DNA of 64,000 bases from positions 352,001-416,000 of the forward strand of contig CBDFJG010000002.1 of assembly GCA_965248445.1 (NCBI GenBank), written 5' to 3'. The position numbers were made by a program, and so were the translations under genes. A model generated the notes under the pieces. That model was not told where the DNA came from and searched no databases. It saw only the letters and a list, made by a program, of their open reading frames with translations. This document shows positions 1 to 64,000 of this stretch, in pieces. Numbering within the stretch: the stretch's first letter is position 1; each line of letters begins with the position of its first letter. Source of the DNA: Planctomycetota bacterium (GTDB lineage Bacteria > Planctomycetota > JAJSAM01 > JAJVHW01).

Positions 1-26
1 CGCGTCCAGACCTCGGCCCCGACGAC

Positions 27-209
27 GTGTACTTCCTCGAGTGCGCGCGGGACTTCCCCGGCGTCGAGCGTCCAGACAAGCACATCCGCAACCGCACGGT
101 CCGCGACGGGCTGAGCACGGTGCTTGACGCGCTCGCGCGGGCCGAGGGCGAGGTGGAGCTGCTCCGCGGTGCGCTCACGACAGACGTTGAGGAACACGCG
201 GTCGCGTGA
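27..209 (+). CDS. Phage-like hypothetical protein (may start before the window)
   Basis: First of a chain of ORFs coupled by 4-nt GTGA/ATGA overlaps. Confidence 0.5.
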   Translation: MYFLECARDFPGVERPDKHIRNRTVRDGLSTVLDALARAEGEVELLRGALTTDVEEHAVA

Positions 210-556
210 GCACACTCCCGCCCTGCCACCGCCCCCGCGACTGCCCGCTCTGCGGGAAGGCCGCGATCCGCGCAGGTCGGAACCGTGCCGGCGTGCAGCG
301 GTATCGGCTGAAGTGCGCGTGCGACCGCCCCGCGGAACCACCGCTCCCAACCGACTGCCCGCAGTGCGGGGGCAAGCGTTCCATCGTGCGTCACGGCATG
401 CGTCGGGACCGCACCACGCGGTTCCGGTCGAAGTGTGGGCCGTGTGAGAACGAGGCGAGCCGCTTCAGTAGGGCGGGCCAGTCACTGCCGGAGTCGCAGC
501 TGGACCCGTACCTGCAAGTAGCGATGGCGGTGAGCCCGCTGTGGAGGACGCCGTGA
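206..556 (+). CDS. Cys-rich zinc-ribbon protein, phage-like
   Basis: CPLC, CAC, CPQC and CGPC motifs in two similar units; GTGA overlaps at both ends. Confidence 0.6.
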   Translation: MSTLPPCHRPRDCPLCGKAAIRAGRNRAGVQRYRLKCACDRPAEPPLPTDCPQCGGKRSIVRHGMRRDRTTRFRSKCGPCENEASRFSRAGQSLPESQLDPYLQVAMAVSPLWRTP

Positions 557-858
557 CGACCGACCGGGAGATCGACGGGCTGCGCACCAAGCTCCGAGAG
601 GCGAAGCGCGCCCAGGACGACGAATTCGGTCGGCGGCGTCGCGCCGAGAAGGAACGCGATGAACTCGCCGGACACCTCGGCAACGTCGGCAACGTGCTCA
701 TCGAGTTCGGGTTCGACATCGACAAGGAGCGCGCGTGGGCGTTCATCCGACGGCGGCTCACCGACCACGCCAAGTGCCGAGACCAGGCGCAGGAGGTCTC
801 CAACTTGAAAGCGCGAATCCGTGGTCTGCACGCGGCTGCGAACCGGAGGACGCCGTGA
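553..858 (+). CDS. Phage-like coiled-coil hypothetical protein
   Basis: GTG at 553 overlaps the previous stop; GGAGG RBS at 543-547. Confidence 0.55.
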   Translation: MTTDREIDGLRTKLREAKRAQDDEFGRRRRAEKERDELAGHLGNVGNVLIEFGFDIDKERAWAFIRRRLTDHAKCRDQAQEVSNLKARIRGLHAAANRRTP

Positions 859-1106
859 GCCGCCCTGCGAAACGCCTCCCCGTCCCCGGGCTCGAGGGCA
901 CCTGGTGGCGCTGCCCCGTGCACGGCCTGACCCAGGACACCCACATGCTGCGCGGCATCGAGGACGACGAGTTCCACGCCTACTACTACTGCCGCGTCGA
1001 CACCTGTTCTCGCGAGCTGGAGGACGTCCAGGGCGCCGGCCGCGACATCCGGAAGATCTCGCACTGGAACAGGCCCCCGAAGACGAAGGGAGCCCTCGCG
1101 TCGTGA
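855..1106 (+). CDS. Phage-like hypothetical protein
   Basis: GGAGG upstream; GTGA overlaps at both ends; WWRCPVHG...YYYC. Confidence 0.55.
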   Translation: MSRPAKRLPVPGLEGTWWRCPVHGLTQDTHMLRGIEDDEFHAYYYCRVDTCSRELEDVQGAGRDIRKISHWNRPPKTKGALAS

Positions 1107-1333
1107 GCTGGATCCACATGCGGCCAACCGCTTCCTCGGGTTCTCCACACGCCGACATGCGGAGCCTTGTGGGGGTGTCTGTCGGCGACAATGGAGGGCG
1201 TGTTCAGCGCTTCGACCGACGGCGTTCCGTCTCGTCCGTTCTCCCCTGTGACATCGTGCCCGTTCTGGGTCGCGCTGAACACAGCACGGGGTCGAGAGCG
1301 GGCGGGATGGAGAGCCGGGGAATCCGTCGATGA
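1103..1333 (+). CDS. Hypothetical protein
   Basis: Fits the coupling pattern (GTGA at 1103, ATGA at 1330); no recognisable motif. Confidence 0.35.
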   Translation: MSWIHMRPTASSGSPHADMRSLVGVSVGDNGGRVQRFDRRRSVSSVLPCDIVPVLGRAEHSTGSRAGGMESRGIRR

Positions 1334-1663
1334 GCGCGACGCTTGCGTCTCTTGAGCCCTGCTACGGTGGCCCCGCGCGCGAAGACCTGACGCGCCACAC
1401 GATCACCGACCTGGGTTTCCACAGCCACCTCGTGTACGTGATCTCGGCGCGGTGGCCCGATGAGCGCGGGGTCGTCTGTAGCTATGTCGGCATGACCCGT
1501 CGGCAATGGTGGCGGATCTCGGCGCACATCGGGAAGGGGTGGGAGGGCAAGACGCTATTGCTCGCGGCAGAAGCGGCAGGCGCGATGCTCTGGGTGGACG
1601 TCTACACCGAGACCCGCCACCGCTGCGTGCGCTACCTTGAAGCCGCACTCATCGACGCGCTAG

Positions 1664-3332
1664 CCGCATCTGTTCACGAGACGTCGCGATGACGGTGCTT
1701 TCGGAGTCCACAGGGTCAGATCTTGGCCAGGCGAGGGCGGATGCTGTCGTCGTTGCCACAAGGGCAACGCGAGTGAGCGGCCGAAACGGCGCGGATTCTG
1801 CGGTGTGGGCAGACCGTAGGCCGGGCGGTGGTGTGGCGGACGGCGCGGCGGGACGTCAGGTCGGCTTCGGGGATGCCAGCAGTCGTTGCGCGCAGCGCTC
1901 GAAGACGTGCTGCCAGGGCCACGACGAGGACATCGAGACCCAGATCCGGCGCGTCGTGATCCGCACGAGCGCGCCGATCTTGAGCAGCCGCAGGCGGATC
2001 GTGCCGGCTTGCGCACGCGCCATCTCGGTGCCGGCGAGACCGATGCGTCGCAGCGCACAGGTCAGGACGTAGGCCATGGCCGACATGGCCATCCGCACGG
2101 CGTTGCCCTGCATCGTGTGCACCGACAGACGGGTGCCGAAGAGCTCGAGCTGCTGCTCCTTGATGCGATTCTCCGCCTCGCCCCGGGCGCAGTAGAGCTG
2201 CTCGTAGAGACGCTTGCTGCTCCAGCTACGAGGCGGCAGATTGGTCACCACGAAGCGGGGATTGCGCTTGCCGCCCGGCAGGTGCTCGGCCTTGGCGACC
2301 ACGCGACGCCTCTGGCTCCAGCTCCCCAGCGTGGTCCAGGCAAAGTCGCGAAAGACCCGGGCTGCTCGGCCGGTCTGCACGGCACGGGCTGCGGCCTCAT
2401 CGAGCGCGTCTTCGACGTGTCGCTCAAGGCGCTCATTGCGCGCCATGCCCAGCAGGTAGAAGTGGCCGGCGGCCTCGCACCAGGCCATCAGCTCCTCGCG
2501 GCAAAAGCCCGAGTCTGCGCGCACGAGCACCTTGGCCCGGGGCCAGCGGCGCCGCAGACGTAAGACCAGCGCACGGAGCTCGTCCACGACTCCGCGCGCG
2601 GGATCTCTGTCAGCGGTCTGGAGCCGAGCGAGCAAGAGGTGCTCGCCGCAGAAGACGTACAGCGGCAGGTAGCAGTAGTGCCCGTAGTAGCCGTGGAAGA
2701 AGCGGCCCTCCTGCCGGCCGTGCAGCCGCACGTCGGAGTGGTCCAGGTCCAGCACGAGCAGGCCCGGATCCTCCGGCCCCATGGCCTCGCAGAAGACGTC
2801 GCTGAGCACGCTGTCCACGCGCTCCTGGTCCATCTCGATCTTGGCGTAGCGCGTCTGTGCCGTGGCGCCGAGCTGCGTGGTCTCGAGCCGCGAGAGCGTC
2901 GGGTGCGTGGCCAGAGCACCCTCGCGCTTGCCGCACGCCGCGGCAAACAGCGGGTCCTTGCCGACATGGTCGTGGTCCACCAGATCCTCGTAGCCCGCGC
3001 ACAGCCCGAAGACCCGCTGACGCAGCATCTGGCCGACCGTGTGCTCGACCCGACGCGGGTCCCGGTGGTCCCCGAAGCAGCGCGCAAACCGCGAGAGCAG
3101 ATCGATGCGACGATCGACCCGCTCGAGCAGCAGCACGCCCCCGTCGCTCGTCACGGTACCGGCGTCGAAGCGCGTCACCGCGGTGCGTCCACAGATGCCC
3201 GCGAAGAGGGTCCCCTGCGGGCTACAGTCTGTCGTCATCGGGCCGGCGCTCCTGTCGGTGCAAGTACTAGCGAGTACGAGCACTTAGACAGACGACGGCC
3301 CGCTCAGATTCCCGGCTGGTGAACGATTCGGG
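1664..3332 (-). mobile_element. IS1380-family element, type A copy 1 (1669 bp)
   Basis: Inverted match to 14216-15884; imperfect TIRs CCCGAATCGTTCAC / CCGCATCTGTTCAC; CTAG on both sides (1660-1663, 3333-3336). Confidence 0.95.
1856..3238 (-). CDS. IS1380-family DDE transposase
   Basis: TSDGGVLLL, LDLDHSD, HGRQEG.FFHGYY..YCYLPL, VRADSGF, YCARGEAENRIKE; ATG 3238 preferred. Confidence 0.95.
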   Translation of the reverse strand: MTTDCSPQGTLFAGICGRTAVTRFDAGTVTSDGGVLLLERVDRRIDLLSRFARCFGDHRDPRRVEHTVGQMLRQRVFGLCAGYEDLVDHDHVGKDPLFAAACGKREGALATHPTLSRLETTQLGATAQTRYAKIEMDQERVDSVLSDVFCEAMGPEDPGLLVLDLDHSDVRLHGRQEGRFFHGYYGHYCYLPLYVFCGEHLLLARLQTADRDPARGVVDELRALVLRLRRRWPRAKVLVRADSGFCREELMAWCEAAGHFYLLGMARNERLERHVEDALDEAAARAVQTGRAARVFRDFAWTTLGSWSQRRRVVAKAEHLPGGKRNPRFVVTNLPPRSWSSKRLYEQLYCARGEAENRIKEQQLELFGTRLSVHTMQGNAVRMAMSAMAYVLTCALRRIGLAGTEMARAQAGTIRLRLLKIGALVRITTRRIWVSMSSSWPWQHVFERCAQRLLASPKPT

Positions 3333-3583
3333 CTAGCGCCGTGCGAGAACACGCAGAACCACCCGCCCTCTGGCGCGGTTCCATGCGCTCACCGCAGGCC
3401 GTTGGAGATCGCCTTCCCCCGCCTCTACGAGATCGAGTCGTGGGGCGGAGCGATAGAGCATGTGCGCGCCCAGCGGCTCAAGTCGGTCCAGGGGCGGGTC
3501 GCTCGCCTGTCCGATCGCGACTACGAGTCCTTCCTCGTGTGGCTGCGTCGGCACCACCAGGAGCGCGCGAGGGAGCGCGCCGG

Positions 3584-4234
3584 GTGACACGCCAGTGGAT
3601 AGCCCTCAGCACCGGGTTTCCGATGGACCTGGAGACCCTGACCCTCCCCGTAGAACACCGCTATTCCTGGGTAGTTCTGCTGACGATTTCGAAACGAGAG
3701 GGCTGGAACGGGACCGTGAACGGGACAGTCATCGCCCCCCTACTGGAGGCGTTTGCGGGGCTCTCCAAGCGTAGACAGGGTGTGTTCTTTCGCGCCCTGA
3801 CTGCCCTTGGTTGGGTGGAACAGGTTGGCCCTAACTACGTGATCCAGAAATGGGATAGGTGGCAGAAGGATCCGGGATCTCCGGCTCGAGCGAAGAAGGC
3901 GCGGGACAAGAAACGTCACGGAAGCGCGCGTGACGAAAATCGTTCGGAAGTAGCTCTGACAGGGACAGGGACAGGGACAGAACCCCCCCCTCCCCCTAAC
4001 GAGGGGGAGGCCCGTCGCTTCGCTCTTGCCTGGGCCGGCTCCCGGTCCCGCTTGAAGGACGGCCGGCTGAAGGACCTGGCATCGGCCGTGCACCGAGATC
4101 GCGCTGCCGAGTCATCGGGGAGCCGCTCGATCGACTGGGTAAACCAGCGTCGCCGCATCAAGACCGAGGACCCGAGCGGCTTCATCAGCACCGAGAGGAT
4201 GCTCGGCCGTGCTGCCCGAAGGGCCGCGCCGTGA
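3584..4234 (+). CDS. Putative phage replication initiator / replisome-organizer-like protein
   Basis: GTGA overlap with upstream gene; N-terminal WIAL motif, KWDRWQ, basic ARAKKARDKKR helix, then TGTGTGTEPPPPP linker typical of this class. Confidence 0.55.
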   Translation: MTRQWIALSTGFPMDLETLTLPVEHRYSWVVLLTISKREGWNGTVNGTVIAPLLEAFAGLSKRRQGVFFRALTALGWVEQVGPNYVIQKWDRWQKDPGSPARAKKARDKKRHGSARDENRSEVALTGTGTGTEPPPPPNEGEARRFALAWAGSRSRLKDGRLKDLASAVHRDRAAESSGSRSIDWVNQRRRIKTEDPSGFISTERMLGRAARRAAP

Positions 4235-4380
4235 CGCTCCGAGACGAGATCGTCGCGTTGCGCGCACTGCTCAGCGACGCCATGGACGCGCTGTCGGCAG
4301 AGTGTCAACCTGTTGAAACCCCCGAGTGCCAGTCTGACGGACTGGCAGGAAGAAGGGCGTCAGGCGCGGGGCGTGGTTGA
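4231..4380 (+). CDS. Small hypothetical protein ending the phage-like operon
   Basis: GTGA overlap; MTLRDEIVALRALLSDAMDAL... Confidence 0.35.
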   Translation: MTLRDEIVALRALLSDAMDALSAECQPVETPECQSDGLAGRRASGAGRG

Positions 4381-4408
4381 CAACCGTGCCCCGCGCGTGG
4401 AGCCTGTG

Positions 4409-4480
4409 TGGAGCCGACGGGAATCGAACCCGCGAACCTGACTTTCCAAGTGTCTGGCGCCTACCAAGGGTCTCGGCCCC
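4409..4480 (-). ncRNA. tRNA-like RNA with Ala/tmRNA-type acceptor stem and degenerate D and anticodon arms
   Basis: GGGGCCG/CGGCTCC-A acceptor with G3.U70; T-arm GCGGG-TTCGATT-CCCGT; central loop ACTTGGAAA; no encoded CCA. Confidence 0.6.
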
Positions 4481-4494
4481 ACGGGTGACGGGCA

Positions 4495-4539
4495 GGAGCC
4501 CTCGCGGGGAACATCAACGCTGCGGGGGCTCCACTTCTT
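4495..4539 (+). terminator. Hairpin followed by a pyrimidine run; possible terminator or attenuator
   Basis: GGAGCCCTCGCGG...CTGCGGGGGCTCC followed by ACTTCTT. Confidence 0.4.
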
Positions 4540-4667
4540 GATGGAGAGCGGACATGAGCGACGACGAGCCAGATGAGGATCGTCCGCTCAAGATCCACGG
4601 CGATTGGAAGGAAGCCCTGCGGAAGGGCGGGACGTGTCAACGACTTTGAGACACCGCGTCTTCGAGT

Positions 4668-5696
4668 TTAGTGAGCAGCCTCCTGTGTCGCAGTCTCCAG
4701 CGCCGCGAGTTCCCGGGCCGGCGGGTTGATCCACGTCTCGGTCGGCAGAGCCGGCGGCGTCGGCGCACGGCGCACGAAGCGCTCGGGATGCGCCGCGTAC
4801 GCGGCATCGAGCACGACCGAGCGCGCGGCGACGGCCGCTTCGGCGCGGCCGTAGTGCACGGTCTCGGGCGTCAGCAGCCCGAGACTCGAGTGACGATGCT
4901 CGCGGTTGTACCAGTGGAAAAAGGCGCGGCAGTGCGCCCGCGCGTCCTCGATGCAGCCGAAGCGCGCTGGGAAGTCCGGCCGGTACTTCAGCGTGCGGAA
5001 TTGGCTCTCGGAAAACGGATTGTCATTCGACGTGTACGGCCGGCTGTGCGACTTCGTCACGCCGAGATCGGCGAGCAGAAAGGCCACCGGCTTGCTGATC
5101 ATCGGCGGCCCCCGATCGGAGTGGATCGTGAGCTGCTCCGCCGCGATCCCCTGCTTCTCGCAGGACTGCTCGATGAGTGCCGTCGCCAGCGCACCGCTCT
5201 CGCAGTCCGCCAGCATCCAGCCCACGACGTTGCGGGAGTAGATGTCGAGCACGACGTAGAGATAGAAGTAGCTCCACTTCACCGGGCCGCGGAGCTTGGT
5301 GATGTCCCAGCTCCAGACCTGGTTCGGGGAGGTCGCGAGGAGCTCGGGCTTCTTGTACGCGGGATGACGCAGCTGGTTGCGGCGCTCACGCACAGCACCA
5401 GCCGCACCGAGGATGCGGTACATCGTGCGCACCGAGCACAGGTAGCGTCCCTCGTCGAGCAGGATCGCCCACGCCGCAAGCGGTGACAGATCGCAGAAGC
5501 GCTCCTCGCTCAGCACCGCGAGTACGGTAAGACGCTCGTCGATCGTGAGGGCGCGCGGCGAGCGCCGGCGCGGCTGCTGGGGCCGGGGGCACGTGCGTGC
5601 CGTTCGGCGCCGATAGAGCGTGGCGCGCGTGACTCCGAGCGCGCGGCACGCGGGGGCGACGCCCACGCGTCCCCCCAGCTCCTCCGCCGCAATCAC
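4668..5696 (-). CDS. IS3-family transposase OrfB (rve/DDE)
   Basis: PNQVWSWDIT, LDIYSR.VVGW, IHSDRG, DNPFSESQFRTLK; GTG overlaps the OrfA stop. Confidence 0.92.
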   Translation of the reverse strand: MIAAEELGGRVGVAPACRALGVTRATLYRRRTARTCPRPQQPRRRSPRALTIDERLTVLAVLSEERFCDLSPLAAWAILLDEGRYLCSVRTMYRILGAAGAVRERRNQLRHPAYKKPELLATSPNQVWSWDITKLRGPVKWSYFYLYVVLDIYSRNVVGWMLADCESGALATALIEQSCEKQGIAAEQLTIHSDRGPPMISKPVAFLLADLGVTKSHSRPYTSNDNPFSESQFRTLKYRPDFPARFGCIEDARAHCRAFFHWYNREHRHSSLGLLTPETVHYGRAEAAVAARSVVLDAAYAAHPERFVRRAPTPPALPTETWINPPARELAALETATQEAAH

Positions 5697-6196
5697 GTGT
5701 CGCTCCCGCTCGTCTCGGGCATCTCGATGCCCAGCAGCCGTGAGACTTTTCGCTGCACGTCGATGATCACCTCGGCCGTCTCGAGCCGCTTCTCGAGACG
5801 GGCGACTTCGCGCTCGAGCTGCTCGTTGCGCTTCTTGAGCGCACGGTCCGGATCGGGCTTGGGACCACGCCGCTTGGGCGAGAGCGCCTCGAGCTGGCCC
5901 TGGTCCCGCGCGCGCCGCCACGTCAACAAGTGCGAGGAGTACAGCCCCTCACGGCGCAAGAGAGCGCCGATCTCGCCGGGCTTCGTGCACGCGTCCGCCG
6001 CCTCGATGATCCGTAGCTTGTACGCGGCGCCAAAGCGCCGCCGCGAGGCGCGCGGCACGACCTCGGGGTCGCGCACCCCAACGTCCCCCGGGCCGCGCGC
6101 CCCGGGGGAGCCCCCTCCGCCTCGATCGCGCTCGCTATGCTCGCCCTCCCTCGGCTCCGGGATCTCCCCCGGCGCTGTGTTGTGGTTGTTCGTCAT
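5693..6196 (-). CDS. IS3-family OrfA (HTH + leucine zipper)
   Basis: RRRFGAAYKLRII, LLRREGLYSSHLLTWR, coiled coil; GGAGG RBS. Confidence 0.9.
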   Translation of the reverse strand: MTNNHNTAPGEIPEPREGEHSERDRGGGGSPGARGPGDVGVRDPEVVPRASRRRFGAAYKLRIIEAADACTKPGEIGALLRREGLYSSHLLTWRRARDQGQLEALSPKRRGPKPDPDRALKKRNEQLEREVARLEKRLETAEVIIDVQRKVSRLLGIEMPETSGSDT

Positions 6197-6273
6197 CGCT
6201 GGTTCCTCCACCGCCCTGCACAGTAATCATCCGTGGGGTCGGTGTCTCAGCCACGTTGGCACAGAGGGGGGAC

Positions 6274-6866
6274 TCAAGACCCCGCCGCCGCCAACCGACG
6301 ACGACGAGCCTGAGACTGAGGGCTCGGAAGGTGCTTCCCGTAAGCCGAAAGAACCGCCTGCCTGACCTGTTCTCCGTCGTCGTCTCGGCGGTGGTTGTAA
6401 CGGAAGGTCGCGGCGCCCAGGTACGTGGGCAGGTGGCAGGGCGAGACCGAGTGCCACGTCCCGTAGACCGACCTGCGGAAGATCCCGAAAAAGCCCTCGA
6501 TTGAGTTCGTCGTGGTCAGTTCGCGAGGGCCGCCCGGTCTGCGACTCTCCCACCGCGCGTACTCGTTCGCATCGTGGTTCACGGTGCGGTGGTCGGCGAA
6601 GTACCAGGCCAGGCGCTTGTAGACGTTCGCGCCGTCGGTGTGCAGCGTCGCCCACGCGGCCACGTTCGAGAACAGCACCTTGCGGAGCGACTTTGCCGTC
6701 ACGTCCGTCGTGATCGCGGCGCGCACGTCGCCTCCACGCGAGAGCATCCCAATGACCGGGATGGTGCGCCCCTTCGCCTCCCGCCTCTTCCACCGCTTGC
6801 CGGTCCGATACGTGCGGCGGCGCCGTTTTCGGCCTCCGACCCACAGTTCGTCGGCGGACGTGACTA
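6274..6866 (-). pseudogene. IS1595-family transposase, N-terminally truncated
   Basis: ADELWVGG...VIGMLSRGG...LHTDG..VY...HRTVNH...TNSIEGFF..FRR...GTWHSVS..HL..YL...FRYN; in-frame stop just upstream and no zinc-ribbon/HTH N-terminus. Confidence 0.8.
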
Positions 6867-6926
6867 ATGTCTTTCAGGGGATTTCGGTTGACGCGCTCGT
6901 TCCATCCCCGGACGCTGCTCTGTTCA

Positions 6927-8085
6927 ATGAACAGGCGGCGGGAATTCACGATAGCGCTTACAGCGCTCGCCGCGATTGCGCTCCTCGGGCTGTGGCTCGT
7001 CGCAAGCTGCTCTGAAACGGCTGACTGGAAGCCCGCCCCCCCCCCGCGCCCCAGATTCCCACGCCGACGTCTACCGAGACCGAGGCCCCGCGTGTACGCG
7101 AGACTCGCGTGAGACGCGAGCCCGCTCCGCCTCTGTCCATGGAGGAGACGACCCAGGTCACACTGCGCGACCTTGCAGACGGCACCCCGTGTCCAGGTGT
7201 AGAAGTCACTCTGCGTGCACCCAGCGCGGGCCATGAGCTCTTCGTCACGAGCGATTCCGGTGGCGTCATCCGCGTACCGAAGGACTGGGTAAAGGCGCCC
7301 CCAGGCGACGTCAGCTCGCCGTACAAGTTGGCCGGTACAACAGGTCGCTCAGGGAGTCCCGTCACGGCCTGGCTGTACCAAGAAATCGTGGTGACAGTCG
7401 ATGTCGAACTACCGGCGGAGTTCGAGGTCGACATCCCCGTTTCCGCAGAAGCCAAGATCGTCCCGCTACCCGCGAAGTCTGGGCATCCGCTTACCCAAAC
7501 TCCTCCATGGAGCCGCGCGTGGCTGCACGCGAACGGCATCGTGGTCACGTGGACCGACATGGAGCGGCGAACCGACTTGCCGCGCTCGTTCACGCTCACG
7601 ATGCCACGGGTCCAGGGCATCGTTGTGGTCGCGCGGGCGCCTGAGCATCGCAGCCTCGAGAACCAGGTGACACGTGTGGCGGTCACTCACCTTGATCGAG
7701 AGCGGACAGTCTCGTTGTCACTCGCGCGCGGCAGGGCTGTTCACGGGCGGCTCCTTCTTCCGGCCGGCGCCACGCTCCCGCAACCGCTCCCGACGGTGGT
7801 GCTACGCGTCGAGAACACCGGCTCTCTTCGCCGAGCTGACTTCTTGGTGTGGAAACTCAAGGGACAGGCGATCGGATCGGGAGCGAGTTCTTACGATGGC
7901 GAGGACGCGACGTTCACATTCCAGACGTCGGCGCGCGTGAACCCGGACGGCACGTATCGCGTGCCGTTCTTCGAACGCGGCCGCGCCATGCTCCTGGTGC
8001 AGGTGACTGGGTTCCTCGTGGAAGAACTATCGCTTGGGCATATCTCCACCGATCGCACGGATCTTGATGTTCAGCTTCGTCCGTT
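6927..8085 (+). pseudogene. Membrane-anchored carboxypeptidase-regulatory-like protein, frameshifted at a C10 tract and cut by IS66
   Basis: N-terminal TM in one frame, body in another; switch at 7036-7045; stop supplied by the IS66 end. Confidence 0.65.
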
Positions 8086-9585
8086 GTAACCGTTCACCCC
8101 TTGACAGCGTGTGAGCCTCAGCGTGCGACGGGCAGCGGGACCATGACGGGCGGGTCGGCGCCGGTGAGGTGCGCGGCGACCGAGTCGGCGAGGAAGTCGA
8201 AGACTTGGTCGCCACGGCGTCGCAGCGTGGCCGCGGCGGTCAACACGCGCTCGGCGAAGCGGAGTCCGCGAGCGGACTGGCTTCCGAAGGAGCCCTTGCG
8301 CCAGAGCACCGCTTTGCGGACCGCGCGCTCGGCGGCGTTGTTCGTCGGACTCACGTCCTGGGTCCGCGCATAGGTGAAGAGGGCGACCACGCGGGGGCGC
8401 AGATGGTTGGCCAGAGCCGAGTCGTCGTTCGCGATCAGTCGCTCGAGCCGTCCGCGCAGCACAGCGGCTTCGCCTTGCAGCCGGTCACGGTCGCCGTGCT
8501 CACCGAAGAGCCGGTAGCTGCGCATGACCGACTGCGCGATCATGACGCCCTTGTTGCCGAAGCGGCGATGTCCTCGCGGGCCTTCGGCCAGCGCACGGAA
8601 GGCGCGCTCGATGTGCGCCCAGCAGAGCTGGCGGCGGGCAAGTGGGTGTGACTCGTAGGCACCCATCCGGTCGCTGATCACCGTGCCACCGAAGCGCCGC
8701 CCGATCAGCCGCCCTTTCGCCTTGGCACTGCGGCGGCGATCGATCCCGAAGGCTGTGGCGTGCTCGCTCTCCGCCGCCCACAGCCAGCACACCCGGCCCC
8801 GTTCCTTCCACGACGTCTCGTCCACGTTGGCTCGCAGCGACGTGCGGACTGCCCCGAGGGCTTCGAGGTACGACGAGTGCAGAGCGTCACTGAGCCGACG
8901 CTCACAGTCGCTGATCTTGCCCAGCGACATCTTCACACCGAAGATCTCACCGAGCAGCCGCTGCGTCTCCCGCACGCTCACGCGGTACACGCCGCGCAGC
9001 GCGCCGGCAAGTGTGGTCAGCCGCGGACCGAAGGCCCCGGTCGGCACGCCATCGGGCAGGACCGCCGTCGTGACCGCACGACAGCGCCGGCACCGCGCCT
9101 TGTGCAGCCGGTGCTCCCGCACCGTGACGAGCACGCGCGGGAGCACCGTCACCTGGTGCCGGTACGGATCGCCGATGCCCTGCTCGAGATCGTCGTGTCC
9201 GCACGCGTCGCAGAGGTCGGGACGGTGCTCCTTGGTCTCATCGACGTTGGACGGATCCACCAGCTCGCGCGCCGTGCCCTCATGGCCCGGCTGTCCGCCC
9301 TGCTGGCGACCGCTACGCGGCCTTCGGCCGCGACGGCGCTTGGACCACGCCGGGTCCGACGACGGAGGCCTCGAGCTGTTGCGGGAGTCACGCTTCAGAC
9401 GCGACTCGAGCTCGTCGATGCGGCGCAGATGCTTCGCTTCGCGACGCTCCAGCTCCTCGATCCAGGCCAGAAGGCCCTCGACCATCGCCCGCAGATCCTC
9501 GTCCTGCCGCTCGCCCACAACCTCTTGATCGACCGATGGCCGAACGATCTGGATCCTGGCTCGCGACGAAGGGGTGAACGGTTAC
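8086..9585 (-). mobile_element. IS66-family single-ORF element (ISBst12-like) A, 1500 bp
   Basis: 17-bp perfect TIR GTAACCGTTCACCCCTT; no target duplication. Confidence 0.93.
8118..9518 (-). CDS. IS66-family transposase
   Basis: NSSRPPSSD, GGQPGHEG, C..C zinc finger, VDETSW, QLCWAH, TNNAAERAVR. Confidence 0.95.
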   Translation of the reverse strand: MGERQDEDLRAMVEGLLAWIEELERREAKHLRRIDELESRLKRDSRNSSRPPSSDPAWSKRRRGRRPRSGRQQGGQPGHEGTARELVDPSNVDETKEHRPDLCDACGHDDLEQGIGDPYRHQVTVLPRVLVTVREHRLHKARCRRCRAVTTAVLPDGVPTGAFGPRLTTLAGALRGVYRVSVRETQRLLGEIFGVKMSLGKISDCERRLSDALHSSYLEALGAVRTSLRANVDETSWKERGRVCWLWAAESEHATAFGIDRRRSAKAKGRLIGRRFGGTVISDRMGAYESHPLARRQLCWAHIERAFRALAEGPRGHRRFGNKGVMIAQSVMRSYRLFGEHGDRDRLQGEAAVLRGRLERLIANDDSALANHLRPRVVALFTYARTQDVSPTNNAAERAVRKAVLWRKGSFGSQSARGLRFAERVLTAAATLRRRGDQVFDFLADSVAAHLTGADPPVMVPLPVAR

Positions 9586-10740
9586 GAGGAGCGCGCCCGG
9601 CTCCGCGTTACGGACGTTGTACGAGCGGATCTCGGCGACATGCGTGTCCGTCACGACCCAATACGTCGGGGTCTTCCTGCGATTCGCGTCGCCGATCTTG
9701 CTGGCGAGCGGGAGTTCGATGATGCCGTTGCCGTCGGCGTGTGACGTGGGTCCGCGGGCGTAGGCGCGGTCGTCCCCGAACTGGTGGAATGTCCACACCG
9801 TGGCGCCCGGGAGCGGCGCTCGCGATTCGCCGTCCACCAGCCGCAAGCGGATCAGTACCTCGGCGGGCTCGATGCGGACGACGCCGTCGCCCAGACGGCC
9901 GTCGGCGGACTGCTGCACGCGCACCGCGAGCAGTTGGCCGTAGGGGTCGACGACGAGCACCGCGCTCGGAGGCGCCGCGCCCGCTGCGGGAGCGGCGTCG
10001 ATCATCCAGTCGTCGCCTTCGCGACGCACCGGCGCGTGCACGCGCCACTCCTCGCCGTTGGTCATCCACTCTTCGAACATCGCACCGGGCCCGCCGTCGG
10101 CGAGCAGCGCGCTCTCCCAAACGAGTTCGGCCGTCGGCTGCCGTCCGCGGTCCGCGTAGATCCGCTCGACTTCCGCCGCGGAGAACTCGCGTCCGGTGAC
10201 CGAGTCGACGAACGACAAGCGCAGCGGGTGCGCGGTCTCCATCACGATGCGGGTCTCCTGGCCGAAGCTAGCGGGCAGGATGACGCGTGTCGTACCGCGA
10301 CCCGCCGCGGTCGCGATGACGGTCACGTCGCCCGCCGTGCCGGCGGGACGGATCAACCTGACGATGCCGCGCTCGTCGGTCGCCTCGTCACTGACCCATC
10401 CGCCGCCCCACGCGACGCGGACCGACGCATCCGCGACCCAGCCGGCGTCTGCGCCCGGGCCGTCCACCACGCGCACGAACGGCATCGACAGAATCGGTTC
10501 GGAGACGATCTCCTCGGCGTTCTCGTCTGCCGCCTCCTCGTCGTCGGCCCGCGCGCCGGCCTCGTCGACGCGGCGGCGGCGCTTGCCCTCGCCCTCCTCG
10601 GGCTCGGGCGCGTCCGGCGGCTCCTCGATCACGTCCGGCGGCGGCGCATCGTCCCCACCGGAGCCGAGAACGAGCCACGCAATCAAGCCCAGGAGGCATA
10701 TCAAGAGGAGTCCGATCACGAGCTTCGTCTTCGTCGTCAT
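9586..10740 (-). pseudogene. Membrane-anchored carboxypeptidase-regulatory-like protein truncated by IS66
   Basis: N-terminal TM, TDERG and ADGNG beta repeats; frame runs into the IS66 TIR. Confidence 0.65.
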
Positions 10741-10839
10741 GCCGACCTCTCCGCCGGTTTGGGCAGCGCGTGGGCGAGCCGCCATGCGGACATCTTCGCG
10801 CAAACGCGCGACACTGACAGACAGAGAGGAGCGAGGCCC

Positions 10840-11400
10840 ATGAGACGCAGCAACTGGCGTCGAGGACTTCTCATGCTGGCCGTGCTGGGTCTCTCCGCGG
10901 GCTGCTCGTCGGGCGTGCAAAGCAGCGGACCCTGGTACGGACCACCGCGCGGCGGTGGCGTTGTCCGTGCTCCCTCCGGAGGCGAGGGCGCGCACGGCAG
11001 CCTCCGGCTCGGGGACTACCGCATGGTCGCGGCGCCGCAGTTGGGCGACATCGCGCAGGCGCGCTGGGATACCGGCGGACCGGTGATCCTCTACAACCCG
11101 CGGATCATGCAGGAGGTCGGACCGGCCGTGGCGTACTTCTTCGAGGTGCACGAGAAGTCACACCACGACCTCGACCACGTGCCGCGCGGCGCCGCCATCA
11201 CGACGCCAGAGAATCGTGTCAAGGTGGCGCGGGCGTTCGAGCGCGAGGCCGACTGCCGCGCCGCGCGCTACCTCGCCGCGCACCGACCCGACACGCTGCC
11301 GGAGATCATCCGGTTCTTCCAGTCCAAGACATCGAACGACTGGTACCACGATCCGGGATACGCACGGGCGGCGCTCATCGCCGAGTGCGCGAACCGATAG
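10840..11400 (+). CDS. Lipoprotein, HExxH zinc metallopeptidase-like
   Basis: Lipobox SAGC; HEKSH...EREADC. Confidence 0.7.
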   Translation: MRRSNWRRGLLMLAVLGLSAGCSSGVQSSGPWYGPPRGGGVVRAPSGGEGAHGSLRLGDYRMVAAPQLGDIAQARWDTGGPVILYNPRIMQEVGPAVAYFFEVHEKSHHDLDHVPRGAAITTPENRVKVARAFEREADCRAARYLAAHRPDTLPEIIRFFQSKTSNDWYHDPGYARAALIAECANR

Positions 11401-11421
11401 CCGGAAGAGACGGGCGCGGCT

Positions 11422-11583
11422 CTACTCGCCGGATGCGCCGGCAGAACCCGAGCTACCCGGTGCCTTGAAGACTGGCGCAAACAGGGGTGTCGGCGTCTCC
11501 GCGCCCTGTTCGCCGTCGTGCGTCGACTTGCACGCGGTAAGAGACAGGACCAGCACTGCGAGAACGATCGCCTTGGTTCGCAT
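11422..11583 (-). CDS. Small lipoprotein
   Basis: MRTKAIVLAVLVLSLTAC lipobox; GGAGG RBS. Confidence 0.55.
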   Translation of the reverse strand: MRTKAIVLAVLVLSLTACKSTHDGEQGAETPTPLFAPVFKAPGSSGSAGASGE

Positions 11584-11767
11584 CGATGTGTACCTCCCGG
11601 ACTCGAGCGCGTCCGCGCTCACCGGCGCGCAGGCTACGCGGCGGGTCGGGGGCTACGCGAATCCAAGCGCGACGCCCACCCGGTAGCCGCGCGGAGCTCT
11701 CTGTGGTAGGTTGCGGGCTGGACCTATTAGGCGGATCCACACGGCCACAGGCCAGAAAGGGGATGTG

Positions 11768-11827
11768 ATGAAGACGACCCAGATCGCGACGTTCAGTCAC
11801 GTCGCATCCCCGAGGGTGATCGCCTAG
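11768..11827 (+). CDS. Candidate 19-aa leader peptide MKTTQIATFSHVASPRVIA
   Basis: AGAAAGGGG RBS; followed by alternative hairpins upstream of the RIO1 gene. Confidence 0.45.
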   Translation: MKTTQIATFSHVASPRVIA

Positions 11828-12029
11828 CCGGATCGACTCGCTGCGAGTCGCCGCTGCGGCCGTCCCACTCGGGCGGCCGTTTGTGATTCAGCGGCCGGTC
11901 TGAGTCCACCGCAATCCTGACCCGACGCATCAACCGCGGTCCCGGTCCGCCGTGACCGCCCCACCACGCACAACGCGCGAAGGAAGGAGCTCCAAGTGAG
12001 TGAACCGACAACGGGAATGAACCCACCTG

Positions 12030-12935
12030 GTGAACCAACAACGACGACACACGGGACGGCACGCGCCGTCCGTGCGAGGGCCAATGCACACGATATACGA
12101 CGATCACGAAGCGAACGACTCTGACGAACGCGTCTGGGAGGGAGACCACCTGCCGGACGAACTGACGCCGTCCTTCAACGGAGGGCGGCAGGAGAAGAAG
12201 TGGATCGAGGACGCCCTCGGCGACTTCTATTCCGACGGCTGGCTCGACGACGTCACCTTCCGCGTGAAGGGCGGCAAGGAGGCGACTGTCTACTGCTGCG
12301 CAGCGCACCCCTCGACGGGTTTCGAACTGCTGGCAGCCAAGGTAATGCGCCCGCGGATGTTCCGCGCGATGAAGAACGACTCGCTCTACCGCATCGGACG
12401 CACGACGCTCGACGCGGAGTCCAAGACCGTGCTCGACCATCGCAGCATCCGCGCGCTCGAGAAGGGCACGCGCTACGGCCGCAAGCTGGCGACGGCATCC
12501 TGGTGCCAGCACGAATTCAAGGCTCTGCAGCACCTGCACGCAGCCGGCGCAGACGTGCCGAAGCCGCTCGCGTGCGCGCCGAACGCTCTCCTGATGGAGT
12601 TCATCGGCGACCGCGACGGCGCGGCGCCCATCCTGCACTCGGTGCGGCTCACGCCCGCCGAGGCACAACCGCTACTCGACCGCATGCTCGAGAACGTCGA
12701 GATCATGCTCCGCGGCTACCGCGTACACGGCGACCTGTCCGCCTACAACGTCCTGTACTGGGAGGGCGAGGCGCGGATCATCGACTTCCCCCAGACGATC
12801 GACGCGCTGCGGCACCCCGAGGCGTACCGACTCTTCGCGCGGGACATCGACCGGCTGTGCCGTTACTTCGGGCGGCAGGGCATCGCCTGCGATCCCGACG
12901 GCATCGCCCACGAAATCTGGGAGACGGTTATGTAG
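12030..12935 (+). CDS. RIO1-family atypical kinase/ATPase (alternative start 12084)
   Basis: GGKEATVY, AAKV, W..HEF..L..L, VPKP, LLMEFIG, VHGDLSAYNVL, IIDFPQ. Confidence 0.9.
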   Translation: MNQQRRHTGRHAPSVRGPMHTIYDDHEANDSDERVWEGDHLPDELTPSFNGGRQEKKWIEDALGDFYSDGWLDDVTFRVKGGKEATVYCCAAHPSTGFELLAAKVMRPRMFRAMKNDSLYRIGRTTLDAESKTVLDHRSIRALEKGTRYGRKLATASWCQHEFKALQHLHAAGADVPKPLACAPNALLMEFIGDRDGAAPILHSVRLTPAEAQPLLDRMLENVEIMLRGYRVHGDLSAYNVLYWEGEARIIDFPQTIDALRHPEAYRLFARDIDRLCRYFGRQGIACDPDGIAHEIWETVM

Positions 12936-13057
12936 GCCGCGGGTGCACCGACAATCCGACTTCGTAGCGGGGGATTCGCCTCGCGCGCAGACACAACACT
13001 CCGGAGAGGTGCCGAACGAACGTCACGTTCGTGCGTCTATCCTGGAGGAGGCCCGCC

Positions 13058-14215
13058 ATGCGTTTCTCGCCCGTTCTCGCTGTCGCGCTCGTTGCCGTCC
13101 TGGCCACGCCGTCATTCGGGTGGATCTCGGTCGAGAACCAACCCCTCGATCACGCGCTCTACGCACAGCACGGCCCCCGCGCCGTGCTGGCTGGGACGAT
13201 CCGCGAGGTCGTCGTGGAGGAGGGCCAACTACGGGAGCTCTCGCCCCCAAAGTCCGAGATCCGATTCGAGATCGAGCAGGTCGTGAACGGTGCGGGAGCC
13301 AAGGCCGGACACATCACGCGCTACTCCACGCGCTCGTTCAGCTGGCCCACTACGCTGCTTCCGCTCGAGGCCGAGCAGAGGTGCATCCTTGTCGTCGATC
13401 CGGAGCGCCGAGAGGGCTTCGACGGCCGCCTGATGACCGTGCTGCCCTGGCGCGGCGGCCGTCTCGCGGCGGCCGAGGACCGCGCGGGCACCCTGCGCGC
13501 CATCGCGTCCGAACTCGCTGCACAGATCGCGGTCGTGGATGACGACTTCGCGAAGAAGCGCGAACTCGTGATCCTGGCCGCTCCCCTGCTCACGGCGGAG
13601 CAGGCCACCAAGACACTTCGCCCGCTCGTCGATCACAAGGACATCTGGCTCTGCCGCGCGGCGATCGCCGGGCTCGCGCTCGCGTCACCGACCTACGAGA
13701 ACCTAGCGCGCGCCGTCGCCGACATGGAGGCGTTCGCGGAAGCGACGCCGAAGGCTCACCTGATCGACGGCATCGAACACGGGGCCAGGTACGCGGCCTA
13801 TCCGTTCTACTTCCGCAACTACCGTTGGCTCCGCACGGACTGGAGCATGGAGCAGCGCGAGCGCGTGAGGGCTCACATCTGGCTGCACCGCACGGTCGCG
13901 CGGACCGTCACCAACCACGCGAACTCCCGGCTTGAGTACGGCATCCGTCCGCTGTGCACGAACGGGGACGCCACCGACCTCCGTCAGCTGTACGAATACT
14001 ACATGGAGAGCGAGACCAACGGACGGGGCGCGATCCACGAGAGGCCGTCCACGCGCATGGCCGTCCTGCGCCGCCTGACGAAACTGCTCAACATCGAGTT
14101 GATCGCCAGCGAGGTCCCGGAACTCGGCTGGCACCTCGCCGGCATCGCGAAGGAACCGGAGCAGCTCGAACTGATCCGCGACGCTCTCAAGCGCCGCGGC
14201 GTCGACTGGCTCTAG
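13058..14215 (+). CDS. Secreted hypothetical protein, helical/HEAT-like C-terminus
   Basis: GGAGGAG RBS; signal peptide; the TAG stop is part of the IS1380 target. Confidence 0.7.
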   Translation: MRFSPVLAVALVAVLATPSFGWISVENQPLDHALYAQHGPRAVLAGTIREVVVEEGQLRELSPPKSEIRFEIEQVVNGAGAKAGHITRYSTRSFSWPTTLLPLEAEQRCILVVDPERREGFDGRLMTVLPWRGGRLAAAEDRAGTLRAIASELAAQIAVVDDDFAKKRELVILAAPLLTAEQATKTLRPLVDHKDIWLCRAAIAGLALASPTYENLARAVADMEAFAEATPKAHLIDGIEHGARYAAYPFYFRNYRWLRTDWSMEQRERVRAHIWLHRTVARTVTNHANSRLEYGIRPLCTNGDATDLRQLYEYYMESETNGRGAIHERPSTRMAVLRRLTKLLNIELIASEVPELGWHLAGIAKEPEQLELIRDALKRRGVDWL

Positions 14216-15884
14216 CCCGAATCGTTCACCAGCCGGGAATCTGAGCGGGCCGTCGTCTGTCTAAGTGCTCGTACTCGCTAGTACTTGCACCGACAGGAGC
14301 GCCGGCCCGATGACGACAGACTGTAGCCCGCAGGGGACCCTCTTCGCGGGCATCTGTGGACGCACCGCGGTGACGCGCTTCGACGCCGGTACCGTGACGA
14401 GCGACGGGGGCGTGCTGCTGCTCGAGCGGGTCGATCGTCGCATCGATCTGCTCTCGCGGTTTGCGCGCTGCTTCGGGGACCACCGGGACCCGCGTCGGGT
14501 CGAGCACACGGTCGGCCAGATGCTGCGTCAGCGGGTCTTCGGGCTGTGCGCGGGCTACGAGGATCTGGTGGACCACGACCATGTCGGCAAGGACCCGCTG
14601 TTTGCCGCGGCGTGCGGCAAGCGCGAGGGTGCTCTGGCCACGCACCCGACGCTCTCGCGGCTCGAGACCACGCAGCTCGGCGCCACGGCACAGACGCGCT
14701 ACGCCAAGATCGAGATGGACCAGGAGCGCGTGGACAGCGTGCTCAGCGACGTCTTCTGCGAGGCCATGGGGCCGGAGGATCCGGGCCTGCTCGTGCTGGA
14801 CCTGGACCACTCCGACGTGCGGCTGCACGGCCGGCAGGAGGGCCGCTTCTTCCACGGCTACTACGGGCACTACTGCTACCTGCCGCTGTACGTCTTCTGC
14901 GGCGAGCACCTCTTGCTCGCTCGGCTCCAGACCGCTGACAGAGATCCCGCGCGCGGAGTCGTGGACGAGCTCCGTGCGCTGGTCTTACGTCTGCGGCGCC
15001 GCTGGCCCCGGGCCAAGGTGCTCGTGCGCGCAGACTCGGGCTTTTGCCGCGAGGAGCTGATGGCCTGGTGCGAGGCCGCCGGCCACTTCTACCTGCTGGG
15101 CATGGCGCGCAATGAGCGCCTTGAGCGACACGTCGAAGACGCGCTCGATGAGGCCGCAGCCCGTGCCGTGCAGACCGGCCGAGCAGCCCGGGTCTTTCGC
15201 GACTTTGCCTGGACCACGCTGGGGAGCTGGAGCCAGAGGCGTCGCGTGGTCGCCAAGGCCGAGCACCTGCCGGGCGGCAAGCGCAATCCCCGCTTCGTGG
15301 TGACCAATCTGCCGCCTCGTAGCTGGAGCAGCAAGCGTCTCTACGAGCAGCTCTACTGCGCCCGGGGCGAGGCGGAGAATCGCATCAAGGAGCAGCAGCT
15401 CGAGCTCTTCGGCACCCGTCTGTCGGTGCACACGATGCAGGGCAACGCCGTGCGGATGGCCATGTCGGCCATGGCCTACGTCCTGACCTGTGCGCTGCGA
15501 CGCATCGGTCTCGCCGGCACCGAGATGGCGCGTGCGCAAGCCGGCACGATCCGCCTGCGGCTGCTCAAGATCGGCGCGCTCGTGCGGATCACGACGCGCC
15601 GGATCTGGGTCTCGATGTCCTCGTCGTGGCCCTGGCAGCACGTCTTCGAGCGCTGCGCGCAACGACTGCTGGCATCCCCGAAGCCGACCTGACGTCCCGC
15701 CGCGCCGTCCGCCACACCACCGCCCGGCCTACGGTCTGCCCACACCGCAGAATCCGCGCCGTTTCGGCCGCTCACTCGCGTTGCCCTTGTGGCAACGACG
15801 ACAGCATCCGCCCTCGCCTGGCCAAGATCTGACCCTGTGGACTCCGAAAGCACCGTCATCGCGACGTCTCGTGAACAGATGCGG
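14216..15884 (+). mobile_element. IS1380-family element, type A copy 2 (1669 bp)
   Basis: Inverted copy of 1664-3332; CTAG at 14212-14215 and 15885-15888. Confidence 0.95.
14310..15692 (+). CDS. IS1380-family DDE transposase
   Basis: Same translation as 1856-3238. Confidence 0.95.
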   Translation: MTTDCSPQGTLFAGICGRTAVTRFDAGTVTSDGGVLLLERVDRRIDLLSRFARCFGDHRDPRRVEHTVGQMLRQRVFGLCAGYEDLVDHDHVGKDPLFAAACGKREGALATHPTLSRLETTQLGATAQTRYAKIEMDQERVDSVLSDVFCEAMGPEDPGLLVLDLDHSDVRLHGRQEGRFFHGYYGHYCYLPLYVFCGEHLLLARLQTADRDPARGVVDELRALVLRLRRRWPRAKVLVRADSGFCREELMAWCEAAGHFYLLGMARNERLERHVEDALDEAAARAVQTGRAARVFRDFAWTTLGSWSQRRRVVAKAEHLPGGKRNPRFVVTNLPPRSWSSKRLYEQLYCARGEAENRIKEQQLELFGTRLSVHTMQGNAVRMAMSAMAYVLTCALRRIGLAGTEMARAQAGTIRLRLLKIGALVRITTRRIWVSMSSSWPWQHVFERCAQRLLASPKPT

Positions 15885-15919
15885 CTAGCAGTGTGTTGAA
15901 CAAGTCGGCGCGCCACCCG

Positions 15920-17218
15920 TCACTCTGTGGCCTGCTCCTCGTACCACTGGAGGCGCTCGCGCCGGTACGCCCCGCGCGGTGAAGAAGGGTCGAGGTCGAG
16001 TTCAACCGCTCGCCGCTGCGCGTCGATGGCCTCGGAGCGCCGGTCGTTCGTCCACAGCGCGACAGCGTGCGCTTGGTGGGCATCCGCCGAATCCGGTGCG
16101 AGGATGAGCGCGCGATCGGCCCAATCAAGCGCTTCGCGGCGGGCCTCAGGCGCGTCCTGTTTGGCGAGGACCCACGCCCCGAGTTGGCGACGGTACGCGG
16201 TCTCGCCGCCGAGTTGAATCGCCTTGCGCAGGGCGGTGGCCGCCTCGTCGTATCGGTCCAGGTAATAGAGGGTGTCGCCCTTGAGCTGCCACGCGTCCGC
16301 GTCGTCGGGCACCTCCCACATGTACGTGTGAAGTGCCTCGAGTGCGGCTTCGTTGTCATCTGCGTAGTAGAGAGCTTGCGCGCGTCCGTAGTGCGCCCAG
16401 TGTTGTTCCGGCCAGCGCTCGACGACCCGGTCGTAGTGGGCGAGCGCATCCGCGTAGCGCTCTTCCTCTTGGGCGGTATAGCCTCGCCACAGCGTGTACT
16501 GGGGCTGCCACACGGGCCACGTGCACGCGAAGATCGCGCCTCCAACAAGCAGTGCGAACGTTACCGCCGCTAGGAGCCGCCGGACCGCGGAGCCATAGAG
16601 CGCCCCACCCACCGCCAGACCGAACGCCAGCCCGCCGAGGTGCGCGCCGTTCGCGATCGCGAACGGCAGGACGGGCACGAACTCGCTCAGCACGCAGAGA
16701 ACCGCCCAACCACCGAGGAGCCGCGCGTCCTTCGCGGCTTGAGGAGCGTCGAACGCGGGGAACCGATGACGGGCCGCCCACTGGAATCCGACCAGGACGT
16801 ACAGAACCCCGGAGAACCCGACTCCTGTGCTCCCGGACCACGCGATCTGCGCTGCCGAAGACGTCGCCGCGCCGCCGACCACCAGGGCGAGCATCAGAGG
16901 CCACGGAATCTCGCGTTCGACGCGGGCGCCGAGACGCCAGACCCAGAAAGCGTTGAACAGGAAGTGGAAGACGTCGAAGTGGACGAACGCCGACGTCACG
17001 AGGGCCCACCACGCGCCGTCCCAGATGTCGTAGATGTCGCGGTATCCCGGGCTTCCCGCGGCGTCCCACCCGACCATTCCCGCCTCGACGAGGAAGAGAC
17101 CGTGCACCGCCGTGCAGAGCAGCAAGCACGTCACCGTGATCGGCACCATCCACGCCGGCCGGGGCGGGCCGTCCGGAGCGCGGATTGACGGGTCGGTCAG
17201 CAGCTGCTCGTCTGTCAT
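15920..17218 (-). CDS. Rhomboid intramembrane serine protease with C-terminal TPRs
   Basis: FVHFDVFHFLFN, GFSG, AHLGG; TPR repeats. Confidence 0.88.
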   Translation of the reverse strand: MTDEQLLTDPSIRAPDGPPRPAWMVPITVTCLLLCTAVHGLFLVEAGMVGWDAAGSPGYRDIYDIWDGAWWALVTSAFVHFDVFHFLFNAFWVWRLGARVEREIPWPLMLALVVGGAATSSAAQIAWSGSTGVGFSGVLYVLVGFQWAARHRFPAFDAPQAAKDARLLGGWAVLCVLSEFVPVLPFAIANGAHLGGLAFGLAVGGALYGSAVRRLLAAVTFALLVGGAIFACTWPVWQPQYTLWRGYTAQEEERYADALAHYDRVVERWPEQHWAHYGRAQALYYADDNEAALEALHTYMWEVPDDADAWQLKGDTLYYLDRYDEAATALRKAIQLGGETAYRRQLGAWVLAKQDAPEARREALDWADRALILAPDSADAHQAHAVALWTNDRRSEAIDAQRRAVELDLDPSSPRGAYRRERLQWYEEQATE

Positions 17219-17278
17219 TCCGACGACAAGGGTAGCGCCGCAGAGCGTCCTGCGCCCGTGTCCCGGTAGCCTGTGGCG

Positions 17279-18340
17279 ATGCGCAACAGCAGCGTGCTCG
17301 CGCTCGCGATCCTGACACTCCTCGGCGGTCTCGTCGTGGCGCACGCCGAGGACGAGCCGTTCCCGGACGGCACGTCGTCGCACCAGTTACACGGGCTGCG
17401 CTGCTCGATCGTCGTGCCGCCGGAGTTCGACGTGTCGGCGGAGCACTCGATGGTCGTGCTGCTGCACGGCGCGGGCGGCACGGAGACAGGGATGGCGAGC
17501 GCGCTCGCGTTCCTCACGAAGGACGACTTCGTGATCCTCGCACCGAAGTCGCGGGGGGCGACCTGGGCGGCGAAGGACCTCCCGGACGTACGCGCGATCG
17601 TCAAAGACCTGAAGGGGCAACTGAACATCGGGGAGCGACGGCTGCATGGCGCTGGCTACTCGAACGGCGCCTGGAACCTCGCCGGGGTCGCGCTGGACAA
17701 CGAGTTGCGCTTCCAGAGCGCGACGTGGATCGCAGGCGGGTACACGGGCGGCAAGCTCCCCAAACACGCGAAGGAGATGGGCGTGCTCGCGCTCGCGGGA
17801 GCCGAGGACGGCAACCGCAACGCTGCGGAGGCGACGCCCAAGGCCACGCGCGACGACGTGCGCATGGCGGAAGTCCGCATCCAGCCGAACCTCGGACACA
17901 AGTGGCCGCGCGAGCTGATGCCGTACTACGCCTGGTGGCTCGGGGTGCAGGAGGACCGCTACGTCCCCGGAGAGACGATGGCGTTCGACTGGCGTGCGTC
18001 GCGGGACGAAGCGCTCGCCGCGATCCCCGAGAGCAAGGCGGGCGGCATCGAGTACTGGTACTCGGAGGACGACACGGACAACGAACAAGCGCGCTTCCTC
18101 CAGAACGACGTGCTGCAGGACCACGCGGTGCGGTTCTTCGGAGAGCAACTGACGGCCTGGAAGCTCGATCGCAAGGAGCACGAAGAGACGTTCGCGGCCC
18201 TCAAGATCAAGGGCACGCCGGCCGTAGTCGTCTACGACAAGAAGGGCAAGCCGAAGAAGACGCTCACCGGCAAGATCAAGGCGTCGTCGCTCGCCAAGGC
18301 GCTGAAGTTCGTCGCGCGCGACAAGAAGCTACCCGATTGA
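17279..18340 (+). CDS. Secreted alpha/beta hydrolase with thioredoxin-like C-terminal domain
   Basis: LLHGAG, GYSNG, G..D, GHKW; C-terminal GTPAVVVYD. Confidence 0.75.
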   Translation: MRNSSVLALAILTLLGGLVVAHAEDEPFPDGTSSHQLHGLRCSIVVPPEFDVSAEHSMVVLLHGAGGTETGMASALAFLTKDDFVILAPKSRGATWAAKDLPDVRAIVKDLKGQLNIGERRLHGAGYSNGAWNLAGVALDNELRFQSATWIAGGYTGGKLPKHAKEMGVLALAGAEDGNRNAAEATPKATRDDVRMAEVRIQPNLGHKWPRELMPYYAWWLGVQEDRYVPGETMAFDWRASRDEALAAIPESKAGGIEYWYSEDDTDNEQARFLQNDVLQDHAVRFFGEQLTAWKLDRKEHEETFAALKIKGTPAVVVYDKKGKPKKTLTGKIKASSLAKALKFVARDKKLPD

Positions 18341-19467
18341 CGGCGTTGAGAAGGAAGCGCCTCTTGTTCAGCGCAGCCGCCGTGCTGCTCGCACTACTCG
18401 TGCTCGAGAGCGCGGCACGGATCATCGAGGTCTTCGAGCCGCCTCTGGTGGTGGACGCCGGACTCGGCTTCGACGCGGAGAGCCGCGTGTTCCTGGCCGT
18501 ACCCGGTCACCCCCGTCTGGTGGCCACGAACGAGGCGAAGAGGCGGGTCTTTCGCAGACAGGAGTTCCTCCGCGAGAAGGCCCCGGGAACGCTCCGCGTA
18601 GCTGCCCTCGGCGGCTCCAGCGTCAACTTCCTCGATGACGAGCTGCAGGTTCTCCGTACTCGTCTCAGGGCGCGATACGCGGACCGGTACAGCGCCGTCG
18701 AGATCCTGAACTGCGGCGGCAAGTCCTACGGAACCCATCGTCTGCTGCGCGTCCTGCAGGAACTGCTCGCGCTCGATCTCGACCTGCTGCTCGTCTACAC
18801 GGGGCACAACGAGTTCGAGGAGCTCGAACAAGAGCAGTACAGCCGTCCGGCGCTGGCGCCACTCGCGCGCGCTGTCTCCCACCTCGCGCTGGTCAGGGTT
18901 CCGCGCGACTTCTTCGCCCGCCCGCGCATCGCGGAGTTGCGGGCAGAGCGCGCGGCCAGCAAGACGAGCGACCACCCGGACCTCGCGCCCGCCTGGACGC
19001 ACGAGTTCACGATGGAAGAGGTCAAGGCGCGCATGCGGGAGTACCGCGCGAATCTCGGGTCGATGATCACTCTGTGTCGTGAGGCGGATGTGCCGGTCGT
19101 CATCGGCACCGTGCCGTCGAATCTCGTCCGGCCCTACCTGCCGCGCGCGGCCGTCGAGCGCTACGCCGAGGCGTTCGCGCACTTCAACTCCGGTGAGTGG
19201 GAAGAGGGCCTGCCGAAGGCGCGGGCGATCTTGCGCGAGACGGCCGGCCGGCATCAGGCCTCGGATCTCGAGAACGCCATCGTGCGCGAGGTCGCGGCGC
19301 AGCATGGAGTGGCGCTCGCGGACGTGGAACAAGTCACGATCGACGCCGAGCCCCACGGCGTGCCCGGTGAGACGCTCTTCGAGGACCACACTCACCTCAA
19401 CGGCGTGGGGAGGCGGCTCTGGCGTGAGGTCTATGAAGCGCGGATCGCCGAGGTCCTGGCGCGCTAA
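18337..19467 (+). CDS. SGNH/GDSL-like hydrolase
   Basis: LGGSS, NCGG.SY, YTGHNE, FEDHTHLN. Confidence 0.75.
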   Translation: MTALRRKRLLFSAAAVLLALLVLESAARIIEVFEPPLVVDAGLGFDAESRVFLAVPGHPRLVATNEAKRRVFRRQEFLREKAPGTLRVAALGGSSVNFLDDELQVLRTRLRARYADRYSAVEILNCGGKSYGTHRLLRVLQELLALDLDLLLVYTGHNEFEELEQEQYSRPALAPLARAVSHLALVRVPRDFFARPRIAELRAERAASKTSDHPDLAPAWTHEFTMEEVKARMREYRANLGSMITLCREADVPVVIGTVPSNLVRPYLPRAAVERYAEAFAHFNSGEWEEGLPKARAILRETAGRHQASDLENAIVREVAAQHGVALADVEQVTIDAEPHGVPGETLFEDHTHLNGVGRRLWREVYEARIAEVLAR

Positions 19468-19491
19468 AGGCCGCGCGACGGCGCAGGCCGG

Positions 19492-20583
19492 CTACCTCGC
19501 GGGCACGACGCGCAGAGTGGCGGGCGCGGACTTCGCGATGACCGTCTTCTGTGCTTCGAAGCTCAGCGACACGCGGTAATCGAATTCGCCACTGGCGGAC
19601 TCGGCGGACTCGACGGACTCGCCAGGCTCGGTCGGCTCGCCCGCTTCGCGCCGCGGGACGATCGCCAGTTCGGTGGACGTGAGTCCGTTCGGACCGAACA
19701 GCGCGATCTGGCCGCCCGGCTCGAGGACGATCGGCCCGCGAGGCGCGGTCTCGCGGGCGTCGGCACTAAGCGTCAGGTTGCCGGTCTTCTTCGTGAACTC
19801 GACGCTCACGCGGACCTGATCCGGCTGGATCGTGAGCGTCTCGGCGGAGACGTTCTCGACATGGGCGACGATCACCTCGGACGCCATCTGGGTCGAACCG
19901 AAGACGACGGTCCCCGTCCGCACGATCGTCACGCGCACCGGTTCGATCGCCGTCCACTCGACCCACTCGGACTTCAGGTCGTAGGGGGCGTAGGCGTCCA
20001 TCGAGCCGAGTTCCTCCGGCGCGTCGGGGTCGCCGCTCCACTGAGAAGCACGCGAGGACCTACGGGAGAACGAGTACAGGCCGCGGATGCGGTACCGGCC
20101 GGGACGCGCCAGATCGTGGATCCACGTGATCGGACCGTAGTGCTCGAACTCCACCGCGTCGCCGGGCTCGAGCGTCTTCAACTCGTCGAGCCAGTTCGCG
20201 TCGTAGTTGCCGCAACGCATGATGCGCTGCGCCTCGACCGCCACCGGCTCGCCGTCGGCGCCGTAGCGCTCGACCTCGTAGCGGATGTGCGGCTCGCGCC
20301 AGCCGACCATCGATCCGTCGCCCGGCATCACGACCGTGTGTCGCGTGGACTCCGAACGGTTGCGAAGCGAGATGGAAAGCGCCGGCATCGAGCCCGTCCA
20401 GACCGGCGCCTCGTCGGTGCGGTCCATCACGAGCTCGACGTCCTTCTGCACTGCCTCCGCGGAGATCTCGTACTTCACCGGTTCAGGAGTGGGCTCGGGT
20501 TCGGCGTCCTGGGCATAGCCCGGAGCGGCGTGAACGACGACCGAGATGGTCAGTCCGAGGAGGAAGAAAGCGGTGCGGCGCAT
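19492..20583 (-). CDS. Secreted hypothetical protein
   Basis: Signal peptide; Ig-like PGRYRI motif. Confidence 0.65.
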   Translation of the reverse strand: MRRTAFFLLGLTISVVVHAAPGYAQDAEPEPTPEPVKYEISAEAVQKDVELVMDRTDEAPVWTGSMPALSISLRNRSESTRHTVVMPGDGSMVGWREPHIRYEVERYGADGEPVAVEAQRIMRCGNYDANWLDELKTLEPGDAVEFEHYGPITWIHDLARPGRYRIRGLYSFSRRSSRASQWSGDPDAPEELGSMDAYAPYDLKSEWVEWTAIEPVRVTIVRTGTVVFGSTQMASEVIVAHVENVSAETLTIQPDQVRVSVEFTKKTGNLTLSADARETAPRGPIVLEPGGQIALFGPNGLTSTELAIVPRREAGEPTEPGESVESAESASGEFDYRVSLSFEAQKTVIAKSAPATLRVVPAR

Positions 20584-20745
20584 GAAGCTGGGTTTCCCAT
20601 CGAGCCCGGCAGAGGTGGGTTCGCGGCCTTGGACGCGATCCTCGGCCGGGAGTTCCCGCAAGCCTGGTCGGGTTCGCATTCGAGGCTGGAGCACACCTCC
20701 GGCGGCGGCGAGAACTCGGCGCCCCTACCTCCGGTTCGACGGGGT

Positions 20746-20973
20746 ATGGGCATACTTCCGATCCTCGCCGCCTACGTCTGCGCCCAGTACTGGTACTACG
20801 CCGCAGACGAGTTCGGGGTGTCGTCCCGCGGACTCGCTGCTGCGAGCCTGGCCGTGTTCGGGCTGATGCTCTTCGTTTGGCCAGGCGGCTTGCTGATCGC
20901 GTTCGGGGCACAAGCGGCGATCGCCTTGGGCCTCGGCGTCGTGGGCGCGATCCGGATGTCCGCGCAGGAGTAG
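20746..20973 (+). CDS. Small membrane protein
   Basis: 75 aa, mostly hydrophobic. Confidence 0.5.
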   Translation: MGILPILAAYVCAQYWYYAADEFGVSSRGLAAASLAVFGLMLFVWPGGLLIAFGAQAAIALGLGVVGAIRMSAQE

Positions 20974-21028
20974 GTCCGTCGCACCCCGGTTACCAGTCGT
21001 GTTCGTGAAGCGGTGACCGCGCGGAGCG

Positions 21029-21934
21029 TCAGTGCGAGTCCGCGATCGCGCCGGGCAGATCGGTGGCGAGCCAGTCGAGCAGACCCTCCGGCGACGTCGG
21101 GATCATCGAGAACCGGGCGACGCCGTCGTCGTCACGGCGGGCTCGGACGCCGCGATACAGCCCGAGCACCGCACCGTCCAGACCGATGAACGGCGAGCCG
21201 CTGGCGCCCTCGTGCGGCACGCTCCCGGCCAGGACGTCGACGTCCATGTACATGACGCCCTTCCCGATGACGGCAAGCGGGAAGAGCACGACGCCGTTGT
21301 TCGTGGCGTCCTCGATCAGCTTCCCGTCCTCGCGCTCGCCCATGTCGTCCGGGTACCCGAGCAGCCCGACCAGTTCGTCGGCGCCCATGAGCCGGACCGG
21401 CAGTCCGGTCCCCGCCGGCGCCGGCCGGTCGAGCAGGAGCACGGCCCAGTCCGACATCTGCTCGATGTCCTCGGTCTTCGTGCGCCGCACGACGCTGGCG
21501 CTGCGCAGCGTGCCGTCCGTGAATGCGACCGTGAGCGTGCAATCTGCCCGCTCATCGAGCTTGCTCATGGTGTGAGCCGCGGTGAACACGTGCTCGCCGC
21601 CCGCGAGGACGACGCCGCTCCCCGTGTACGAGATTGTCTTGTCCCCGCGGGAGTGCTGCACGCGCACGCGCACGACAGAGTGCTTCACACTCTCTAGCGT
21701 CGCGGCCAGCGCTCGCGCCTCGGGATGCGCACCCTCTCGGATGAACGCCTCGACGCCGGCACGGCCGGCTTCGAGGAACTTGGTGTCGGTCTGAACGTAC
21801 CGCGATGCGTCCGAGTCACCGGTGGATGGGCCGCGCGGCCCGATGAACGCACTGAGCAGCCCGAGGGACCCGAGGGCGATCGCACCGAGCACCAGGAGTT
21901 GCGTGTGCGCAATGAGCTCCTTGATCTTCGCCAC
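21029..21934 (-). CDS. Trypsin-like serine protease
   Basis: TAAH, DWAVL, GYP, GASGSP. Confidence 0.85.
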   Translation of the reverse strand: MAKIKELIAHTQLLVLGAIALGSLGLLSAFIGPRGPSTGDSDASRYVQTDTKFLEAGRAGVEAFIREGAHPEARALAATLESVKHSVVRVRVQHSRGDKTISYTGSGVVLAGGEHVFTAAHTMSKLDERADCTLTVAFTDGTLRSASVVRRTKTEDIEQMSDWAVLLLDRPAPAGTGLPVRLMGADELVGLLGYPDDMGEREDGKLIEDATNNGVVLFPLAVIGKGVMYMDVDVLAGSVPHEGASGSPFIGLDGAVLGLYRGVRARRDDDGVARFSMIPTSPEGLLDWLATDLPGAIADSH

Positions 21935-22040
21935 GCGCGCAGGCTAGCGCGCAGCGGGTACGGCGCACGTCCGGGAGCACGTTGTCGCAGGCGTCCAGCG
22001 GATCACCGCCGCCCCGGGTCGCCCGGCTAGGATCTCGGTC

Positions 22041-22688
22041 ATGGGCACACAATCCTGGTTCCCGACGCTCGTCTACGACGCGCCCCTCATGAAGGGGGGC
22101 AACGCAAAGAGGGGCGACGCAAAGGGGGGCAACGCGAAGTGGAACCGGGAGCTCCTCGCAGAGTGCCTGCAAATTCGTGACGCGGACGACGAGGGCCGCC
22201 GGTGGTGCAAGGCGAACTACCCGAACGGGTACACGTCGTACGCGTCGATGAACCAGCTCCACCGCATGTCGCCGTACGTGCGGGAGCTCGAGGCGAAGCT
22301 CGAGCGGCATGTGCGATCGTTCGCACGGTCGCTCGACTTCGATCTCGACGGCCGCCCGCTCGAGATGACCGACTGCTGGGTCAACGTGATGTCACGCGAC
22401 TGCGCGCACGGTCTGCACCTGCACCCCACCTCGACGATCAGCGGGACGTACTACGTCAAGACGCCGCGTGGCGCGTCGCAGCTCAAGTTCGAGGATCCTC
22501 GGCTCGCCCAACAGATGGCCGCCCCACCGCGGAAGCCGGATGCGCGTCCGGCCAACCAGCGGCACGTGCTCCATCCTGTCGAGACCGGACGGGTTGTCCT
22601 GTTCGAGAGCTGGCTTCGACACGAGGTGCCGCCGAGCCGGATCCAGGCCGAGCGGGTCAGCATCAGCTTCAACTGGCACTGGGCCTGA
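22041..22688 (+). CDS. TIGR02466-like 2OG-Fe(II) oxygenase
   Basis: WVNVM, HGLHLH, ISGTYYV, LFESWLRHEV, RVSISFN. Confidence 0.85.
   Translation: MGTQSWFPTLVYDAPLMKGGNAKRGDAKGGNAKWNRELLAECLQIRDADDEGRRWCKANYPNGYTSYASMNQLHRMSPYVRELEAKLERHVRSFARSLDFDLDGRPLEMTDCWVNVMSRDCAHGLHLHPTSTISGTYYVKTPRGASQLKFEDPRLAQQMAAPPRKPDARPANQRHVLHPVETGRVVLFESWLRHEVPPSRIQAERVSISFNWHWA
22092..22139 (+). repeat. Three 15-bp in-frame tandem units (KGGNA-KRGDA-KGGNA)
   Basis: AAGGGGGGCAACGCA AAGAGGGGCGACGCA AAGGGGGGCAACGCG. Confidence 0.8.
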
Positions 22689-22775
22689 CCCGCGGACTGC
22701 AACTCCAGCAGGCCGCCGGGCGTTCCTAGTTCACCGGGGAGGCTCGCGCGAGACCCCGGGCTCAGGGAGTTGAAC

Positions 22776-23769
22776 ATGCGTGGCGGCGCCTTCAGAGTAG
22801 GACTCTCCATCGCTACGGCGATCGTGCTGGCCCTGTCGGCAGCCGGGTTCGGCGAGGACCTCGGGATCCGAGACGCGAGTGCCCGCTGGGGAGTCAGCGG
22901 CAGGACCGGATCGCCGCGGCACCGCCTGAAGATCAAGGGCACGTTCCCCAACCTCGGCGCGCTGCAGAACTTCGATCCCGTCGTGGACGGGCTGCGCGTC
23001 ACCGTCGCGGGTGTGACCGTCATCGACCAGGCGCCGTCGGCCGACGCACGGGGCTTCCGCTTCAACTACCGGCGCGGCGAGCTGCGCAAGTGGCGCTTCC
23101 GACAGAAGGGACCGGCCGGCACCGTCGGCGTGCGCACGTTCAAGGCGAACGTGCTGACCGGTAGATTCACGCTGCTGCTGCGCAAGGCGGCGCTCACGAG
23201 CATCCGCGATGCAGGAGCGCAGGACGTCACGGTCGAGGTCGAGATCGGCGCCGTGACCGTCGAGGAGACGTTCTCGTTCTTCCCCGGCGCGTCGTCGACC
23301 TCGAACCGCTGGCGGTACGTGAGCGCCGGCGGAGGAGGCGGCGGACCGGGGCCGATCCCGAACGGTCCGCTTGCGTACACGGCGTTGGTGAGTTTCTCGC
23401 TCTCGAACACGCCGCTGAACCCGGTGATCGTGGTGCGCTCCCAGCAGGAGCTCACCACGATGTGGAGCCAGCTCGGAATTCCCGGCACGGTCGGTCCCCG
23501 TCGTCGACTTCTCGCAGGAGATGGTCATCGCGGTGACGGCGCTCGTGGGTGGACCGGGCGCCTTCCCGCCGATCCTCAACGTGACCGCGGCGCGCGTGCA
23601 ATCGGGCCAGATCCAGCTCGACTGGTCGCTGTCGCTCTGCGAGGAGAACACCTGTCCGGGGGCGCCCATCCCCTGCCCCACCGCGTCGCCGTTCCAGGTG
23701 ATTCGCACGCAGGCGCTCGACCTGAACATCACCACGATCCAGGGTCCGACGCTCGGCGTCTGCCCCTGA
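22776..23769 (+). pseudogene. Secreted protein with PrcB-C-like domain, frameshifted by a 4-bp duplication
   Basis: CGGTCGGT at 23488-23495; removing one unit gives GIPGTVPVVDFSQEMVIAV. Confidence 0.7.
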
Positions 23770-23896
23770 GCCGCCCTCCAACCTCCGCGTCGAACGCGCG
23801 TTGCAGTCGAGGGAGATCCTCCGCGCCGATGTACCCTCGTGCCTGTAGCACGGCGTGGTGGCGGGGCCGTTGCAGCTCAGGCGTTGGGAGTTCGTG

Positions 23897-26563
23897 ATGC
23901 GGATCTACCGGAATGCTGTCGTAGCCCTGATCGCCGTCTTCGCCGCGGGAGTCGTCCTCGGGGGTTGTCCCGCGGACAAGCCAACACCCAAGCCGGCACC
24001 ACCGGTGCAGCCGCCGCCGAAGCCCGCTCCTCCGGTGGATCCGGTCGATCCGCCCGTGAAGCCCCAGACGTCCGCGACGGGTGACGTGGAGTTGATCGTC
24101 TCCTCCCCACCCGGCTCACGCATCGGAACCGAGTACGAATACTCGATCATCGCGCGCAACAAGTCGAAGGCGGAGGTCAAGAACGTCGTCGTCACGGACA
24201 TCCTGCCCCGCACCGTCGAGTACGTCTCGAGCAACCCGCCCGCAAAGGTGCAGGGACCGATGCTCACGTGGGAGTTCGCGTCGCTCGGCGCGTACGGAAC
24301 CGAGTACCTCCGCGTGACAGTGCGCGCGACCCACGAGGGCGACGCGGCACATCGGGCGAGTATCCGGGCCGACGGTGGCGTGGGACACGAGAGCACGTCT
24401 ACGACCGCGATCGCGGTGGCGAACGTCGCGCCCGTTCCGCCGACCCCGCCCGTGCAGCCACCTCCGGTCCAGCCCCCACCCGTCGATCCGCCGGCCGGGA
24501 GCCCGACGCTCTCGGTGGTGCAGACGTGCGAGCCGACGGTGCTTGTGTGCGATCCGATCCTCTTCAAGGTGCAGGTCGAGAACATCGGCACCGTCGCGTC
24601 CCAGGCCGGGATCGTCGTGTCCGACCTGCCGGAGGGTCTCACCACGCGTGACGGTTCGCGCTCGATCTCGATCTCCGTCAGCCCGTTGCGCGGCGGCGAG
24701 AAGCGGGACGTGCAGTACGAGGCCATCGCTCAGCGGACCGGGAGGTTCGCGAGCATCGTCACCATACGCGAGGGCAACGAGACACTGGGAACGGCGTCGT
24801 GCGCGCTGCAGGTCACGCAGCCCCTCCTGTCCATGCGCGTGGAGGTGCCCTCGGAGGTCGCTCCAAGCACCGAGTTCGAGGCGCGCATCACGGTCGAGAA
24901 CCGCGGCGACGGCGACGCCCGCGCGTTGCGTGTTCAGGCTCTCGTGCCATCCGGTTCGCGCTTCATCAGTGCAAGCGACCGCGGCCAGGCCCCCGACGGG
25001 CGCACGGTTGCGTGGGACCTGACGACACTGGCGCCGGGGCGATCAACGTCGGTGACGGTGCGGCTCGGCGCACCCGCCGTCGGCACCCTGCAGACGGACG
25101 CGAGCGCAGAGGCGTATTGCGCGGAGCGCGTTGCAGCGTCTGGCCGCACGAATCTCGCGGACGTCGTACCACCCGCCCCGCCGGACAGCCGGGGTCTCGA
25201 GGTCGTGGTGCGCGCGCCGGCGACCGTCAGCGAAGGAGACACGTTCGACTGCGCCATCGACGCGGAGAACACGAGCGCGACGCTCGCACGCGCCGCTGCT
25301 GTCCGCGTCGAGTTGCCGACGGGTCTCGAGTACGTCTCGAGCAACCCGCGGGCGCGAATCAGCGGCACGACGATGACATGGGACCTGGGCGACCTGCGAC
25401 AGAACGACCCGTTCCCGCTGAGCATGACGGTCCGCGCGACACAAATCGGTCAGATCGAAGCGTGCGCGGAACTCTCCACTCAAGACGGCCGGAGTAAGCG
25501 CCACTGCGCGACGACGACGGTTCGCGAGCGCACGTCGCTCGCCTTGAAGTTCGAGTGCCCAGAGACGATCCTGGTCTGCGACCCGCTCGAGTACCACCTC
25601 GTCGTCACGAACAACTCCGCACGCAACCTGAGTGATGTGATCGTCGACGTGCAACTGCCCGACGGGCTGGCAACGGACCGCGGCGAGCGATCCGTGCGCG
25701 CACGTATCGGCACTGTGCGCGCCCGCGAGTCACGCCAGGTCACATTCTCCGCCCGCGCGTCGAAGAAGGGCGCATTCGAGGTGCGCGCGACGGCAACTGC
25801 GTCAGGCGGCGAACGCTCGGACTCCACGTGCAGCACCACCGTCACGCAGCCGGTGCTCCAGCTGACGACCACCGGCCCGGAGAAGGCCGCGCCGGGAGAC
25901 ACGCTGCAGTACTCCATCGCCGTCAAGAACACAGGTGATGCGGCAGCCGCCGACTGCGTCCTCGAGAACTCGATTCCCGAGGGGACGACATTCGAGTCTG
26001 CCAACGGGGGCGGGACCAAGGCCCAGCGATCGGTTACGTGGAAGCTGGGACAACTCGAGGTCGGGGCCGAGAAGACGGTCACCTTGACGTTGAAGGCGAG
26101 CGACGCTCGTGCCCTCCAGAACACGGTAACGGCGAAGGGCTACTGCTGTGAGGATGTCACGGCGACAGCCGCGACCTCCGTCGACGTGCCGCCGCCCACC
26201 CTGCGAATCACGTGCGCGCTCTCACGCCCCCAGATCCGCGTCGGCAAGACATTCGAGGCGACCATCGTGGTCGTGAACAACGGCAAGGCCGACGCGACGA
26301 ACGTCGCCGTCACCTGCGCACTGCCGCGGATTCAGTCGGCGGCCAGCGCTGCGGGGCCGGCGGGAGTCGCGCACCGGATCGACGGGCGCAAGGTGACGTT
26401 CGATCCGATCGGTAAGCTGCGCCCCGGAGAGAAGGCACGGTTCACCGTGACCGTCAACGCGGCTCAACAGGGCGAGGGAAGCGTGGTCGGTGTCGTGCGC
26501 GCTGACGGACTCAGTTCCGCGCAGCGCACACAATCGCCGCAGATCCGCCAGATCAAACGCTGA
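23897..26563 (+). CDS. DUF11-repeat, OmcB-like Cys-containing lipoprotein
   Basis: Lipobox LGGC; repeated N.G...A..V.V...LP.G..YVSS units; VLVCDP twice; YCC. Confidence 0.8.
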   Translation: MRIYRNAVVALIAVFAAGVVLGGCPADKPTPKPAPPVQPPPKPAPPVDPVDPPVKPQTSATGDVELIVSSPPGSRIGTEYEYSIIARNKSKAEVKNVVVTDILPRTVEYVSSNPPAKVQGPMLTWEFASLGAYGTEYLRVTVRATHEGDAAHRASIRADGGVGHESTSTTAIAVANVAPVPPTPPVQPPPVQPPPVDPPAGSPTLSVVQTCEPTVLVCDPILFKVQVENIGTVASQAGIVVSDLPEGLTTRDGSRSISISVSPLRGGEKRDVQYEAIAQRTGRFASIVTIREGNETLGTASCALQVTQPLLSMRVEVPSEVAPSTEFEARITVENRGDGDARALRVQALVPSGSRFISASDRGQAPDGRTVAWDLTTLAPGRSTSVTVRLGAPAVGTLQTDASAEAYCAERVAASGRTNLADVVPPAPPDSRGLEVVVRAPATVSEGDTFDCAIDAENTSATLARAAAVRVELPTGLEYVSSNPRARISGTTMTWDLGDLRQNDPFPLSMTVRATQIGQIEACAELSTQDGRSKRHCATTTVRERTSLALKFECPETILVCDPLEYHLVVTNNSARNLSDVIVDVQLPDGLATDRGERSVRARIGTVRARESRQVTFSARASKKGAFEVRATATASGGERSDSTCSTTVTQPVLQLTTTGPEKAAPGDTLQYSIAVKNTGDAAAADCVLENSIPEGTTFESANGGGTKAQRSVTWKLGQLEVGAEKTVTLTLKASDARALQNTVTAKGYCCEDVTATAATSVDVPPPTLRITCALSRPQIRVGKTFEATIVVVNNGKADATNVAVTCALPRIQSAASAAGPAGVAHRIDGRKVTFDPIGKLRPGEKARFTVTVNAAQQGEGSVVGVVRADGLSSAQRTQSPQIRQIKR

Positions 26564-26583
26564 TCCGGCTCTGTCGTCATCAG

Positions 26584-27360
26584 CTAGGGCTTGGTCTTGA
26601 CGAACTTGCCCTTGCGCTTGTTGTCCTGGGTGATGCTCAGCTCCGGGCCGAACGGCCGCGTGCCGCCGGCGTCACCGTGGAACCAGATCGTGTAGACGCC
26701 GCCCTTCTTGAATTTGAAGTCCGTGGCCTGGCCCTTGACCTCGTCGAGGTCGTTCTTCACCTGCACGGTCGCCTTACCGGTCGCGACGTTGTGATACGTG
26801 GGGACGAGCACCACCGTCTGCGTCGTGATGGGCGCCACGTCCGCGACGACCTCGGTGCCGCCGATCTCGAGCTTCACGCTGCTCATCGCATTGATGACCA
26901 GGTTGAAGAATCGGACCTTGGCGAAGCCGGCGTCCGGGGCGGACAGATCGTCGAACGCGATCAGAGCCGGCGGACCGATGTAGCCGCCTGCGTTCGTGTT
27001 GATCGAGCCGATCGCGACCGCAGTCAGCGCGCCGTTCTCGTTGACCTGGAACGCAGCGGTATTCAGTTCCGCTCCCTCGATGCACCCCTGCCCCGCCCAG
27101 TAGCGCTGGAACGAGTTCTCGGCCGGCGCCGGGCCGACCTTCTTGTACTTCGAGGTCTCTCCGTAGCCGACGTTCTTGGCGAACAGCTTCCCGTTGTTGC
27201 AGAAGTCGAAATCCGGCGAGTCAGAGCTCAAGTGGATGATCCGGAACGCCGCGGTCGGCCCGGCCGCCGTCGCCCGCTCCGCGTCCCCCATCATCTCCAC
27301 GGTCATTCCGATCGCGCCGAGCGCGATGAGCACTCCAGCCACACGCATGGATCTACGCAT
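26584..27360 (-). CDS. DUF4397-like secreted protein
   Basis: FRIIHLSSDSP.FD, YGETSKY, AKVRFFN, GGVYTI. Confidence 0.75.
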   Translation of the reverse strand: MRRSMRVAGVLIALGAIGMTVEMMGDAERATAAGPTAAFRIIHLSSDSPDFDFCNNGKLFAKNVGYGETSKYKKVGPAPAENSFQRYWAGQGCIEGAELNTAAFQVNENGALTAVAIGSINTNAGGYIGPPALIAFDDLSAPDAGFAKVRFFNLVINAMSSVKLEIGGTEVVADVAPITTQTVVLVPTYHNVATGKATVQVKNDLDEVKGQATDFKFKKGGVYTIWFHGDAGGTRPFGPELSITQDNKRKGKFVKTKP

Positions 27361-27377
27361 TCACCCCTCCTCCACGC

Positions 27378-28912
27378 GTACCTGTTCAGGTCATGAGTGA
27401 GCAACCCCGTGCTCAGCGACTGATCGGCAGCGCGACGAGAGTCGGCGGCGGCTGTCCGAGGACGGCGGCGCTGGTGGCGGCGACGAGGTAGTCGAAGACG
27501 TTCTCGCCGCGCTGCCTGCAGGTGGCGGTGACGGTCAGGATGCGCTCGACGAAGCGCAGGCCCCGCTCGCTCTGGCTGCCGTGGGTGCCGCGGCGCCACA
27601 GCACTGGTTTGCGCACGGCGCGCTCGGCGATGTTGTTGGTCGGGGAGACACCCGGCACGTCGGCGAAGGACCAAAGTGCCTCGGCTCTTGCGAGCAGATG
27701 ACGACTGATCCCGCGGACTCGACGCTGCTTGCTGTCCGCCCCGCGTACGAGCAAGTCGATCAGTCGCGACCACGTCGGGCGCAGCTCTCGCTGCATCCTT
27801 GCGCGGTCCCCGTGCTCACCCAAGCGGCGATGCGCTCGCATGACGGCCTGGGCGAGCGAGACCGCGCTCTTGCCGAAGCGACGCTCGCCAGATCGTCCCT
27901 CCGCAAGCGAGCGAAAGTCGCGCTCAAGGTGCGCCCAGCAGATCTGGCGACGCTCGGTCGGGTGCCGGTCGTAGGCGCCCATGCGGTCGGTGACCAGGAC
28001 GCCGCGGTAACGGCGACCGATGAGTCGTCGCATGGCCTTGGCGCTGCGACGACGATCGATCCGGTGGACCACTGCGTGCTCGCTGACCGCGCTCCACAGC
28101 CAGTGCAGGACGCCGCGACGAGGCCACGGTGTTTCGTCCACGTGAGCGACCCGGCTCGTGCGCACGGCACCCAGTGCCTCGAGGTGCGCGGAGGACAGCG
28201 CACCCGACACCCGCTCCTCGATGGCGCTCACGGTGCCGGGCGACATCGACACGCCGATCACGTCGCGCAGCAGGCGGCTCGTCTCCCGCCGCGACAGCCG
28301 GAAGACTCCGACCAGCGAGGCAGTCAGTGCGGTGAGCCGTGGACCGAAGGGACTGGCGGTGACGCCATCGGGCAGACGCCCCGTGGACGTCATCCCACAC
28401 CCTGTGCAGCGAGCGCGGTGCAGCCGGTGCTCGGTCACGTGGACCAGTCGCGGCGGTAGCGCGAAGACCTGCTGCCGCGTGGGGGCACGATCGACCGCAA
28501 TGAGTGCGCCGCTACCGCAGGAGCTGCACTCCTGCGGACGGTGGTCCTGGACATCATCGACCTCGGACTCGTCCACGAGCTGGCGCGTCGTGCCCTCGTG
28601 ACCCGACTGCGCACCCTGCTTCTTGTCAGACGGCGGCTTGCGCCGCCGCCGCCTCTTGGACCACGACGGGTCCGACGAGGGCGGCCGCGACGATGTGCGG
28701 GAGTCGCGTCGCAATCGGCTCTCGAGCTCGTCGATGCGGGCTGCCTGACGCTCGATCACCTCCGCTTGCGACGCGATCGTCTCCTCCGCGTCGTTCAGCC
28801 GACGCGACATCCGCTCGACCAGCTCGCGCAACTCGTCGGTGCCCACACACTCTTCATCGACCCGCGTCGGAACAATCTGGATCCTCGGTCAGATCAAGGG
28901 CTGAACAGGTAC
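27378..28912 (-). mobile_element. IS66-family single-ORF element B, 1535 bp
   Basis: TIR GTACCTGTTCAG / CTGAACAGGTAC; no target duplication. Confidence 0.92.
27413..28846 (-). CDS. IS66-family transposase
   Basis: SSRPPSSD, HVDET, QICWAHL, TNNIAERAVR; diverged relative of 8118-9518. Confidence 0.95.
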   Translation of the reverse strand: MGTDELRELVERMSRRLNDAEETIASQAEVIERQAARIDELESRLRRDSRTSSRPPSSDPSWSKRRRRRKPPSDKKQGAQSGHEGTTRQLVDESEVDDVQDHRPQECSSCGSGALIAVDRAPTRQQVFALPPRLVHVTEHRLHRARCTGCGMTSTGRLPDGVTASPFGPRLTALTASLVGVFRLSRRETSRLLRDVIGVSMSPGTVSAIEERVSGALSSAHLEALGAVRTSRVAHVDETPWPRRGVLHWLWSAVSEHAVVHRIDRRRSAKAMRRLIGRRYRGVLVTDRMGAYDRHPTERRQICWAHLERDFRSLAEGRSGERRFGKSAVSLAQAVMRAHRRLGEHGDRARMQRELRPTWSRLIDLLVRGADSKQRRVRGISRHLLARAEALWSFADVPGVSPTNNIAERAVRKPVLWRRGTHGSQSERGLRFVERILTVTATCRQRGENVFDYLVAATSAAVLGQPPPTLVALPISR

Positions 28913-29856
28913 TGCGCTCCTGGGTGCATCGCTTCGTGGGCTACATGTTGTCGGGCGACACATCGTACGAGGTGTTCGCGTGCTTCTACGGCACCGGCGC
29001 GAACGGCAAGACCACTCTGTTGAACCTGTTGCAGAGCGTGCTCGGGAAGTACGCGACCGAGGTTGACGTGGAGGTCATTTCGGCGCGACGACGGGACGCG
29101 GAGAAGGCAACACCGGCGCTGCTGCGTCTTGCCGGTACTCGACTCGTGCGCACAGCGGAGCCGCTCGGTAGGTGGCGACTGGACACCGGGCTCGTCAAGA
29201 GGATCGCGTCTGGTCACAACCTCCGCGCTCGCGGGTTGAATGAGGGAATCGTCGAGTTTCCGTGTCAAGCGAAGCTTGTCATTGAGGCGAACCATCGACC
29301 GATTGTGGACGGCTCGGACAGCGCGCTCTTTCGTCGTCTCGCTCTTGTCGAATTCGGCGTTGAGTTTCCCGGGTCCAAGCGCGACACGAACCTGGGAAGG
29401 AAGCTCAACGCTGAGCGCGCTGGCGTGCTGCGCTGGGCGATCGAAGGATGGCGGCGGATGCGCGAACAGGGGCTCTCGTTGCCACCGTCGATGAAGGCCG
29501 CCGTCGCTCGCTTCCAGGAAGAGTCCGATCTGTTCGCCGAGTTCTTCGACTCCTATCTCTTGGTATCCCCTGGAAGCCGAGTGCCCCGCCCGGTGCTCCA
29601 CGCACTGCTCCGCCGCCTCTGTGCCGAGCAGGACGTTCGCGGAGTGCCGAAGGCATCGGGCATGGTCGCCGGGTTGAAGAAACTCGGGCGCCGCAGGGAG
29701 TTCGTTGCGGAGCCCGGGGTGTTCCGGGGCAACCACATCGTGCGCGGCGTGACCGTCTCGCCGCGGGGACGGGAGGCGCTTGCGGCGATCGGAACCAAGT
29801 CCGCCATGAAGTACCTCCAGTCATGCCACGCCGGAGACCAGGCGGGCGGCGGATGA
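28913..29856 (+). pseudogene. P4-family phage/plasmid primase-helicase (SF3 domain), N-terminus removed by IS66
   Basis: GTGANGKTT, L.G.RLV...E, VKRIASG....AR, NHRP.V...D.ALFRR. Confidence 0.85.
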
Positions 29857-30079
29857 CCACCCTCTGCGACCACTGCCACCGTCACTCGCCTGCCGAGGCG
29901 CCGTCGTGCGCTGCGATGTCGACGAGCGACGCCAGAAGGCCGCCGCCGCCCTCGAGCACGTGGCGGCGGCCGATGCCCTGCCTGCGTTCTTCAGCGCACC
30001 GGTCGGCGGGAAGACCGCCTGCGACACGGGTGATCGAGTGCTTGCGTGCTGCGCACCAAGAGACCCGGCGGAGCCAGGC

Positions 30080-30478
30080 ATGACCCTCGACGAAACCCTC
30101 GCCGCCCTGGGCGACACTCCGACGTCCGACGAGGACTCGCCGCGGGGCCGCCCCGGCATGTGCGGGGAGTACGCCGACGGTTCCGAGTGGCCGTTCGTGC
30201 GTGTACAACCGGCGTGGAAGCCGGGACACTTCCACGTCGCCACGTTCACCGACACCAAGAGCGCCACAGATTCGTCGCGGGACGGCATCCCGCTTGCGCT
30301 CCTGGGCCGCACACTCCGGGAGTGGGTGCCGGACGCGGACTTCCTCCAGTGGGAGGTCGGCGCGTATCCCCCGATCGGCCGCAACGCGCACATGGTCGGG
30401 TTCGTTGACGCGATCGCCGCGGAGTACTTCACGGCCGATGGCATCGCGTTCCACGAGCTGACGCGGGCGGGACAGTGA
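30080..30478 (+). CDS. Phage-like hypothetical protein
   Basis: GGAG RBS; stop overlaps the excisionase start. Confidence 0.55.
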   Translation: MTLDETLAALGDTPTSDEDSPRGRPGMCGEYADGSEWPFVRVQPAWKPGHFHVATFTDTKSATDSSRDGIPLALLGRTLREWVPDADFLQWEVGAYPPIGRNAHMVGFVDAIAAEYFTADGIAFHELTRAGQ

Positions 30479-30780
30479 GCACGTTCGAGTCAGTCGACCG
30501 CCTCACGCGCGCCCAAGCGGCCGGCTACATCGGCATCTCAATGCGTTCACTCGACCGTCTCGTCGCATCGCGACTGATCGAGTTCATCCGACTCGGCCCG
30601 TACAGGCGGAGTCCGATCCGCTTCGAGCGTGCCGCGTTGGACGCGTACTTGGAGAAGCGCGCTGTTGCGCCACGCGTCCACAACGGCATCGACCGGCAGC
30701 GGCTTCTGCGGCTGGTCCACCGTGCGGAGACTGCAATGTCGGAGTTGAGGGCTGCACTGGCCGCGGCATCGGGGTCCTAG
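30475..30780 (+). CDS. Excisionase-like HTH DNA-binding protein
   Basis: LTRAQAAGYIGISMRSLDRLV...IRF...LDAYL. Confidence 0.8.
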   Translation: MSTFESVDRLTRAQAAGYIGISMRSLDRLVASRLIEFIRLGPYRRSPIRFERAALDAYLEKRAVAPRVHNGIDRQRLLRLVHRAETAMSELRAALAAASGS

Positions 30781-32476
30781 CCTGCATAATTCATCACGCC
30801 ACGCCCGGAACGTAGATTCGGGCGCACCGCGCATTGCATAAACTGTTGTTAGAGCAATAGTTACACAGATGCGAGAGGTACGCCCGAGTGACGAATTCTA
30901 CCCCACACACTGTCCGGTTTCCCGATCTCTTCGGGAAGGTCACCACGGCCGTGTTCGACGGCGAAGCGCACACGTCCGAGGGAGGCGCGGGACTGCTGCG
31001 CGCGGTGGACCGTCGAATGGGAGTGACCGCAGGTCTGGCTGCGCTGTTGGTGGATCGTCGTGACCCGACGCGGGTGCAGCACTCGTTGGAGGAGCTCTTT
31101 CGGCAGCGCGTCTTCTCGATCGGCCTGGGCTACAGCGACCAGAACGACGCGGCTCGCGTGGGCACCGACCCGATGCTCAAGGGGGTCACGGGCCGCGCGC
31201 CGATCAAGGGCGCCGACCTGGCGTCTCAGGCGACGCTGTCGCGCTTCGAGAACGCGGTCACGGCGCACGAGCTCGTGGCCTTGTCGCGCAAGCTCGAGGA
31301 GGACGTGATCGAGCGTCTTTGCGCTCGCCACCGGGGGGCCCGGCGCATCACGATCGACATGGACCCGAGCTGTGACCCGACCCACGGTGCACAGCAGGGA
31401 GCGCTCTTCAACGGCTTCTACGACACGTGGTGCTACCTGCCGGTTTTCGGCTTCCTCACGGTCGACGGCGATCCGGAGCAGTACCTTTTCTGTGCGCGGC
31501 TGCGGCCGGGCAACGCGAAGGAGGGCCGCACGTCGCTGCGGACGATCCGCCGGATGGTGAAGCGACTTCGGCGTGCGTTTCCGCGCACGCAGATCCTCGT
31601 GCGCCTGGACAGCGGCTTCGCCGGCTCGCGGCTCTTCGACGCGCTGGACGAACTCGGCGTGAAGTACGTGGTCGGGATGCCCAAGAACAAGCGGCTCCTG
31701 GATCTGTGCGACGCCGAGATGACAGCGGCTGCGGTGCTGGCGGCGATGGAAGACAAGACGGCGCAGATCTACGGCGACTGCGAGTACCGGGCGAAGAGCT
31801 GGAGCAGGTCCCGCCGCGTGGTCTTCAAGGCGCAAGTGCTGGTCGCCACCGGGAAGGTGAACAAGGACAACGCGCGCTTCGTGGTCACCAACGTCTCGCG
31901 CAGCTACAAGCCCGAGACGACCTACTGCAAGACCTACTGCGGTCGCGGCGACGCCGAGAACCGCATCAAGGAACTCAAGGGTGGCCTGGCGGTGGATCGC
32001 ACGAGCAACTCGAGCTTCCTGGCGAACCAGTTCCGCGTGCTGATGACCGCGGCGGCCTACGTACTCTTCCAGGAGTTACGCTACCAGTTGCGCGGCACCA
32101 CGGCCGCAGTCTGGCAGGTGCACACGATCCGCGAACGGCTGCTCAAGATCGGCGCCCGCGTCGTGGAATCGGTGCGCCGCGTCGTCGTGCATCTCGCGGC
32201 GGCCTGCCCATGGCGCGAGCTGTGGTGCCGCGTCGCGCGAAGGCTCGGCGCTGCGCCGGTCTGAGCGCAGCCGATGGCCAGAAGAACGACACGCTTCCGG
32301 CTACCGGTCCGTCCAGACCTCGTCCGCGCGGCGGCAAATGGACTTGAACGCCCCCTCGGAACGAAGATCCCGCCGTCCGAGACCCCGCCGACCTCGGTGA
32401 ACGCCGCAAGTCGAGCGCCCGGGCGCTCGGACCGGCCGAGGGACGCCATCGCGAGCGTCGTCATGAATAGTGCGGG
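30781..32476 (+). mobile_element. IS1380-family element type B (1696 bp)
   Basis: TIRs CCTGCATAATTCAT / CCCGCACTATTCAT; CTAG at 30777-30780 and 32477-32480. Confidence 0.92.
30888..32264 (+). CDS. IS1380-family DDE transposase
   Basis: TSEGG, IDMD, HGAQQG, VRLDSGF, YCGRGDAENRIKE. Confidence 0.95.
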   Translation: MTNSTPHTVRFPDLFGKVTTAVFDGEAHTSEGGAGLLRAVDRRMGVTAGLAALLVDRRDPTRVQHSLEELFRQRVFSIGLGYSDQNDAARVGTDPMLKGVTGRAPIKGADLASQATLSRFENAVTAHELVALSRKLEEDVIERLCARHRGARRITIDMDPSCDPTHGAQQGALFNGFYDTWCYLPVFGFLTVDGDPEQYLFCARLRPGNAKEGRTSLRTIRRMVKRLRRAFPRTQILVRLDSGFAGSRLFDALDELGVKYVVGMPKNKRLLDLCDAEMTAAAVLAAMEDKTAQIYGDCEYRAKSWSRSRRVVFKAQVLVATGKVNKDNARFVVTNVSRSYKPETTYCKTYCGRGDAENRIKELKGGLAVDRTSNSSFLANQFRVLMTAAAYVLFQELRYQLRGTTAAVWQVHTIRERLLKIGARVVESVRRVVVHLAAACPWRELWCRVARRLGAAPV

Positions 32477-32565
32477 CTAGACACACCAAGTCAACCTGAT
32501 GGGGGAGGAGCCCGTGTGCGCGCCGCGCCGCGGGCTCTTCCGATTCCGACGCTCCGTCGCGCAGA

Positions 32566-33054
32566 ATGCACGCGATGCAGACCATCCTCGTTGCCGTGGA
32601 CCTGTCCGAGTTCATGGAGAGCGTCGTGGACGCCGCCGCGGCGATCGCGGCCGGCTCCGGTGGCGTGCTGCATTTGCTCCACGTGATCCGCCCGCCGGCC
32701 GGCTTCCACGACGTGCCACACAGCACTGACCTGGTGCGTGAGCAGGTAGAGCGGGACGAGGCGGCGTGCCTCGATCGATTGGCGGCGGAGGCGGCCCGCG
32801 CAGGCGAGGCCGGGGTCCGCGTCGCCTCGACGACCGTCGTGCACGGCGAGCCCGCGGCGCAGATCCTCCAGCGGGGGCGCGAGCTGTCGGCGGATCTGAT
32901 CGTGGTGGGGGCCGACGCGAAGGGTGTGCTGGAACGCACCCTGCTCGGGAGCACCAGTTCCGAGGTGCTGCGCGACGCCGGGCGGCCGGTGCTGATTGTC
33001 CCGACGCTCCGCGAAGCCGACGACGTCGACGCCGACGAGGGAGCTGCGCAGTGA
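32566..33054 (+). CDS. Universal stress protein
   Basis: ILVAVDLS, DLIVVG, LLGSTS..VL...PVLIV. Confidence 0.9.
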   Translation: MHAMQTILVAVDLSEFMESVVDAAAAIAAGSGGVLHLLHVIRPPAGFHDVPHSTDLVREQVERDEAACLDRLAAEAARAGEAGVRVASTTVVHGEPAAQILQRGRELSADLIVVGADAKGVLERTLLGSTSSEVLRDAGRPVLIVPTLREADDVDADEGAAQ

Positions 33055-34028
33055 GTCGCAAGCACCGCCGCATGCGGGAGCGCCAGATGCAGAGGCGCGG
33101 CGATACGAGGACTGCGCCCGGCGCCACGTCCGGGCCGCCGCGGTTCCTGCAGGAGCGCGCGCAGCGTTGGGCGCTCTGGGCGCGCAAGTCCCGTGGAGTC
33201 CCGTCGTCCGAGGACGTGCGCACGATGGTCGAGGCGGGCGAGCTCGCGGAGTTCGGACAGGACATGGTCGAGGCCGCCCAGGAGCTGGCGTTCGAGGCGC
33301 TCGAGACGGCGGACCCGGAGGCGGCCCACCAGCTCGCGCTGCGCGCGCTGCAGCACGACCCGCGCTGCGCCGACGCCCGCCGCGTGGTCGCCGAGCGCGA
33401 AGCACGCAGCGAGATCGATCGCGCGGGTTGGCTAAAGCGCACGCTGGACGACGAGTCGGAGCGACTGGGCGAGATACTGCTCGAGGAGTTCGGCGGCCGG
33501 TTGTCCGAGGCGGTGGAGGCGCGGCCGTACCTGCGGGTCCGGCTCGACCTCGCGTGCGCGTTGTGGACCGTGGGCCGGTACAAGCGCGCGCGAAAGCACC
33601 TCCGCACGATCCTGGACGACGACGCGGCGGACTTCCTCGGGGTGAAGTACCCGCTGGCGATGGCCGAGCTCTCTCTCGGCGAGCGCGAGCAGGCACGGGA
33701 GCTGCTGCACCGCGAGAACGAGGACGGCGCAGAGCTGCTGATCCACTGGTCGCGCATCCTCATCCGCGTGCTGGCCGGCGAGTTCGACGAGGCGGACGCG
33801 ATGTTCGCGCGGATCGTGAAGTCGCACGAGGCGGACGCCACGTCACTGGCGACGCCGCCGCCGCGGGACTTCCCGCACGTCCCGTACTACCGCGACGAGC
33901 TGGTGGAGTACGCGACGCTCTGCCTGCGCATGCTCCACCACGCGTGGCACGCCCACGAGTCGTCGGTGGCGTGGCTCGCGCGACACGCGGCGGCGGAAGC
34001 GGCCGGCGCCGAGTCCGCCGCGACGTAG
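33051..34028 (+). CDS. TPR-like protein
   Basis: AL..DP.CADA, RPYLR, helical repeats; GTGA overlap with usp. Confidence 0.7.
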   Translation: MSRKHRRMRERQMQRRGDTRTAPGATSGPPRFLQERAQRWALWARKSRGVPSSEDVRTMVEAGELAEFGQDMVEAAQELAFEALETADPEAAHQLALRALQHDPRCADARRVVAEREARSEIDRAGWLKRTLDDESERLGEILLEEFGGRLSEAVEARPYLRVRLDLACALWTVGRYKRARKHLRTILDDDAADFLGVKYPLAMAELSLGEREQARELLHRENEDGAELLIHWSRILIRVLAGEFDEADAMFARIVKSHEADATSLATPPPRDFPHVPYYRDELVEYATLCLRMLHHAWHAHESSVAWLARHAAAEAAGAESAAT

Positions 34029-34122
34029 GCCGGTGCGGGCGGGGCAGCGCCCCGCCGCTACAGCGGTTACCCAGCCTCGTCGCGTGAATCGCGAGGGCGC
34101 GACGCTTGCCACGCACGCGCCG

Positions 34123-35025
34123 TCACGCGTGGTCGTCTAGCTCGGAGAAGAGGAAGCCGAGTTCTTCCACCTGTGCGCGCACCGCGGCCTCGGCAGCGTT
34201 TACGCGGTCGATGGTCTCCTGCGCGCTGACGTCGAGGTCGTTCGGCTTCACCTTGCACGCGACGAGGATCTGGCCGGGTCCGGACCACACCGCGATCATC
34301 CGCGGGACTTCGAAGCCGTGGGCGTGCCAGATCCCCCGCACTTCCTCGGCAAGTTCCGGGCTCGCTGCGGAGCCCGCAATCAAGCGGCGCACCTGCGCAC
34401 CGAGGAACAGCGCGACGGTGAGGAGCAGCACGGCGAGGACGAGCGTCCCGATCGCGTCGCAGAGCGGGTTCTCCGTCCACATCGTGAGCAGCACGGCGAG
34501 CAGCGCGATGATCAGGCCGGCCATCGCCGCGAGATCCTCGAACGTGACGACCAGGAGGTTGACGTCGCCGGTGCGTCGCGCCCACGGGAGCAGTCCCATC
34601 GTGCCGCGGACACGCTTGCACTCCCTCCACGCGACCCAGAGGCTGCCGCCTTCGAGCACGACGCCGAGGAGCAGGACACTGATCGCCCAGCCCGGCGACT
34701 GGATCATCTCCGGCTCGTGCAACTTGTGCCATCCCTCGTAGGCGGAGAAGAGGCCGCCGGCGGAGAACAGGAACACCGCGACGAGCAGCGCCCAGAAGTA
34801 GGACTCGCGGCCGTAGCCGAGCGGGTGCCGCTCGTCGGGCTCGCGTTTCGCGCGCGCTCCACCGATCAGGAGGAGGACCTGGTTCCCTGTATCGGCGTAG
34901 CTGTGGATCGCCTCGGCGAGCATGGCGCCCGACTTCGTGATGACCGCCGCGACGGTCTTGGCGATGGCGATCCCCAGATTCGCGAACAGCGCGAACACGA
35001 CGACCTTGGTCGATCCTCCAGCCAT
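34123..35025 (-). CDS. Cation diffusion facilitator transporter
   Basis: AEAIHSYADTGNQ, HPLGYGRE, FEDLAA. Confidence 0.9.
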   Translation of the reverse strand: MAGGSTKVVVFALFANLGIAIAKTVAAVITKSGAMLAEAIHSYADTGNQVLLLIGGARAKREPDERHPLGYGRESYFWALLVAVFLFSAGGLFSAYEGWHKLHEPEMIQSPGWAISVLLLGVVLEGGSLWVAWRECKRVRGTMGLLPWARRTGDVNLLVVTFEDLAAMAGLIIALLAVLLTMWTENPLCDAIGTLVLAVLLLTVALFLGAQVRRLIAGSAASPELAEEVRGIWHAHGFEVPRMIAVWSGPGQILVACKVKPNDLDVSAQETIDRVNAAEAAVRAQVEELGFLFSELDDHA

Positions 35026-35137
35026 GACTCGCTCCTGCCTCCTCGCCGCACACGTTCTACGCACAGCGGCGAGTCGCGGCGAGTCTCGGCGGAGGGCGGC
35101 CCCTCCCGCGGCCGGCGAGGCATGCCGATGGGGAAGC

Positions 35138-35620
35138 ATGAGCCGACCGTACTCCGGGACAGTAGATCGCGACGCCGTGCGGGAGCGCATGGCCGAGCGG
35201 GAGCGCTCCGACCACTTCCGGTCACTGCCCGAGGACGTGCAGGGAGAGCTGCGGGGCCGGTGGCGGGCCGAGGAGCAGCGCTTCGACGCGCTGTACGCCG
35301 ACCGAAAGCGCTATCGCCTGCGCTCGGTGGGCGAGGGCGCGTTCGTGCTGGTCGCCGGGCGCCTGCTCTTCAGCTCTACGATCGTGGGGCTGATCCTGGC
35401 GGCCGTCATCGGTGCGCTGGTCGGCCTGGTCTGGTTCCAGGCGCGGGCACAGCGGTTCACGTGCATCGCGATCGTATTGCCGGCGTGGCTGCTCCTAGCA
35501 GTCATCTCGCCCACGTACTCGTACGGCCACGCGATGTTCGAGTGCGTGTTCGTGGTCGGCGTCTCGGCCATGATCGGGGCACTTCGCGAGTTCCGACTCG
35601 GCGACTCCTCCGTAATGTGA
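35138..35620 (+). CDS. Membrane protein
   Basis: About four C-terminal TM segments. Confidence 0.6.
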   Translation: MSRPYSGTVDRDAVRERMAERERSDHFRSLPEDVQGELRGRWRAEEQRFDALYADRKRYRLRSVGEGAFVLVAGRLLFSSTIVGLILAAVIGALVGLVWFQARAQRFTCIAIVLPAWLLLAVISPTYSYGHAMFECVFVVGVSAMIGALREFRLGDSSVM

Positions 35621-35624
35621 GGGT

Positions 35625-36128
35625 GTGACAGACCCGCACCCCGCGACGCTCCCCGACGACGCGCTGCTCGCAGCGTGCAAGCGGTCCGCCACGCGCTCCA
35701 GCGGACCGGGCGGACAGCACCGCAACCGTGTGAACACGAACGTCGTCCTCGTGCACCAGCCGAGCGGCGTCCGGGCCATGGCGGGCGAGCGCCGCAAGCG
35801 CCTCGACAACGAGCGGGTCGCGCTGCTGCGGCTGCGGCGTGCACTCGCCGCCGCCGTGCGCCGGGCGTGGACGGCGCCGTCGTCCGAGTGGAGCGCGCGC
35901 CTAAAGGGGGGCCGGCTCGTGTTGTCGGCCCGCAGTCCCGATGTGCCGCGCTGCCTGGCCGAGGCGCTCGACGCGCTGGCGGCAGCGGACTTCGACGGCC
36001 GGGTGGCGGCGGAGCGACTCGGCGTCACCCGTACGCAACTCGTCAAGCTGCTGGCTCTGCACCACCCGGCTCTCGAGGTCTGGAACGATGCGCGCCGCGC
36101 GAAGGGGCTGACGCCGTTGCGGAAGTGA
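35625..36128 (+). CDS. Peptide chain release factor-like protein (GGQ domain)
   Basis: RSSGPGGQHRN....V.L.H.PSG. Confidence 0.85.
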   Translation: MTDPHPATLPDDALLAACKRSATRSSGPGGQHRNRVNTNVVLVHQPSGVRAMAGERRKRLDNERVALLRLRRALAAAVRRAWTAPSSEWSARLKGGRLVLSARSPDVPRCLAEALDALAAADFDGRVAAERLGVTRTQLVKLLALHHPALEVWNDARRAKGLTPLRK

Positions 36129-36180
36129 CCCGACCGGGAGGTACCCTCTCGGACCGCCGAAGGTCCCCAGGAGAGTCGCG

Positions 36181-36954
36181 GTGCAAGTCGTCTCGTGGAA
36201 TGTGAACTCGATCCGCTCGCGCCTGGAGCGCGTGGTCGAGTGGGTGGACTACAACCAGCCGGATGCGCTGTGCCTTCAGGAGACGAAGGTGACGGACGAC
36301 ATCTTCCCGTTCGACGCGCTCGAGGAGATCGGGTACGGCGCCGAGGTGTACGGCCAGAAGACGTACAACGGCGTTGCGATCCTGACTCAGGAGATCTGCG
36401 AGGACGTGCGTCGCGGCTTCGACGACGGCGAGGACGAGGACCCGCAGGCCCGCATCATCCGCGCCACCGTCGGCGGCGTGCGCGTCGTGAACATCTACGT
36501 ACCGAACGGCAAGGCCGTGGGCGACGAGAAGTACGACTACAAGCTCGGGTGGCTCGACCGCCTGCACGCCATGCTCGTAGATCAGGAGGACCTGGACGGT
36601 CCGCTGGTGCTGCTCGGCGACTTCAACATCGCGCCCGCCGACATCGATGTGCACGACCCGGAGAGGTGGCGGGGCCGCATCCTGTTCAGCGAGGCCGAGC
36701 ACGCCGCGCTCGCTGCGCTGATGGACCTGGGGCTCGTGGACACCTTCCGGCAGCACCATCCGGACGAGGAAGGCGCGTTCTCGTGGTGGGACTACCGCCA
36801 GCTCGCGTTCCAGAAGCGCAAGGGGCTGCGCATCGACCTCGTGCTGGCGACGTCGTCACTCTCCGAGCGGTCGCTCGCGTGCGTTATCGACAAGGATGCG
36901 CGCCGCGGGAAGGGCGCTTCGGATCACGCACCGGTCGTCGCCGACTTCAATTGA
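36181..36954 (+). CDS. xth: Exodeoxyribonuclease III
   Basis: SWNVNS, LQETK, YNGVA, YVPNG, GDFN, SWWDYR, RID, SDHAP. Confidence 0.95.
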   Translation: MQVVSWNVNSIRSRLERVVEWVDYNQPDALCLQETKVTDDIFPFDALEEIGYGAEVYGQKTYNGVAILTQEICEDVRRGFDDGEDEDPQARIIRATVGGVRVVNIYVPNGKAVGDEKYDYKLGWLDRLHAMLVDQEDLDGPLVLLGDFNIAPADIDVHDPERWRGRILFSEAEHAALAALMDLGLVDTFRQHHPDEEGAFSWWDYRQLAFQKRKGLRIDLVLATSSLSERSLACVIDKDARRGKGASDHAPVVADFN

Positions 36955-36970
36955 GTCCCGGCGCTTCGCC

Positions 36971-36996
36971 GTAGGGGCGGGCCGCCGCGCCCGCCC
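36971..36996 (+). repeat. REP-like palindrome
   Basis: GTAG followed by GGGCGGGC-N6-GCCCGCCC between convergent genes. Confidence 0.5.
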
Positions 36997-37090
36997 GCGC
37001 CACCGGGTGGGCGTCAGAATCCAAGTGGGGTGCTAGCGAACCGCTCATTCGCCGCACGCCGGGAGGAACGTAGCAGGACCGAAGTCCGCG

Positions 37091-37753
37091 CTACGACGCC
37101 CCTGCCGCGGCCGATCTGGCCAGACGGCGAAGGCGTTGTCGCGTCCACACTCCGAGTGCGACCACCGAGAGTCCGAGCATCGCCCACGTGGTCGGCTGGG
37201 GCAGCGAGTACGGGACGCCGCCGTCCGCGCGGTGATCGATCGCGCCCGTGATCCGGTCGCCGGTCGAGTAGACGGAGGTGCCGTCGCCGGGTGAGTTGAA
37301 CGTGACGCGGTTCATCCAGAAGTTCACGAGCCGGTCGCCGCCGTAACCGGAGCTCCTGTCCGCGATCTGCGGCGTGCTTCCGCGGACGGCGGCGAGGGAA
37401 GCGCCGCTGACACCCTGGATGAACAACTCGTCGTAGTGGAACGGGCCGTACGAGGTCGCCTCCGCGAAGATGTCCGCGTTGAAGTCGGACTGCGCCACAA
37501 TCCGGTCGGCGCCGCTGCTGTGGAACTTCCACAGGTTCGGGGTCAGCGACTGCGACGAGCCCGTCCCGCCGAACCGGCTCCTGACCCGGCCGCCGTGGAA
37601 GTTCGCCGTCCAATCGCCCCTGAGGCCGCCGTTCCTCGCGCTGACGGAACTGTCCCGGATGGTGGCCGTGACCGTGCCGGCCCGCGCTGCGGGTGTGGGC
37701 AGGGCCAGCAGCGTCGCGGCTGCGACGAGCACCGGGAGGAGGTAATTGCGCAT
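37091..37753 (-). CDS. Secreted protein with PEP-CTERM-like sorting signal
   Basis: Signal peptide; LPQPTTWAMLGLSVVALG followed by a basic tail. Confidence 0.7.
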   Translation of the reverse strand: MRNYLLPVLVAAATLLALPTPAARAGTVTATIRDSSVSARNGGLRGDWTANFHGGRVRSRFGGTGSSQSLTPNLWKFHSSGADRIVAQSDFNADIFAEATSYGPFHYDELFIQGVSGASLAAVRGSTPQIADRSSGYGGDRLVNFWMNRVTFNSPGDGTSVYSTGDRITGAIDHRADGGVPYSLPQPTTWAMLGLSVVALGVWTRQRLRRLARSAAAGAS

Positions 37754-37920
37754 GCGGCGGCCTGGCAGGCTGCGAAGCCCATGCCGGGAGCCCAGCGCCG
37801 CGATCGGCCTGCGGCCAGGCTCCAACAGGTCTCGGTGTGTGCGCCGGGCGATGTGCCGGCGCGTCGCGCCCGCACAGAATGTCGATTTCGGTCGACGCCG
37901 GGACCGGAGAGACTGACCGC

Positions 37921-39105
37921 ATGACCGATCCGCTGCTCCGCTTTCGCTCCCGCTACCCCATCCTCGAGCGCACCAATTACCTCATCTCGAACTCGCTCGG
38001 GGCCATGCCCGCGGCCACCCGCGACCGGCTCGTGGAGTACGCGGATACCTGGGCAACGCGCGGGGTGCGCGCGTGGGGCGAGGGTTGGTGGGAGATGTCG
38101 ATCGCGGTGGGGGACCTGCTCGCGCCGATCCTCGGCGTCGGTCCAGGCGAGACCTGCTTCCACCAGAACGTGACGCTTGCCTCGGCGGTGTTCCTGTCGT
38201 CGATCGACTTCCGCGGCCCACGCAACAAGCTCGTGATGGTGGACCTCGAGTTCCCGTCTCTGCAGTACCTCTACCACCAGCACCCGGACGCCGAGATCGT
38301 CACGATCAAGACGCACGACGGCATGACGATCGACGAAGACGAGTTGATCGCCGCGATCGACGAGCGCACGGCACTGGTCGCCGTCTCCCACGTGTTGTTC
38401 CGCAGCGCGTACGTGCTCGACGCGCAGCGTCTCGCTGCGCGCACCCGCGAGATGGGCGCGCTCCTTCTTCTCGACGCGTTCCAGTCCGCGGGCACGGTCC
38501 CGCTGCAACTCGCCGAGTGGGGCGTGGACGCCGCCGTCGGCGGGGGTCTCAAGTGGCTCTCCGGCGGGCCGGGCAATTGCTACTTGTGGGTTCGGCCCGA
38601 GCTGACGGATCAGCTCGAGCCGCGTATCACCGGGTGGCAGGCGCATCCGCGTCCGTTCAACTTCGAGCCGGGGCCGATCGAGTTCCGGAGCGGCATCGGC
38701 CGCTTCCTGACCGGCACGCCGAACATCCCGGCGCTCTACGCCGCGACCGCCGGACTCGAGGTCGTGAACGAGGCGGGCATGGATGCCATCCGCGCGAAGT
38801 CCGAGCGCCAGACCGCGCGCCTGGTCGAGTTGTTCGACTCGCGCGGGTACGAGGTGACGGCGCCCCGCGACCCCAAGAAGCGCGGCGGCACGGTCGCGGT
38901 GAACGTCCCGCACGGTCTCGAGGTCGCGACGGAACTGAACGCGCGGGACATCTGCGTGGACTACCGGCCGGGCGCCGGCGTCCGCGTGTCGCCGCACTTC
39001 TACACGCGCGACGACGAACTCGACGACGTGGCCGGGGCGATCGACGAGATCCTCGCGACCGGTGCGTGGGAGAAGCACGCGGGCGTGCAGCGGACGGTGA
39101 CATGA
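37921..39105 (+). CDS. kynU: Kynureninase (class V PLP enzyme)
   Basis: YLISNSLG, FPS..Y, DAFQSAG, KWLSGGPG, GTP; coupled to kynB. Confidence 0.8.
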   Translation: MTDPLLRFRSRYPILERTNYLISNSLGAMPAATRDRLVEYADTWATRGVRAWGEGWWEMSIAVGDLLAPILGVGPGETCFHQNVTLASAVFLSSIDFRGPRNKLVMVDLEFPSLQYLYHQHPDAEIVTIKTHDGMTIDEDELIAAIDERTALVAVSHVLFRSAYVLDAQRLAARTREMGALLLLDAFQSAGTVPLQLAEWGVDAAVGGGLKWLSGGPGNCYLWVRPELTDQLEPRITGWQAHPRPFNFEPGPIEFRSGIGRFLTGTPNIPALYAATAGLEVVNEAGMDAIRAKSERQTARLVELFDSRGYEVTAPRDPKKRGGTVAVNVPHGLEVATELNARDICVDYRPGAGVRVSPHFYTRDDELDDVAGAIDEILATGAWEKHAGVQRTVT

Positions 39106-39725
39106 GCCTGATCGACATCTCGCAGCGCGTCACGCAGACGACGGCGGTCTTCCCGGGGGACACGGAGTTCTCGCTGCGCAAGGTGATGAGCATGGAGGGC
39201 GGCGGCTCCTGCGACGTGGGCACGATCACGACGACGCTGCACATCGGGACGCATGCTGATGCGCCGTCGCACTTCGCGGCGGACGCGCCCGGCATCGGCG
39301 AGGTCCCGCTCGAGCGCTACTTCGGCCCCGCGAAGGTAGTCGAGCGAATCGGGGATGGTCCGATCACCGCGGACGAGGTCGCGACGTGGGGGATGATGCG
39401 CGGCATGCGGTACCTCGTGCGCACGCGCACGACGGTCGACCCGGACATCTTCCCGCCGGCGTTCGCCCACCTCGATCCCGCGGCTGCCACCGCACTCGCC
39501 CAGTCGGGCGTCACGCTCTTCGGTATCGACACGCCGTCGGTGGATCACCAGGACAGCAAGACGCTCGACGCGCACAAGGCGCTGCTCGCCGGTGACGTTG
39601 CAATCGTCGAGAACCTCGACCTCACCGCCGCCCGCCCCGGCCACTACGAGCTGATCGCGTTCCCGCTCAACCTCCCTGGCGCAGATGCGAGTCCCGTGCG
39701 CGCGGTTCTCCGCACCCTGATGTAG
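39102..39725 (+). CDS. kynB: Kynurenine formamidase (cyclase family)
   Basis: HIGTHADAP.H, GIDTPSVD, ENL, ASPVRA. Confidence 0.85.
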   Translation: MSLIDISQRVTQTTAVFPGDTEFSLRKVMSMEGGGSCDVGTITTTLHIGTHADAPSHFAADAPGIGEVPLERYFGPAKVVERIGDGPITADEVATWGMMRGMRYLVRTRTTVDPDIFPPAFAHLDPAAATALAQSGVTLFGIDTPSVDHQDSKTLDAHKALLAGDVAIVENLDLTAARPGHYELIAFPLNLPGADASPVRAVLRTLM

Positions 39726-39771
39726 CCGCGCGTCGAATCCGTTACGCTGCCCGCGCAATGGAGGGGCAGCG

Positions 39772-40326
39772 ATGAGCATCTTCTCGCTCGAACGGGTGTG
39801 GCGCCTGAACGACGGCGAACGGACGTACCGCGTGGCGGCGAAGGTCTGGCAGGAACCGCCGACCACCGCGCTGCTCGTGACCGTGGACGACGTGCCCCAC
39901 GTCGATGGCAAGGCGTGGGTCATGGATCTGTCCGAGATCTGGCAGACGTACGGGATCGAGCTGGGCCCGCGAACGGTCGCACTGCGCGCGTTCAAGAAGG
40001 GCTTCCACGGCCATTGCACCGACTTCGAGCTGATCGCGGACGGACAGGTGCTGCCCGAGAGCGAGCATCGTTTGGTCCAGGCGGCACCGTCGACGCCGCC
40101 GCCCAACGCTGCCGCAGCCCCGGTTGCCGCCGCCACCGCACCGCCCGCCGGTCAGACGACGGTGCGCGAGGTCCCGACGGTCCCCGCGCTGCCGACGACG
40201 TGCCCGCACTGCCGCGCCCCGCTGCTCGCAGCCGAGACGAAGTGGACCGGCCCCCTCGCCGCGGAGTGCCCGTACTGCAAAGCGGGCATCGCTGCCGAGT
40301 GGCGCCGCGTCGCCCCGGACCAGTAG
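39772..40326 (+). CDS. Hypothetical protein with C-terminal zinc ribbon
   Basis: CPHC...CPYC; GGAGG RBS. Confidence 0.7.
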   Translation: MSIFSLERVWRLNDGERTYRVAAKVWQEPPTTALLVTVDDVPHVDGKAWVMDLSEIWQTYGIELGPRTVALRAFKKGFHGHCTDFELIADGQVLPESEHRLVQAAPSTPPPNAAAAPVAAATAPPAGQTTVREVPTVPALPTTCPHCRAPLLAAETKWTGPLAAECPYCKAGIAAEWRRVAPDQ

Positions 40327-40339
40327 GCGCGCGCGCGGC

Positions 40340-40645
40340 CTAGTCCGGGCGGGCTCCCCCGCACTGCCAGCACGTATCGAACGACTCGGTCTGCTCAAGG
40401 TTGCAGTCCCAGCAGTACCACTTGCGCTGCTTACGGATGCGCTCCTGGATCTCGGCCAGGATCGACAGCGCGCGAGTCGCGTCCGCCTCGCGTACCCAGA
40501 TCTCGGAGCGCTGGTGACCCTGCACGACCGACTCGTCCCAGAGGAGTTCGTCGCCCCGGACAACGGTCGGGATGCCCTCGGACTCGAGAACGCCTTTGAT
40601 CAGTTGTGCCCGAGTCGGGTCGTCAGCGACGTGGATTCGGCGCAC
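40340..40645 (-). CDS. DUF2007-like protein with zinc finger
   Basis: LIKGVLESEGI, WYC.DC...FDTCWQCG. Confidence 0.75.
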   Translation of the reverse strand: MRRIHVADDPTRAQLIKGVLESEGIPTVVRGDELLWDESVVQGHQRSEIWVREADATRALSILAEIQERIRKQRKWYCWDCNLEQTESFDTCWQCGGARPD

Positions 40646-40730
40646 GCCCCAGATCGTACGAGTTTGCCCACGTGATGCCGGGGGCAGATCGGAATCGAGA
40701 CGCAGTGAGGCGAAGCCGAACGAAGGCCGA

Positions 40731-40796
40731 CGGGAGCAGATCGGAATCGAACCGACCAACCGGGGATCGCCCGGCACACCGGTTTTGAAGTCCAGC
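40731..40796 (-). pseudogene. selC: 3' fragment of tRNA-Sec; probable att site of a selC-integrated island
   Basis: Loop CTTCAAA (anticodon TCA), long variable arm, T-arm GTCGG-TTCGATT-CCGAT, 8-nt acceptor strand CTGCTCCC and G discriminator; 5' acceptor strand and D-arm absent. Confidence 0.8.
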
Positions 40797-40815
40797 CGGA
40801 ATCGACGTCCGCGGG

Positions 40816-43800
40816 CTACGCGACTCGCGTGGGGGACTCGCCGCCGCTCGGGTCGTCGTCTCCGAACTCGCGCTTCCACGCCGCCATGATCTCGCGGTTC
40901 CGGCGGAGGTTCGTGAGCATCGAGGTGCGCGTCTTCTCATCGACGTGCGCCACCCACTCGTCGAGCAGGCGCTTGGCTTCTTCGAGATGCGCGCGGTCGC
41001 CGGTCGCCTTCCAGAGGATGCGGCGGGCTTCGCGGCGCTCCTCGGGGTCGAGCCGCTCGTCGTGCTCGGCGAAGGCCGCGAGCGCGTCTGCGGCGTCTCC
41101 GCCGGGGAGGCACGCCAGTTCGCAGCGCGCGTGCGTCTCGCAGCCGGGGAGACTGACCTGCGCCGCGACATCCCGCGCCACGGCGAACGCCTCGCGCGCC
41201 CCGGCCTCGTCCCCCGCCGCGGCGCGCAGAGACCCGAGGGCCCCGCGCGTCACGGCCGCCAGGCGCCGGTCCCCGATCTCCTCGAGCACCGCGAGGCAGG
41301 CGAGCAATCGCTCCTCCGCGAGCGTCGGCTCTCCCGCCTCGCGCAGCAACTCGCCCAGGTTGTGCTGCGAGAGCGCCTCGCCGGTTCGGTCCCCGGCTTC
41401 GCAGCTGAGCGCGAGACACCGCTCGAACTGCGCACGCGCCTGAGCGAGGCGACCGCTGGCCAGGAAGACGATTCCCAGGTTCCCCAACGCGGAGATCTCC
41501 CGCGGTTGGTCTCCCATCTCACAGGCGAGCGCGCGCCGCCGCTCGAAGCGTGCCTCGGCCTCGGCGAGGCGCCCCTGGCTCAGGAAGACATGACCCAGGT
41601 TCCCCGTGGCGTTGGCCTCGTACTCCCGATGCCCGAGCTCGCCGCAGAGCGCGGCACCGCGCTCGTAGTGCTCCCTGGCCTCGTCGAGGCGGCCGTCGAC
41701 AAGGAGGACGTTCCCCAGATTCACCGTGGCGGCAGCCTCGCCGATCCGGTCACCGATCTCGCGGCGGAGCGCGAGACACCGCTCGTGGTGTTCCGTGGCC
41801 TCCGCGAGGCGGCCCTCCAGCTGCGAGACGGAGCCCAGGCCCCCCCTGGCGCGAGCCTCGCCGTCCGGATCACCGATCTGGCGGCTGAGCGCCAGGTCCC
41901 GCTCGTGATGCTCCCTGGCCTCCGCCAAGCGGCCATGGAACACCGACACGACCCCCAGATTGCTCCTCGCGTTGGCCTCGGCCATCCGGTCTCCGCACGC
42001 GATCGCGAACTCGAGCGTGCGGCGGCAGGCCGCCTCCGCCTCCCCGTGTCGTCCTGTCTGGCGGAGCACTTTGCCGAGCGCGTTGGCCGCCTCACCGCGG
42101 AGTCCGTCGTAGACCCCTTCCGCCGCCAGGCGCCCGGCCTCCCGCGCGCACTCCTCCTGACGCGCGCGGCGGCCCATCGTGTCCAGAGCGGCGGCGACTC
42201 GCAGCAGGGTCTTCGCACGCTCGCTGCCCGTGAGCAGACCGGGAACGGCAAGTGCGCGCTCGGTCAGCGCCACCACCTCTCCATGCACGTAGCCCTTGGC
42301 GAGGTGTGACCGCGCAGCAGGGAGGTAGCGCAGCGCCGACTCGCCTCGTGCGCCCTTCAGGTAGTGCCGACAGAGGTCGACGCACAGCGCGCCGTCGAGT
42401 GACGCGGGGTCCGTGTCCGCTGCCCCGGTACGGGTCTCGAGTGCCTCGGCGAGCGCTGCGTGGTACTCCTCGCGCAGCTGTTCGAGGAGACTGCCATAGA
42501 GCGCTTCCTGTACTTGGTGATGGTCGAACACCATCTTGCGACCCGCTGCACGAACCAGACGGTGCGCGCGTTCCAGTTGGCCGAACCGCTTCAGCGTCGG
42601 GATACGCCCGAGTCCGAGCACGTCGGCGATCAGTGCGGGGTCGAACTCGAACCCCCAGCAGGATGCCACATCCAGCAGATCGCGCTCTTCTTCGCTGAGA
42701 TCCGCGACACGCGCGTTTACCAGGTCCAGTACCGACGACGGGATCTGGATGTCGTCGATGACCTGCGTTCCGACCCAGCTGCCGTCTTTGAGTTGCGTGA
42801 TGAACTGCCCTTCGCGCAAGCCGCGGAGGATCTCGAAGACGAAGAACGGGTTTCCGTCGGACTTGACCGCAATCCGGTTGCCGAGTTCGCGCGCCAGTTG
42901 TTCGGACTGGAGCGTGTCCTCGAGCAACTGCACCAAGTCCTTCGGGCCGAGGCGGTTGAGCGCAACGTGGCTCGTCTGATCCAGCCGTGTGAGACCGGAC
43001 GTCCAGTCGTCGGAGACGCCGGGCCGTGTCGTGCCGATCAACAGCACGCGGTGCCCCGGCGCTGCCATCGCGAGCGACGTGAACAGCGCGCGGCCCTCGT
43101 CGGGGGCGAAGTGCAGGTCGTCGATCAGCACAACGGTCTGGCGTTCGGCGCCTAGTGCGCGGGTGGCGTTGACGAAGCAGGTCTGGAGCGAGTCCTTGGT
43201 GAGCGTCTCCTCGCCCTTCGGCGGCGGCTCACCGCGAAGCAGCGCGTCGAAGGCCGGCACGAGGACCGGCGTCGCCGTGAGGTACTCCGCACAGCCGTCC
43301 GCGCCGAACTGCTCGCGATACGCCGTCGAGAACCCGCCCGCCGCCGTGGCGGCTCCGCCCGGGGGGTAGCTTCCGAACAGGAAGTTGATGTCCTCCCCGT
43401 CCCGCTGCATCCGGCCGATCAACTCGTCGATGAGGCGGGACTTGCCGATGCCGGCCTCGCCCTCGATCAGCACGACGTTGCCGTCGCCGGACTTCGCTGC
43501 GTCGTAGAGCGCGCGGAGCTTCTTGAGTTCGTCCTCGCGGCCGTAGACCGCCGTCTCCCGCGGGATGCGGACACGGCGCAGCGGGCGCTTGGTAAGCGTG
43601 CGGATCATCGACGCGCGGCGACGCCACCACGCGGAGTCCTCGCCGGAGTCGAGCACGGCTCGCAGCGCCTCGGCGTCGGCGAACCGCCCCTCGCGGTCCT
43701 TGGCGAGCAGGCAGTGCACGACCTCCTCGAAGAACGCGGAGAGCTGGGGATTGATCTCCCCGAGCTTGCGCGGCTCCTCGTGCAGCACGCGCCGGACGAC

Positions 43801-44448
43801 CTGCGGGATCTCGTCGGCGTAGTAGGGGCTGACGCCGGACGCGAGTTCGTAGAGCACGAGTCCGAGCGCGTGCAGGTCGGCGCGGCCGTCGAGTCCTTTG
43901 CCGCCGCCCTGGAACTGCTCGGGTGCCGCGTAGTGCAGCGACCCAACGAACATCCCCGTCTGCGAGAGCCGCAGCGCGTCGTCCGTCGAGCGCGCGACGC
44001 CCAGATCCATGATCTTGACGACGTAGTCGGGCGTGATGAGGACGTTCTCGGGCTTCATGTCGCGGTGGATCGCACCGGCCGCGTGGATTGCCGCCAGCCC
44101 ACTGCTCACCTCGTGCCCAATGTGACGGCAGAGCTCCTCTGGCACGCGCTCGAGTTCGACGAGCAGTTCCGCGAGCGTCTGCCCTTCGACGTACTCCATC
44201 GCGAGGTAGTGCTGCCCGTCGATCTCCCCGCCGTCGAACGTGCTCACGACGTTCGGGTGCCGGACCGTCTTGCCGATCTCGACCTCGCGCCGGAACCGCT
44301 CCGTGGCGTCGCCGCCCGCGAGCAGTCGGTCGTGAACGATCTTGAGTGCGACGACGCCGTCGGGGCCGGTCGCGCGATACACGGTTCCCATCCCGCCCGA
44401 GCCGAGCTCGCGGTCGATCACGTACGGGCCGAGGCGCGTCCCCTCCAC
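40816..44448 (-). CDS. Ser/Thr kinase - P-loop ATPase - TPR multidomain protein
   Basis: LGSGGMGTVY, HRDMKPEN, APEQ; GEAGIGKS, LIDDLH, GNPFF; many TPRs; IS end lies about 10 bp upstream of the GTG. Confidence 0.9.
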   Translation of the reverse strand: MEGTRLGPYVIDRELGSGGMGTVYRATGPDGVVALKIVHDRLLAGGDATERFRREVEIGKTVRHPNVVSTFDGGEIDGQHYLAMEYVEGQTLAELLVELERVPEELCRHIGHEVSSGLAAIHAAGAIHRDMKPENVLITPDYVVKIMDLGVARSTDDALRLSQTGMFVGSLHYAAPEQFQGGGKGLDGRADLHALGLVLYELASGVSPYYADEIPQVVRRVLHEEPRKLGEINPQLSAFFEEVVHCLLAKDREGRFADAEALRAVLDSGEDSAWWRRRASMIRTLTKRPLRRVRIPRETAVYGREDELKKLRALYDAAKSGDGNVVLIEGEAGIGKSRLIDELIGRMQRDGEDINFLFGSYPPGGAATAAGGFSTAYREQFGADGCAEYLTATPVLVPAFDALLRGEPPPKGEETLTKDSLQTCFVNATRALGAERQTVVLIDDLHFAPDEGRALFTSLAMAAPGHRVLLIGTTRPGVSDDWTSGLTRLDQTSHVALNRLGPKDLVQLLEDTLQSEQLARELGNRIAVKSDGNPFFVFEILRGLREGQFITQLKDGSWVGTQVIDDIQIPSSVLDLVNARVADLSEEERDLLDVASCWGFEFDPALIADVLGLGRIPTLKRFGQLERAHRLVRAAGRKMVFDHHQVQEALYGSLLEQLREEYHAALAEALETRTGAADTDPASLDGALCVDLCRHYLKGARGESALRYLPAARSHLAKGYVHGEVVALTERALAVPGLLTGSERAKTLLRVAAALDTMGRRARQEECAREAGRLAAEGVYDGLRGEAANALGKVLRQTGRHGEAEAACRRTLEFAIACGDRMAEANARSNLGVVSVFHGRLAEAREHHERDLALSRQIGDPDGEARARGGLGSVSQLEGRLAEATEHHERCLALRREIGDRIGEAAATVNLGNVLLVDGRLDEAREHYERGAALCGELGHREYEANATGNLGHVFLSQGRLAEAEARFERRRALACEMGDQPREISALGNLGIVFLASGRLAQARAQFERCLALSCEAGDRTGEALSQHNLGELLREAGEPTLAEERLLACLAVLEEIGDRRLAAVTRGALGSLRAAAGDEAGAREAFAVARDVAAQVSLPGCETHARCELACLPGGDAADALAAFAEHDERLDPEERREARRILWKATGDRAHLEEAKRLLDEWVAHVDEKTRTSMLTNLRRNREIMAAWKREFGDDDPSGGESPTRVA

Positions 44449-44498
44449 GCGCACAGGCCGGGACGTGTCAACGACTTTGAGACACCGCGTCTTCGAGT

Positions 44499-45527
44499 TT
44501 AGTGAGCAGCCTCCTGTGTCGCAGTCTCCAGCGCCGCGAGTTCCCGGGCCGGCGGGTTGATCCACGTCTCGGTCGGCAGAGCCGGCGGCGTCGGCGCACG
44601 GCGCACGAAGCGCTCGGGATGCGCCGCGTACGCGGCATCGAGCACGACCGAGCGCGCGGCGACGGCCGCTTCGGCGCGGCCGTAGTGCACGGTCTCGGGC
44701 GTCAGCAGCCCGAGACTCGAGTGACGATGCTCGCGGTTGTACCAGTGGAAAAAGGCGCGGCAGTGCGCCCGCGCGTCCTCGATGCAGCCGAAGCGCGCTG
44801 GGAAGTCCGGCCGGTACTTCAGCGTGCGGAATTGGCTCTCGGAAAACGGATTGTCATTCGACGTGTACGGCCGGCTGTGCGACTTCGTCACGCCGAGATC
44901 GGCGAGCAGAAAGGCCACCGGCTTGCTGATCATCGGCGGCCCCCGATCGGAGTGGATCGTGAGCTGCTCCGCCGCGATCCCCTGCTTCTCGCAGGACTGC
45001 TCGATGAGTGCCGTCGCCAGCGCACCGCTCTCGCAGTCCGCCAGCATCCAGCCCACGACGTTGCGGGAGTAGATGTCGAGCACGACGTAGAGATAGAAGT
45101 AGCTCCACTTCACCGGGCCGCGGAGCTTGGTGATGTCCCAGCTCCAGACCTGGTTCGGGGAGGTCGCGAGGAGCTCGGGCTTCTTGTACGCGGGATGACG
45201 CAGCTGGTTGCGGCGCTCACGCACAGCACCAGCCGCACCGAGGATGCGGTACATCGTGCGCACCGAGCACAGGTAGCGTCCCTCGTCGAGCAGGATCGCC
45301 CACGCCGCAAGCGGTGACAGATCGCAGAAGCGCTCCTCGCTCAGCACCGCGAGTACGGTAAGACGCTCGTCGATCGTGAGGGCGCGCGGCGAGCGCCGGC
45401 GCGGCTGCTGGGGCCGGGGGCACGTGCGTGCCGTTCGGCGCCGATAGAGCGTGGCGCGCGTGACTCCGAGCGCGCGGCACGCGGGGGCGACGCCCACGCG
45501 TCCCCCCAGCTCCTCCGCCGCAATCAC
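44499..45527 (-). CDS. IS3-family OrfB
   Basis: Same translation as 4668-5696. Confidence 0.92.
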   Translation of the reverse strand: MIAAEELGGRVGVAPACRALGVTRATLYRRRTARTCPRPQQPRRRSPRALTIDERLTVLAVLSEERFCDLSPLAAWAILLDEGRYLCSVRTMYRILGAAGAVRERRNQLRHPAYKKPELLATSPNQVWSWDITKLRGPVKWSYFYLYVVLDIYSRNVVGWMLADCESGALATALIEQSCEKQGIAAEQLTIHSDRGPPMISKPVAFLLADLGVTKSHSRPYTSNDNPFSESQFRTLKYRPDFPARFGCIEDARAHCRAFFHWYNREHRHSSLGLLTPETVHYGRAEAAVAARSVVLDAAYAAHPERFVRRAPTPPALPTETWINPPARELAALETATQEAAH

Positions 45528-46027
45528 GTGTCGCTCCCGCTCGTCTCGGGCATCTCGATGCCCAGCAGCCGTGAGACTTTTCGCTGCACGTCGATGATCA
45601 CCTCGGCCGTCTCGAGCCGCTTCTCGAGACGGGCGACTTCGCGCTCGAGCTGCTCGTTGCGCTTCTTGAGCGCACGGTCCGGATCGGGCTTGGGACCACG
45701 CCGCTTGGGCGAGAGCGCCTCGAGCTGGCCCTGGTCCCGCGCGCGCCGCCACGTCAACAAGTGCGAGGAGTACAGCCCCTCACGGCGCAAGAGAGCGCCG
45801 ATCTCGCCGGGCTTCGTGCACGCGTCCGCCGCCTCGATGATCCGTAGCTTGTACGCGGCGCCAAAGCGCCGCCGCGAGGCGCGCGGCACGACCTCGGGGT
45901 CGCGCACCCCAACGTCCCCCGGGCCGCGCGCCCCGGGGGAGCCCCCTCCGCCTCGATCGCGCTCGCTATGCTCGCCCTCCCTCGGCTCCGGGATCTCCCC
46001 CGGCGCTGTGTTGTGGTTGTTCGTCAT
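45524..46027 (-). CDS. IS3-family OrfA
   Basis: Same translation as 5693-6196. Confidence 0.9.
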   Translation of the reverse strand: MTNNHNTAPGEIPEPREGEHSERDRGGGGSPGARGPGDVGVRDPEVVPRASRRRFGAAYKLRIIEAADACTKPGEIGALLRREGLYSSHLLTWRRARDQGQLEALSPKRRGPKPDPDRALKKRNEQLEREVARLEKRLETAEVIIDVQRKVSRLLGIEMPETSGSDT

Positions 46028-46098
46028 CGCTGGTTCCTCCACCGCCCTGCACAGTAATCATCCGTGGGGTCGGTGTCTCAGCCACGTTGGCACAGAGG

Positions 46099-47083
46099 GG
46101 GCCGCGGAGCTTGGTGATGTCCCAGCTCCAGACCTGGTTCGGGGAGGTCGCGAGGAGCTCGGGCTTCTTGTACGCGGGATGACGCAGCTGGTTGCGGCGC
46201 TCACGCACAGCACCAGCCGCACCGAGGATGCGGTACATCGTGCGCACCGAGCACAGGTAGCGTCCCTCGTCGAGCAGGATCGCCCACGCCGCAAGCGGTG
46301 ACAGATCGCAGAAGCGCTCCTCGCTCAGCACCGCGAGTACGGTAAGACGCTCGTCGATCGTGAGGGCGCGCGGCGAGCGCCGGCGCGGCTGCTGGGGCCG
46401 GGGGCACGTGCGTGCCGTTCGGCGCCGATAGAGCGTGGCGCGCGTGACTCCGAGCGCGCGGCACGCGGGGGCGACGCCCACGCGTCCCCCCAGCTCCTCC
46501 GCCGCAATCACGTGTCGCTCCCGCTCGTCTCGGGCATCTCGATGCCCAGCAGCCGTGAGACTTTTCGCTGCACGTCGATGATCACCTCGGCCGTCTCGAG
46601 CCGCTTCTCGAGACGGGCGACTTCGCGCTCGAGCTGCTCGTTGCGCTTCTTGAGCGCACGGTCCGGATCGGGCTTGGGACCACGCCGCTTGGGCGAGAGC
46701 GCCTCGAGCTGGCCCTGGTCCCGCGCGCGCCGCCACGTCAACAAGTGCGAGGAGTACAGCCCCTCACGGCGCAAGAGAGCGCCGATCTCGCCGGGCTTCG
46801 TGCACGCGTCCGCCGCCTCGATGATCCGTAGCTTGTACGCGGCGCCAAAGCGCCGCCGCGAGGCGCGCGGCACGACCTCGGGGTCGCGCACCCCAACGTC
46901 CCCCGGGCCGCGCGCCCCGGGGGAGCCCCCTCCGCCTCGATCGCGCTCGCTATGCTCGCCCTCCCTCGGCTCCGGGATCTCCCCCGGCGCTGTGTTGTGG
47001 TTGTTCGTCATCGCTGGTTCCTCCACCGCCCTGCACAGTAATCATCCGTGGGGTCGGTGTCTCAGCCACGTTGGCACAGAGGG
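46099..47083 (-). mobile_element. IS3-family element copy 3 (partial, tandem; OrfA 46508-47011 intact, OrfB cut after WDITKLRG)
   Basis: Equivalent to 5284-6268 of copy 1. Confidence 0.9.
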
Positions 47084-47714
47084 CCCGCTTGAGCAGCTTC
47101 GGCGGGGTCGGCCCGAGGTCGTACAGGCGGAAGTTCGTCGAGTCTGAGTCGGACTGGAACGTCCAGGGCGGGGCCGCGAGGTAACCGCCCGAACGCTCGG
47201 TGTTCAGGGCCAGGATGACGCGAACCTGCACCTGATCCTCGTTACTGTGGGTGCTCTTGTCGCTGAAGCGCGTCTTGGATCCGCTGGCGGGAACCGTCAC
47301 GACGACGCTGTTGGTGAAGCGCATCGGGAGCATGCGGAAGCCGCTACGCAGCGCTTCCCAGGGGTCGTCCTTCAAGCCCTGCGGGAAGACCATGTCGATG
47401 CGCCGGTTGCTGACGGAGAACTTCACCACGTTGGTGCCGAACAGCGTCTCGCCGTCCGGCAGGCGGCGCCCCAAGTTGAAGATGCAGAGCTGCAGGTCGC
47501 GCTCGATCGACGCCGCATCGGCGACCACCCGGCGGTCCCCCTCGTACTGCGTGAACAGCGCCTCGTAGGCCGCGCGGCCCTTCTTCCAGCTGCGCTTGCG
47601 GACGAGCTCGCGACAGCGGTCGAGGTCCGCCGCGAACGTGTCCTTGTCCTGCGCCGCCACCGGCACTGCCGGCAGGAGGATCAGGAGACCGAGGAGCAGC
47701 GCAAGGTTCCGCAC
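47084..47714 (-). pseudogene. Secreted protein truncated by IS3 copy 3
   Basis: Signal peptide; frame runs into the IS end. Confidence 0.65.
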
Positions 47715-47797
47715 GCCGCGAGCATACGCCATAGCACGCTACACCGGGATGGGAGGAGGGCCACTGGCTGGTCCCCCGGTCGGCGATCGGCGATACT

Positions 47798-49735
47798 GTG
47801 CGCGTGTCTCCCGACGCGCAGCCCTGGCGGTCCAGACACCCTGCCCGCAACCGCGCCGCGCAGGGCGGCGGCGCGGTTGCGGGTCGCACGCTTGTCCTCC
47901 TCGCGGTGCTGGCCGTGCTGGCAACAATCGTCACCCTCGTGCTCGTCGATCGGCCGCGGTCGCACACTGTCGAGCGGGAGACGATCAGCGACACGGAGCC
48001 GCCGCCAACACCGGAGGTCGAGTCACCGACGAGAGACCGGGTGGAGCTGCCGGCGGCGCCCGACGCACCGACGCCTGAGCCGGGTTGCGGTGTCAGCGAC
48101 GATCCGGCCCTGACGTTCAGCGGCCGCTTCGTCATGTCGGACGGCTCGACCCCGCCGTCCGACATCGACTTCTCTCTGGGCCCGATCGACGCCGGCTGGT
48201 TCTCCGAGCACGACGCCACCGACGGCGTGTTCCGCGGAGACGTCGACGAATCCGGTCGCTACCGGATCGACGAGGTCTTCTCCGGCTCCACGCGCCTCCG
48301 TCCAGAGCCGCGGACGATCACCGTCCCCGGAGCACCGGTGGAGGTGACACTCACGCCGGTCCTGCCGACGGTGCTGCACGTCGTGGATGCGGACACCGGG
48401 CTGCCCCTTCCCGGCGCGACCGCGCGCGTGACGGGCGATCACTCCTACTCTGGAGCCGGGTCGTGGTACCCCGACACCGAGACGCTCGCGGGGGCGGCGC
48501 TGACCGCCGATGACGAGGGTCGGATCGCCCTCCGGTACCTCACCGACGAGCAGCGCTGGATGTGCACGGCGCCGGGCTACGCCTGGCGGCGTGTCGTGAT
48601 CGCCCTCGAGGTGGGCGGCGAGCGCCGGGTGGAACTCGCGCACGGCGGCGACCTCCGCCTGCTCATCCCCGGTGCGGCGCGTCTCGATGAGCTTTTCATC
48701 TCGGCGAAGCTGCCCGAGCACGGCTCCGTCGCGCACCTGCCCTTGCCCGACGAGGATGGGCTCGTGGTGCTGGAGCGGCTACCCGCCGGACTGTGCCGCT
48801 TCACGTTGCGCCGCGGCGGGCGGTGGGAAGGCGGCGAGATCTACGGCGAGGGCGCCGTCGAAATCGTTTCGGGTGCGAGCAACACGCTGGTGATCGAGCC
48901 GAATGTCCGCGCGGGCGCCGATCGCTTTGTCGTGACCGGAACTGTGGTGCTCGATCCGGCGTGGGACGCCGCAAGCGGCCCCGATTTCGTGAGCCTCGGG
49001 CGGGTCGGGAGGAAGACGCCGCGTGCCCGCGCGCACGTGCGGCTCGAGCGCGGGTCGGAGCCGAACACATACCGCTTCGCGACCCCGCCGCTCCCCGCGG
49101 GCCGCTACGAGGCAGCGCTACGCGACGTGAGCTGGTGCGGCGACGTGACCGTCTCGCCCGAGTCGCCGGTCGTCCGGATCGTGGTCGGCGCTCCCGTGTC
49201 GCTCGTCGTGCACGTCGTGGACGACGAGTCCGGCGCGGTGCTCCCGGCGGCGGACGTGCTGTGGAGCCCCGTCGTCAACACCGAACGCGGCGGCGCGCAC
49301 GGCCCGCTGCAGCGCAGGAAAGATCGGGGGCCGGCGGCGTTCGGCCGGATGGTCGCGCCCGGTAGAGTCGAGCTGAAAGTCTCGGCCGCCGGCCACAAGA
49401 GTGTGGAACAGGTAGTCGACGTGCCGGAAGACGCGGGTGAGGTCGAAACGACGATCCGGCTGGGAGCCGCAGGAGTCGTCGTCGTCCGGGTCCTGGTCAA
49501 CGGGCGGCCGTACGCGGGGGAGCCGCTCTGGGCCGACGTCGAGACCTCGAGGAACCGCTCGACCTCCAAGAGCACGCGGGACGGGACGGCGCACTTCACG
49601 GGCGTCGCCGTTGGGACGCGCGAGGTCTCGCTCAAGGGGCGCGATCACATCGACCTCGTTCCGCCGCAGATCGTCGAGATCCGCCCGGGCGAGACGACCG
49701 AGGTGGTGTTCGAGATCGGTGAGGAGGGCGACTGA
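47798..49735 (+). CDS. Membrane-anchored carboxypeptidase-regulatory-like protein (start uncertain)
   Basis: TM segment; repeated VVD..TG.PLPGA and ADDEG motifs. Confidence 0.75.
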   Translation: MRVSPDAQPWRSRHPARNRAAQGGGAVAGRTLVLLAVLAVLATIVTLVLVDRPRSHTVERETISDTEPPPTPEVESPTRDRVELPAAPDAPTPEPGCGVSDDPALTFSGRFVMSDGSTPPSDIDFSLGPIDAGWFSEHDATDGVFRGDVDESGRYRIDEVFSGSTRLRPEPRTITVPGAPVEVTLTPVLPTVLHVVDADTGLPLPGATARVTGDHSYSGAGSWYPDTETLAGAALTADDEGRIALRYLTDEQRWMCTAPGYAWRRVVIALEVGGERRVELAHGGDLRLLIPGAARLDELFISAKLPEHGSVAHLPLPDEDGLVVLERLPAGLCRFTLRRGGRWEGGEIYGEGAVEIVSGASNTLVIEPNVRAGADRFVVTGTVVLDPAWDAASGPDFVSLGRVGRKTPRARAHVRLERGSEPNTYRFATPPLPAGRYEAALRDVSWCGDVTVSPESPVVRIVVGAPVSLVVHVVDDESGAVLPAADVLWSPVVNTERGGAHGPLQRRKDRGPAAFGRMVAPGRVELKVSAAGHKSVEQVVDVPEDAGEVETTIRLGAAGVVVVRVLVNGRPYAGEPLWADVETSRNRSTSKSTRDGTAHFTGVAVGTREVSLKGRDHIDLVPPQIVEIRPGETTEVVFEIGEEGD

Positions 49736-49797
49736 CGGTGCGGCCCCTCGAACCGTAGAGCTGGGGACACCCCCAACTACTCGTCGTTGTGACCCGG

Positions 49798-49829
49798 GAA
49801 CACAGAGAACGGTCGCATCTCTCACCGTG
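49798..49829 (-). repeat. 32-bp dispersed palindromic site A
   Basis: CACGGTG-AGAGATGC-GACCGTTCTCTGTGTTC. Confidence 0.8.
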
Positions 49830-49925
49830 CGCCGGATTCACGCTGCGAACACCAAGCCCGTGAGCGGCGTGCGTGATGCGCCCGACCATGAGCACGCGGC
49901 GCGCCAAGAGGGGCGAACGCCTGCG

Positions 49926-49985
49926 CACGGTGAAGGAATCCACCGTTCTCGGTATTCTCATCACCGTGTCACCGGTCTCGGCATC
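49926..49985 (+). repeat. 32-bp site B plus extra half-site (49970-49985)
   Basis: CACGGTG-AAGGAATC-CACCGTTCTCGGTATTC ... CACCGGTCTCGGCATC. Confidence 0.85.
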
Positions 49986-50018
49986 GGCACGGCGGTTCGA
50001 CTACGATGAGAGCGACGC

Positions 50019-51593
50019 ATGCGAATTGCGACGTTCACGATCTGCGCCCTCGTTGCCATCTCATCGGCGGCGGCGTCACCTGTTTGCGCTCAGGATCTCG
50101 GAGAGTCACCGTCGTTCGAGGAGCGTCGCCAGCGTGCTGTCGCCGCCGGGCTCAGCGTGGTGCGCGCTCGACTGCCGGGCGAGAAGGGGTACCACCGGAC
50201 GACGTATCCCGTCCGGGTGAACCTGGCACTCGACATGTACACGCTGCTCGAGACGGGCACCCCGGCAAGCGATCCGCTGCTGCGGGGGACGATGATCGCG
50301 CTGCGCAAGGCCGACGATCCCGACATCTGGTTCTCGTTACGGAACAACAACCCCCTCATTCGAATGCTCGCAGCCCACACGACTCTCGCTGCCGTCGCGT
50401 ATGACCGCGCGCTGCTGTCGGAGGATCCCCGCGCTGAGAGCAAGCAGTCGTACAAGAACCATCACAAGTGGGTCGAGAGTCTTGTCAGCCGACTCAGCGC
50501 GCTGCTCTCGCCCGACAACGAGCGCCTGGCTGTCCAGGCCGGCACTCACACCGATGGGACGTTCCACCTCGCGCTGGTGGCGCTACTCGAGGCGCGCGAC
50601 CTCGGGCTGCACGTGGAAGACCGCCAGTTGGCCCGATGGCTGTCCGCGTCGCTCGCTTCGCAGGTGCCCGCCGATCGGCGCAACGCAGCCACGGCCACGC
50701 CGCGCGGCTTCTCGTTCCTACCGACCCGTCCACAACACCCAGGCGCGCGCGCAGCGCTGCCATCGAGTTCGATGACCGGAGGCGCACTCGCGGCCATCAC
50801 CCGTCTCATAGACGCGCTGGGCGATTCCGACCTCCTCACGGATGCGCTGGCGCAGCGCAGTCGACACGCTCTCGAGGACGGTTTGCTGTACATCGAGAGA
50901 TCGCTCGCCGATCACACCGATCCGCGGCTGCGCGGCGAGGAACACGAGGCGGTGTTCGCGTACTTCTACTCACTTGCGTGCGCCTGTGACGCCCTGTCGC
51001 TCGACCTGCTCGGCCGCTACGACTGGTACCGCGACGGCGCCGACTACCTCCTCGCGACGCAGGATGCGGACGGGAGCTGGTTCACCCGTGGGCACCGCGG
51101 AAACGGTTCCGCCGACTGCTGGGCCCTGCTGTTCCTCACGCGGTCGCTCCCCCACGCAGGGGATCGCCCCGCGATCACGCGGAGCTCCCGCGGCGTCCGC
51201 GACGTCGAGTTCGCGAGCGTCCGTGAGCGTCCGGCCGCAGAACGACGTGCGTTCGTCCGTTCGCTCGTGCCGCGCCTCCATGACGCCACAACCCGACAAC
51301 GGCCATGGTTCTTCGCGGAGATCGCACGCCTCGGCGTGGCGGCGGCCGACGAGTTGGTCGACATCGTGGACGTCCACGCGGAGCCCGACGTTCGGGCTGC
51401 TGCCTACGAGATCCTGCGCCACGTCATCGAGCCATCGCTGGATCTGGATCCGCGAGCGACTCTCGGCCGCCGCCATGCGCAGATCGCGGCATGGCGCGCC
51501 TGGATCGACGAGCGCCGCGCGCGACTGGCGTACGACCACCGAACCGGACGTCTCGTCGAGGTCGACCGCGAGCAGCGCGTGCGCGACGGCTGA
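50019..51593 (+). CDS. Secreted prenyltransferase/squalene-cyclase-repeat-like (alpha-alpha toroid) protein
   Basis: SSMTGG, DWYRDGADYLLATQDADGSW, ALLFL; HEAT-like tail. Confidence 0.7.
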   Translation: MRIATFTICALVAISSAAASPVCAQDLGESPSFEERRQRAVAAGLSVVRARLPGEKGYHRTTYPVRVNLALDMYTLLETGTPASDPLLRGTMIALRKADDPDIWFSLRNNNPLIRMLAAHTTLAAVAYDRALLSEDPRAESKQSYKNHHKWVESLVSRLSALLSPDNERLAVQAGTHTDGTFHLALVALLEARDLGLHVEDRQLARWLSASLASQVPADRRNAATATPRGFSFLPTRPQHPGARAALPSSSMTGGALAAITRLIDALGDSDLLTDALAQRSRHALEDGLLYIERSLADHTDPRLRGEEHEAVFAYFYSLACACDALSLDLLGRYDWYRDGADYLLATQDADGSWFTRGHRGNGSADCWALLFLTRSLPHAGDRPAITRSSRGVRDVEFASVRERPAAERRAFVRSLVPRLHDATTRQRPWFFAEIARLGVAAADELVDIVDVHAEPDVRAAAYEILRHVIEPSLDLDPRATLGRRHAQIAAWRAWIDERRARLAYDHRTGRLVEVDREQRVRDG

Positions 51594-51631
51594 CGGACGG
51601 CCGCGCAGTGCGATGCCGCGAAGTACGGCGC

Positions 51632-51657
51632 AGTACCGAGAACGGTAGATCTCCGTG
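51632..51657 (-). repeat. Degenerate site C
   Basis: CACGGAGATCTACCGTTCTCGGTACT. Confidence 0.65.
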
Positions 51658-51705
51658 AGCGTTCTTCCACTCGCGAAGGACGCACCGGAGGGGCGGAGGG
51701 CTACG

Positions 51706-51755
51706 CACGGTGGGGGAATTCACCGGTCTCCGTGTTCGCACCGGTCTCGGTATTC
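51706..51755 (+). repeat. 32-bp site D plus extra half-site (51739-51755)
   Basis: CACGGTG-GGGGAATT-CACCGGTCTCCGTGTTC-G-CACCGGTCTCGGTATTC. Confidence 0.85.
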
Positions 51756-51792
51756 GCGTCGAGACGGAGTGTCCCGCTTTCTACGGTAGCGA

Positions 51793-52668
51793 CTACTGCT
51801 CGAGTGCGTCGATCCGTCGCTGCGATGCCTCGGCACTGCCGCCGACATGTTTATCTGAGGATCCGGCAAACTCGTCGACGACGAGCTGGTGCTGCGCGAG
51901 TGCTCTGCGCACGTCCACATTCTCGAGGTTCAGTGCTGACAGATGTGTGAAGCGTGCGCGAAGTTCGTCGCCGGTGTCCGGCGCGTTCGCGATGTCGAGG
52001 AAGCGGTCGGCAGCGAGCTGAAAGTCCTGGCGGAACACGGCCGAGAAGCCGAGCTGCGCCAGCGCTTCTATTCGCTCGCGTTGCGACGCCGCGGCCGCCG
52101 ACACAGACAACCGCAGCGTCGCTTCGGCTCCGTCTGCGTCGCCGAGCTTCCGCTGCGCGATGGCCTTCAGCGTGAGGATGCGGGATCGCTCTGGTCCCTC
52201 CATCTCGCCAGTGAGGAGGACCTCTGCCGCAGCAAGTGCAGATCCGTAGGACCTGATTGCTGCCGACGCGGACATGCGGATCGGGTGGGCCGAACGGCGC
52301 AGCTCCTCGAAGAGAGCTGATCGCGTCATGCCGCGCATGCGCCGCTGTTCTGCGCGTTGAGCGGCCGTCGAGCCGCCGGTGACCACAGTGCCGTGGCGGC
52401 CGCGGACTTCCCGCAGCAGCTCGGCGGCCTCACTGCGGAGATCCGCGACGCGTGTCGCGGCGGACTCGCTGATCGAACGGCGCGCGACGGGCGTTTCGCC
52501 CCGTGCTGCGACCGAGGCCGGGTACGGTGCCGCCACCACCACGGTGCTGTGGCTCGGCGCATCGGTCGGCGCGGCCGCTGCACCGCTTCGACCGACGAAG
52601 AAGCCCGCGAGCAGGGCCAGCGCGGCGACGACCAGCGACGGGATTCCGAGAGAGACGCGATCGCTCAC
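51793..52668 (-). CDS. Membrane-anchored TPR protein
   Basis: TM plus TPRs similar to the two upstream genes. Confidence 0.7.
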   Translation of the reverse strand: MSDRVSLGIPSLVVAALALLAGFFVGRSGAAAAPTDAPSHSTVVVAAPYPASVAARGETPVARRSISESAATRVADLRSEAAELLREVRGRHGTVVTGGSTAAQRAEQRRMRGMTRSALFEELRRSAHPIRMSASAAIRSYGSALAAAEVLLTGEMEGPERSRILTLKAIAQRKLGDADGAEATLRLSVSAAAASQRERIEALAQLGFSAVFRQDFQLAADRFLDIANAPDTGDELRARFTHLSALNLENVDVRRALAQHQLVVDEFAGSSDKHVGGSAEASQRRIDALEQ

Positions 52669-53555
52669 TCGTCCGACTCCGGCACGGCGCTCTCGCGAAG
52701 CGCTGTGCGCGACAGCTCGACGAAGCGCTGGACGCCCGCGTCGTCGGAGGCGCCGTGGAGCTCGAGCACGCGCTCGTGCTGTTCACGCGCGGCGCTCGAC
52801 TCTCCGATGCGCTCCAGCGAGTACGCAGCTCGCGTGCGGTACTGTGCGCGCAGGATTGGGTGGGTCTCCGGGTGGTCGGCCACCGCGAGATACCACTCGG
52901 CCGCGCTTCTGTGGTCACCGTTGCGTGCGGCAGAGTGTCCGAGCTGAGCCTTCACCATCCCCTGAAGTCGCACGGACGTTCCGGCCGCCCGCAGCGCTTC
53001 CTGTAGCGTCGCATCCGCCTGGTCGCGCTCCGCGAGTGTCCAGTAGAGCGCGCGGGCGCGCCCGACGAGCGTGCCGACGCGTTCGTCTCGTCCAAGGTCG
53101 CGCGCGAGCAGGACGTCCGCCGCGCGGAGCAGCCGGTGCGCGTCCACGACCGCCCCGGGGTGGACTTGTTTGTTGCGCAGGGCAAGCGCCAGGCGCTTCT
53201 GGAACTCGCCGGACAGTTCGAGGTTCGGCAGCGACATCAGGTGAGCGACGTCGTCAGCGATGGGTGCATCTGCGGAGGACTCCACGTACGCGCGAACCGC
53301 GGCAAGGTCTTCCCTGAGTCGCTGCACGTCGGGGCCATCCGCGCGGGCTCGGTCGTCGGGAGCGTGTCGCGCACCGGAGCTGCTCGCGGCCGCCGCGGTA
53401 CGCTCAGTTCGGTCGGCTTCGAGACGGGCGACGCGCTCGATGATCCGTGAGTACTCGGCAGTCGCGGCTTGATCGCCGGCGTCTGCGGAGAACGTCCCAA
53501 GCGCCAGTCCGGCGGCCAGGGCGACAACCATGAGGAGCGCTCCGCGCGCGTTCAC
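52665..53555 (-). CDS. Membrane-anchored TPR protein
   Basis: TM plus TPRs; GTGA overlaps. Confidence 0.7.
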   Translation of the reverse strand: MNARGALLMVVALAAGLALGTFSADAGDQAATAEYSRIIERVARLEADRTERTAAAASSSGARHAPDDRARADGPDVQRLREDLAAVRAYVESSADAPIADDVAHLMSLPNLELSGEFQKRLALALRNKQVHPGAVVDAHRLLRAADVLLARDLGRDERVGTLVGRARALYWTLAERDQADATLQEALRAAGTSVRLQGMVKAQLGHSAARNGDHRSAAEWYLAVADHPETHPILRAQYRTRAAYSLERIGESSAAREQHERVLELHGASDDAGVQRFVELSRTALRESAVPESDE

Positions 53556-55048
53556 TTCTCCCTCGCGGCTTCGAGTTTCTTCGCCGCATCACGGGCGAAG
53601 TCGGCCCACTTGCGCGTGCCGGCGTCCTCCGACTCACCGAACTCCCCGATGACGATCCGATACTCCGCGAGCGCCCGCTCGATGTCGTTCACGGAGGCGA
53701 AGTCCGATGCGGCCATGTAGCGGTAGTACGCGCGCGTGTCGTCCGGGGCCGATGCCTGTTCCGCGATCCCGAGGAACCACCGAGCCGCCGCGAGGCCGTC
53801 ACCGTGTTCGCGGGCGATGTACCCGAGCGCGTGAGCCGCCTTCCGACCGTCGTTGGTGTCCGTGCCGACCACCGCGATGGCTTCGTTCAGCGCGGCTTCG
53901 GCAGCGGGGCGATCACCGAGCAGCGCGTGAGCGCGTCCGCGGTAGGTAAGCGCAACGGCTTGCTGTTCGGTCGTTACCTCACGGTCGAGGACGACATCGC
54001 ATGCCTGCAGAACGTTGTCGGCATCGGCGACCTGCTTCGTGTCGCGTGCCAGTCGCAGGAGTCGATCGATCTCGGCGATCAGCGCGACGGTGGACAGACC
54101 CTCGAAGCGCGCTGATTCCTTCACGGCAGTCGAGTCCGCGAGCGCGCGGATCGCCGCGAGCTCGACTTGGAGCTGGTCAATCTCGCTGTCGAGCCCGCTG
54201 CCGATGTCGACCGCGCTCTCGGACTCCGCTCCCCGGCGTCTGCTGTTCGCGCGCCTCGTCGTTTCGTCCGCGGCGGCTTCTGTCGGTCCCTGAGACTCGA
54301 GTCCCTCCAAGCGTGCGGACAGCGTCGCGAGATCTCCGGCGGACGGCGATTCGCTCTCGGACGCCGAGAGTCGTCCACCCGCGAGTCCGACCAGGAACGT
54401 GAGAGCCACCAGCGCGACCGTCGTCATCTTCGTGCCCATTGCTGCCGCTCCCACTGTCCCCGTGCCCGCTGCCGTCGCGGCACTCGTACCCATGGCTCTC
54501 TCGGGAGCCATTCCCGCCAGCGGAAGCAGCGCTCCGAGCCAACTCGCGCGACCGCCCTCGCGGTCCAGTCGCCGCCGCAGGATGGCCGCGGCGCGGCGGA
54601 GACGACTCCGCACGGTCTCCACCGGGACGTTCAAGCGCGTCGCCACATCTCGTGGCGGAAGATCTTCGAAGTACCGCAGAAGAACGGTGGAACGGTACGG
54701 CTCGTCGAGCGCGAGCACCGACACCACGAGCCTCCGGTGGATCTCCGCTTCCTCGACGACCTCCGCCGCGGATCGCGTTGCTTCCTGGCGAGCGCTGGAT
54801 CGCTCATGGACGACCCGGCGCTTGTTCCCTCGCGCAAGATTGAAGGCCTCGCGCCGGACTACGCGGAAGAGCCACGCACGTGCTGCGCGTTCGTGCGATG
54901 GCCGGGTACGCAGCGCGGAGAGCCACGTGCGCTGCTCGAGGTCGTCCGCCGTCGCGTGGTCATGCACAAGCGTGAGTGCCAACTGCCGCACCCACCTGCG
55001 GTGGGCGAGCAGCGTCTCGAACGGCACAGGCGTGTGAGCGGAACTCAT
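53552..55048 (-). CDS. ECF sigma-70 factor fused to a TM segment and TPR domain
   Basis: ADDLEQ.TW, AWLFRV.R, L.EPYR..VLLRYFE, ETVRSRL.R. Confidence 0.88.
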   Translation of the reverse strand: MSSAHTPVPFETLLAHRRWVRQLALTLVHDHATADDLEQRTWLSALRTRPSHERAARAWLFRVVRREAFNLARGNKRRVVHERSSARQEATRSAAEVVEEAEIHRRLVVSVLALDEPYRSTVLLRYFEDLPPRDVATRLNVPVETVRSRLRRAAAILRRRLDREGGRASWLGALLPLAGMAPERAMGTSAATAAGTGTVGAAAMGTKMTTVALVALTFLVGLAGGRLSASESESPSAGDLATLSARLEGLESQGPTEAAADETTRRANSRRRGAESESAVDIGSGLDSEIDQLQVELAAIRALADSTAVKESARFEGLSTVALIAEIDRLLRLARDTKQVADADNVLQACDVVLDREVTTEQQAVALTYRGRAHALLGDRPAAEAALNEAIAVVGTDTNDGRKAAHALGYIAREHGDGLAAARWFLGIAEQASAPDDTRAYYRYMAASDFASVNDIERALAEYRIVIGEFGESEDAGTRKWADFARDAAKKLEAAREK

Positions 55049-55062
55049 CTCTTCAATGATAG

Positions 55063-55090
55063 AGACACCGGCCGCCGAAGATTCGGTCCC
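55063..55090 (-). promoter_or_regulatory. Candidate ECF autoregulatory promoter
   Basis: GGGACC-N16-GTGTCT just upstream of the sigma ATG. Confidence 0.4.
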
Positions 55091-55135
55091 AGATGGTCGA
55101 CGGAATCCACTTCTCGTAGCAGCCGCGGTCCGTGC

Positions 55136-55167
55136 GAAGACCGAGAACGGTGGAATCTCTCACCGTG
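55136..55167 (-). repeat. 32-bp site E
   Basis: CACGGTG-AGAGATTC-CACCGTTCTCGGTCTTC. Confidence 0.85.
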
Positions 55168-55241
55168 AGCCGGCCGGTATTCCGAGCGTCATTGGTCGCG
55201 ACCGCTCTGTAGGGACCTCCCGTCCTCTAGGATGTCCGTGC

Positions 55242-56447
55242 ATGAAGCTCCGGTCCTTCGCCGTCGTCCTCGGCGTCCTTCTTGTCGTGTTGTGCGTACC
55301 GCAGGGCGCCGCTCAGGATGAGGCGGAGGGTTCCGGTGCGGCAGAGACGCCCGAGGAAAGCAAGCCACCCGCCGACGCTGCGAAACGGAAACCGGCGCCC
55401 TCGCGATCCGCGGGCGGGTACGTCTTCCACCTTGTCGTGAGCGCTGACGGCTCCCGGGTCGCGGCCTCGACAGCTGACCGTGTGCGCGTCTGGGACGTTG
55501 ACGACAAGGCTCCTCTTGTGGACCGACGCGATCGCGCCTCGCACATGGTGTTCCAGGACATCGGCCTGTCGAAGGACGGTCGGTGGCTGGTCACTCTCGA
55601 ACTGGGCGCAGATCGGGAGACGATGGCTGTGGAGGAGAGGGCGAAGGTGTGGTCCGTCACGAGCTCGAGCGTGCCCGCGGCGACATACGGGGCAGAGCGG
55701 TCGCGAGTAGATGGCGAGTCGTTCCGCTGGCCGATCCTCTTGGCGACGTTCGATGCGCCTAGTCCCGGGCTCTTGATCTGGCGGCACCTCGTCGGACCGG
55801 CGGTCGTGACACCAGAGACCGAGGAACGCGGCAGCCCCTGGACGACCGAGCCCCCGGTCCCCTGGAAGAGGCCAGACGCTCCTCGGCGGATGCTGAAAAC
55901 AGACGCGCCGTGGCCGAAGTACACCAAGACCGTGTCCTTCTCACCGGACGGGACGTCGGTGGCCGTCTCCGAGATCAGCGGAGTGCAGGTCTACTCCTGG
56001 CCGGAGAAGGAACTCCTGTTCACGGCGACGGGAGACGCAACTTCGTACGACGCCGAGTTCGGAGGCGGTGGATCGGTGATCCTGGCGACCGCCTGGGAGT
56101 ATGGGGACGACGGGCAGCAGGTGGTGATCGCATTCGACCAGAAGGGCCGACGACTGTGGCAGCGCCGTGGCGTAGAGCTGCTGGCGCTCTCGCGCGCCGG
56201 ACGTATCGTCACCCTCGGTGATCTTGACCCGCGCGGCCCGCCGTGCGACGCCGTGCTCCGAAGGAGGACGGGTGGCGTCGAGTTGATCGACGCCCAGACG
56301 GGCAAGGTCCGGGCCCGGTGCCCGGGGGGCGGAAGGGGCTCGGTCACCGCCGCCGTGTTCTCTCCTGACGGCCAGTTCCTCTGGCTGGCCCACCGCAAGG
56401 CGGGCGACGTCCGACAGTACGAGCTCCCGGCGCATGACCGGAAGTGA
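55242..56447 (+). CDS. Secreted WD40-repeat protein
   Basis: Signal peptide; VRVWDV, SFSPDG, FSPDGQ. Confidence 0.8.
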   Translation: MKLRSFAVVLGVLLVVLCVPQGAAQDEAEGSGAAETPEESKPPADAAKRKPAPSRSAGGYVFHLVVSADGSRVAASTADRVRVWDVDDKAPLVDRRDRASHMVFQDIGLSKDGRWLVTLELGADRETMAVEERAKVWSVTSSSVPAATYGAERSRVDGESFRWPILLATFDAPSPGLLIWRHLVGPAVVTPETEERGSPWTTEPPVPWKRPDAPRRMLKTDAPWPKYTKTVSFSPDGTSVAVSEISGVQVYSWPEKELLFTATGDATSYDAEFGGGGSVILATAWEYGDDGQQVVIAFDQKGRRLWQRRGVELLALSRAGRIVTLGDLDPRGPPCDAVLRRRTGGVELIDAQTGKVRARCPGGGRGSVTAAVFSPDGQFLWLAHRKAGDVRQYELPAHDRK

Positions 56448-56548
56448 CCGAGTCGGGCCGAGCCAGGACAGAATCAGGAGCGTTCGCGCGTCTCCGCGCT
56501 ACGGATCCCGAAAGAACGAGTGCGGCACCGTCTCTCGGGTAGCCCGCC

Positions 56549-59500
56549 TCACTTGTCGGACGGGGGGGCAGCGAGCGTGACGTCGTCGGTGCCGCCGCGG
56601 ATGCTGCCGACGTCGATGCGCGTCGGATGGCCGTCGACGGTCAGCAGGGCGATCACGCGGTAATCGCGGTCGGCCAGGCCGTCGACGCGGAAGCTGCCGT
56701 CGGCGCTCGTGCGCGCCTCGCGGCGGAGGTGATCGGCGCCTTCGACCACGAAGTCTAGCCAACGATCGGGAATGGGGGCTCCGGCGGCGTCCGTGAGCGT
56801 CCCGCCGGCCGCGAGAGCGGGGCCGAGCCGCACGGTCGCCGGCGTGGACGGGTCGTGATCCGTCAGCCGTTCGGCCACGTGATCGGTTGCCGTGACGGTC
56901 AGGGTGACCGCGTCACGCGCGAGACCTGGGATGCGGAAGCGGCCGTCCTCGTCGGTAGTCACCGTCCGGCGAACGCGGCGTGGTGAAGTGAGTGTCACGG
57001 CGGCGCCAGCGATGCCGTGTCCGTTGGTGTCGGTGACGCTGCCGACGAGTTCCAGGCCTTCGCGCGCGATCAGTCGAACACCGGTCGCACCTGTTGCGAC
57101 GTCCTCGCCTCCGGTCACCTCGGCCGGAGCGCCGGGTGTGGAGGTGGGCAGTACCCGGATCCGGTAGCGCCCCGGCGGCAGCCCCGAGATCTCGAAGGTG
57201 CCGTCCGTTTCGCTTCGTGCGGTTCGGCCACCGGCCTCGAAGACCAGCCCGCCGACGGGGCGTGCGCCCTCGTCCACGACGACGCCGCCGATGGACTCGC
57301 CGTGGGTCAGCACGAGTTCCACGTCGCCGGCTCCCGCGTTCACTCCGACCGCGCGCGCGGGGAATGCGCCCGCGGCCTCTCTCGCGTACGGCGAGCTGCG
57401 GTTGGGTACCGCCACGAGGTCGTGCGGACCCGCCGCAAGGCCGGTCAGCACGAAGCGCCCGTCGCCGCTCGTCTGGGCGCGCGCCGCGAGCTCGCCCCTG
57501 GGTGCACCGGTCGGCGTGGCCTGCACGTCGACGTCGGCGACGCCGCCTCCACGGAATACGACGCGCCCCGCGATGCGCAGCCCGGGGTGGAGCGTCACGA
57601 CCAGATCGTCGCGCCCGGCCGCTACGTCACGCACTGTCGCGGACCGGACGTGGGGACCGTCGGCGGACGCCGGCGCGAAGTGCAGATCCACCGTCCCCGG
57701 GTGCAGGTCGCGCAGCACGAATGCGCCGTCGTGATCGGTCACGGTCGAGAGTCCGTGCAGACCGTGGCGGCTCACGCGCACACCGGCGAGGGGCGTGCCG
57801 TCCTCGGAGACGACGCGGCCACGGATCTCGGCGACGCGCACCAGACGCGCGGTCACCGGCTCGGGGGCTGCGGAGTCGACCGTGCTGCTCCACGTCAGGT
57901 AGCCGGCCGCGCGCACGTGCACCGCGACGCGCGGTGCGGATCCGTCTCCGCGGGCGGTGAACGTGCCGTCCTGCCGCGTCACTGCGGACACCAGGTCGAT
58001 CCGCGACGCCAGCGAGACGAGCGCGCCGGCGACCGCGCTTCCCGTCGCGCCGTCGACGACACGGCCGGTGACTTCCACGCCGTCACGCAGGACCATGTCG
58101 ATCTCGTAGAGATCTCGGCCGCGTGAGATGGGGATGTTGTCACTGCGCGTCGTCGGCAGGCCCGGTGTCTCGAGGTGGACGACGAAGCTGCCCGATGTAG
58201 TCCACTGCAGCTTTGCCTCGAACGTCCCGTCGGTGCCGACGGCCACGGGAGTCGAGACGCGCAGGTCCTCGGCTCCGGACGGACCGGCCACCACGCCGCC
58301 GGTGTGTGCGACGACGCGCGCGCGCACTTCGCGCGGCAGAGCGTCACCCGACTCGCTCCGCACGCTGCCGCGTACGCGCGCGAAGGGGAGCAGCGTGACG
58401 AGGACCTCGTCACTGTCGCCTTCCGCGGGCGCTGCGGCGCGGACGGTCGTGCGCACGTGACCCGGGGCCCAGACATACCACTCCTCGCTGGTCCCCGGGG
58501 CGACGCCCGCGAGCCGGAAGCGGCCCTCTGCGTCGGTCACCGCCGTGCCGAAGCGCGCTCCCGCGAGCGGTGTCTCGTCGGCGCCGACGATCCTCCCGAC
58601 GATCGCCGCCCCCGCCAAGACCGTGAGGTCGTGTGTCACAACAGCGCCGGGGCCGAGGTCCACGCTTGCGCCCGACCAGTCGCCGCGCGACGCGCCCAGC
58701 ATGAATGCCGGGTCGTAGAGATCGAGCCCGCGTGGGAGCGCGTACACCTTCCAGCTGCCCGACGTGAGTTCGGCGAACGCGAAGCTCCCGTCCTCCGCCG
58801 TGGTTGTGCGGCGGCGGCCCTGCGTGCCGGCGAGCCGCACCGAGACGCCGGCGATCACGCCGGCGGGACCGCGGACCACGCCCTCGATGCGAGCGGACGC
58901 GTCCGCAGCGCCCTCAGCCGCGTCGCGCAGCATGGCGATGTCGCGTCGCGTCGTCTGGCCCGCGGTCACGCTGATCTGTAGCCCGCGCGGTCCAGGCGGG
59001 CGGGGCGGAGACTTGTAGCCCGGGCGCGTCGCGGTGAGCTGGTTGAGGACACCCTCCGGCAGCGTGTCGATGCGGTACCTGCCGTCGGCGCCCGAGACGG
59101 CTTCGCCGCCGCCCTGCATGCCCCACCAGATCCCGGTGACGACGCGCACGCCCGAGAGCGGCGTGCCCGTCTCGGCGTCGGTCACCACGCCCTCGAGCAC
59201 CGCGGGCTCCGCGAGCACGATGTCGAGCGGGCCGTCCAGGGGCAGGATCACGTCTGCTCTGCGCAGCGGTTTCATCCCCGCGCGCCCGGCCCGGACCTCG
59301 TGACGGCCCCACGGCAGGTCGAGCAGCTCGTAGCCCCCGGCACCGTCGGTGACCGCGCGCCACGGGAAGCCGCGGCCGATCTGCACGACGGCGCGGGCGA
59401 TCCCGGTCCCGTCCGGTGACAGCACGCGTCCGCCGAGAGTGCATGCGGACGCGAGGAGCACATCGACGGTGAGCGAGACCCCGCGTCCCGGAGTGGTCAG

Positions 59501-59944
59501 CATCCGCACAGCGCGCGCATGGCGAGCGGCCGTCACGACGAGAGTGACCTCGGCGAACGGGGGGAGAGCGGCGACGTCGGCGACGCCGTCGGCACCCGTC
59601 GCGGCGCGGCCTTCGCGGTGCGGTGTGGCGGTGGCGATGTCCACATCGGAGTGGGGGACTCCCGTCCAGACGCTCACGTCGGCCGCGGCCACGGCGGCGC
59701 CGCTCGGGCCGCGGACGCGCACACGCAACGTGGCGCGTTCGTTCGCTTCGGCGGCCGGGGCGGGAGGCTCCGGTGCGGGCTCCCGGACGCGCCGGTCCGC
59801 CCCGTCATCGTGGGGCTCGACGGCCGGCCGGGGGGCAGGTGGCGCCGCGGTGCCGCCACCGCGCGTGGTCAGCCACACCAGGACGCCCAGGCCGATGACC
59901 AGCAGCAAGAGCACGCCCACCGCGGCGATCCTGCGGCCTCTCAT
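56549..59944 (-). CDS. Large carboxypeptidase-regulatory-like repeat protein
   Basis: TM; many GRVV...G.P..GA.V / TD.DG.F.L.GL..G repeats. Confidence 0.85.
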   Translation of the reverse strand: MRGRRIAAVGVLLLLVIGLGVLVWLTTRGGGTAAPPAPRPAVEPHDDGADRRVREPAPEPPAPAAEANERATLRVRVRGPSGAAVAAADVSVWTGVPHSDVDIATATPHREGRAATGADGVADVAALPPFAEVTLVVTAARHARAVRMLTTPGRGVSLTVDVLLASACTLGGRVLSPDGTGIARAVVQIGRGFPWRAVTDGAGGYELLDLPWGRHEVRAGRAGMKPLRRADVILPLDGPLDIVLAEPAVLEGVVTDAETGTPLSGVRVVTGIWWGMQGGGEAVSGADGRYRIDTLPEGVLNQLTATRPGYKSPPRPPGPRGLQISVTAGQTTRRDIAMLRDAAEGAADASARIEGVVRGPAGVIAGVSVRLAGTQGRRRTTTAEDGSFAFAELTSGSWKVYALPRGLDLYDPAFMLGASRGDWSGASVDLGPGAVVTHDLTVLAGAAIVGRIVGADETPLAGARFGTAVTDAEGRFRLAGVAPGTSEEWYVWAPGHVRTTVRAAAPAEGDSDEVLVTLLPFARVRGSVRSESGDALPREVRARVVAHTGGVVAGPSGAEDLRVSTPVAVGTDGTFEAKLQWTTSGSFVVHLETPGLPTTRSDNIPISRGRDLYEIDMVLRDGVEVTGRVVDGATGSAVAGALVSLASRIDLVSAVTRQDGTFTARGDGSAPRVAVHVRAAGYLTWSSTVDSAAPEPVTARLVRVAEIRGRVVSEDGTPLAGVRVSRHGLHGLSTVTDHDGAFVLRDLHPGTVDLHFAPASADGPHVRSATVRDVAAGRDDLVVTLHPGLRIAGRVVFRGGGVADVDVQATPTGAPRGELAARAQTSGDGRFVLTGLAAGPHDLVAVPNRSSPYAREAAGAFPARAVGVNAGAGDVELVLTHGESIGGVVVDEGARPVGGLVFEAGGRTARSETDGTFEISGLPPGRYRIRVLPTSTPGAPAEVTGGEDVATGATGVRLIAREGLELVGSVTDTNGHGIAGAAVTLTSPRRVRRTVTTDEDGRFRIPGLARDAVTLTVTATDHVAERLTDHDPSTPATVRLGPALAAGGTLTDAAGAPIPDRWLDFVVEGADHLRREARTSADGSFRVDGLADRDYRVIALLTVDGHPTRIDVGSIRGGTDDVTLAAPPSDK

Positions 59945-60053
59945 TCCCGGTCCCTCCGACACGTCCCCTCGGGAGCGACCTGCTCAGACCGTCGCGCCCT
60001 TCACTCCATACAACGGACGAGGCCGGCGAGGGATCACTCGAGCGCCTGCCGAT

Positions 60054-60683
60054 TCAACGCCAAGCGACAAACCGCCCGTTCAGGAACGTGAAGCGATGTT
60101 CGGCTTTCGCCCCGCTCTCGTCTTCGAGCCAGTACGACCAGATCTCTGTGCCGCCCCCGCCCGCCCGTCCCGATCGCGGGACCCCGAAGTACTCGATCAC
60201 GTCGTCCGGCGACCTGTGGAACCACTTCCTGATGTAGTTCGAGTTCGCATGGTTGCTCGTCAGTTGACGGATGCGGTCGTCCCGCTGTGCCGACCGCAAC
60301 GGCGGTCCCTCGGCCGCCCAGCGCAGGAATCCGTCCGACTTCGTCCGTCGCTCGTCCGCGGTGAGTCCGTCCACAAGGTCCGGGTCCGGTTTCGGCGGGG
60401 GACTCACCCGTCCCGGTCGGGCTGCCGCGACGCGCGCGTCGGTCGGCGACACGGGCGCATCCCCTCGCGGCAGGTCGCCCAGCCGCCGGTGGATGCGCTC
60501 CAGCAGCTTGCGCATCTCTACGGTCTCTGCGTGCAACGCAGCGAACTCCGCGGAGGACTCGGCACCTGACGGCGCGTTGCGGGGATCGCCGTCTCCGGTC
60601 CGGGACAGCACAGCGAAGAGGATGGCAGCGGACACGCCCGCTCCCACGAGGAGCGCGGTGAGGACAGTGATCGTACGGTTCAT
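60054..60683 (-). CDS. Membrane-anchored hypothetical protein
   Basis: N-terminal TM; FG.P....EIWSY...FTF.NG resembles a SmpA/BamE-like tail. Confidence 0.6.
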   Translation of the reverse strand: MNRTITVLTALLVGAGVSAAILFAVLSRTGDGDPRNAPSGAESSAEFAALHAETVEMRKLLERIHRRLGDLPRGDAPVSPTDARVAAARPGRVSPPPKPDPDLVDGLTADERRTKSDGFLRWAAEGPPLRSAQRDDRIRQLTSNHANSNYIRKWFHRSPDDVIEYFGVPRSGRAGGGGTEIWSYWLEDESGAKAEHRFTFLNGRFVAWR

Positions 60684-60763
60684 GAGAGCCCCCGGGTGAC
60701 TGAGCGCGCATCGTCGCGCGACGTCCAGTATCCACGGAGTCGGCCGGCTCGCGGAGCCGCGCG

Positions 60764-60795
60764 AACGGTGAAGGAATCCACCGGTCTCGGTCTTC
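60764..60795 (+). repeat. 32-bp site F
   Basis: AACGGTG-AAGGAATC-CACCGGTCTCGGTCTTC. Confidence 0.85.
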
Positions 60796-60894
60796 ACTGC
60801 TCGCACCATCGAGGCCAGAACATTGCAAAGGCACGGGTGTCCCGAGTTCACGACGACTCCAGCTGCGGACGGTTCTCCGAGGTACGGTAGTGCC

Positions 60895-61617
60895 GTGGTG
60901 GTTCACACCTTCCATCTGGCGAAACCCGGGTTCGTTCCGGCGATGACGGCGCTGCTGCGACCGCCCGCGCCAGCCAAGGTTGCCGGCTTGCACCACGCCG
61001 AGTGCATGCTGCCGATGCAGCTCGGCACTGCCGTCATCTCGCCCGGGCGGTGGCAGGTCCGAGGCCTTGCGATGTTCGCGGCGTGGGAGGACGAGGCCGC
61101 GGTCGACGACTTCCTCGCGGGCACCCCTCTCGGCCGAACGCTGGCGAGAGGTTGGCACGTGCGCCTGCAGTTCCTCCGCCGCTGGGGCCATGTCTCCGAG
61201 TTCGATGGCCTGCCCCCGACCGCGGGCGAGACCGATCCCGGCGCGCCGGTGGTCGCGGTGACCCTCGCCCGCCTCGCGCTGCTGCAGGTCCCACGCTTCA
61301 TCCGGTGGGGGAAACCGGTCGAGCGCCTCGTCCGCGATCACCCCTCCACCACGTTCGCGCTGGCCGCCGCCCGGCCGTGGCGGACGATCTCGACGTTCAC
61401 GGTGTGGGAATCGGCCCGCGCAATGACCGACATGGTCCACGGCCGCAGCGCCGTCCCGACCCCCGACCGCCACGCCACGGCCATGGTCGAGCGGCGACGC
61501 AAGGACTTCCACGTCGAGTTCACCACGCTGCGCTTCACCTGCATCGCCGAGTACGGCGCGTGGGCGGGTCGGACTGCGATCGTGCCGCGTGGTCGTGACG
61601 CGGGGCCGGAGGTGTAG
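60895..61617 (+). CDS. Spheroidene-monooxygenase (CrtA)-like dimeric alpha-beta barrel protein (start uncertain)
   Basis: FAAWEDEAAVDDF, TFTVWES..AM, H..AM, F..LRF. Confidence 0.6.
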   Translation: MVVHTFHLAKPGFVPAMTALLRPPAPAKVAGLHHAECMLPMQLGTAVISPGRWQVRGLAMFAAWEDEAAVDDFLAGTPLGRTLARGWHVRLQFLRRWGHVSEFDGLPPTAGETDPGAPVVAVTLARLALLQVPRFIRWGKPVERLVRDHPSTTFALAAARPWRTISTFTVWESARAMTDMVHGRSAVPTPDRHATAMVERRRKDFHVEFTTLRFTCIAEYGAWAGRTAIVPRGRDAGPEV

Positions 61618-61793
61618 CGCGCCCGCTTGGAAGGCTCGGGGCGGTCGCAACCAAGCCAACCTAGAGGGTCTCGATCTCGCTCCGGCGATCTGGCCATCCC
61701 ACCGTTCTCGCTATTCGAGGTCGACCCGGACGCCGGCACCGCGTGTGGTTCGGACGACTCTGGATAGCCGCCCGGTGTGGGGCGAACACCACC

Positions 61794-61825
61794 CACGGTG
61801 ATGGAATTCACCGCTCTCCGTATTC
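61794..61825 (+). repeat. 32-bp site H (half-site G at 61700-61716)
   Basis: CACGGTG-ATGGAATT-CACCGCTCTCCGTATTC; CACCGTTCTCGCTATTC. Confidence 0.8.
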
Positions 61826-61869
61826 GAGACGGCTCCCGTAGGGTAGCGGGCGAGGGAGGTCGGCGCCGG

Positions 61870-64000
61870 GTGCGACTGCATGGGGCCGTGGTGACGGGTC
61901 TGTTGGCGATCGCGCTCGCCGTATGCCCGAGCGTCGAGCCCGCCGTGGCGCGCGGGCCGGCGGACGCCGCGAAGAAGCTCCTGGCCGAGGGCAAGCACGG
62001 CGAGGCACTGCAGACGGCGCTCACTGCGCTGCGTACGCAGCCCGACGACCTCGACCTGCTGGAGATCGCGGCGCGCGGAGCGGCGGGCGCCGACCGCAAG
62101 GACGATGCGCTGTGGCTAGTGCTCGAAGCCACGCGGATCGCGACCGGTCGCCGCCGCGACCACCCGAAGCTCGCCGCGCTCGGGACGTTGCGTGAGGAGC
62201 TGGATCCCCTTCCGGCCGAACAACGACCCGACATCGCGCGCCATGCGGAGCAGATCCTGGCACTTGGGCGGCGGTCGCTCGAGAAGCGCTACTTCGTCAA
62301 CGCGGTGGAGTTGCTTGCGCGCCTCGAGTACTCCCACGTCGCCGTGCACGCGGAGTCGCTGCTCGAGCGGATCTACGCGGACGAGAATGCCGTCGCGGCG
62401 CTGCTGGACTCCTCCGTGCCGCTGCCGGTCACCACGACGTTCGAGAAGCGCCGCCGCAAGAGTGCGCGGGAGGAGGCGAAGCACACCGATTGGAAGAAGG
62501 CCTGGAAGCTCAAGTCGCGCAACTACACCGTCCTGTGCAACGCGGGGTACGAGCTGACCGAGCGTGCCTCGCTCGCCATGGAGCGCATCAACGGCTTCTA
62601 CCGCGGGGTCTTCGACTACAAGGCGAAGAAGCGCCGGAGCAAGACCAAGCACTGCCAGGTGCGGATCATGAAGTCACGGGCGGAGTACCTCGCGAACGGG
62701 GGCCTGGAACGCGCACTCGCGCACTACTCCCCGAGCGAGGTCGCGGTCGTCGGCTACGACCCACGCTCGCAAGGACGGCCTCTCTCGTCATTGTGGCCCA
62801 TGCTCTTCCACGAGGCCTCGCACCAGTTCACGGACTTGATCGCGAAGGCGCCCGTACCCAGCTGGCTCAACGAGGGCACGGCGTCGTACTTCGAAGGCAC
62901 GCAGCTGCGGGTGGACGGGGGGATCGACACGAACCTCGTGCCGATGGGCCGTCTGGACGATCTCGTGACCGCGCTGCAGACGGGGGAGCCGTCCGTCAAG
63001 GCGGTTGTCTCCCACGACCTGCCTGGCTCCTATCCGACCGAGTACTACTCCGTCGGCTGGGGACTCGTGTACTTCGCGCTCAACTACGAGGACGAGAAGG
63101 GCGAGCGCGTCTACGAGATGCCCTACCGGGAGTTCATGGACACGTACCGGCAGGGCAAGACCAAGCCGAAGGCGTACGAGCGCTTCGTCGAGCACTTCGT
63201 CGAGGGACCCGCGCAGGAGGGAGTCACCACGTTCGACGAGTTTGCGGAGCGCTTCACCGACTGGATCTACGCGCTGAACGACCTGCACCGCGGTCCGCCC
63301 GATCGGTCGCACGACCTACTTCTCCAGGCACGCGTCCGGCGGGAGCGCGGCCATCTGGAGCGGGCCGACGCGAGTCTGCGCCATGCCATCCGCAAGGACC
63401 CGGGCAACGTTGCGGCGCTGCTCGAGCTGGCGGAGCTCTGCACGGCCCGCGGACAGAAGGACGAGGCGCTCGCCCGGTTGCGCATGGTGGTCGAGCAGGC
63501 GGCAAGGGTCGGCGAAGTCGCCCTCCGCAACGAGGGGCTCGACTACGAGACGGTCGAGGCGCTGCTCGCGGACGCTTCCGCGCGCATCGTGGCACTCGAC
63601 GCGGACTTTGGCGCGACGCTGTCCGAGGTGGATGCCGGGTTCGCAGTGAGAATCGAGGCGTCGGCGGACGCCTACCGGGACGCGGGCTACTCACGTACCG
63701 CGACGCGGGTCATCGACGACGCGATCTCGATCCTCGACGGGCACGACGATCTCGAGATGGAACGACAGATCATCTGGGATCAGGACGGCCTCGCCGTCCT
63801 GCTCTGGCGGGAGGTCACGGTCGGTGACGACCTTGTCGGTTGGTGGAGCACGCCGGAGTTCAAGGCCGAGGGAGGCGCGCTGATCGGGAGCGTGCCCGAA
63901 GACGAGCTGCGCGCAGCGCTCCGGCAGGGCAACCTCCCGCCGCGCTACCACTTCGAGGCCCTGCTCACCGCGACGCGTCGCGGGGAGTACGGGATGTTCG
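61870..64000 (+). CDS. Secreted TPR / DUF1570-like HExxH metallopeptidase (runs off the window; absent from the ORF track)
   Basis: GGGAGG RBS and GTG; signal peptide; LFHEASHQF...PSWLNEGTASYFE...YSVGWGLVYF. Confidence 0.8.
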   Translation, partial: MRLHGAVVTGLLAIALAVCPSVEPAVARGPADAAKKLLAEGKHGEALQTALTALRTQPDDLDLLEIAARGAAGADRKDDALWLVLEATRIATGRRRDHPKLAALGTLREELDPLPAEQRPDIARHAEQILALGRRSLEKRYFVNAVELLARLEYSHVAVHAESLLERIYADENAVAALLDSSVPLPVTTTFEKRRRKSAREEAKHTDWKKAWKLKSRNYTVLCNAGYELTERASLAMERINGFYRGVFDYKAKKRRSKTKHCQVRIMKSRAEYLANGGLERALAHYSPSEVAVVGYDPRSQGRPLSSLWPMLFHEASHQFTDLIAKAPVPSWLNEGTASYFEGTQLRVDGGIDTNLVPMGRLDDLVTALQTGEPSVKAVVSHDLPGSYPTEYYSVGWGLVYFALNYEDEKGERVYEMPYREFMDTYRQGKTKPKAYERFVEHFVEGPAQEGVTTFDEFAERFTDWIYALNDLHRGPPDRSHDLLLQARVRRERGHLERADASLRHAIRKDPGNVAALLELAELCTARGQKDEALARLRMVVEQAARVGEVALRNEGLDYETVEALLADASARIVALDADFGATLSEVDAGFAVRIEASADAYRDAGYSRTATRVIDDAISILDGHDDLEMERQIIWDQDGLAVLLWREVTVGDDLVGWWSTPEFKAEGGALIGSVPEDELRAALRQGNLPPRYHFEALLTATRRGEYGMF

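Follow-up and report, generated by a model that had tools for sequence, protein, structure and literature searches.

A compact alanine-type tRNA with a proline anticodon in a truncated IS1595 element, and mismatched tRNAs as cargo of related elements

A 72-nt RNA gene on the minus strand at positions 4409-4480 of a stretch of Planctomycetota DNA (the window, 64,000 nucleotides in all) is a real feature: a compact tRNA that combines a full bacterial alanine acceptor with a proline anticodon. The gene sits in a truncated IS1595 element within a prophage remnant. Related IS1595 elements carry tRNAs whose body and anticodon disagree, and in those that carry a UGG anticodon the cognate codon, CCA, is fixed at particular sites of the transposase. 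Our main reading, to which we assign a probability of roughly 60%, is that the RNA is, or recently was, processed, charged with alanine and used to read CCA codons, and that it would thereby gate the output of the element's own genes. The features of this region are as follows.

4409-4480, minus strand: compact tRNA gene with alanine-identity acceptor, 3-bp D stem, UGG loop, canonical T arm and no encoded CCA
4356-4404, minus strand: long hairpin with 24-nt arms, a few bases past the tRNA 3′ end; not called by the terminator scan
4554-6365, plus strand: 55-aa small ORF typical of the IS1595 clade, divergent from the tRNA and split by an IS insertion
4628-6268, minus strand: IS3-type (rve) element, multi-copy, a later insertion; Pfam rve and HTH_Tnp_1, 3-bp target duplication
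6274-6855, minus strand: truncated IS1595-family transposase; Pfam DDE_Tnp_IS1595, E 3.4e-20, DDE part only
4295-4317, plus strand: tentative right end of the IS1595 element; its inner 8 letters are common to the ends at loci L455 and L457
6878-6903, minus strand: tentative, degenerate left end of the IS1595 element; first and last letters resemble the L455 and L457 ends by eye
27-4234, plus strand: prophage-like early/replication module that hosts the IS1595 element and begins outside the window, at C2:348715

Sequence and fold of the RNA

The gene has the letters given in the original prediction, which described a chimeric tRNA-like RNA, and most of that structural description stands. The acceptor forms 7 of 7 pairs with G3.U70 and an A73 discriminator, the T arm is canonical as claimed (a 5-pair stem and a canonical loop), position 8 is indeed A, and the loop is centred on TGG, in the form CU-UGG-AA with U33 present; UGG is a proline anticodon. 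The D stem had been called weak. It is short, at 3 bp, but it closes a UGGU tetraloop and covaries in relatives, which is more than weakness would allow. The word chimeric fits an alanine body with a proline anticodon and does not fit a union of tmRNA and tRNA. The variable region is short, the anticodon arm is imperfect (4 of 6 pairs), and the 3′ tail reads CAC, so CCA is not encoded. A GGA (serine) register of the loop was tried and rejected, since 2 pairs form in it and 5 of 6 form with UGG.

Identity was assessed against the alanine and proline sets given in the available part of PMC9976931. The acceptor positions are G1-C72, G2-C71, G3.U70, G4-C69 and A73, so that the bacterial alanine set of A73, G2-C71, G3.U70 and G4-C69 is complete; G20, also an alanine element, has no assignable position in the shortened D loop. 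Bacterial proline identity calls for G72 and G37 besides G35, G36 and A73, and the RNA has C72 and A37.

The ARAGORN and Rfam checks proposed in the original prediction gave a divided answer: the tRNA-like ends are real, but ARAGORN at default settings makes no call anywhere in the 64-kb window and both Rfam models stay below their cut-offs. With a lowered threshold, ARAGORN reports a ‘possible pseudogene tRNA-Pro(tgg)’. The Rfam tmRNA model (RF00023) gives 36.4 bits (cut-off 47) and aligns the ends alone; the tRNA model (RF00005) gives 24.8 bits (cut-off 29), and its 48 host tRNA matches score 49.8-76.8 bits. The marks of a canonical tRNA, namely U8, a standard D arm, at least 29 bits and an ARAGORN call, are absent. 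An acceptor-plus-T-arm test nonetheless found 1 match in the window versus 0 in 30 base-shuffled windows. Overall folding energy is unremarkable (z -1.18), and the cloverleaf, at -25.3 kcal/mol, is beaten by 2.6 kcal/mol by an alternative fold that pairs the anticodon (-27.9 kcal/mol).

Relation to tmRNA and to host RNA genes

The original prediction had entertained a mini-tmRNA mimic. Such an RNA would be TLD-only like that of phage DS6A, would accept alanine and bind SmpB, and would disturb trans-translation. That tmRNA is the top Rfam match, together with A8, the alanine acceptor and the phage setting, speaks for this reading, as does the abundance of such RNAs in viral contigs, of which one is published: a generic A8 pattern found at least 117 viral loci, most of them TLD-only-tmRNA-shaped by eye. 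(Elsewhere the pattern hit 16 places, of which 11, including host ssrA, are by eye 3′ ends of whole tmRNAs and were set aside.) Nevertheless, the mimic is not supported and we consider it very improbable. The tmRNA trait that the RNA does have is the alanine acceptor with G3.U70 plus T arm; the tmRNA D-loop motif is absent (a gap in the Rfam alignment), no GGAC precedes the T arm, and a paired D stem and a U33 anticodon loop are present. A TLD model built from 30 TLD-only phage RNAs from viral contigs, DS6A not included, scored 15 held-out TLD RNAs at 48.6-68.9 bits and the RNA at 37.6, level with the host tRNA-Ala genes (35.1-37.5). A8, offered as a tmRNA mark, is not specific to tmRNA and recurs in phage-array tRNAs. 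Even less credible, and largely refuted, is a scar left by integration or a rearranged piece of host ssrA or tRNA-Ala. The first 13 letters of the RNA do look like part of the 3′ region of host tmRNA, and the RNA lies at the prophage edge. However, it is not such a scar, because its closest host match is 23 of 24 letters in the T arm of a tRNA-Asp; the ssrA 3′ end matches at only 22 of 27 letters, both acceptor strands pair fully, and the host retains an intact ssrA (169.5 bits) and three tRNA-Ala genes. The argument that the RNA is no mere att-site fragment was thus borne out, and identity with host ssrA or tRNA-Ala confined to the 3′ end, which the original prediction had named as a warning sign, is not what was found.

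A full tmRNA was also considered and rejected: there is no tag frame or pseudoknot ring, about 32 nt stand where the model has 310, and the score is below the cut-off. Separately, the viral-contig loci L033-L149 and L197-L221, as a lower bound, represent a large and mostly unannotated family of 63-90-nt TLD-only tmRNA-like RNAs.

Genetic setting and genomic copies

An earlier lead to IS1595 proved right: an IS1595 transposase (family name from Pfam PF12762) adjoins the RNA. The window's transposase lacks its N-terminal zinc-ribbon/HTH half, has an in-frame stop just upstream and contains no CCA codons. CCA stands at codons 6 and 32 of the small ORF, which is interrupted after codon 25 in the window copy and intact in the copy on contig C4. 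Its LKI-x-G-x-W-type motif also adjoins the transposase in related loci (5 in one set, 9 in another), and kinship of the small ORFs means a match to this motif: BLASTP gave no alignment with the small ORF of L492, Pfam and PHROG gave no match, and a search over 17 genomes returned noise only. The IS3-type insertion parts the tRNA from the transposase in the window copy only; the uninterrupted form stands at C4, and 3 runs show it in loose contig ends at 4627.

The boundaries of the element are tentative. The candidate right end lies in a 24-bp exact repeat (window 4295-4318 and G000:C4:1956069-1956092), and no IS1595 transposase occurs in the 12 kb around the second site; no target duplication was found at the candidate degenerate ends. 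The hairpin beyond the tRNA could be a terminator or processing signal. No sigma-70 promoter consensus matched for the RNA, no synthetase is encoded among 17 flanking ORFs scanned, and no toxin or antitoxin gene was recognised next to it. The prophage-like module is repeated at C3 and C4 and is interrupted in the window by an IS1380-type element at ~1659-3336; matches to DUF5131, Bac_DnaA_C, phrog_2045 and phrog_13608 lie at the start of the window or before it. The window as a whole has a very high IS load (IS1380-type 1659-3336, IS3-type 4628-6268, IS66 8118-9518), each of these elements having dozens of near-identical genomic copies. A RIO1-family kinase gene lies at 12030-12935 (plus strand; Pfam E 1.1e-35).

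An identical second copy of the RNA occurs at G000:C4:1915916-1915987, inside a duplicated segment that is cut by other IS elements on C4; the third copy of the segment ends before the RNA. Of 4 sequencing runs, all from one sample, 3 yield contigs with an unchanged sequence, and the fourth has no coverage of the gene. A relaxed genome-wide scan made 18 calls beyond the ARAGORN set, and by eye the only whole non-canonical tRNAs among them are the two copies of the RNA. The host has three tRNA-Pro genes, which carry C1-G72, one PF01743 gene (CCA-adding/poly(A) family) and one PF04073 editing-domain gene, and CCA is rare at 3.1 per 1000 codons. Nucleotide searches for close homologues returned T-arm matches only in 60 relatives and no match over 80% of the query in phage and plasmid records. 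Elsewhere in the genome, 3′ fragments of tRNA-Cys (G000:C2:559558-559646), tRNA-Asp (C2:702282-702304) and tRNA-Thr (C3:1044621-1044687) are likely old integration scars.

A compact alanine scaffold

The layout of the RNA recurs, column for column, in tRNA-Ala(UGC) genes of phage tRNA arrays (L150, L153, L183, L506). The T arm and 3′ strand of L150 and L183 are identical to those of the RNA, and A.A at the third anticodon-arm column is common to the RNA, L150, L153 and L183. A tetraloop pattern derived from the RNA, with D-stem pairing not required, found 18 viral loci: 8 solitary alanine-type RNAs with non-alanine loops, 2 UGC array members and 8 others. One of the solitary RNAs (L505) adjoins an IS1595 transposase in the same arrangement as in the window and another (L507) adjoins an IS1-family gene; the flanks examined of the other 6 hold no IS1595 and no recognised IS1 gene. 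Among genomes the pattern occurred in 1 of 301 and 1 of 151, both times beside IS1595, the second being L227. A scan of genome contigs gave 6 loci, including L222 and L227, in which a gap of 11 nt separates an alanine-type RNA with an AAG loop from the stop codon of a complete IS1595 transposase. Beside IS1595, the scaffold recurs in L492, L222, L227 and L505.

At least 11 other compact alanine-type RNAs with varied non-alanine anticodons have the same D arm, and ten or more different non-alanine anticodons are found on the scaffold. D-stem pairing is kept at 36 of 42 pairs in 14 sequences (17.9 ± 3.2 when shuffled), and all 4 pairs show double changes in a set of 11 sequences that excludes the RNA itself; the homologue search with covariation analysis that the original prediction called for came out in favour of the D arm. 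No member of the family has a complete anticodon arm (2-5 of 6 pairs). For L507, L514 and L517 the automatic placement of the anticodon was ambiguous, and it was set by eye. A family model (R1) built from 11 sequences without the RNA scored it at 41.2 bits, compared with 33.0 for host tRNA-Ala and 25-40 for held-out TLD RNAs (one at 40.1). This separation is modest, and the RNA was missed at E 1e-6 in a genome search. Because of these R1 scores we place it, provisionally, as a divergent member of the family. The same model found further members at L523, L524, L461:5024-5092 and L503:1391-1456; L523 and L524 have no IS1595 either. No second alanine body with UGG emerged from the pattern and model searches. 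ARAGORN mostly misses this scaffold, calling 5 of 14 solitary members (the RNA not among them), so the compact alanine class (68-72 nt) is likely under-annotated.

Several related loci deserve mention in their own right. At L225:4001-4070 and L507:3501-3568, an alanine-type RNA stands between an IS1-family transposase (assigned by Pfam in L507 and by eye in L225) and a small ORF, an arrangement that suggests that IS1-type elements may carry the same cargo. L226:4001-4072 (minus strand), just upstream of cas9 in a Phycisphaerales MAG, is called Ile(GAU) by ARAGORN yet has a G3.U70 alanine acceptor. Directly after the alanine-type RNA of L523, a 91-nt tRNA with a GUC anticodon (1406-1496, minus strand) is probably another mismatched tRNA.

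Mismatched tRNAs in an IS1595 clade

Mismatched tRNAs were sought in a broad survey of 110 distinct IS1595 loci, 13 of which have a tRNA call within 1.5 kb. De-duplication had removed L296 (its tRNA is still counted) and the C4 copy of the window's locus. Subtracting the window's locus and L258 and L270, both found by RNA pattern, leaves 107 unselected loci. A clear mismatch between body and anticodon was seen in 6 of these 107, versus 0 of 60 control loci of other IS families, a modest contrast that is not decisive alone; 2 more of the 107 carry odd tRNAs. In a prospective set of 18 loci chosen by transposase similarity alone, 10 had mismatched tRNAs, 8 of them with UGG; these eight have a long variable arm, A73 and, by eye, a leucine-type body.

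A tree of 37 transposases places the window's transposase in a clade with 20 others (UFBoot 99). Of these 20, 14 carry a mismatched tRNA in flanks of 3.5-5 kb (less at contig ends); in 11 the anticodon is UGG, borne by a leucine-type body. The window's transposase itself sits on a long branch (1.15), and its placement inside the clade has support of 49-54. Both a clade transposase and a clade small ORF adjoin the RNA. The tRNA of L455 lies between two inverted ends, which an 8-bp duplication flanks in turn. Most bodies in the group are of the Leu, Ser or Ala type. According to the part of PMC11415595 available, recognition by AlaRS and SerRS is independent of the anticodon, that by LeuRS less strictly so; these three synthetases depend on it least. 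The suggestion in the original prediction of a mis-decoding tRNA on a mobile element therefore gains support from the IS1595 linkage and from the mismatched tRNAs of the clade, which are read from sequence and point to, rather than establish, such a role.

The variety of this cargo is considerable. Upstream of the L492 transposase lie tandem mismatched tRNAs (4724-4882, minus strand), a Leu-type with UUA (ochre) and an Ala-type with CUG. At L461:4183-6257, two Ser-type bodies (CCG, GCG) and the Ala-type RNA at 5024-5092 surround one IS1595 transposase. U73 bodies with GAA or an 8-nt loop, resembling the tRNA0 of Mukai and co-workers, occur at L462:3949-4024 and L464:5090-5166. In L491, L495, L496, L501 and L274, the Leu-type UGG tRNAs have C33 or G33 for U33, possibly a damping of decoding. 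Other clade cargo, in L458, L490, L459, L491 and L496, comprises XRE-M78 peptidase, Panacea antitoxin and P63C genes. A search of titles and abstracts, with coverage of few subscription papers, brought up nothing on mismatched tRNAs borne by IS1595 or on the alanine scaffold.

Fixed CCA codons in clade transposases

Among the 11 elements with a UGG tRNA, the proline codon is CCA in 9 of 9 cases at alignment column 69 (an N-terminal I-P-x-A-C context), in 6 of 6 at column 421 and in 5 of 6 at column 206, or 20 of 21 proline codons at the three columns together. At the other eight proline-rich columns, CCA accounts for 6 of 58. Within-gene synonymous shuffles reached the top column in 7 of 20,000 trials and the top-three sum in 0 of 20,000; these figures derive from related sequences and are not exact probabilities. 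Identity among the nine at four-fold sites is 39%, which is near saturation. In three elements without a UGG tRNA, the column-69 proline is CCG twice and CCA once; the latter, L493, has CCA at columns 69 and 421 and no tRNA within 3.5 kb. In other homologues, the residue at the fixed columns is variable. The window's transposase has lost columns 69 and 206 and has TCT at 421.

Elements with other anticodons have no shared fixed column. Two single cases were noted beside this result: CAG occurs once in the L492 transposase, close to the N terminus (the Ala-type tRNA of L492 is CUG), and the L462 transposase has only two TTC codons, both N-terminal. A first codon test saw no case in which a proline codon stands in for a conserved Leu or Ala, and overall CCA shares were similar (39/142 versus 25/102); it skipped proline-majority columns, and its negative outcome is therefore silent on the fixed-column signal. 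A private code that restores conserved leucine is unsupported. The fixed CCA codons could instead reflect an overlapping DNA or RNA signal.

Possible mechanism and alternative explanations

The best reading for the group is that these elements carry tRNAs whose bodies would be charged without regard to the anticodon, as Leu, Ser or Ala, and whose anticodons would read a codon kept in the element's genes. For the RNA in the window, the steps would be end processing and CCA addition, charging with alanine by host AlaRS, and reading of CCA, rare in the host, as alanine; this reading of CCA would then gate the output of the transposase and the small ORF. Two routes can be envisaged, in which decoding is eased at the fixed CCA sites or proline is swapped there for another residue that changes activity. 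We favour easing, since elements with the same anticodon differ in the tRNA body and since the residue at the fixed columns is variable in other homologues. As the window transposase is truncated, any remaining effect would fall only on the small ORF and on bystander CCA codons. More broadly, IS1595 elements may run a private decoding switch, in which a tRNA on an anticodon-blind body is paired with a codon planted in the transposase and the small protein; this extension is tentative and, on present evidence, somewhat against the odds. The same reserve applies to the notion, part of the switch proposal, that the compact alanine scaffold serves as a natural reprogrammable adaptor.

While the group-level signal is strong, the window copy may be a relic: the CCA sites are gone from its transposase, and another fold of the RNA has lower energy than the cloverleaf. 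In its full form this alternative shares the ancestry of our main reading and holds that the copy is non-functional, a drifted tRNA-Ala(UGC) or cargo tRNA in a dead element of a dead prophage. Such drift would have turned UGC into UGG, one letter away in the most similar scaffolds (the phage-array tRNA-Ala genes, some with identical T arm and 3′ strand), and would have lost pair 31-39; the same short step weighs against an alanine-charged reader of CCA. The truncated transposase, the split small ORF, the C4 copy cut by other IS elements, the third copy that stops before the RNA, the more stable alternative fold and the missing promoter consensus all suit a relic, and two identical copies give no sign of selection. 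Yet the D stem and 12 of 12 pairs in the acceptor and T stem are preserved beside a decayed, long-branched transposase, the anticodon is the commonest of the clade, and imperfect anticodon arms are the family norm. We consider a relic unlikely, though far from negligible; the decaying pseudo-tRNA of the original prediction may also describe the window copy. Distinctly unlikely, in our view, is an effector of proteome-wide Pro-to-Ala mistranslation, toxin-like and serving addiction or defence against invaders, that would hit CCA-rich genes harder than host genes. It draws on allo-tRNAs that arrested E. coli growth and occur close to toxin-antitoxin genes (PMC5389517, in part), on the Panacea antitoxin and XRE-M78 cargo of 4 related loci, and on CCA making up 13 of 101 proline codons in neighbouring phage ORFs versus ~5.5% in the host. 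C33 or G33 in several relatives would also fit, as G33 is reported to damp a natural mistranslator (PMC11415595, in part). However, an effector of this kind leaves the target codon at fixed sites of the element's own transposase unexplained, and no toxin or antitoxin gene was recognised beside the RNA.

Significance

Only a small number of natural mistranslating tRNAs are known from bacteria, with no settled purpose. The transposon link of allo-tRNAs was left unexplained by Mukai et al. in the sections available (PMC5389517). In the IS1595 clade, synonymous-codon conservation in the element's own transposase matches the anticodon. If the main reading is true, a selfish element regulates itself through the genetic code; if a decoding switch operates, the transposase would be active or abundant only where the element's tRNA is expressed. 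The 68-72-nt alanine scaffold may also be a useful chassis for suppressor tRNAs.

Comparison with known systems

The nearest precedents are the allo-tRNAs and the irregular tRNA0/1/2 polycistrons (Mukai 2017, PMC5389517; reviewed in PMC7609411, both as available in part), which have in common with the RNA the disagreement of body and anticodon. By analogy the RNA may work as they do, yet it is no member of either group. Allo-tRNAs are defined by an 8/4 or 9/3 acceptor branch and a long variable arm, whereas the RNA has a 7/5 branch, 72 nt and a short variable region; it shares with them a tetraloop D arm, an anticodon unrelated to identity and a mobile-element setting. Some allo-tRNAs have G3.U70, insert alanine and are linked to a transposon ORF and toxin-antitoxin genes, and the U73 7/5 tRNA0 rows resemble L264 by eye (PMC5389517). 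In the supplement parts available, two Ala-type 3′ ends that were searched for are absent, ‘UGG’ appears once and ‘IS1595’ does not appear; the parts of the paper examined contain no self-codon match. Mukai et al. saw no translation with six allo-tRNA(UAU) variants that have weak stems and a transposon link (PMC5389517), which by analogy may be a caution for the RNA.

Natural dual-identity mistranslating tRNAs of bacteria are represented by tRNA-ProX (ProA, ProT, ProN) with ProRSx in Streptomyces and Kitasatospora, described in the available part of PMC10404621. There a proline body bears a non-proline anticodon with ProRSx next door; the RNA is the opposite, an IS cargo with the two halves reversed and no synthetase among the 17 flanking ORFs. 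The DS6A TLD-only tmRNA (PMC4131195, PMC11915505, in part) resembles the RNA in being short and phage-associated, with an alanine acceptor, T arm and A8, and differs in that the RNA lacks the tmRNA D-loop motif and GGAC, has a D stem and an anticodon loop, and scores poorly with the TLD model.

Phage-array tRNA-Ala(UGC) genes with a reduced D arm offer the same compact scaffold and A8; there the tRNA is cognate and stands in arrays of many tRNAs, whereas the RNA is solitary and non-cognate. IS1595-family elements with passenger genes are a known concept. They comprise a DDE_Tnp_IS1595 transposase, short inverted ends and an 8-bp duplication, as seen in L455. The cargo here consists of a mismatched tRNA and a tiny conserved ORF, a combination that the titles and abstracts searched did not show.

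Follow-up and report, generated by a model that had tools for sequence, protein, structure and literature searches.

The window analysed here, 64,000 nucleotides of a Planctomycetota genome, reaches into an accessory stretch that is bounded at its left edge by a fragment of the tRNA-Sec gene selC (40.7 kb) and on the other side by conserved genes from about 66 kb. The fragment is a 63-nt copy of the 3' part of the gene on the minus strand (40731..40793), 98% identical to the full gene, which is inverted relative to it and lies about 40 kb beyond the right end of the window (C2:455518-455613); ARAGORN and Rfam detect no RNA genes in the window. A preliminary description of this DNA had spoken of a "selC island"; of selC, the window has only this 3' copy. 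The part of the stretch under study encodes a 524-aa protein without a Pfam family (50019..51593, plus strand), with homologs of only 27-32% both here and in 7 of 16 genomes from the same order, followed by a three-gene operon on the minus strand (51793..55048). Its products are a 498-aa sigma-70 region 2/4 protein that is extended far at the C-terminus and two related proteins (296 and 291 aa). Further to the right are a 401-aa WD40/beta-propeller-like protein with weak Pfam matches (55242..56447, plus), a 1131-aa carboxypeptidase-regulatory-like repeat protein (56549..59944, minus) with 11 old paralogs in this genome and a 47% homolog in a different neighbourhood of the relative G001, a 209-aa ORF without a family (60054..60683, minus), and a 240-aa ORF (60895..61617, plus). 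The 240-aa ORF is flanked by repeats in the same orientation; among 17 genomes from the order it occurs only here and in the related planctomycete genome G005 (76%). Its best taxonomically named homolog comes from the Myxococcota (79%), and the gene looks horizontally acquired.

The spaces between these genes hold copies of a 32-bp repeat. The first two full copies, one on the minus strand with a AGAGATGC spacer (49798..49829) and one on the plus strand (49926..49957), face outward as the ends of a 160-bp mini-element (49798..49957), a single strand of which folds as a long hairpin (z = -2.7); a degenerate outer half-site with 3 mismatches follows (49970..49986, plus). The second mini-element (51631-51737, 107 bp, hairpin z = -2.2) pairs a degenerate, internally shortened copy (51631..51657, minus) with a full one (51706..51737, plus), beyond which the outer 17 bp are repeated in tandem with 0 mismatches as a terminal stutter (51739..51755, plus). 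The other full copies are solo: one with a AGAGATTC spacer between divergent genes (55136..55167, minus) and two on the plus strand (60764..60795 and 61794..61825), with the outer half-site of a shortened copy between them (61700..61716, plus, 1 mismatch). All six full copies, the degenerate minus copy and the three half-sites had been reported in the preliminary description and were recovered here, the full copies at exactly the same positions. None of these sites falls inside a gene according to the codon-model calls made in this analysis, as had also been reported. To the left of 49.7 kb, where no copy had been noticed, a PWM scan of the window is indeed empty, with only chance-like half matches of 2-3 mismatches. 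Three shuffles of contig C2 gave no motif match and the reversed genome gave no full-site match.

The reported tracking of orientation by the spacer (nnGGAATY in plus copies, AGAGATKC in minus copies) is true within the window but fails as a strand rule for the genome, as the dimer C3:558366/558480 has its GGAAT-type copy on the minus strand and its AGAGATTC copy on the plus strand. Because this dimer reverses the strands, the spacer type follows the two ends of a dimer rather than the strand. All minus copies of the window are nevertheless of one spacer type and all plus copies of the other, a regularity that independent insertions need not give and that sits less easily with modules that are by-products.

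The layout of the repeat, CGGTG and CACCG arms around eight bases, is genuine, and it had been taken to mark tyrosine-recombinase targets of the loxP, dif or pdif kind, with modules inverted or excised by an enzyme encoded elsewhere. This is now highly improbable. The arms of loxP and dif sites measure 11-13 bp. Those of the repeat measure 5-7 bp, with conservation extending 12 bp further on one side only, and the spacers differ from copy to copy, so that strand exchange would be prevented. It had been noted correctly that attC ends are lacking (GTTRRRY/RYYYAAC within 40 nt at 0 of 8 sites) and that the window encodes no recombinase; the nearest tyrosine recombinase (PF00589) on the contig is 287 kb away. 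The genome encodes 22 PF00589 proteins, and two of the 11 repeat loci outside the window (C2:11946 and C3:256872) are within about 3 kb of such a gene, but likeness between the two enzymes is only 26% over 175 residues. With one of 12 repeat-bearing contigs of G005 having a PF00589 gene, at a distance of 12 kb, a consistent link to a recombinase is missing in both genomes. What the repeat does flank in G005 is the gene of an HUH transposase.

At this locus (G005:C40), the same 32-mer (31/32 identical) brackets a gene for a 342-aa HUH/Y1 transposase, with both copies facing outward, one 84 bp upstream of the gene and the other just downstream, and with 31 of 32 bases of the pair complementary; the gene is at L011:1585-2613. 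The window copy at 49926 matches the left repeat of this element in 31 of 32 positions within a likeness of 61 bp at 85% (49902-49962), and the inner flank of the copy at 51706 matches the left (upstream) inner flank. Judged by sequence, the sites in the window are very probably the terminal inverted repeats (TIRs) of a TIRtron, an element described together with its TIR-associated tyrosine transposase, TIRYT (Di Nocera et al. 2013, PMC3733652). The REP/MITE origin left open in the preliminary description is thereby borne out, in the form of the end repeat of an HUH/Y1 transposase. The kind of element is already known. According to Quentin et al. (2018, PMC6006769), TIRYT corresponds to TnpA-Y1 subclass 2.1, to which the 342-aa protein probably belongs. 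In 18 TIRYT homologs H60-x-H62 and Y119 are invariant, the spacing from the HUH motif to the catalytic tyrosine fits about 58-67 aa, and the core is TnpA-REP-like. The predicted model of the protein has E. coli TnpA-REP (4ER8, E 6e-7) as its best structural match and a C-terminal domain predicted to be helical with high pLDDT, within which residues 274-303 give a weak HTH_23 match below the Pfam cut-off (E 0.028). The score against NF047646 is 66.8 bits, under the cut-off of 80.

Inverted repeats (score >= 36) flank 22 of 26 TIRYT-homologous genes, where repeats in direct orientation score at most 28, except for three self-complementary ones. RTACSG is found near the outer edge in 13 of the 22 homologous TIR sets. 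The motif GGGGWSAS is absent from the window repeat, and the form GGKGWSAS occurs at 4 of the 26 loci; since GGGGWSAS is described as present in many TIRs and lacking in others (PMC3733652), its absence does not exclude membership. Around two complete TIRtrons no target-site duplication was seen by eye. A literature search on TIRYT proteins, a large HUH transposase-like group, found no experiment, and a test of TIRYT action on TIRs is given as future work in PMC3733652.

The outer edge of the repeat is sharp, with information content dropping from 1.2-2.0 bits to 0.1 in 39 copies, and the consensus of these copies has no GTAG or CGTC tetranucleotide tag. The inner heptamer resembles the V(D)J heptamer, which we take to be a coincidence. 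The last 7-17 bases of the end are repeated in 8 of 39 ends, compared with 1% of control flanks. Back-to-back dimers measure 49-160 bp overall and 107-160 bp in the case of the window mini-elements, and for five of them folding gives a hairpin (z -2.2 to -13.5). The natural unit is the outward-facing pair, as in the back-to-back mini-elements and around the TIRYT of G005, and not the inward-facing pair that had been proposed to enclose modules.

This genome (G000, 92% complete) has no TIRYT with the exact repeat of the window, so the link between repeat and enzyme is drawn via a relative. Its single TIRYT (C4:497083-498096) has a perfect 36-bp TIR of related but distinct sequence, which makes the window copies orphans; the 36-bp TIR is itself dispersed, with 14 matches in the form of solo copies and one dimer. 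The window motif occurs at 16 loci, 11 of them outside the window (two weak). The clustering in the window is real all the same, as five of the 16 loci fall within 12.1 kb and at least five there were reached in none of 200,000 simulations. G005 has at least 20 matches and the 39 other relatives scanned have none. A pattern scan of GTDB gave five loci, all in one Planctomycetota record with the same TIRYT, a viral scan gave one match, and a plasmid search for TIRYT returned partial homologs only, under 36%. Seven single matches in a metagenome scan were taken as chance, having unrelated spacers and no TIRYT nearby.

Whatever their mobile origin, copies could have been retained as regulatory boxes, either as operators for the helix-turn-helix of TIRYT or as promoter or RNA-stability elements. 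The weak C-terminal match of the enzyme would fit an operator, as would the finding that in this genome (55136) and at G005:C67 alike a sigma-factor gene is preceded, at 80-110 bp, by a TIR of the same orientation. On the other hand, gaps between convergent, divergent and tandem genes all hold copies, copy positions differ between G000 and G005, and the neighbouring genes have no function in common, with many solo ends adjoining ordinary genes such as BaxI-1, NDH-2, T2SS F and ahcY. No sigma-70 promoter match exists at 49.6-62 kb, although this is a weak test for the phylum. A regulatory role is accordingly very unlikely.

The explanation we favour, at a probability of roughly 60% for the statement as a whole, is that TIRtron ends are spread by TIRYT and gather in dispensable DNA, with the modules mostly a by-product. 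By analogy with RAYT/REP chemistry, the repeat would be recognised by a TIRYT that is now lost or unassembled, or by the resident enzyme, whose own end is related to it. The enzyme would nick single-stranded DNA near the outer edge via a phosphotyrosine link and join the nicked end to new DNA. Such joining could spread solo ends and mini-elements, duplicate the terminal 7-17 bases of an end, and give rise to deletions and local rearrangements that begin at an end. Copies would pile up where DNA is dispensable, here between the selC fragment and the conserved genes. The repeats would fall between genes because insertions within genes are purged, and for the same reason the "modules" of the window would mostly be a by-product and not the cassettes of a dedicated system.

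The same ends could alternatively serve an integron-like system in which TIRYT cuts at two same-orientation TIRs, excises the gene together with one TIR in the form of a single-strand circle and reinserts this circle at a further TIR end, with arrays growing outward from the TIRtron as a result. In the window, the segment 60764-61825 would then represent one array of this kind, made up of a TIR, the foreign gene and two more TIRs. Comparison with relatives hints that foreign genes get joined at TIR ends. Between ruvB and ubiE, G005:C129 carries a 3' remnant of TIRYT, a TIR, an HNH gene with atypical codons and a second TIR of the same orientation, none of which is found at the ruvB-ubiE site of this genome. 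Similarly, a 10.7-kb insert at G005:C74, whose flanking genes are 57 bp apart in this genome, has a TIRYT remnant at its start and TIRs at intervals along it; it encodes a PD-(D/E)XK nuclease, a UvrD-like helicase, AbiEi/AbiEii and a PIN pair. Extra non-palindromic TIRs beside other TIRYTs enclose 1-3 genes and are oriented as the nearest end in 6 of 6 cases, but a dimer 8 kb from the TIRYT of L118 shows both orientations. The two G005 insertions and the 6/6 nested orientation fit active capture at least as well as they fit by-products.

Three gene fragments start at an outer end or within 10 nt of one: a 312-bp copy of 91% (L023:4128), a 407-bp copy of 94% next to a repeat apparently of another TIR family (L138:18936), and a 125-bp copy of 89% (C2:15767). 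Outer ends in this genome are, however, not enriched in duplicated sequence, which occurs at 3 of 37 ends and at 93 of 599 randomly chosen intergenic points, or in low-copy matches (2 of 37 against 22 of 599). The 240-aa gene has a patchy, cross-phylum distribution, but type-1 TIRs are missing from the edges of its G005 homolog, with the closest one 2.4 kb away, and a TIR-bounded gene at C3:254091 has a 1350-bp, 96% duplicate whose second site lacks TIRs. Codon use is atypical in genes adjoining type-1 ends (26 genes, p = 0.003), an effect that takes in the window's own genes and is absent at type-2 ends (p = 0.54). Unit sizes and gene directions vary, unlike those of integron cassettes, and none of the window modules was found elsewhere together with its ends. 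The sites as joints of accessory genes, which the preliminary description had proposed, find circumstantial support in relatives; for the modules of this window such gain stays hypothetical.

Contigs from four sequencing runs of one sample, probably the source of this DNA, were searched for rearranged junctions; three of the runs contain 47.4-64 kb in one piece. Among 15 of the 24 joints listed, no rearrangement junction was found at the sites apart from one that joins 55169 to 49909 with 63 letters between and is the paralogous C3 dimer, whose spacing matches. Because contigs drop rare variants, rare inversions or circles are compatible with this result. That TIRYTs run an HUH-based, integron-like capture, with accessory and defence islands growing outward from TIRtrons and the orphan array of the window as a fossil, is a tentative proposal and rather doubtful.

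If TIRYT only spreads its ends, the window adds one more repeat family. If it does move genes between same-orientation ends, bacteria would have an integrase-free route of gene capture, which would account for some defence and accessory islands. In either case an enzyme-repeat pair defined by sequence is provided, with a sharp outer boundary and natural filled and empty sites, and specificity can be compared with that of a second pair from the same genome, whose end is related.

Several known systems share features with the window. In integrons, attC sites end in RYYYAAC ... GTTRRRY and an integrase is linked to them. Arrays of integron attC sites, like pdif modules, resemble the window in having repeats at the joints of accessory genes and in dimers that fold as long imperfect hairpins, but here these ends are missing, no integrase or XerCD site is linked, orientations are mixed, and an HUH enzyme takes the place of a tyrosine recombinase. 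One-ended transposition of the IS91/ISCR type is comparable in that adjacent DNA could be taken along by an HUH enzyme as far as a second site resembling an end, which is hypothetical here. IS91 elements have Y2 enzymes and ori and ter ends that differ from each other, in contrast to the Y1 enzyme and near-identical inverted ends of the present case. REP, BIME and REPIN sequences with TnpA-REP (RAYT; Ton-Hoang et al. 2012, PMC3333891) share the catalytic fold, the intergenic, non-autonomous repeats in inverted doublets, and the single enzyme gene per repeat family. They differ from the window repeat, which lacks a GTAG tag, forms just a short hairpin with a stem of 6 bp when single, and has about 20 copies instead of hundreds and an enzyme of about 340 aa instead of 165 aa. 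The closest system is the TIRtron (PMC3733652), with a RAYT-like HUH/Y1 gene, long flanking inverted repeats instead of GTAG hairpins, a C-terminal HTH-like extension (a weak match here), possibly several repeat families per genome, and a moderate number of extra copies as singles, dimers and clusters, TIR families being "organized as REPs in dimers or clusters". Unlike many TIRtrons, the window repeat has RTACSG near its outer edge in place of GGGGWSAS and is an orphan in its genome. The terminal stutter, the nested same-direction copies and the TIR-bounded insertions at empty sites are features beyond those in the available portion of the published TIRtron account.

All six full copies of the window's 32-bp repeat (type-1) claimed in the preliminary description were recovered in place, as were the degenerate copy, a shortened one at 51631-51657, and the half-sites at 49970, 51739 and 61700. 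A search matrix made from the six copies was run over the whole genome, G000 (5.4 Mb in 4 contigs; the window corresponds to C2:352001-416000), and found 16 type-1 loci, two of them weak, when copies less than 300 bp apart were merged; it found no match in three shuffles of contig C2 or in the reversed genome. Five of the 16 loci lie within one 12-kb stretch of the window, a degree of clustering reached by none of 200,000 random placements. None of the 35 type-1 and type-2 sites (type-2 being a second repeat, of 36 bp) falls wholly inside a gene called by our own codon model, with two overlapping a called start.

Among 40 relatives, the motif is present in one, G005, a member of the same family but another genus, where it occurs 20 times; reversed-pattern controls gave one match in 41 genomes. 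On G005 contig C40, two outward-facing copies flank a 342-aa gene, and the left copy differs by one base from window copy 49926, with the likeness spanning 61 bp at 85%. The protein has an HUH motif and a tyrosine that are invariant among 18 aligned homologs. It scores 66.8 bits against the NCBIfam REP-associated tyrosine transposase, below the cut-off of 80, and its C-terminal HTH match is weak, while its structural model (pLDDT 87) best matches E. coli TnpA-REP, followed by IS200/IS605 transposases. Flanking inverted repeats were found at 22 of 26 homologous genes examined, 13 of these 22 loci having RTACSG near the outer edge. Repeat and gene together form a TIRtron, in which terminal inverted repeats (TIRs) face outward around the gene of an HUH/Y1 tyrosine transposase (TIRYT); the REP/MITE origin that had been left open is thereby borne out. 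A TIRYT in relative G038 (contig C75; L049, L126) has inverted tandem arrays of 28-36 bp repeats on both sides and no single TIRs.

The one TIRYT of G000 (C4:497083-498096) carries a perfect type-2 TIR, which has the outer part in common with type-1 but a different inner part. This TIR too is dispersed in G000, where its 14 matches comprise, among others, one dimer and runs of copies in the same direction; G005 gave no match to it. As the only TIRYT of G000 has the type-2 TIR, the type-1 repeat is an orphan there, unless its gene lies in the missing 8% of the genome or the resident enzyme serves both.

The initial proposal that the sites are tyrosine-recombinase targets is very improbable. Two type-1 loci outside the window do lie near tyrosine recombinase genes, but these two enzymes are 26% alike over 175 residues, the nearest such gene on C2 is 287 kb off, and in G005 a recombinase occurs on one of 12 repeat-bearing contigs, 12 kb from the repeat. 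Furthermore, attC ends are absent from the window sites. Nor does the spacer track the strand, as had been thought: in the C3:558366/558480 dimer each type is on the strand opposite to the one it has in the window, and the types go with the two dimer ends instead. Separately, at C3:248510-257450 (L002), TIR ends of type-1 and type-2, five in total and each of them on the minus strand, lie within 8 kb and adjoin a 370-aa tyrosine integrase. An att-like stretch is present there in three copies (252186, 255510, 256275) and stands about 25 bp past each of two type-2 ends; this locus may be an integrative element targeting DNA next to TIRs.

The TIRtron arrangement also changes the unit to be considered. 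Inward-facing pairs had been taken as enclosing modules, but because the TIRs of a TIRtron point away from the enzyme gene between them, it is the back-to-back pairs that are elements. The window has two such mini-elements (49798-49957 and 51631-51737), and dimers found elsewhere measure 146 bp and 49 bp, with one of 154 bp in G005. Each of them folds as a hairpin, the window's two weakly (z -2.7 and -2.2), the others strongly, with z of -4.9 to -6.2 and, for a type-2 dimer, -13.5. A type-2 dimer at C4:862033-862153 exactly fills the gap between two genes, one end abutting a stop codon and the other containing the called start of a nitrilase-family gene. Across 39 copies, conservation stops abruptly past the outer TTC, whereas inwards it declines gradually across some 18 bp. 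Copy 51706 resembles, in its inner flank, the end of the G005 element that lies upstream. The last 7-17 bases are tandemly repeated at 8 of 39 ends, compared with 1% of random intergenic flanks, and half-site 51739 is one such repeat. Just outside the first TIR, a small hairpin at 49755-49785 contains GGGGACAC, which fits the published GGGGWSAS TIR motif; it has a 26-bp look-alike at C2:17726-17751 and is perhaps the remnant of a third repeat family.

E. coli TnpA-REP was shown in vitro to cleave single-stranded DNA by way of a phosphotyrosine link and to carry out strand transfer (PMC3333891). TIRYT probably uses the same chemistry, cutting near the outer edge, which would spread solo ends and dimers, produce a tandem stutter of end bases, and begin rearrangements at ends. 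The simplest reading of the cluster is an accumulation of ends in dispensable DNA. The cluster sits in accessory DNA: DNA-level matches at 46.9-64 kb are sparse in five family members, and synteny with G005 and relative G001 restarts at about 66 kb. Of the selC island suggested earlier, only the 3' 63 nt of selC are present in the window, at 40731-40793, but the full gene is outside the window (C2:455518-455613, 40 kb to the right), inverted relative to this copy and 62 kb from it. In G001 and G005, the genes that G000 has at C2:391102 and C2:453811 stand next to each other, which implies that about 62 kb, conserved genes included, moved between them in G000. Window positions 1856-47100 are rich in insertion sequences, with three DDE_Tnp_1_4 transposases, two IS66 and two rve-type copies, and a direct repeat spaced 984 bp is located at about 45.1-47.1 kb.

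Whether TIRYT also captures genes at TIR ends is a further question; capture is plausible but unproven, and we consider it rather unlikely. In its favour, the 1440 bp between ruvB and ubiE in G005 contain the remnant of a TIRYT, followed by a TIR, an HNH gene and another TIR in the same direction, as opposed to about 470 bp without these parts in G000. A 10.7-kb insert in G005 begins at a TIRYT remnant and holds nuclease, helicase and toxin-antitoxin genes together with four TIRs, three of them full and one degenerate; in G000 the two genes that border it are 57 bp apart. Extra copies were looked for at 23 TIRYT loci, 17 of which had a scannable repeat, and four of these have extra non-palindromic TIR copies, all six oriented like the nearest end and enclosing 1-3 genes, bar one short spacer. 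Three gene fragments start at an outer end, their sources presumably being genes for arginase and amidohydrolase. The window's 240-aa gene, which two of the order's 17 genomes have and which is 79% identical to a Myxococcota protein, lies between same-direction ends. Against capture, however, the genome as a whole shows no enrichment of fragments at ends (3 of 37 ends, 93 of 599 random intergenic points), the homolog of the 240-aa gene in G005 lacks type-1 ends at its edges, and a TIR-bounded gene on C3 has been duplicated recently to a second site that bears no TIR. The window's genes have paralogs of old divergence (mostly 24-50% identity), and a further dimer near L118 has both directions. 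No junction at the sites, such as the suggested inversions or circles, appeared in the contigs of one sample, and no report of capture by TIRYT-type enzymes was found in mainly open-access literature. Just upstream of the 240-aa gene's homolog, a different palindromic dimer (G005:C62:30550-30650; L025, L104) may be the TIR of another family. At L121:6630-8902 (G011:C578), a TIRYT, a TIR and a nucleotidyltransferase pair are followed by a 324-bp duplicate (96%) of the enzyme gene's 3' end together with its TIR, adjoining a possible tRNA 3' end.

The TIRtron/TIRYT arrangement is known from Di Nocera 2013 (PMC3733652), and TIRYT is equated with TnpA-Y1 subclass 2.1 in Quentin 2018 (PMC6006769). 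Compared with these systems, the type-1 repeat is a new TIR family, orphaned in G000, of a kind already described, although published TIR lists might hold a similar one.
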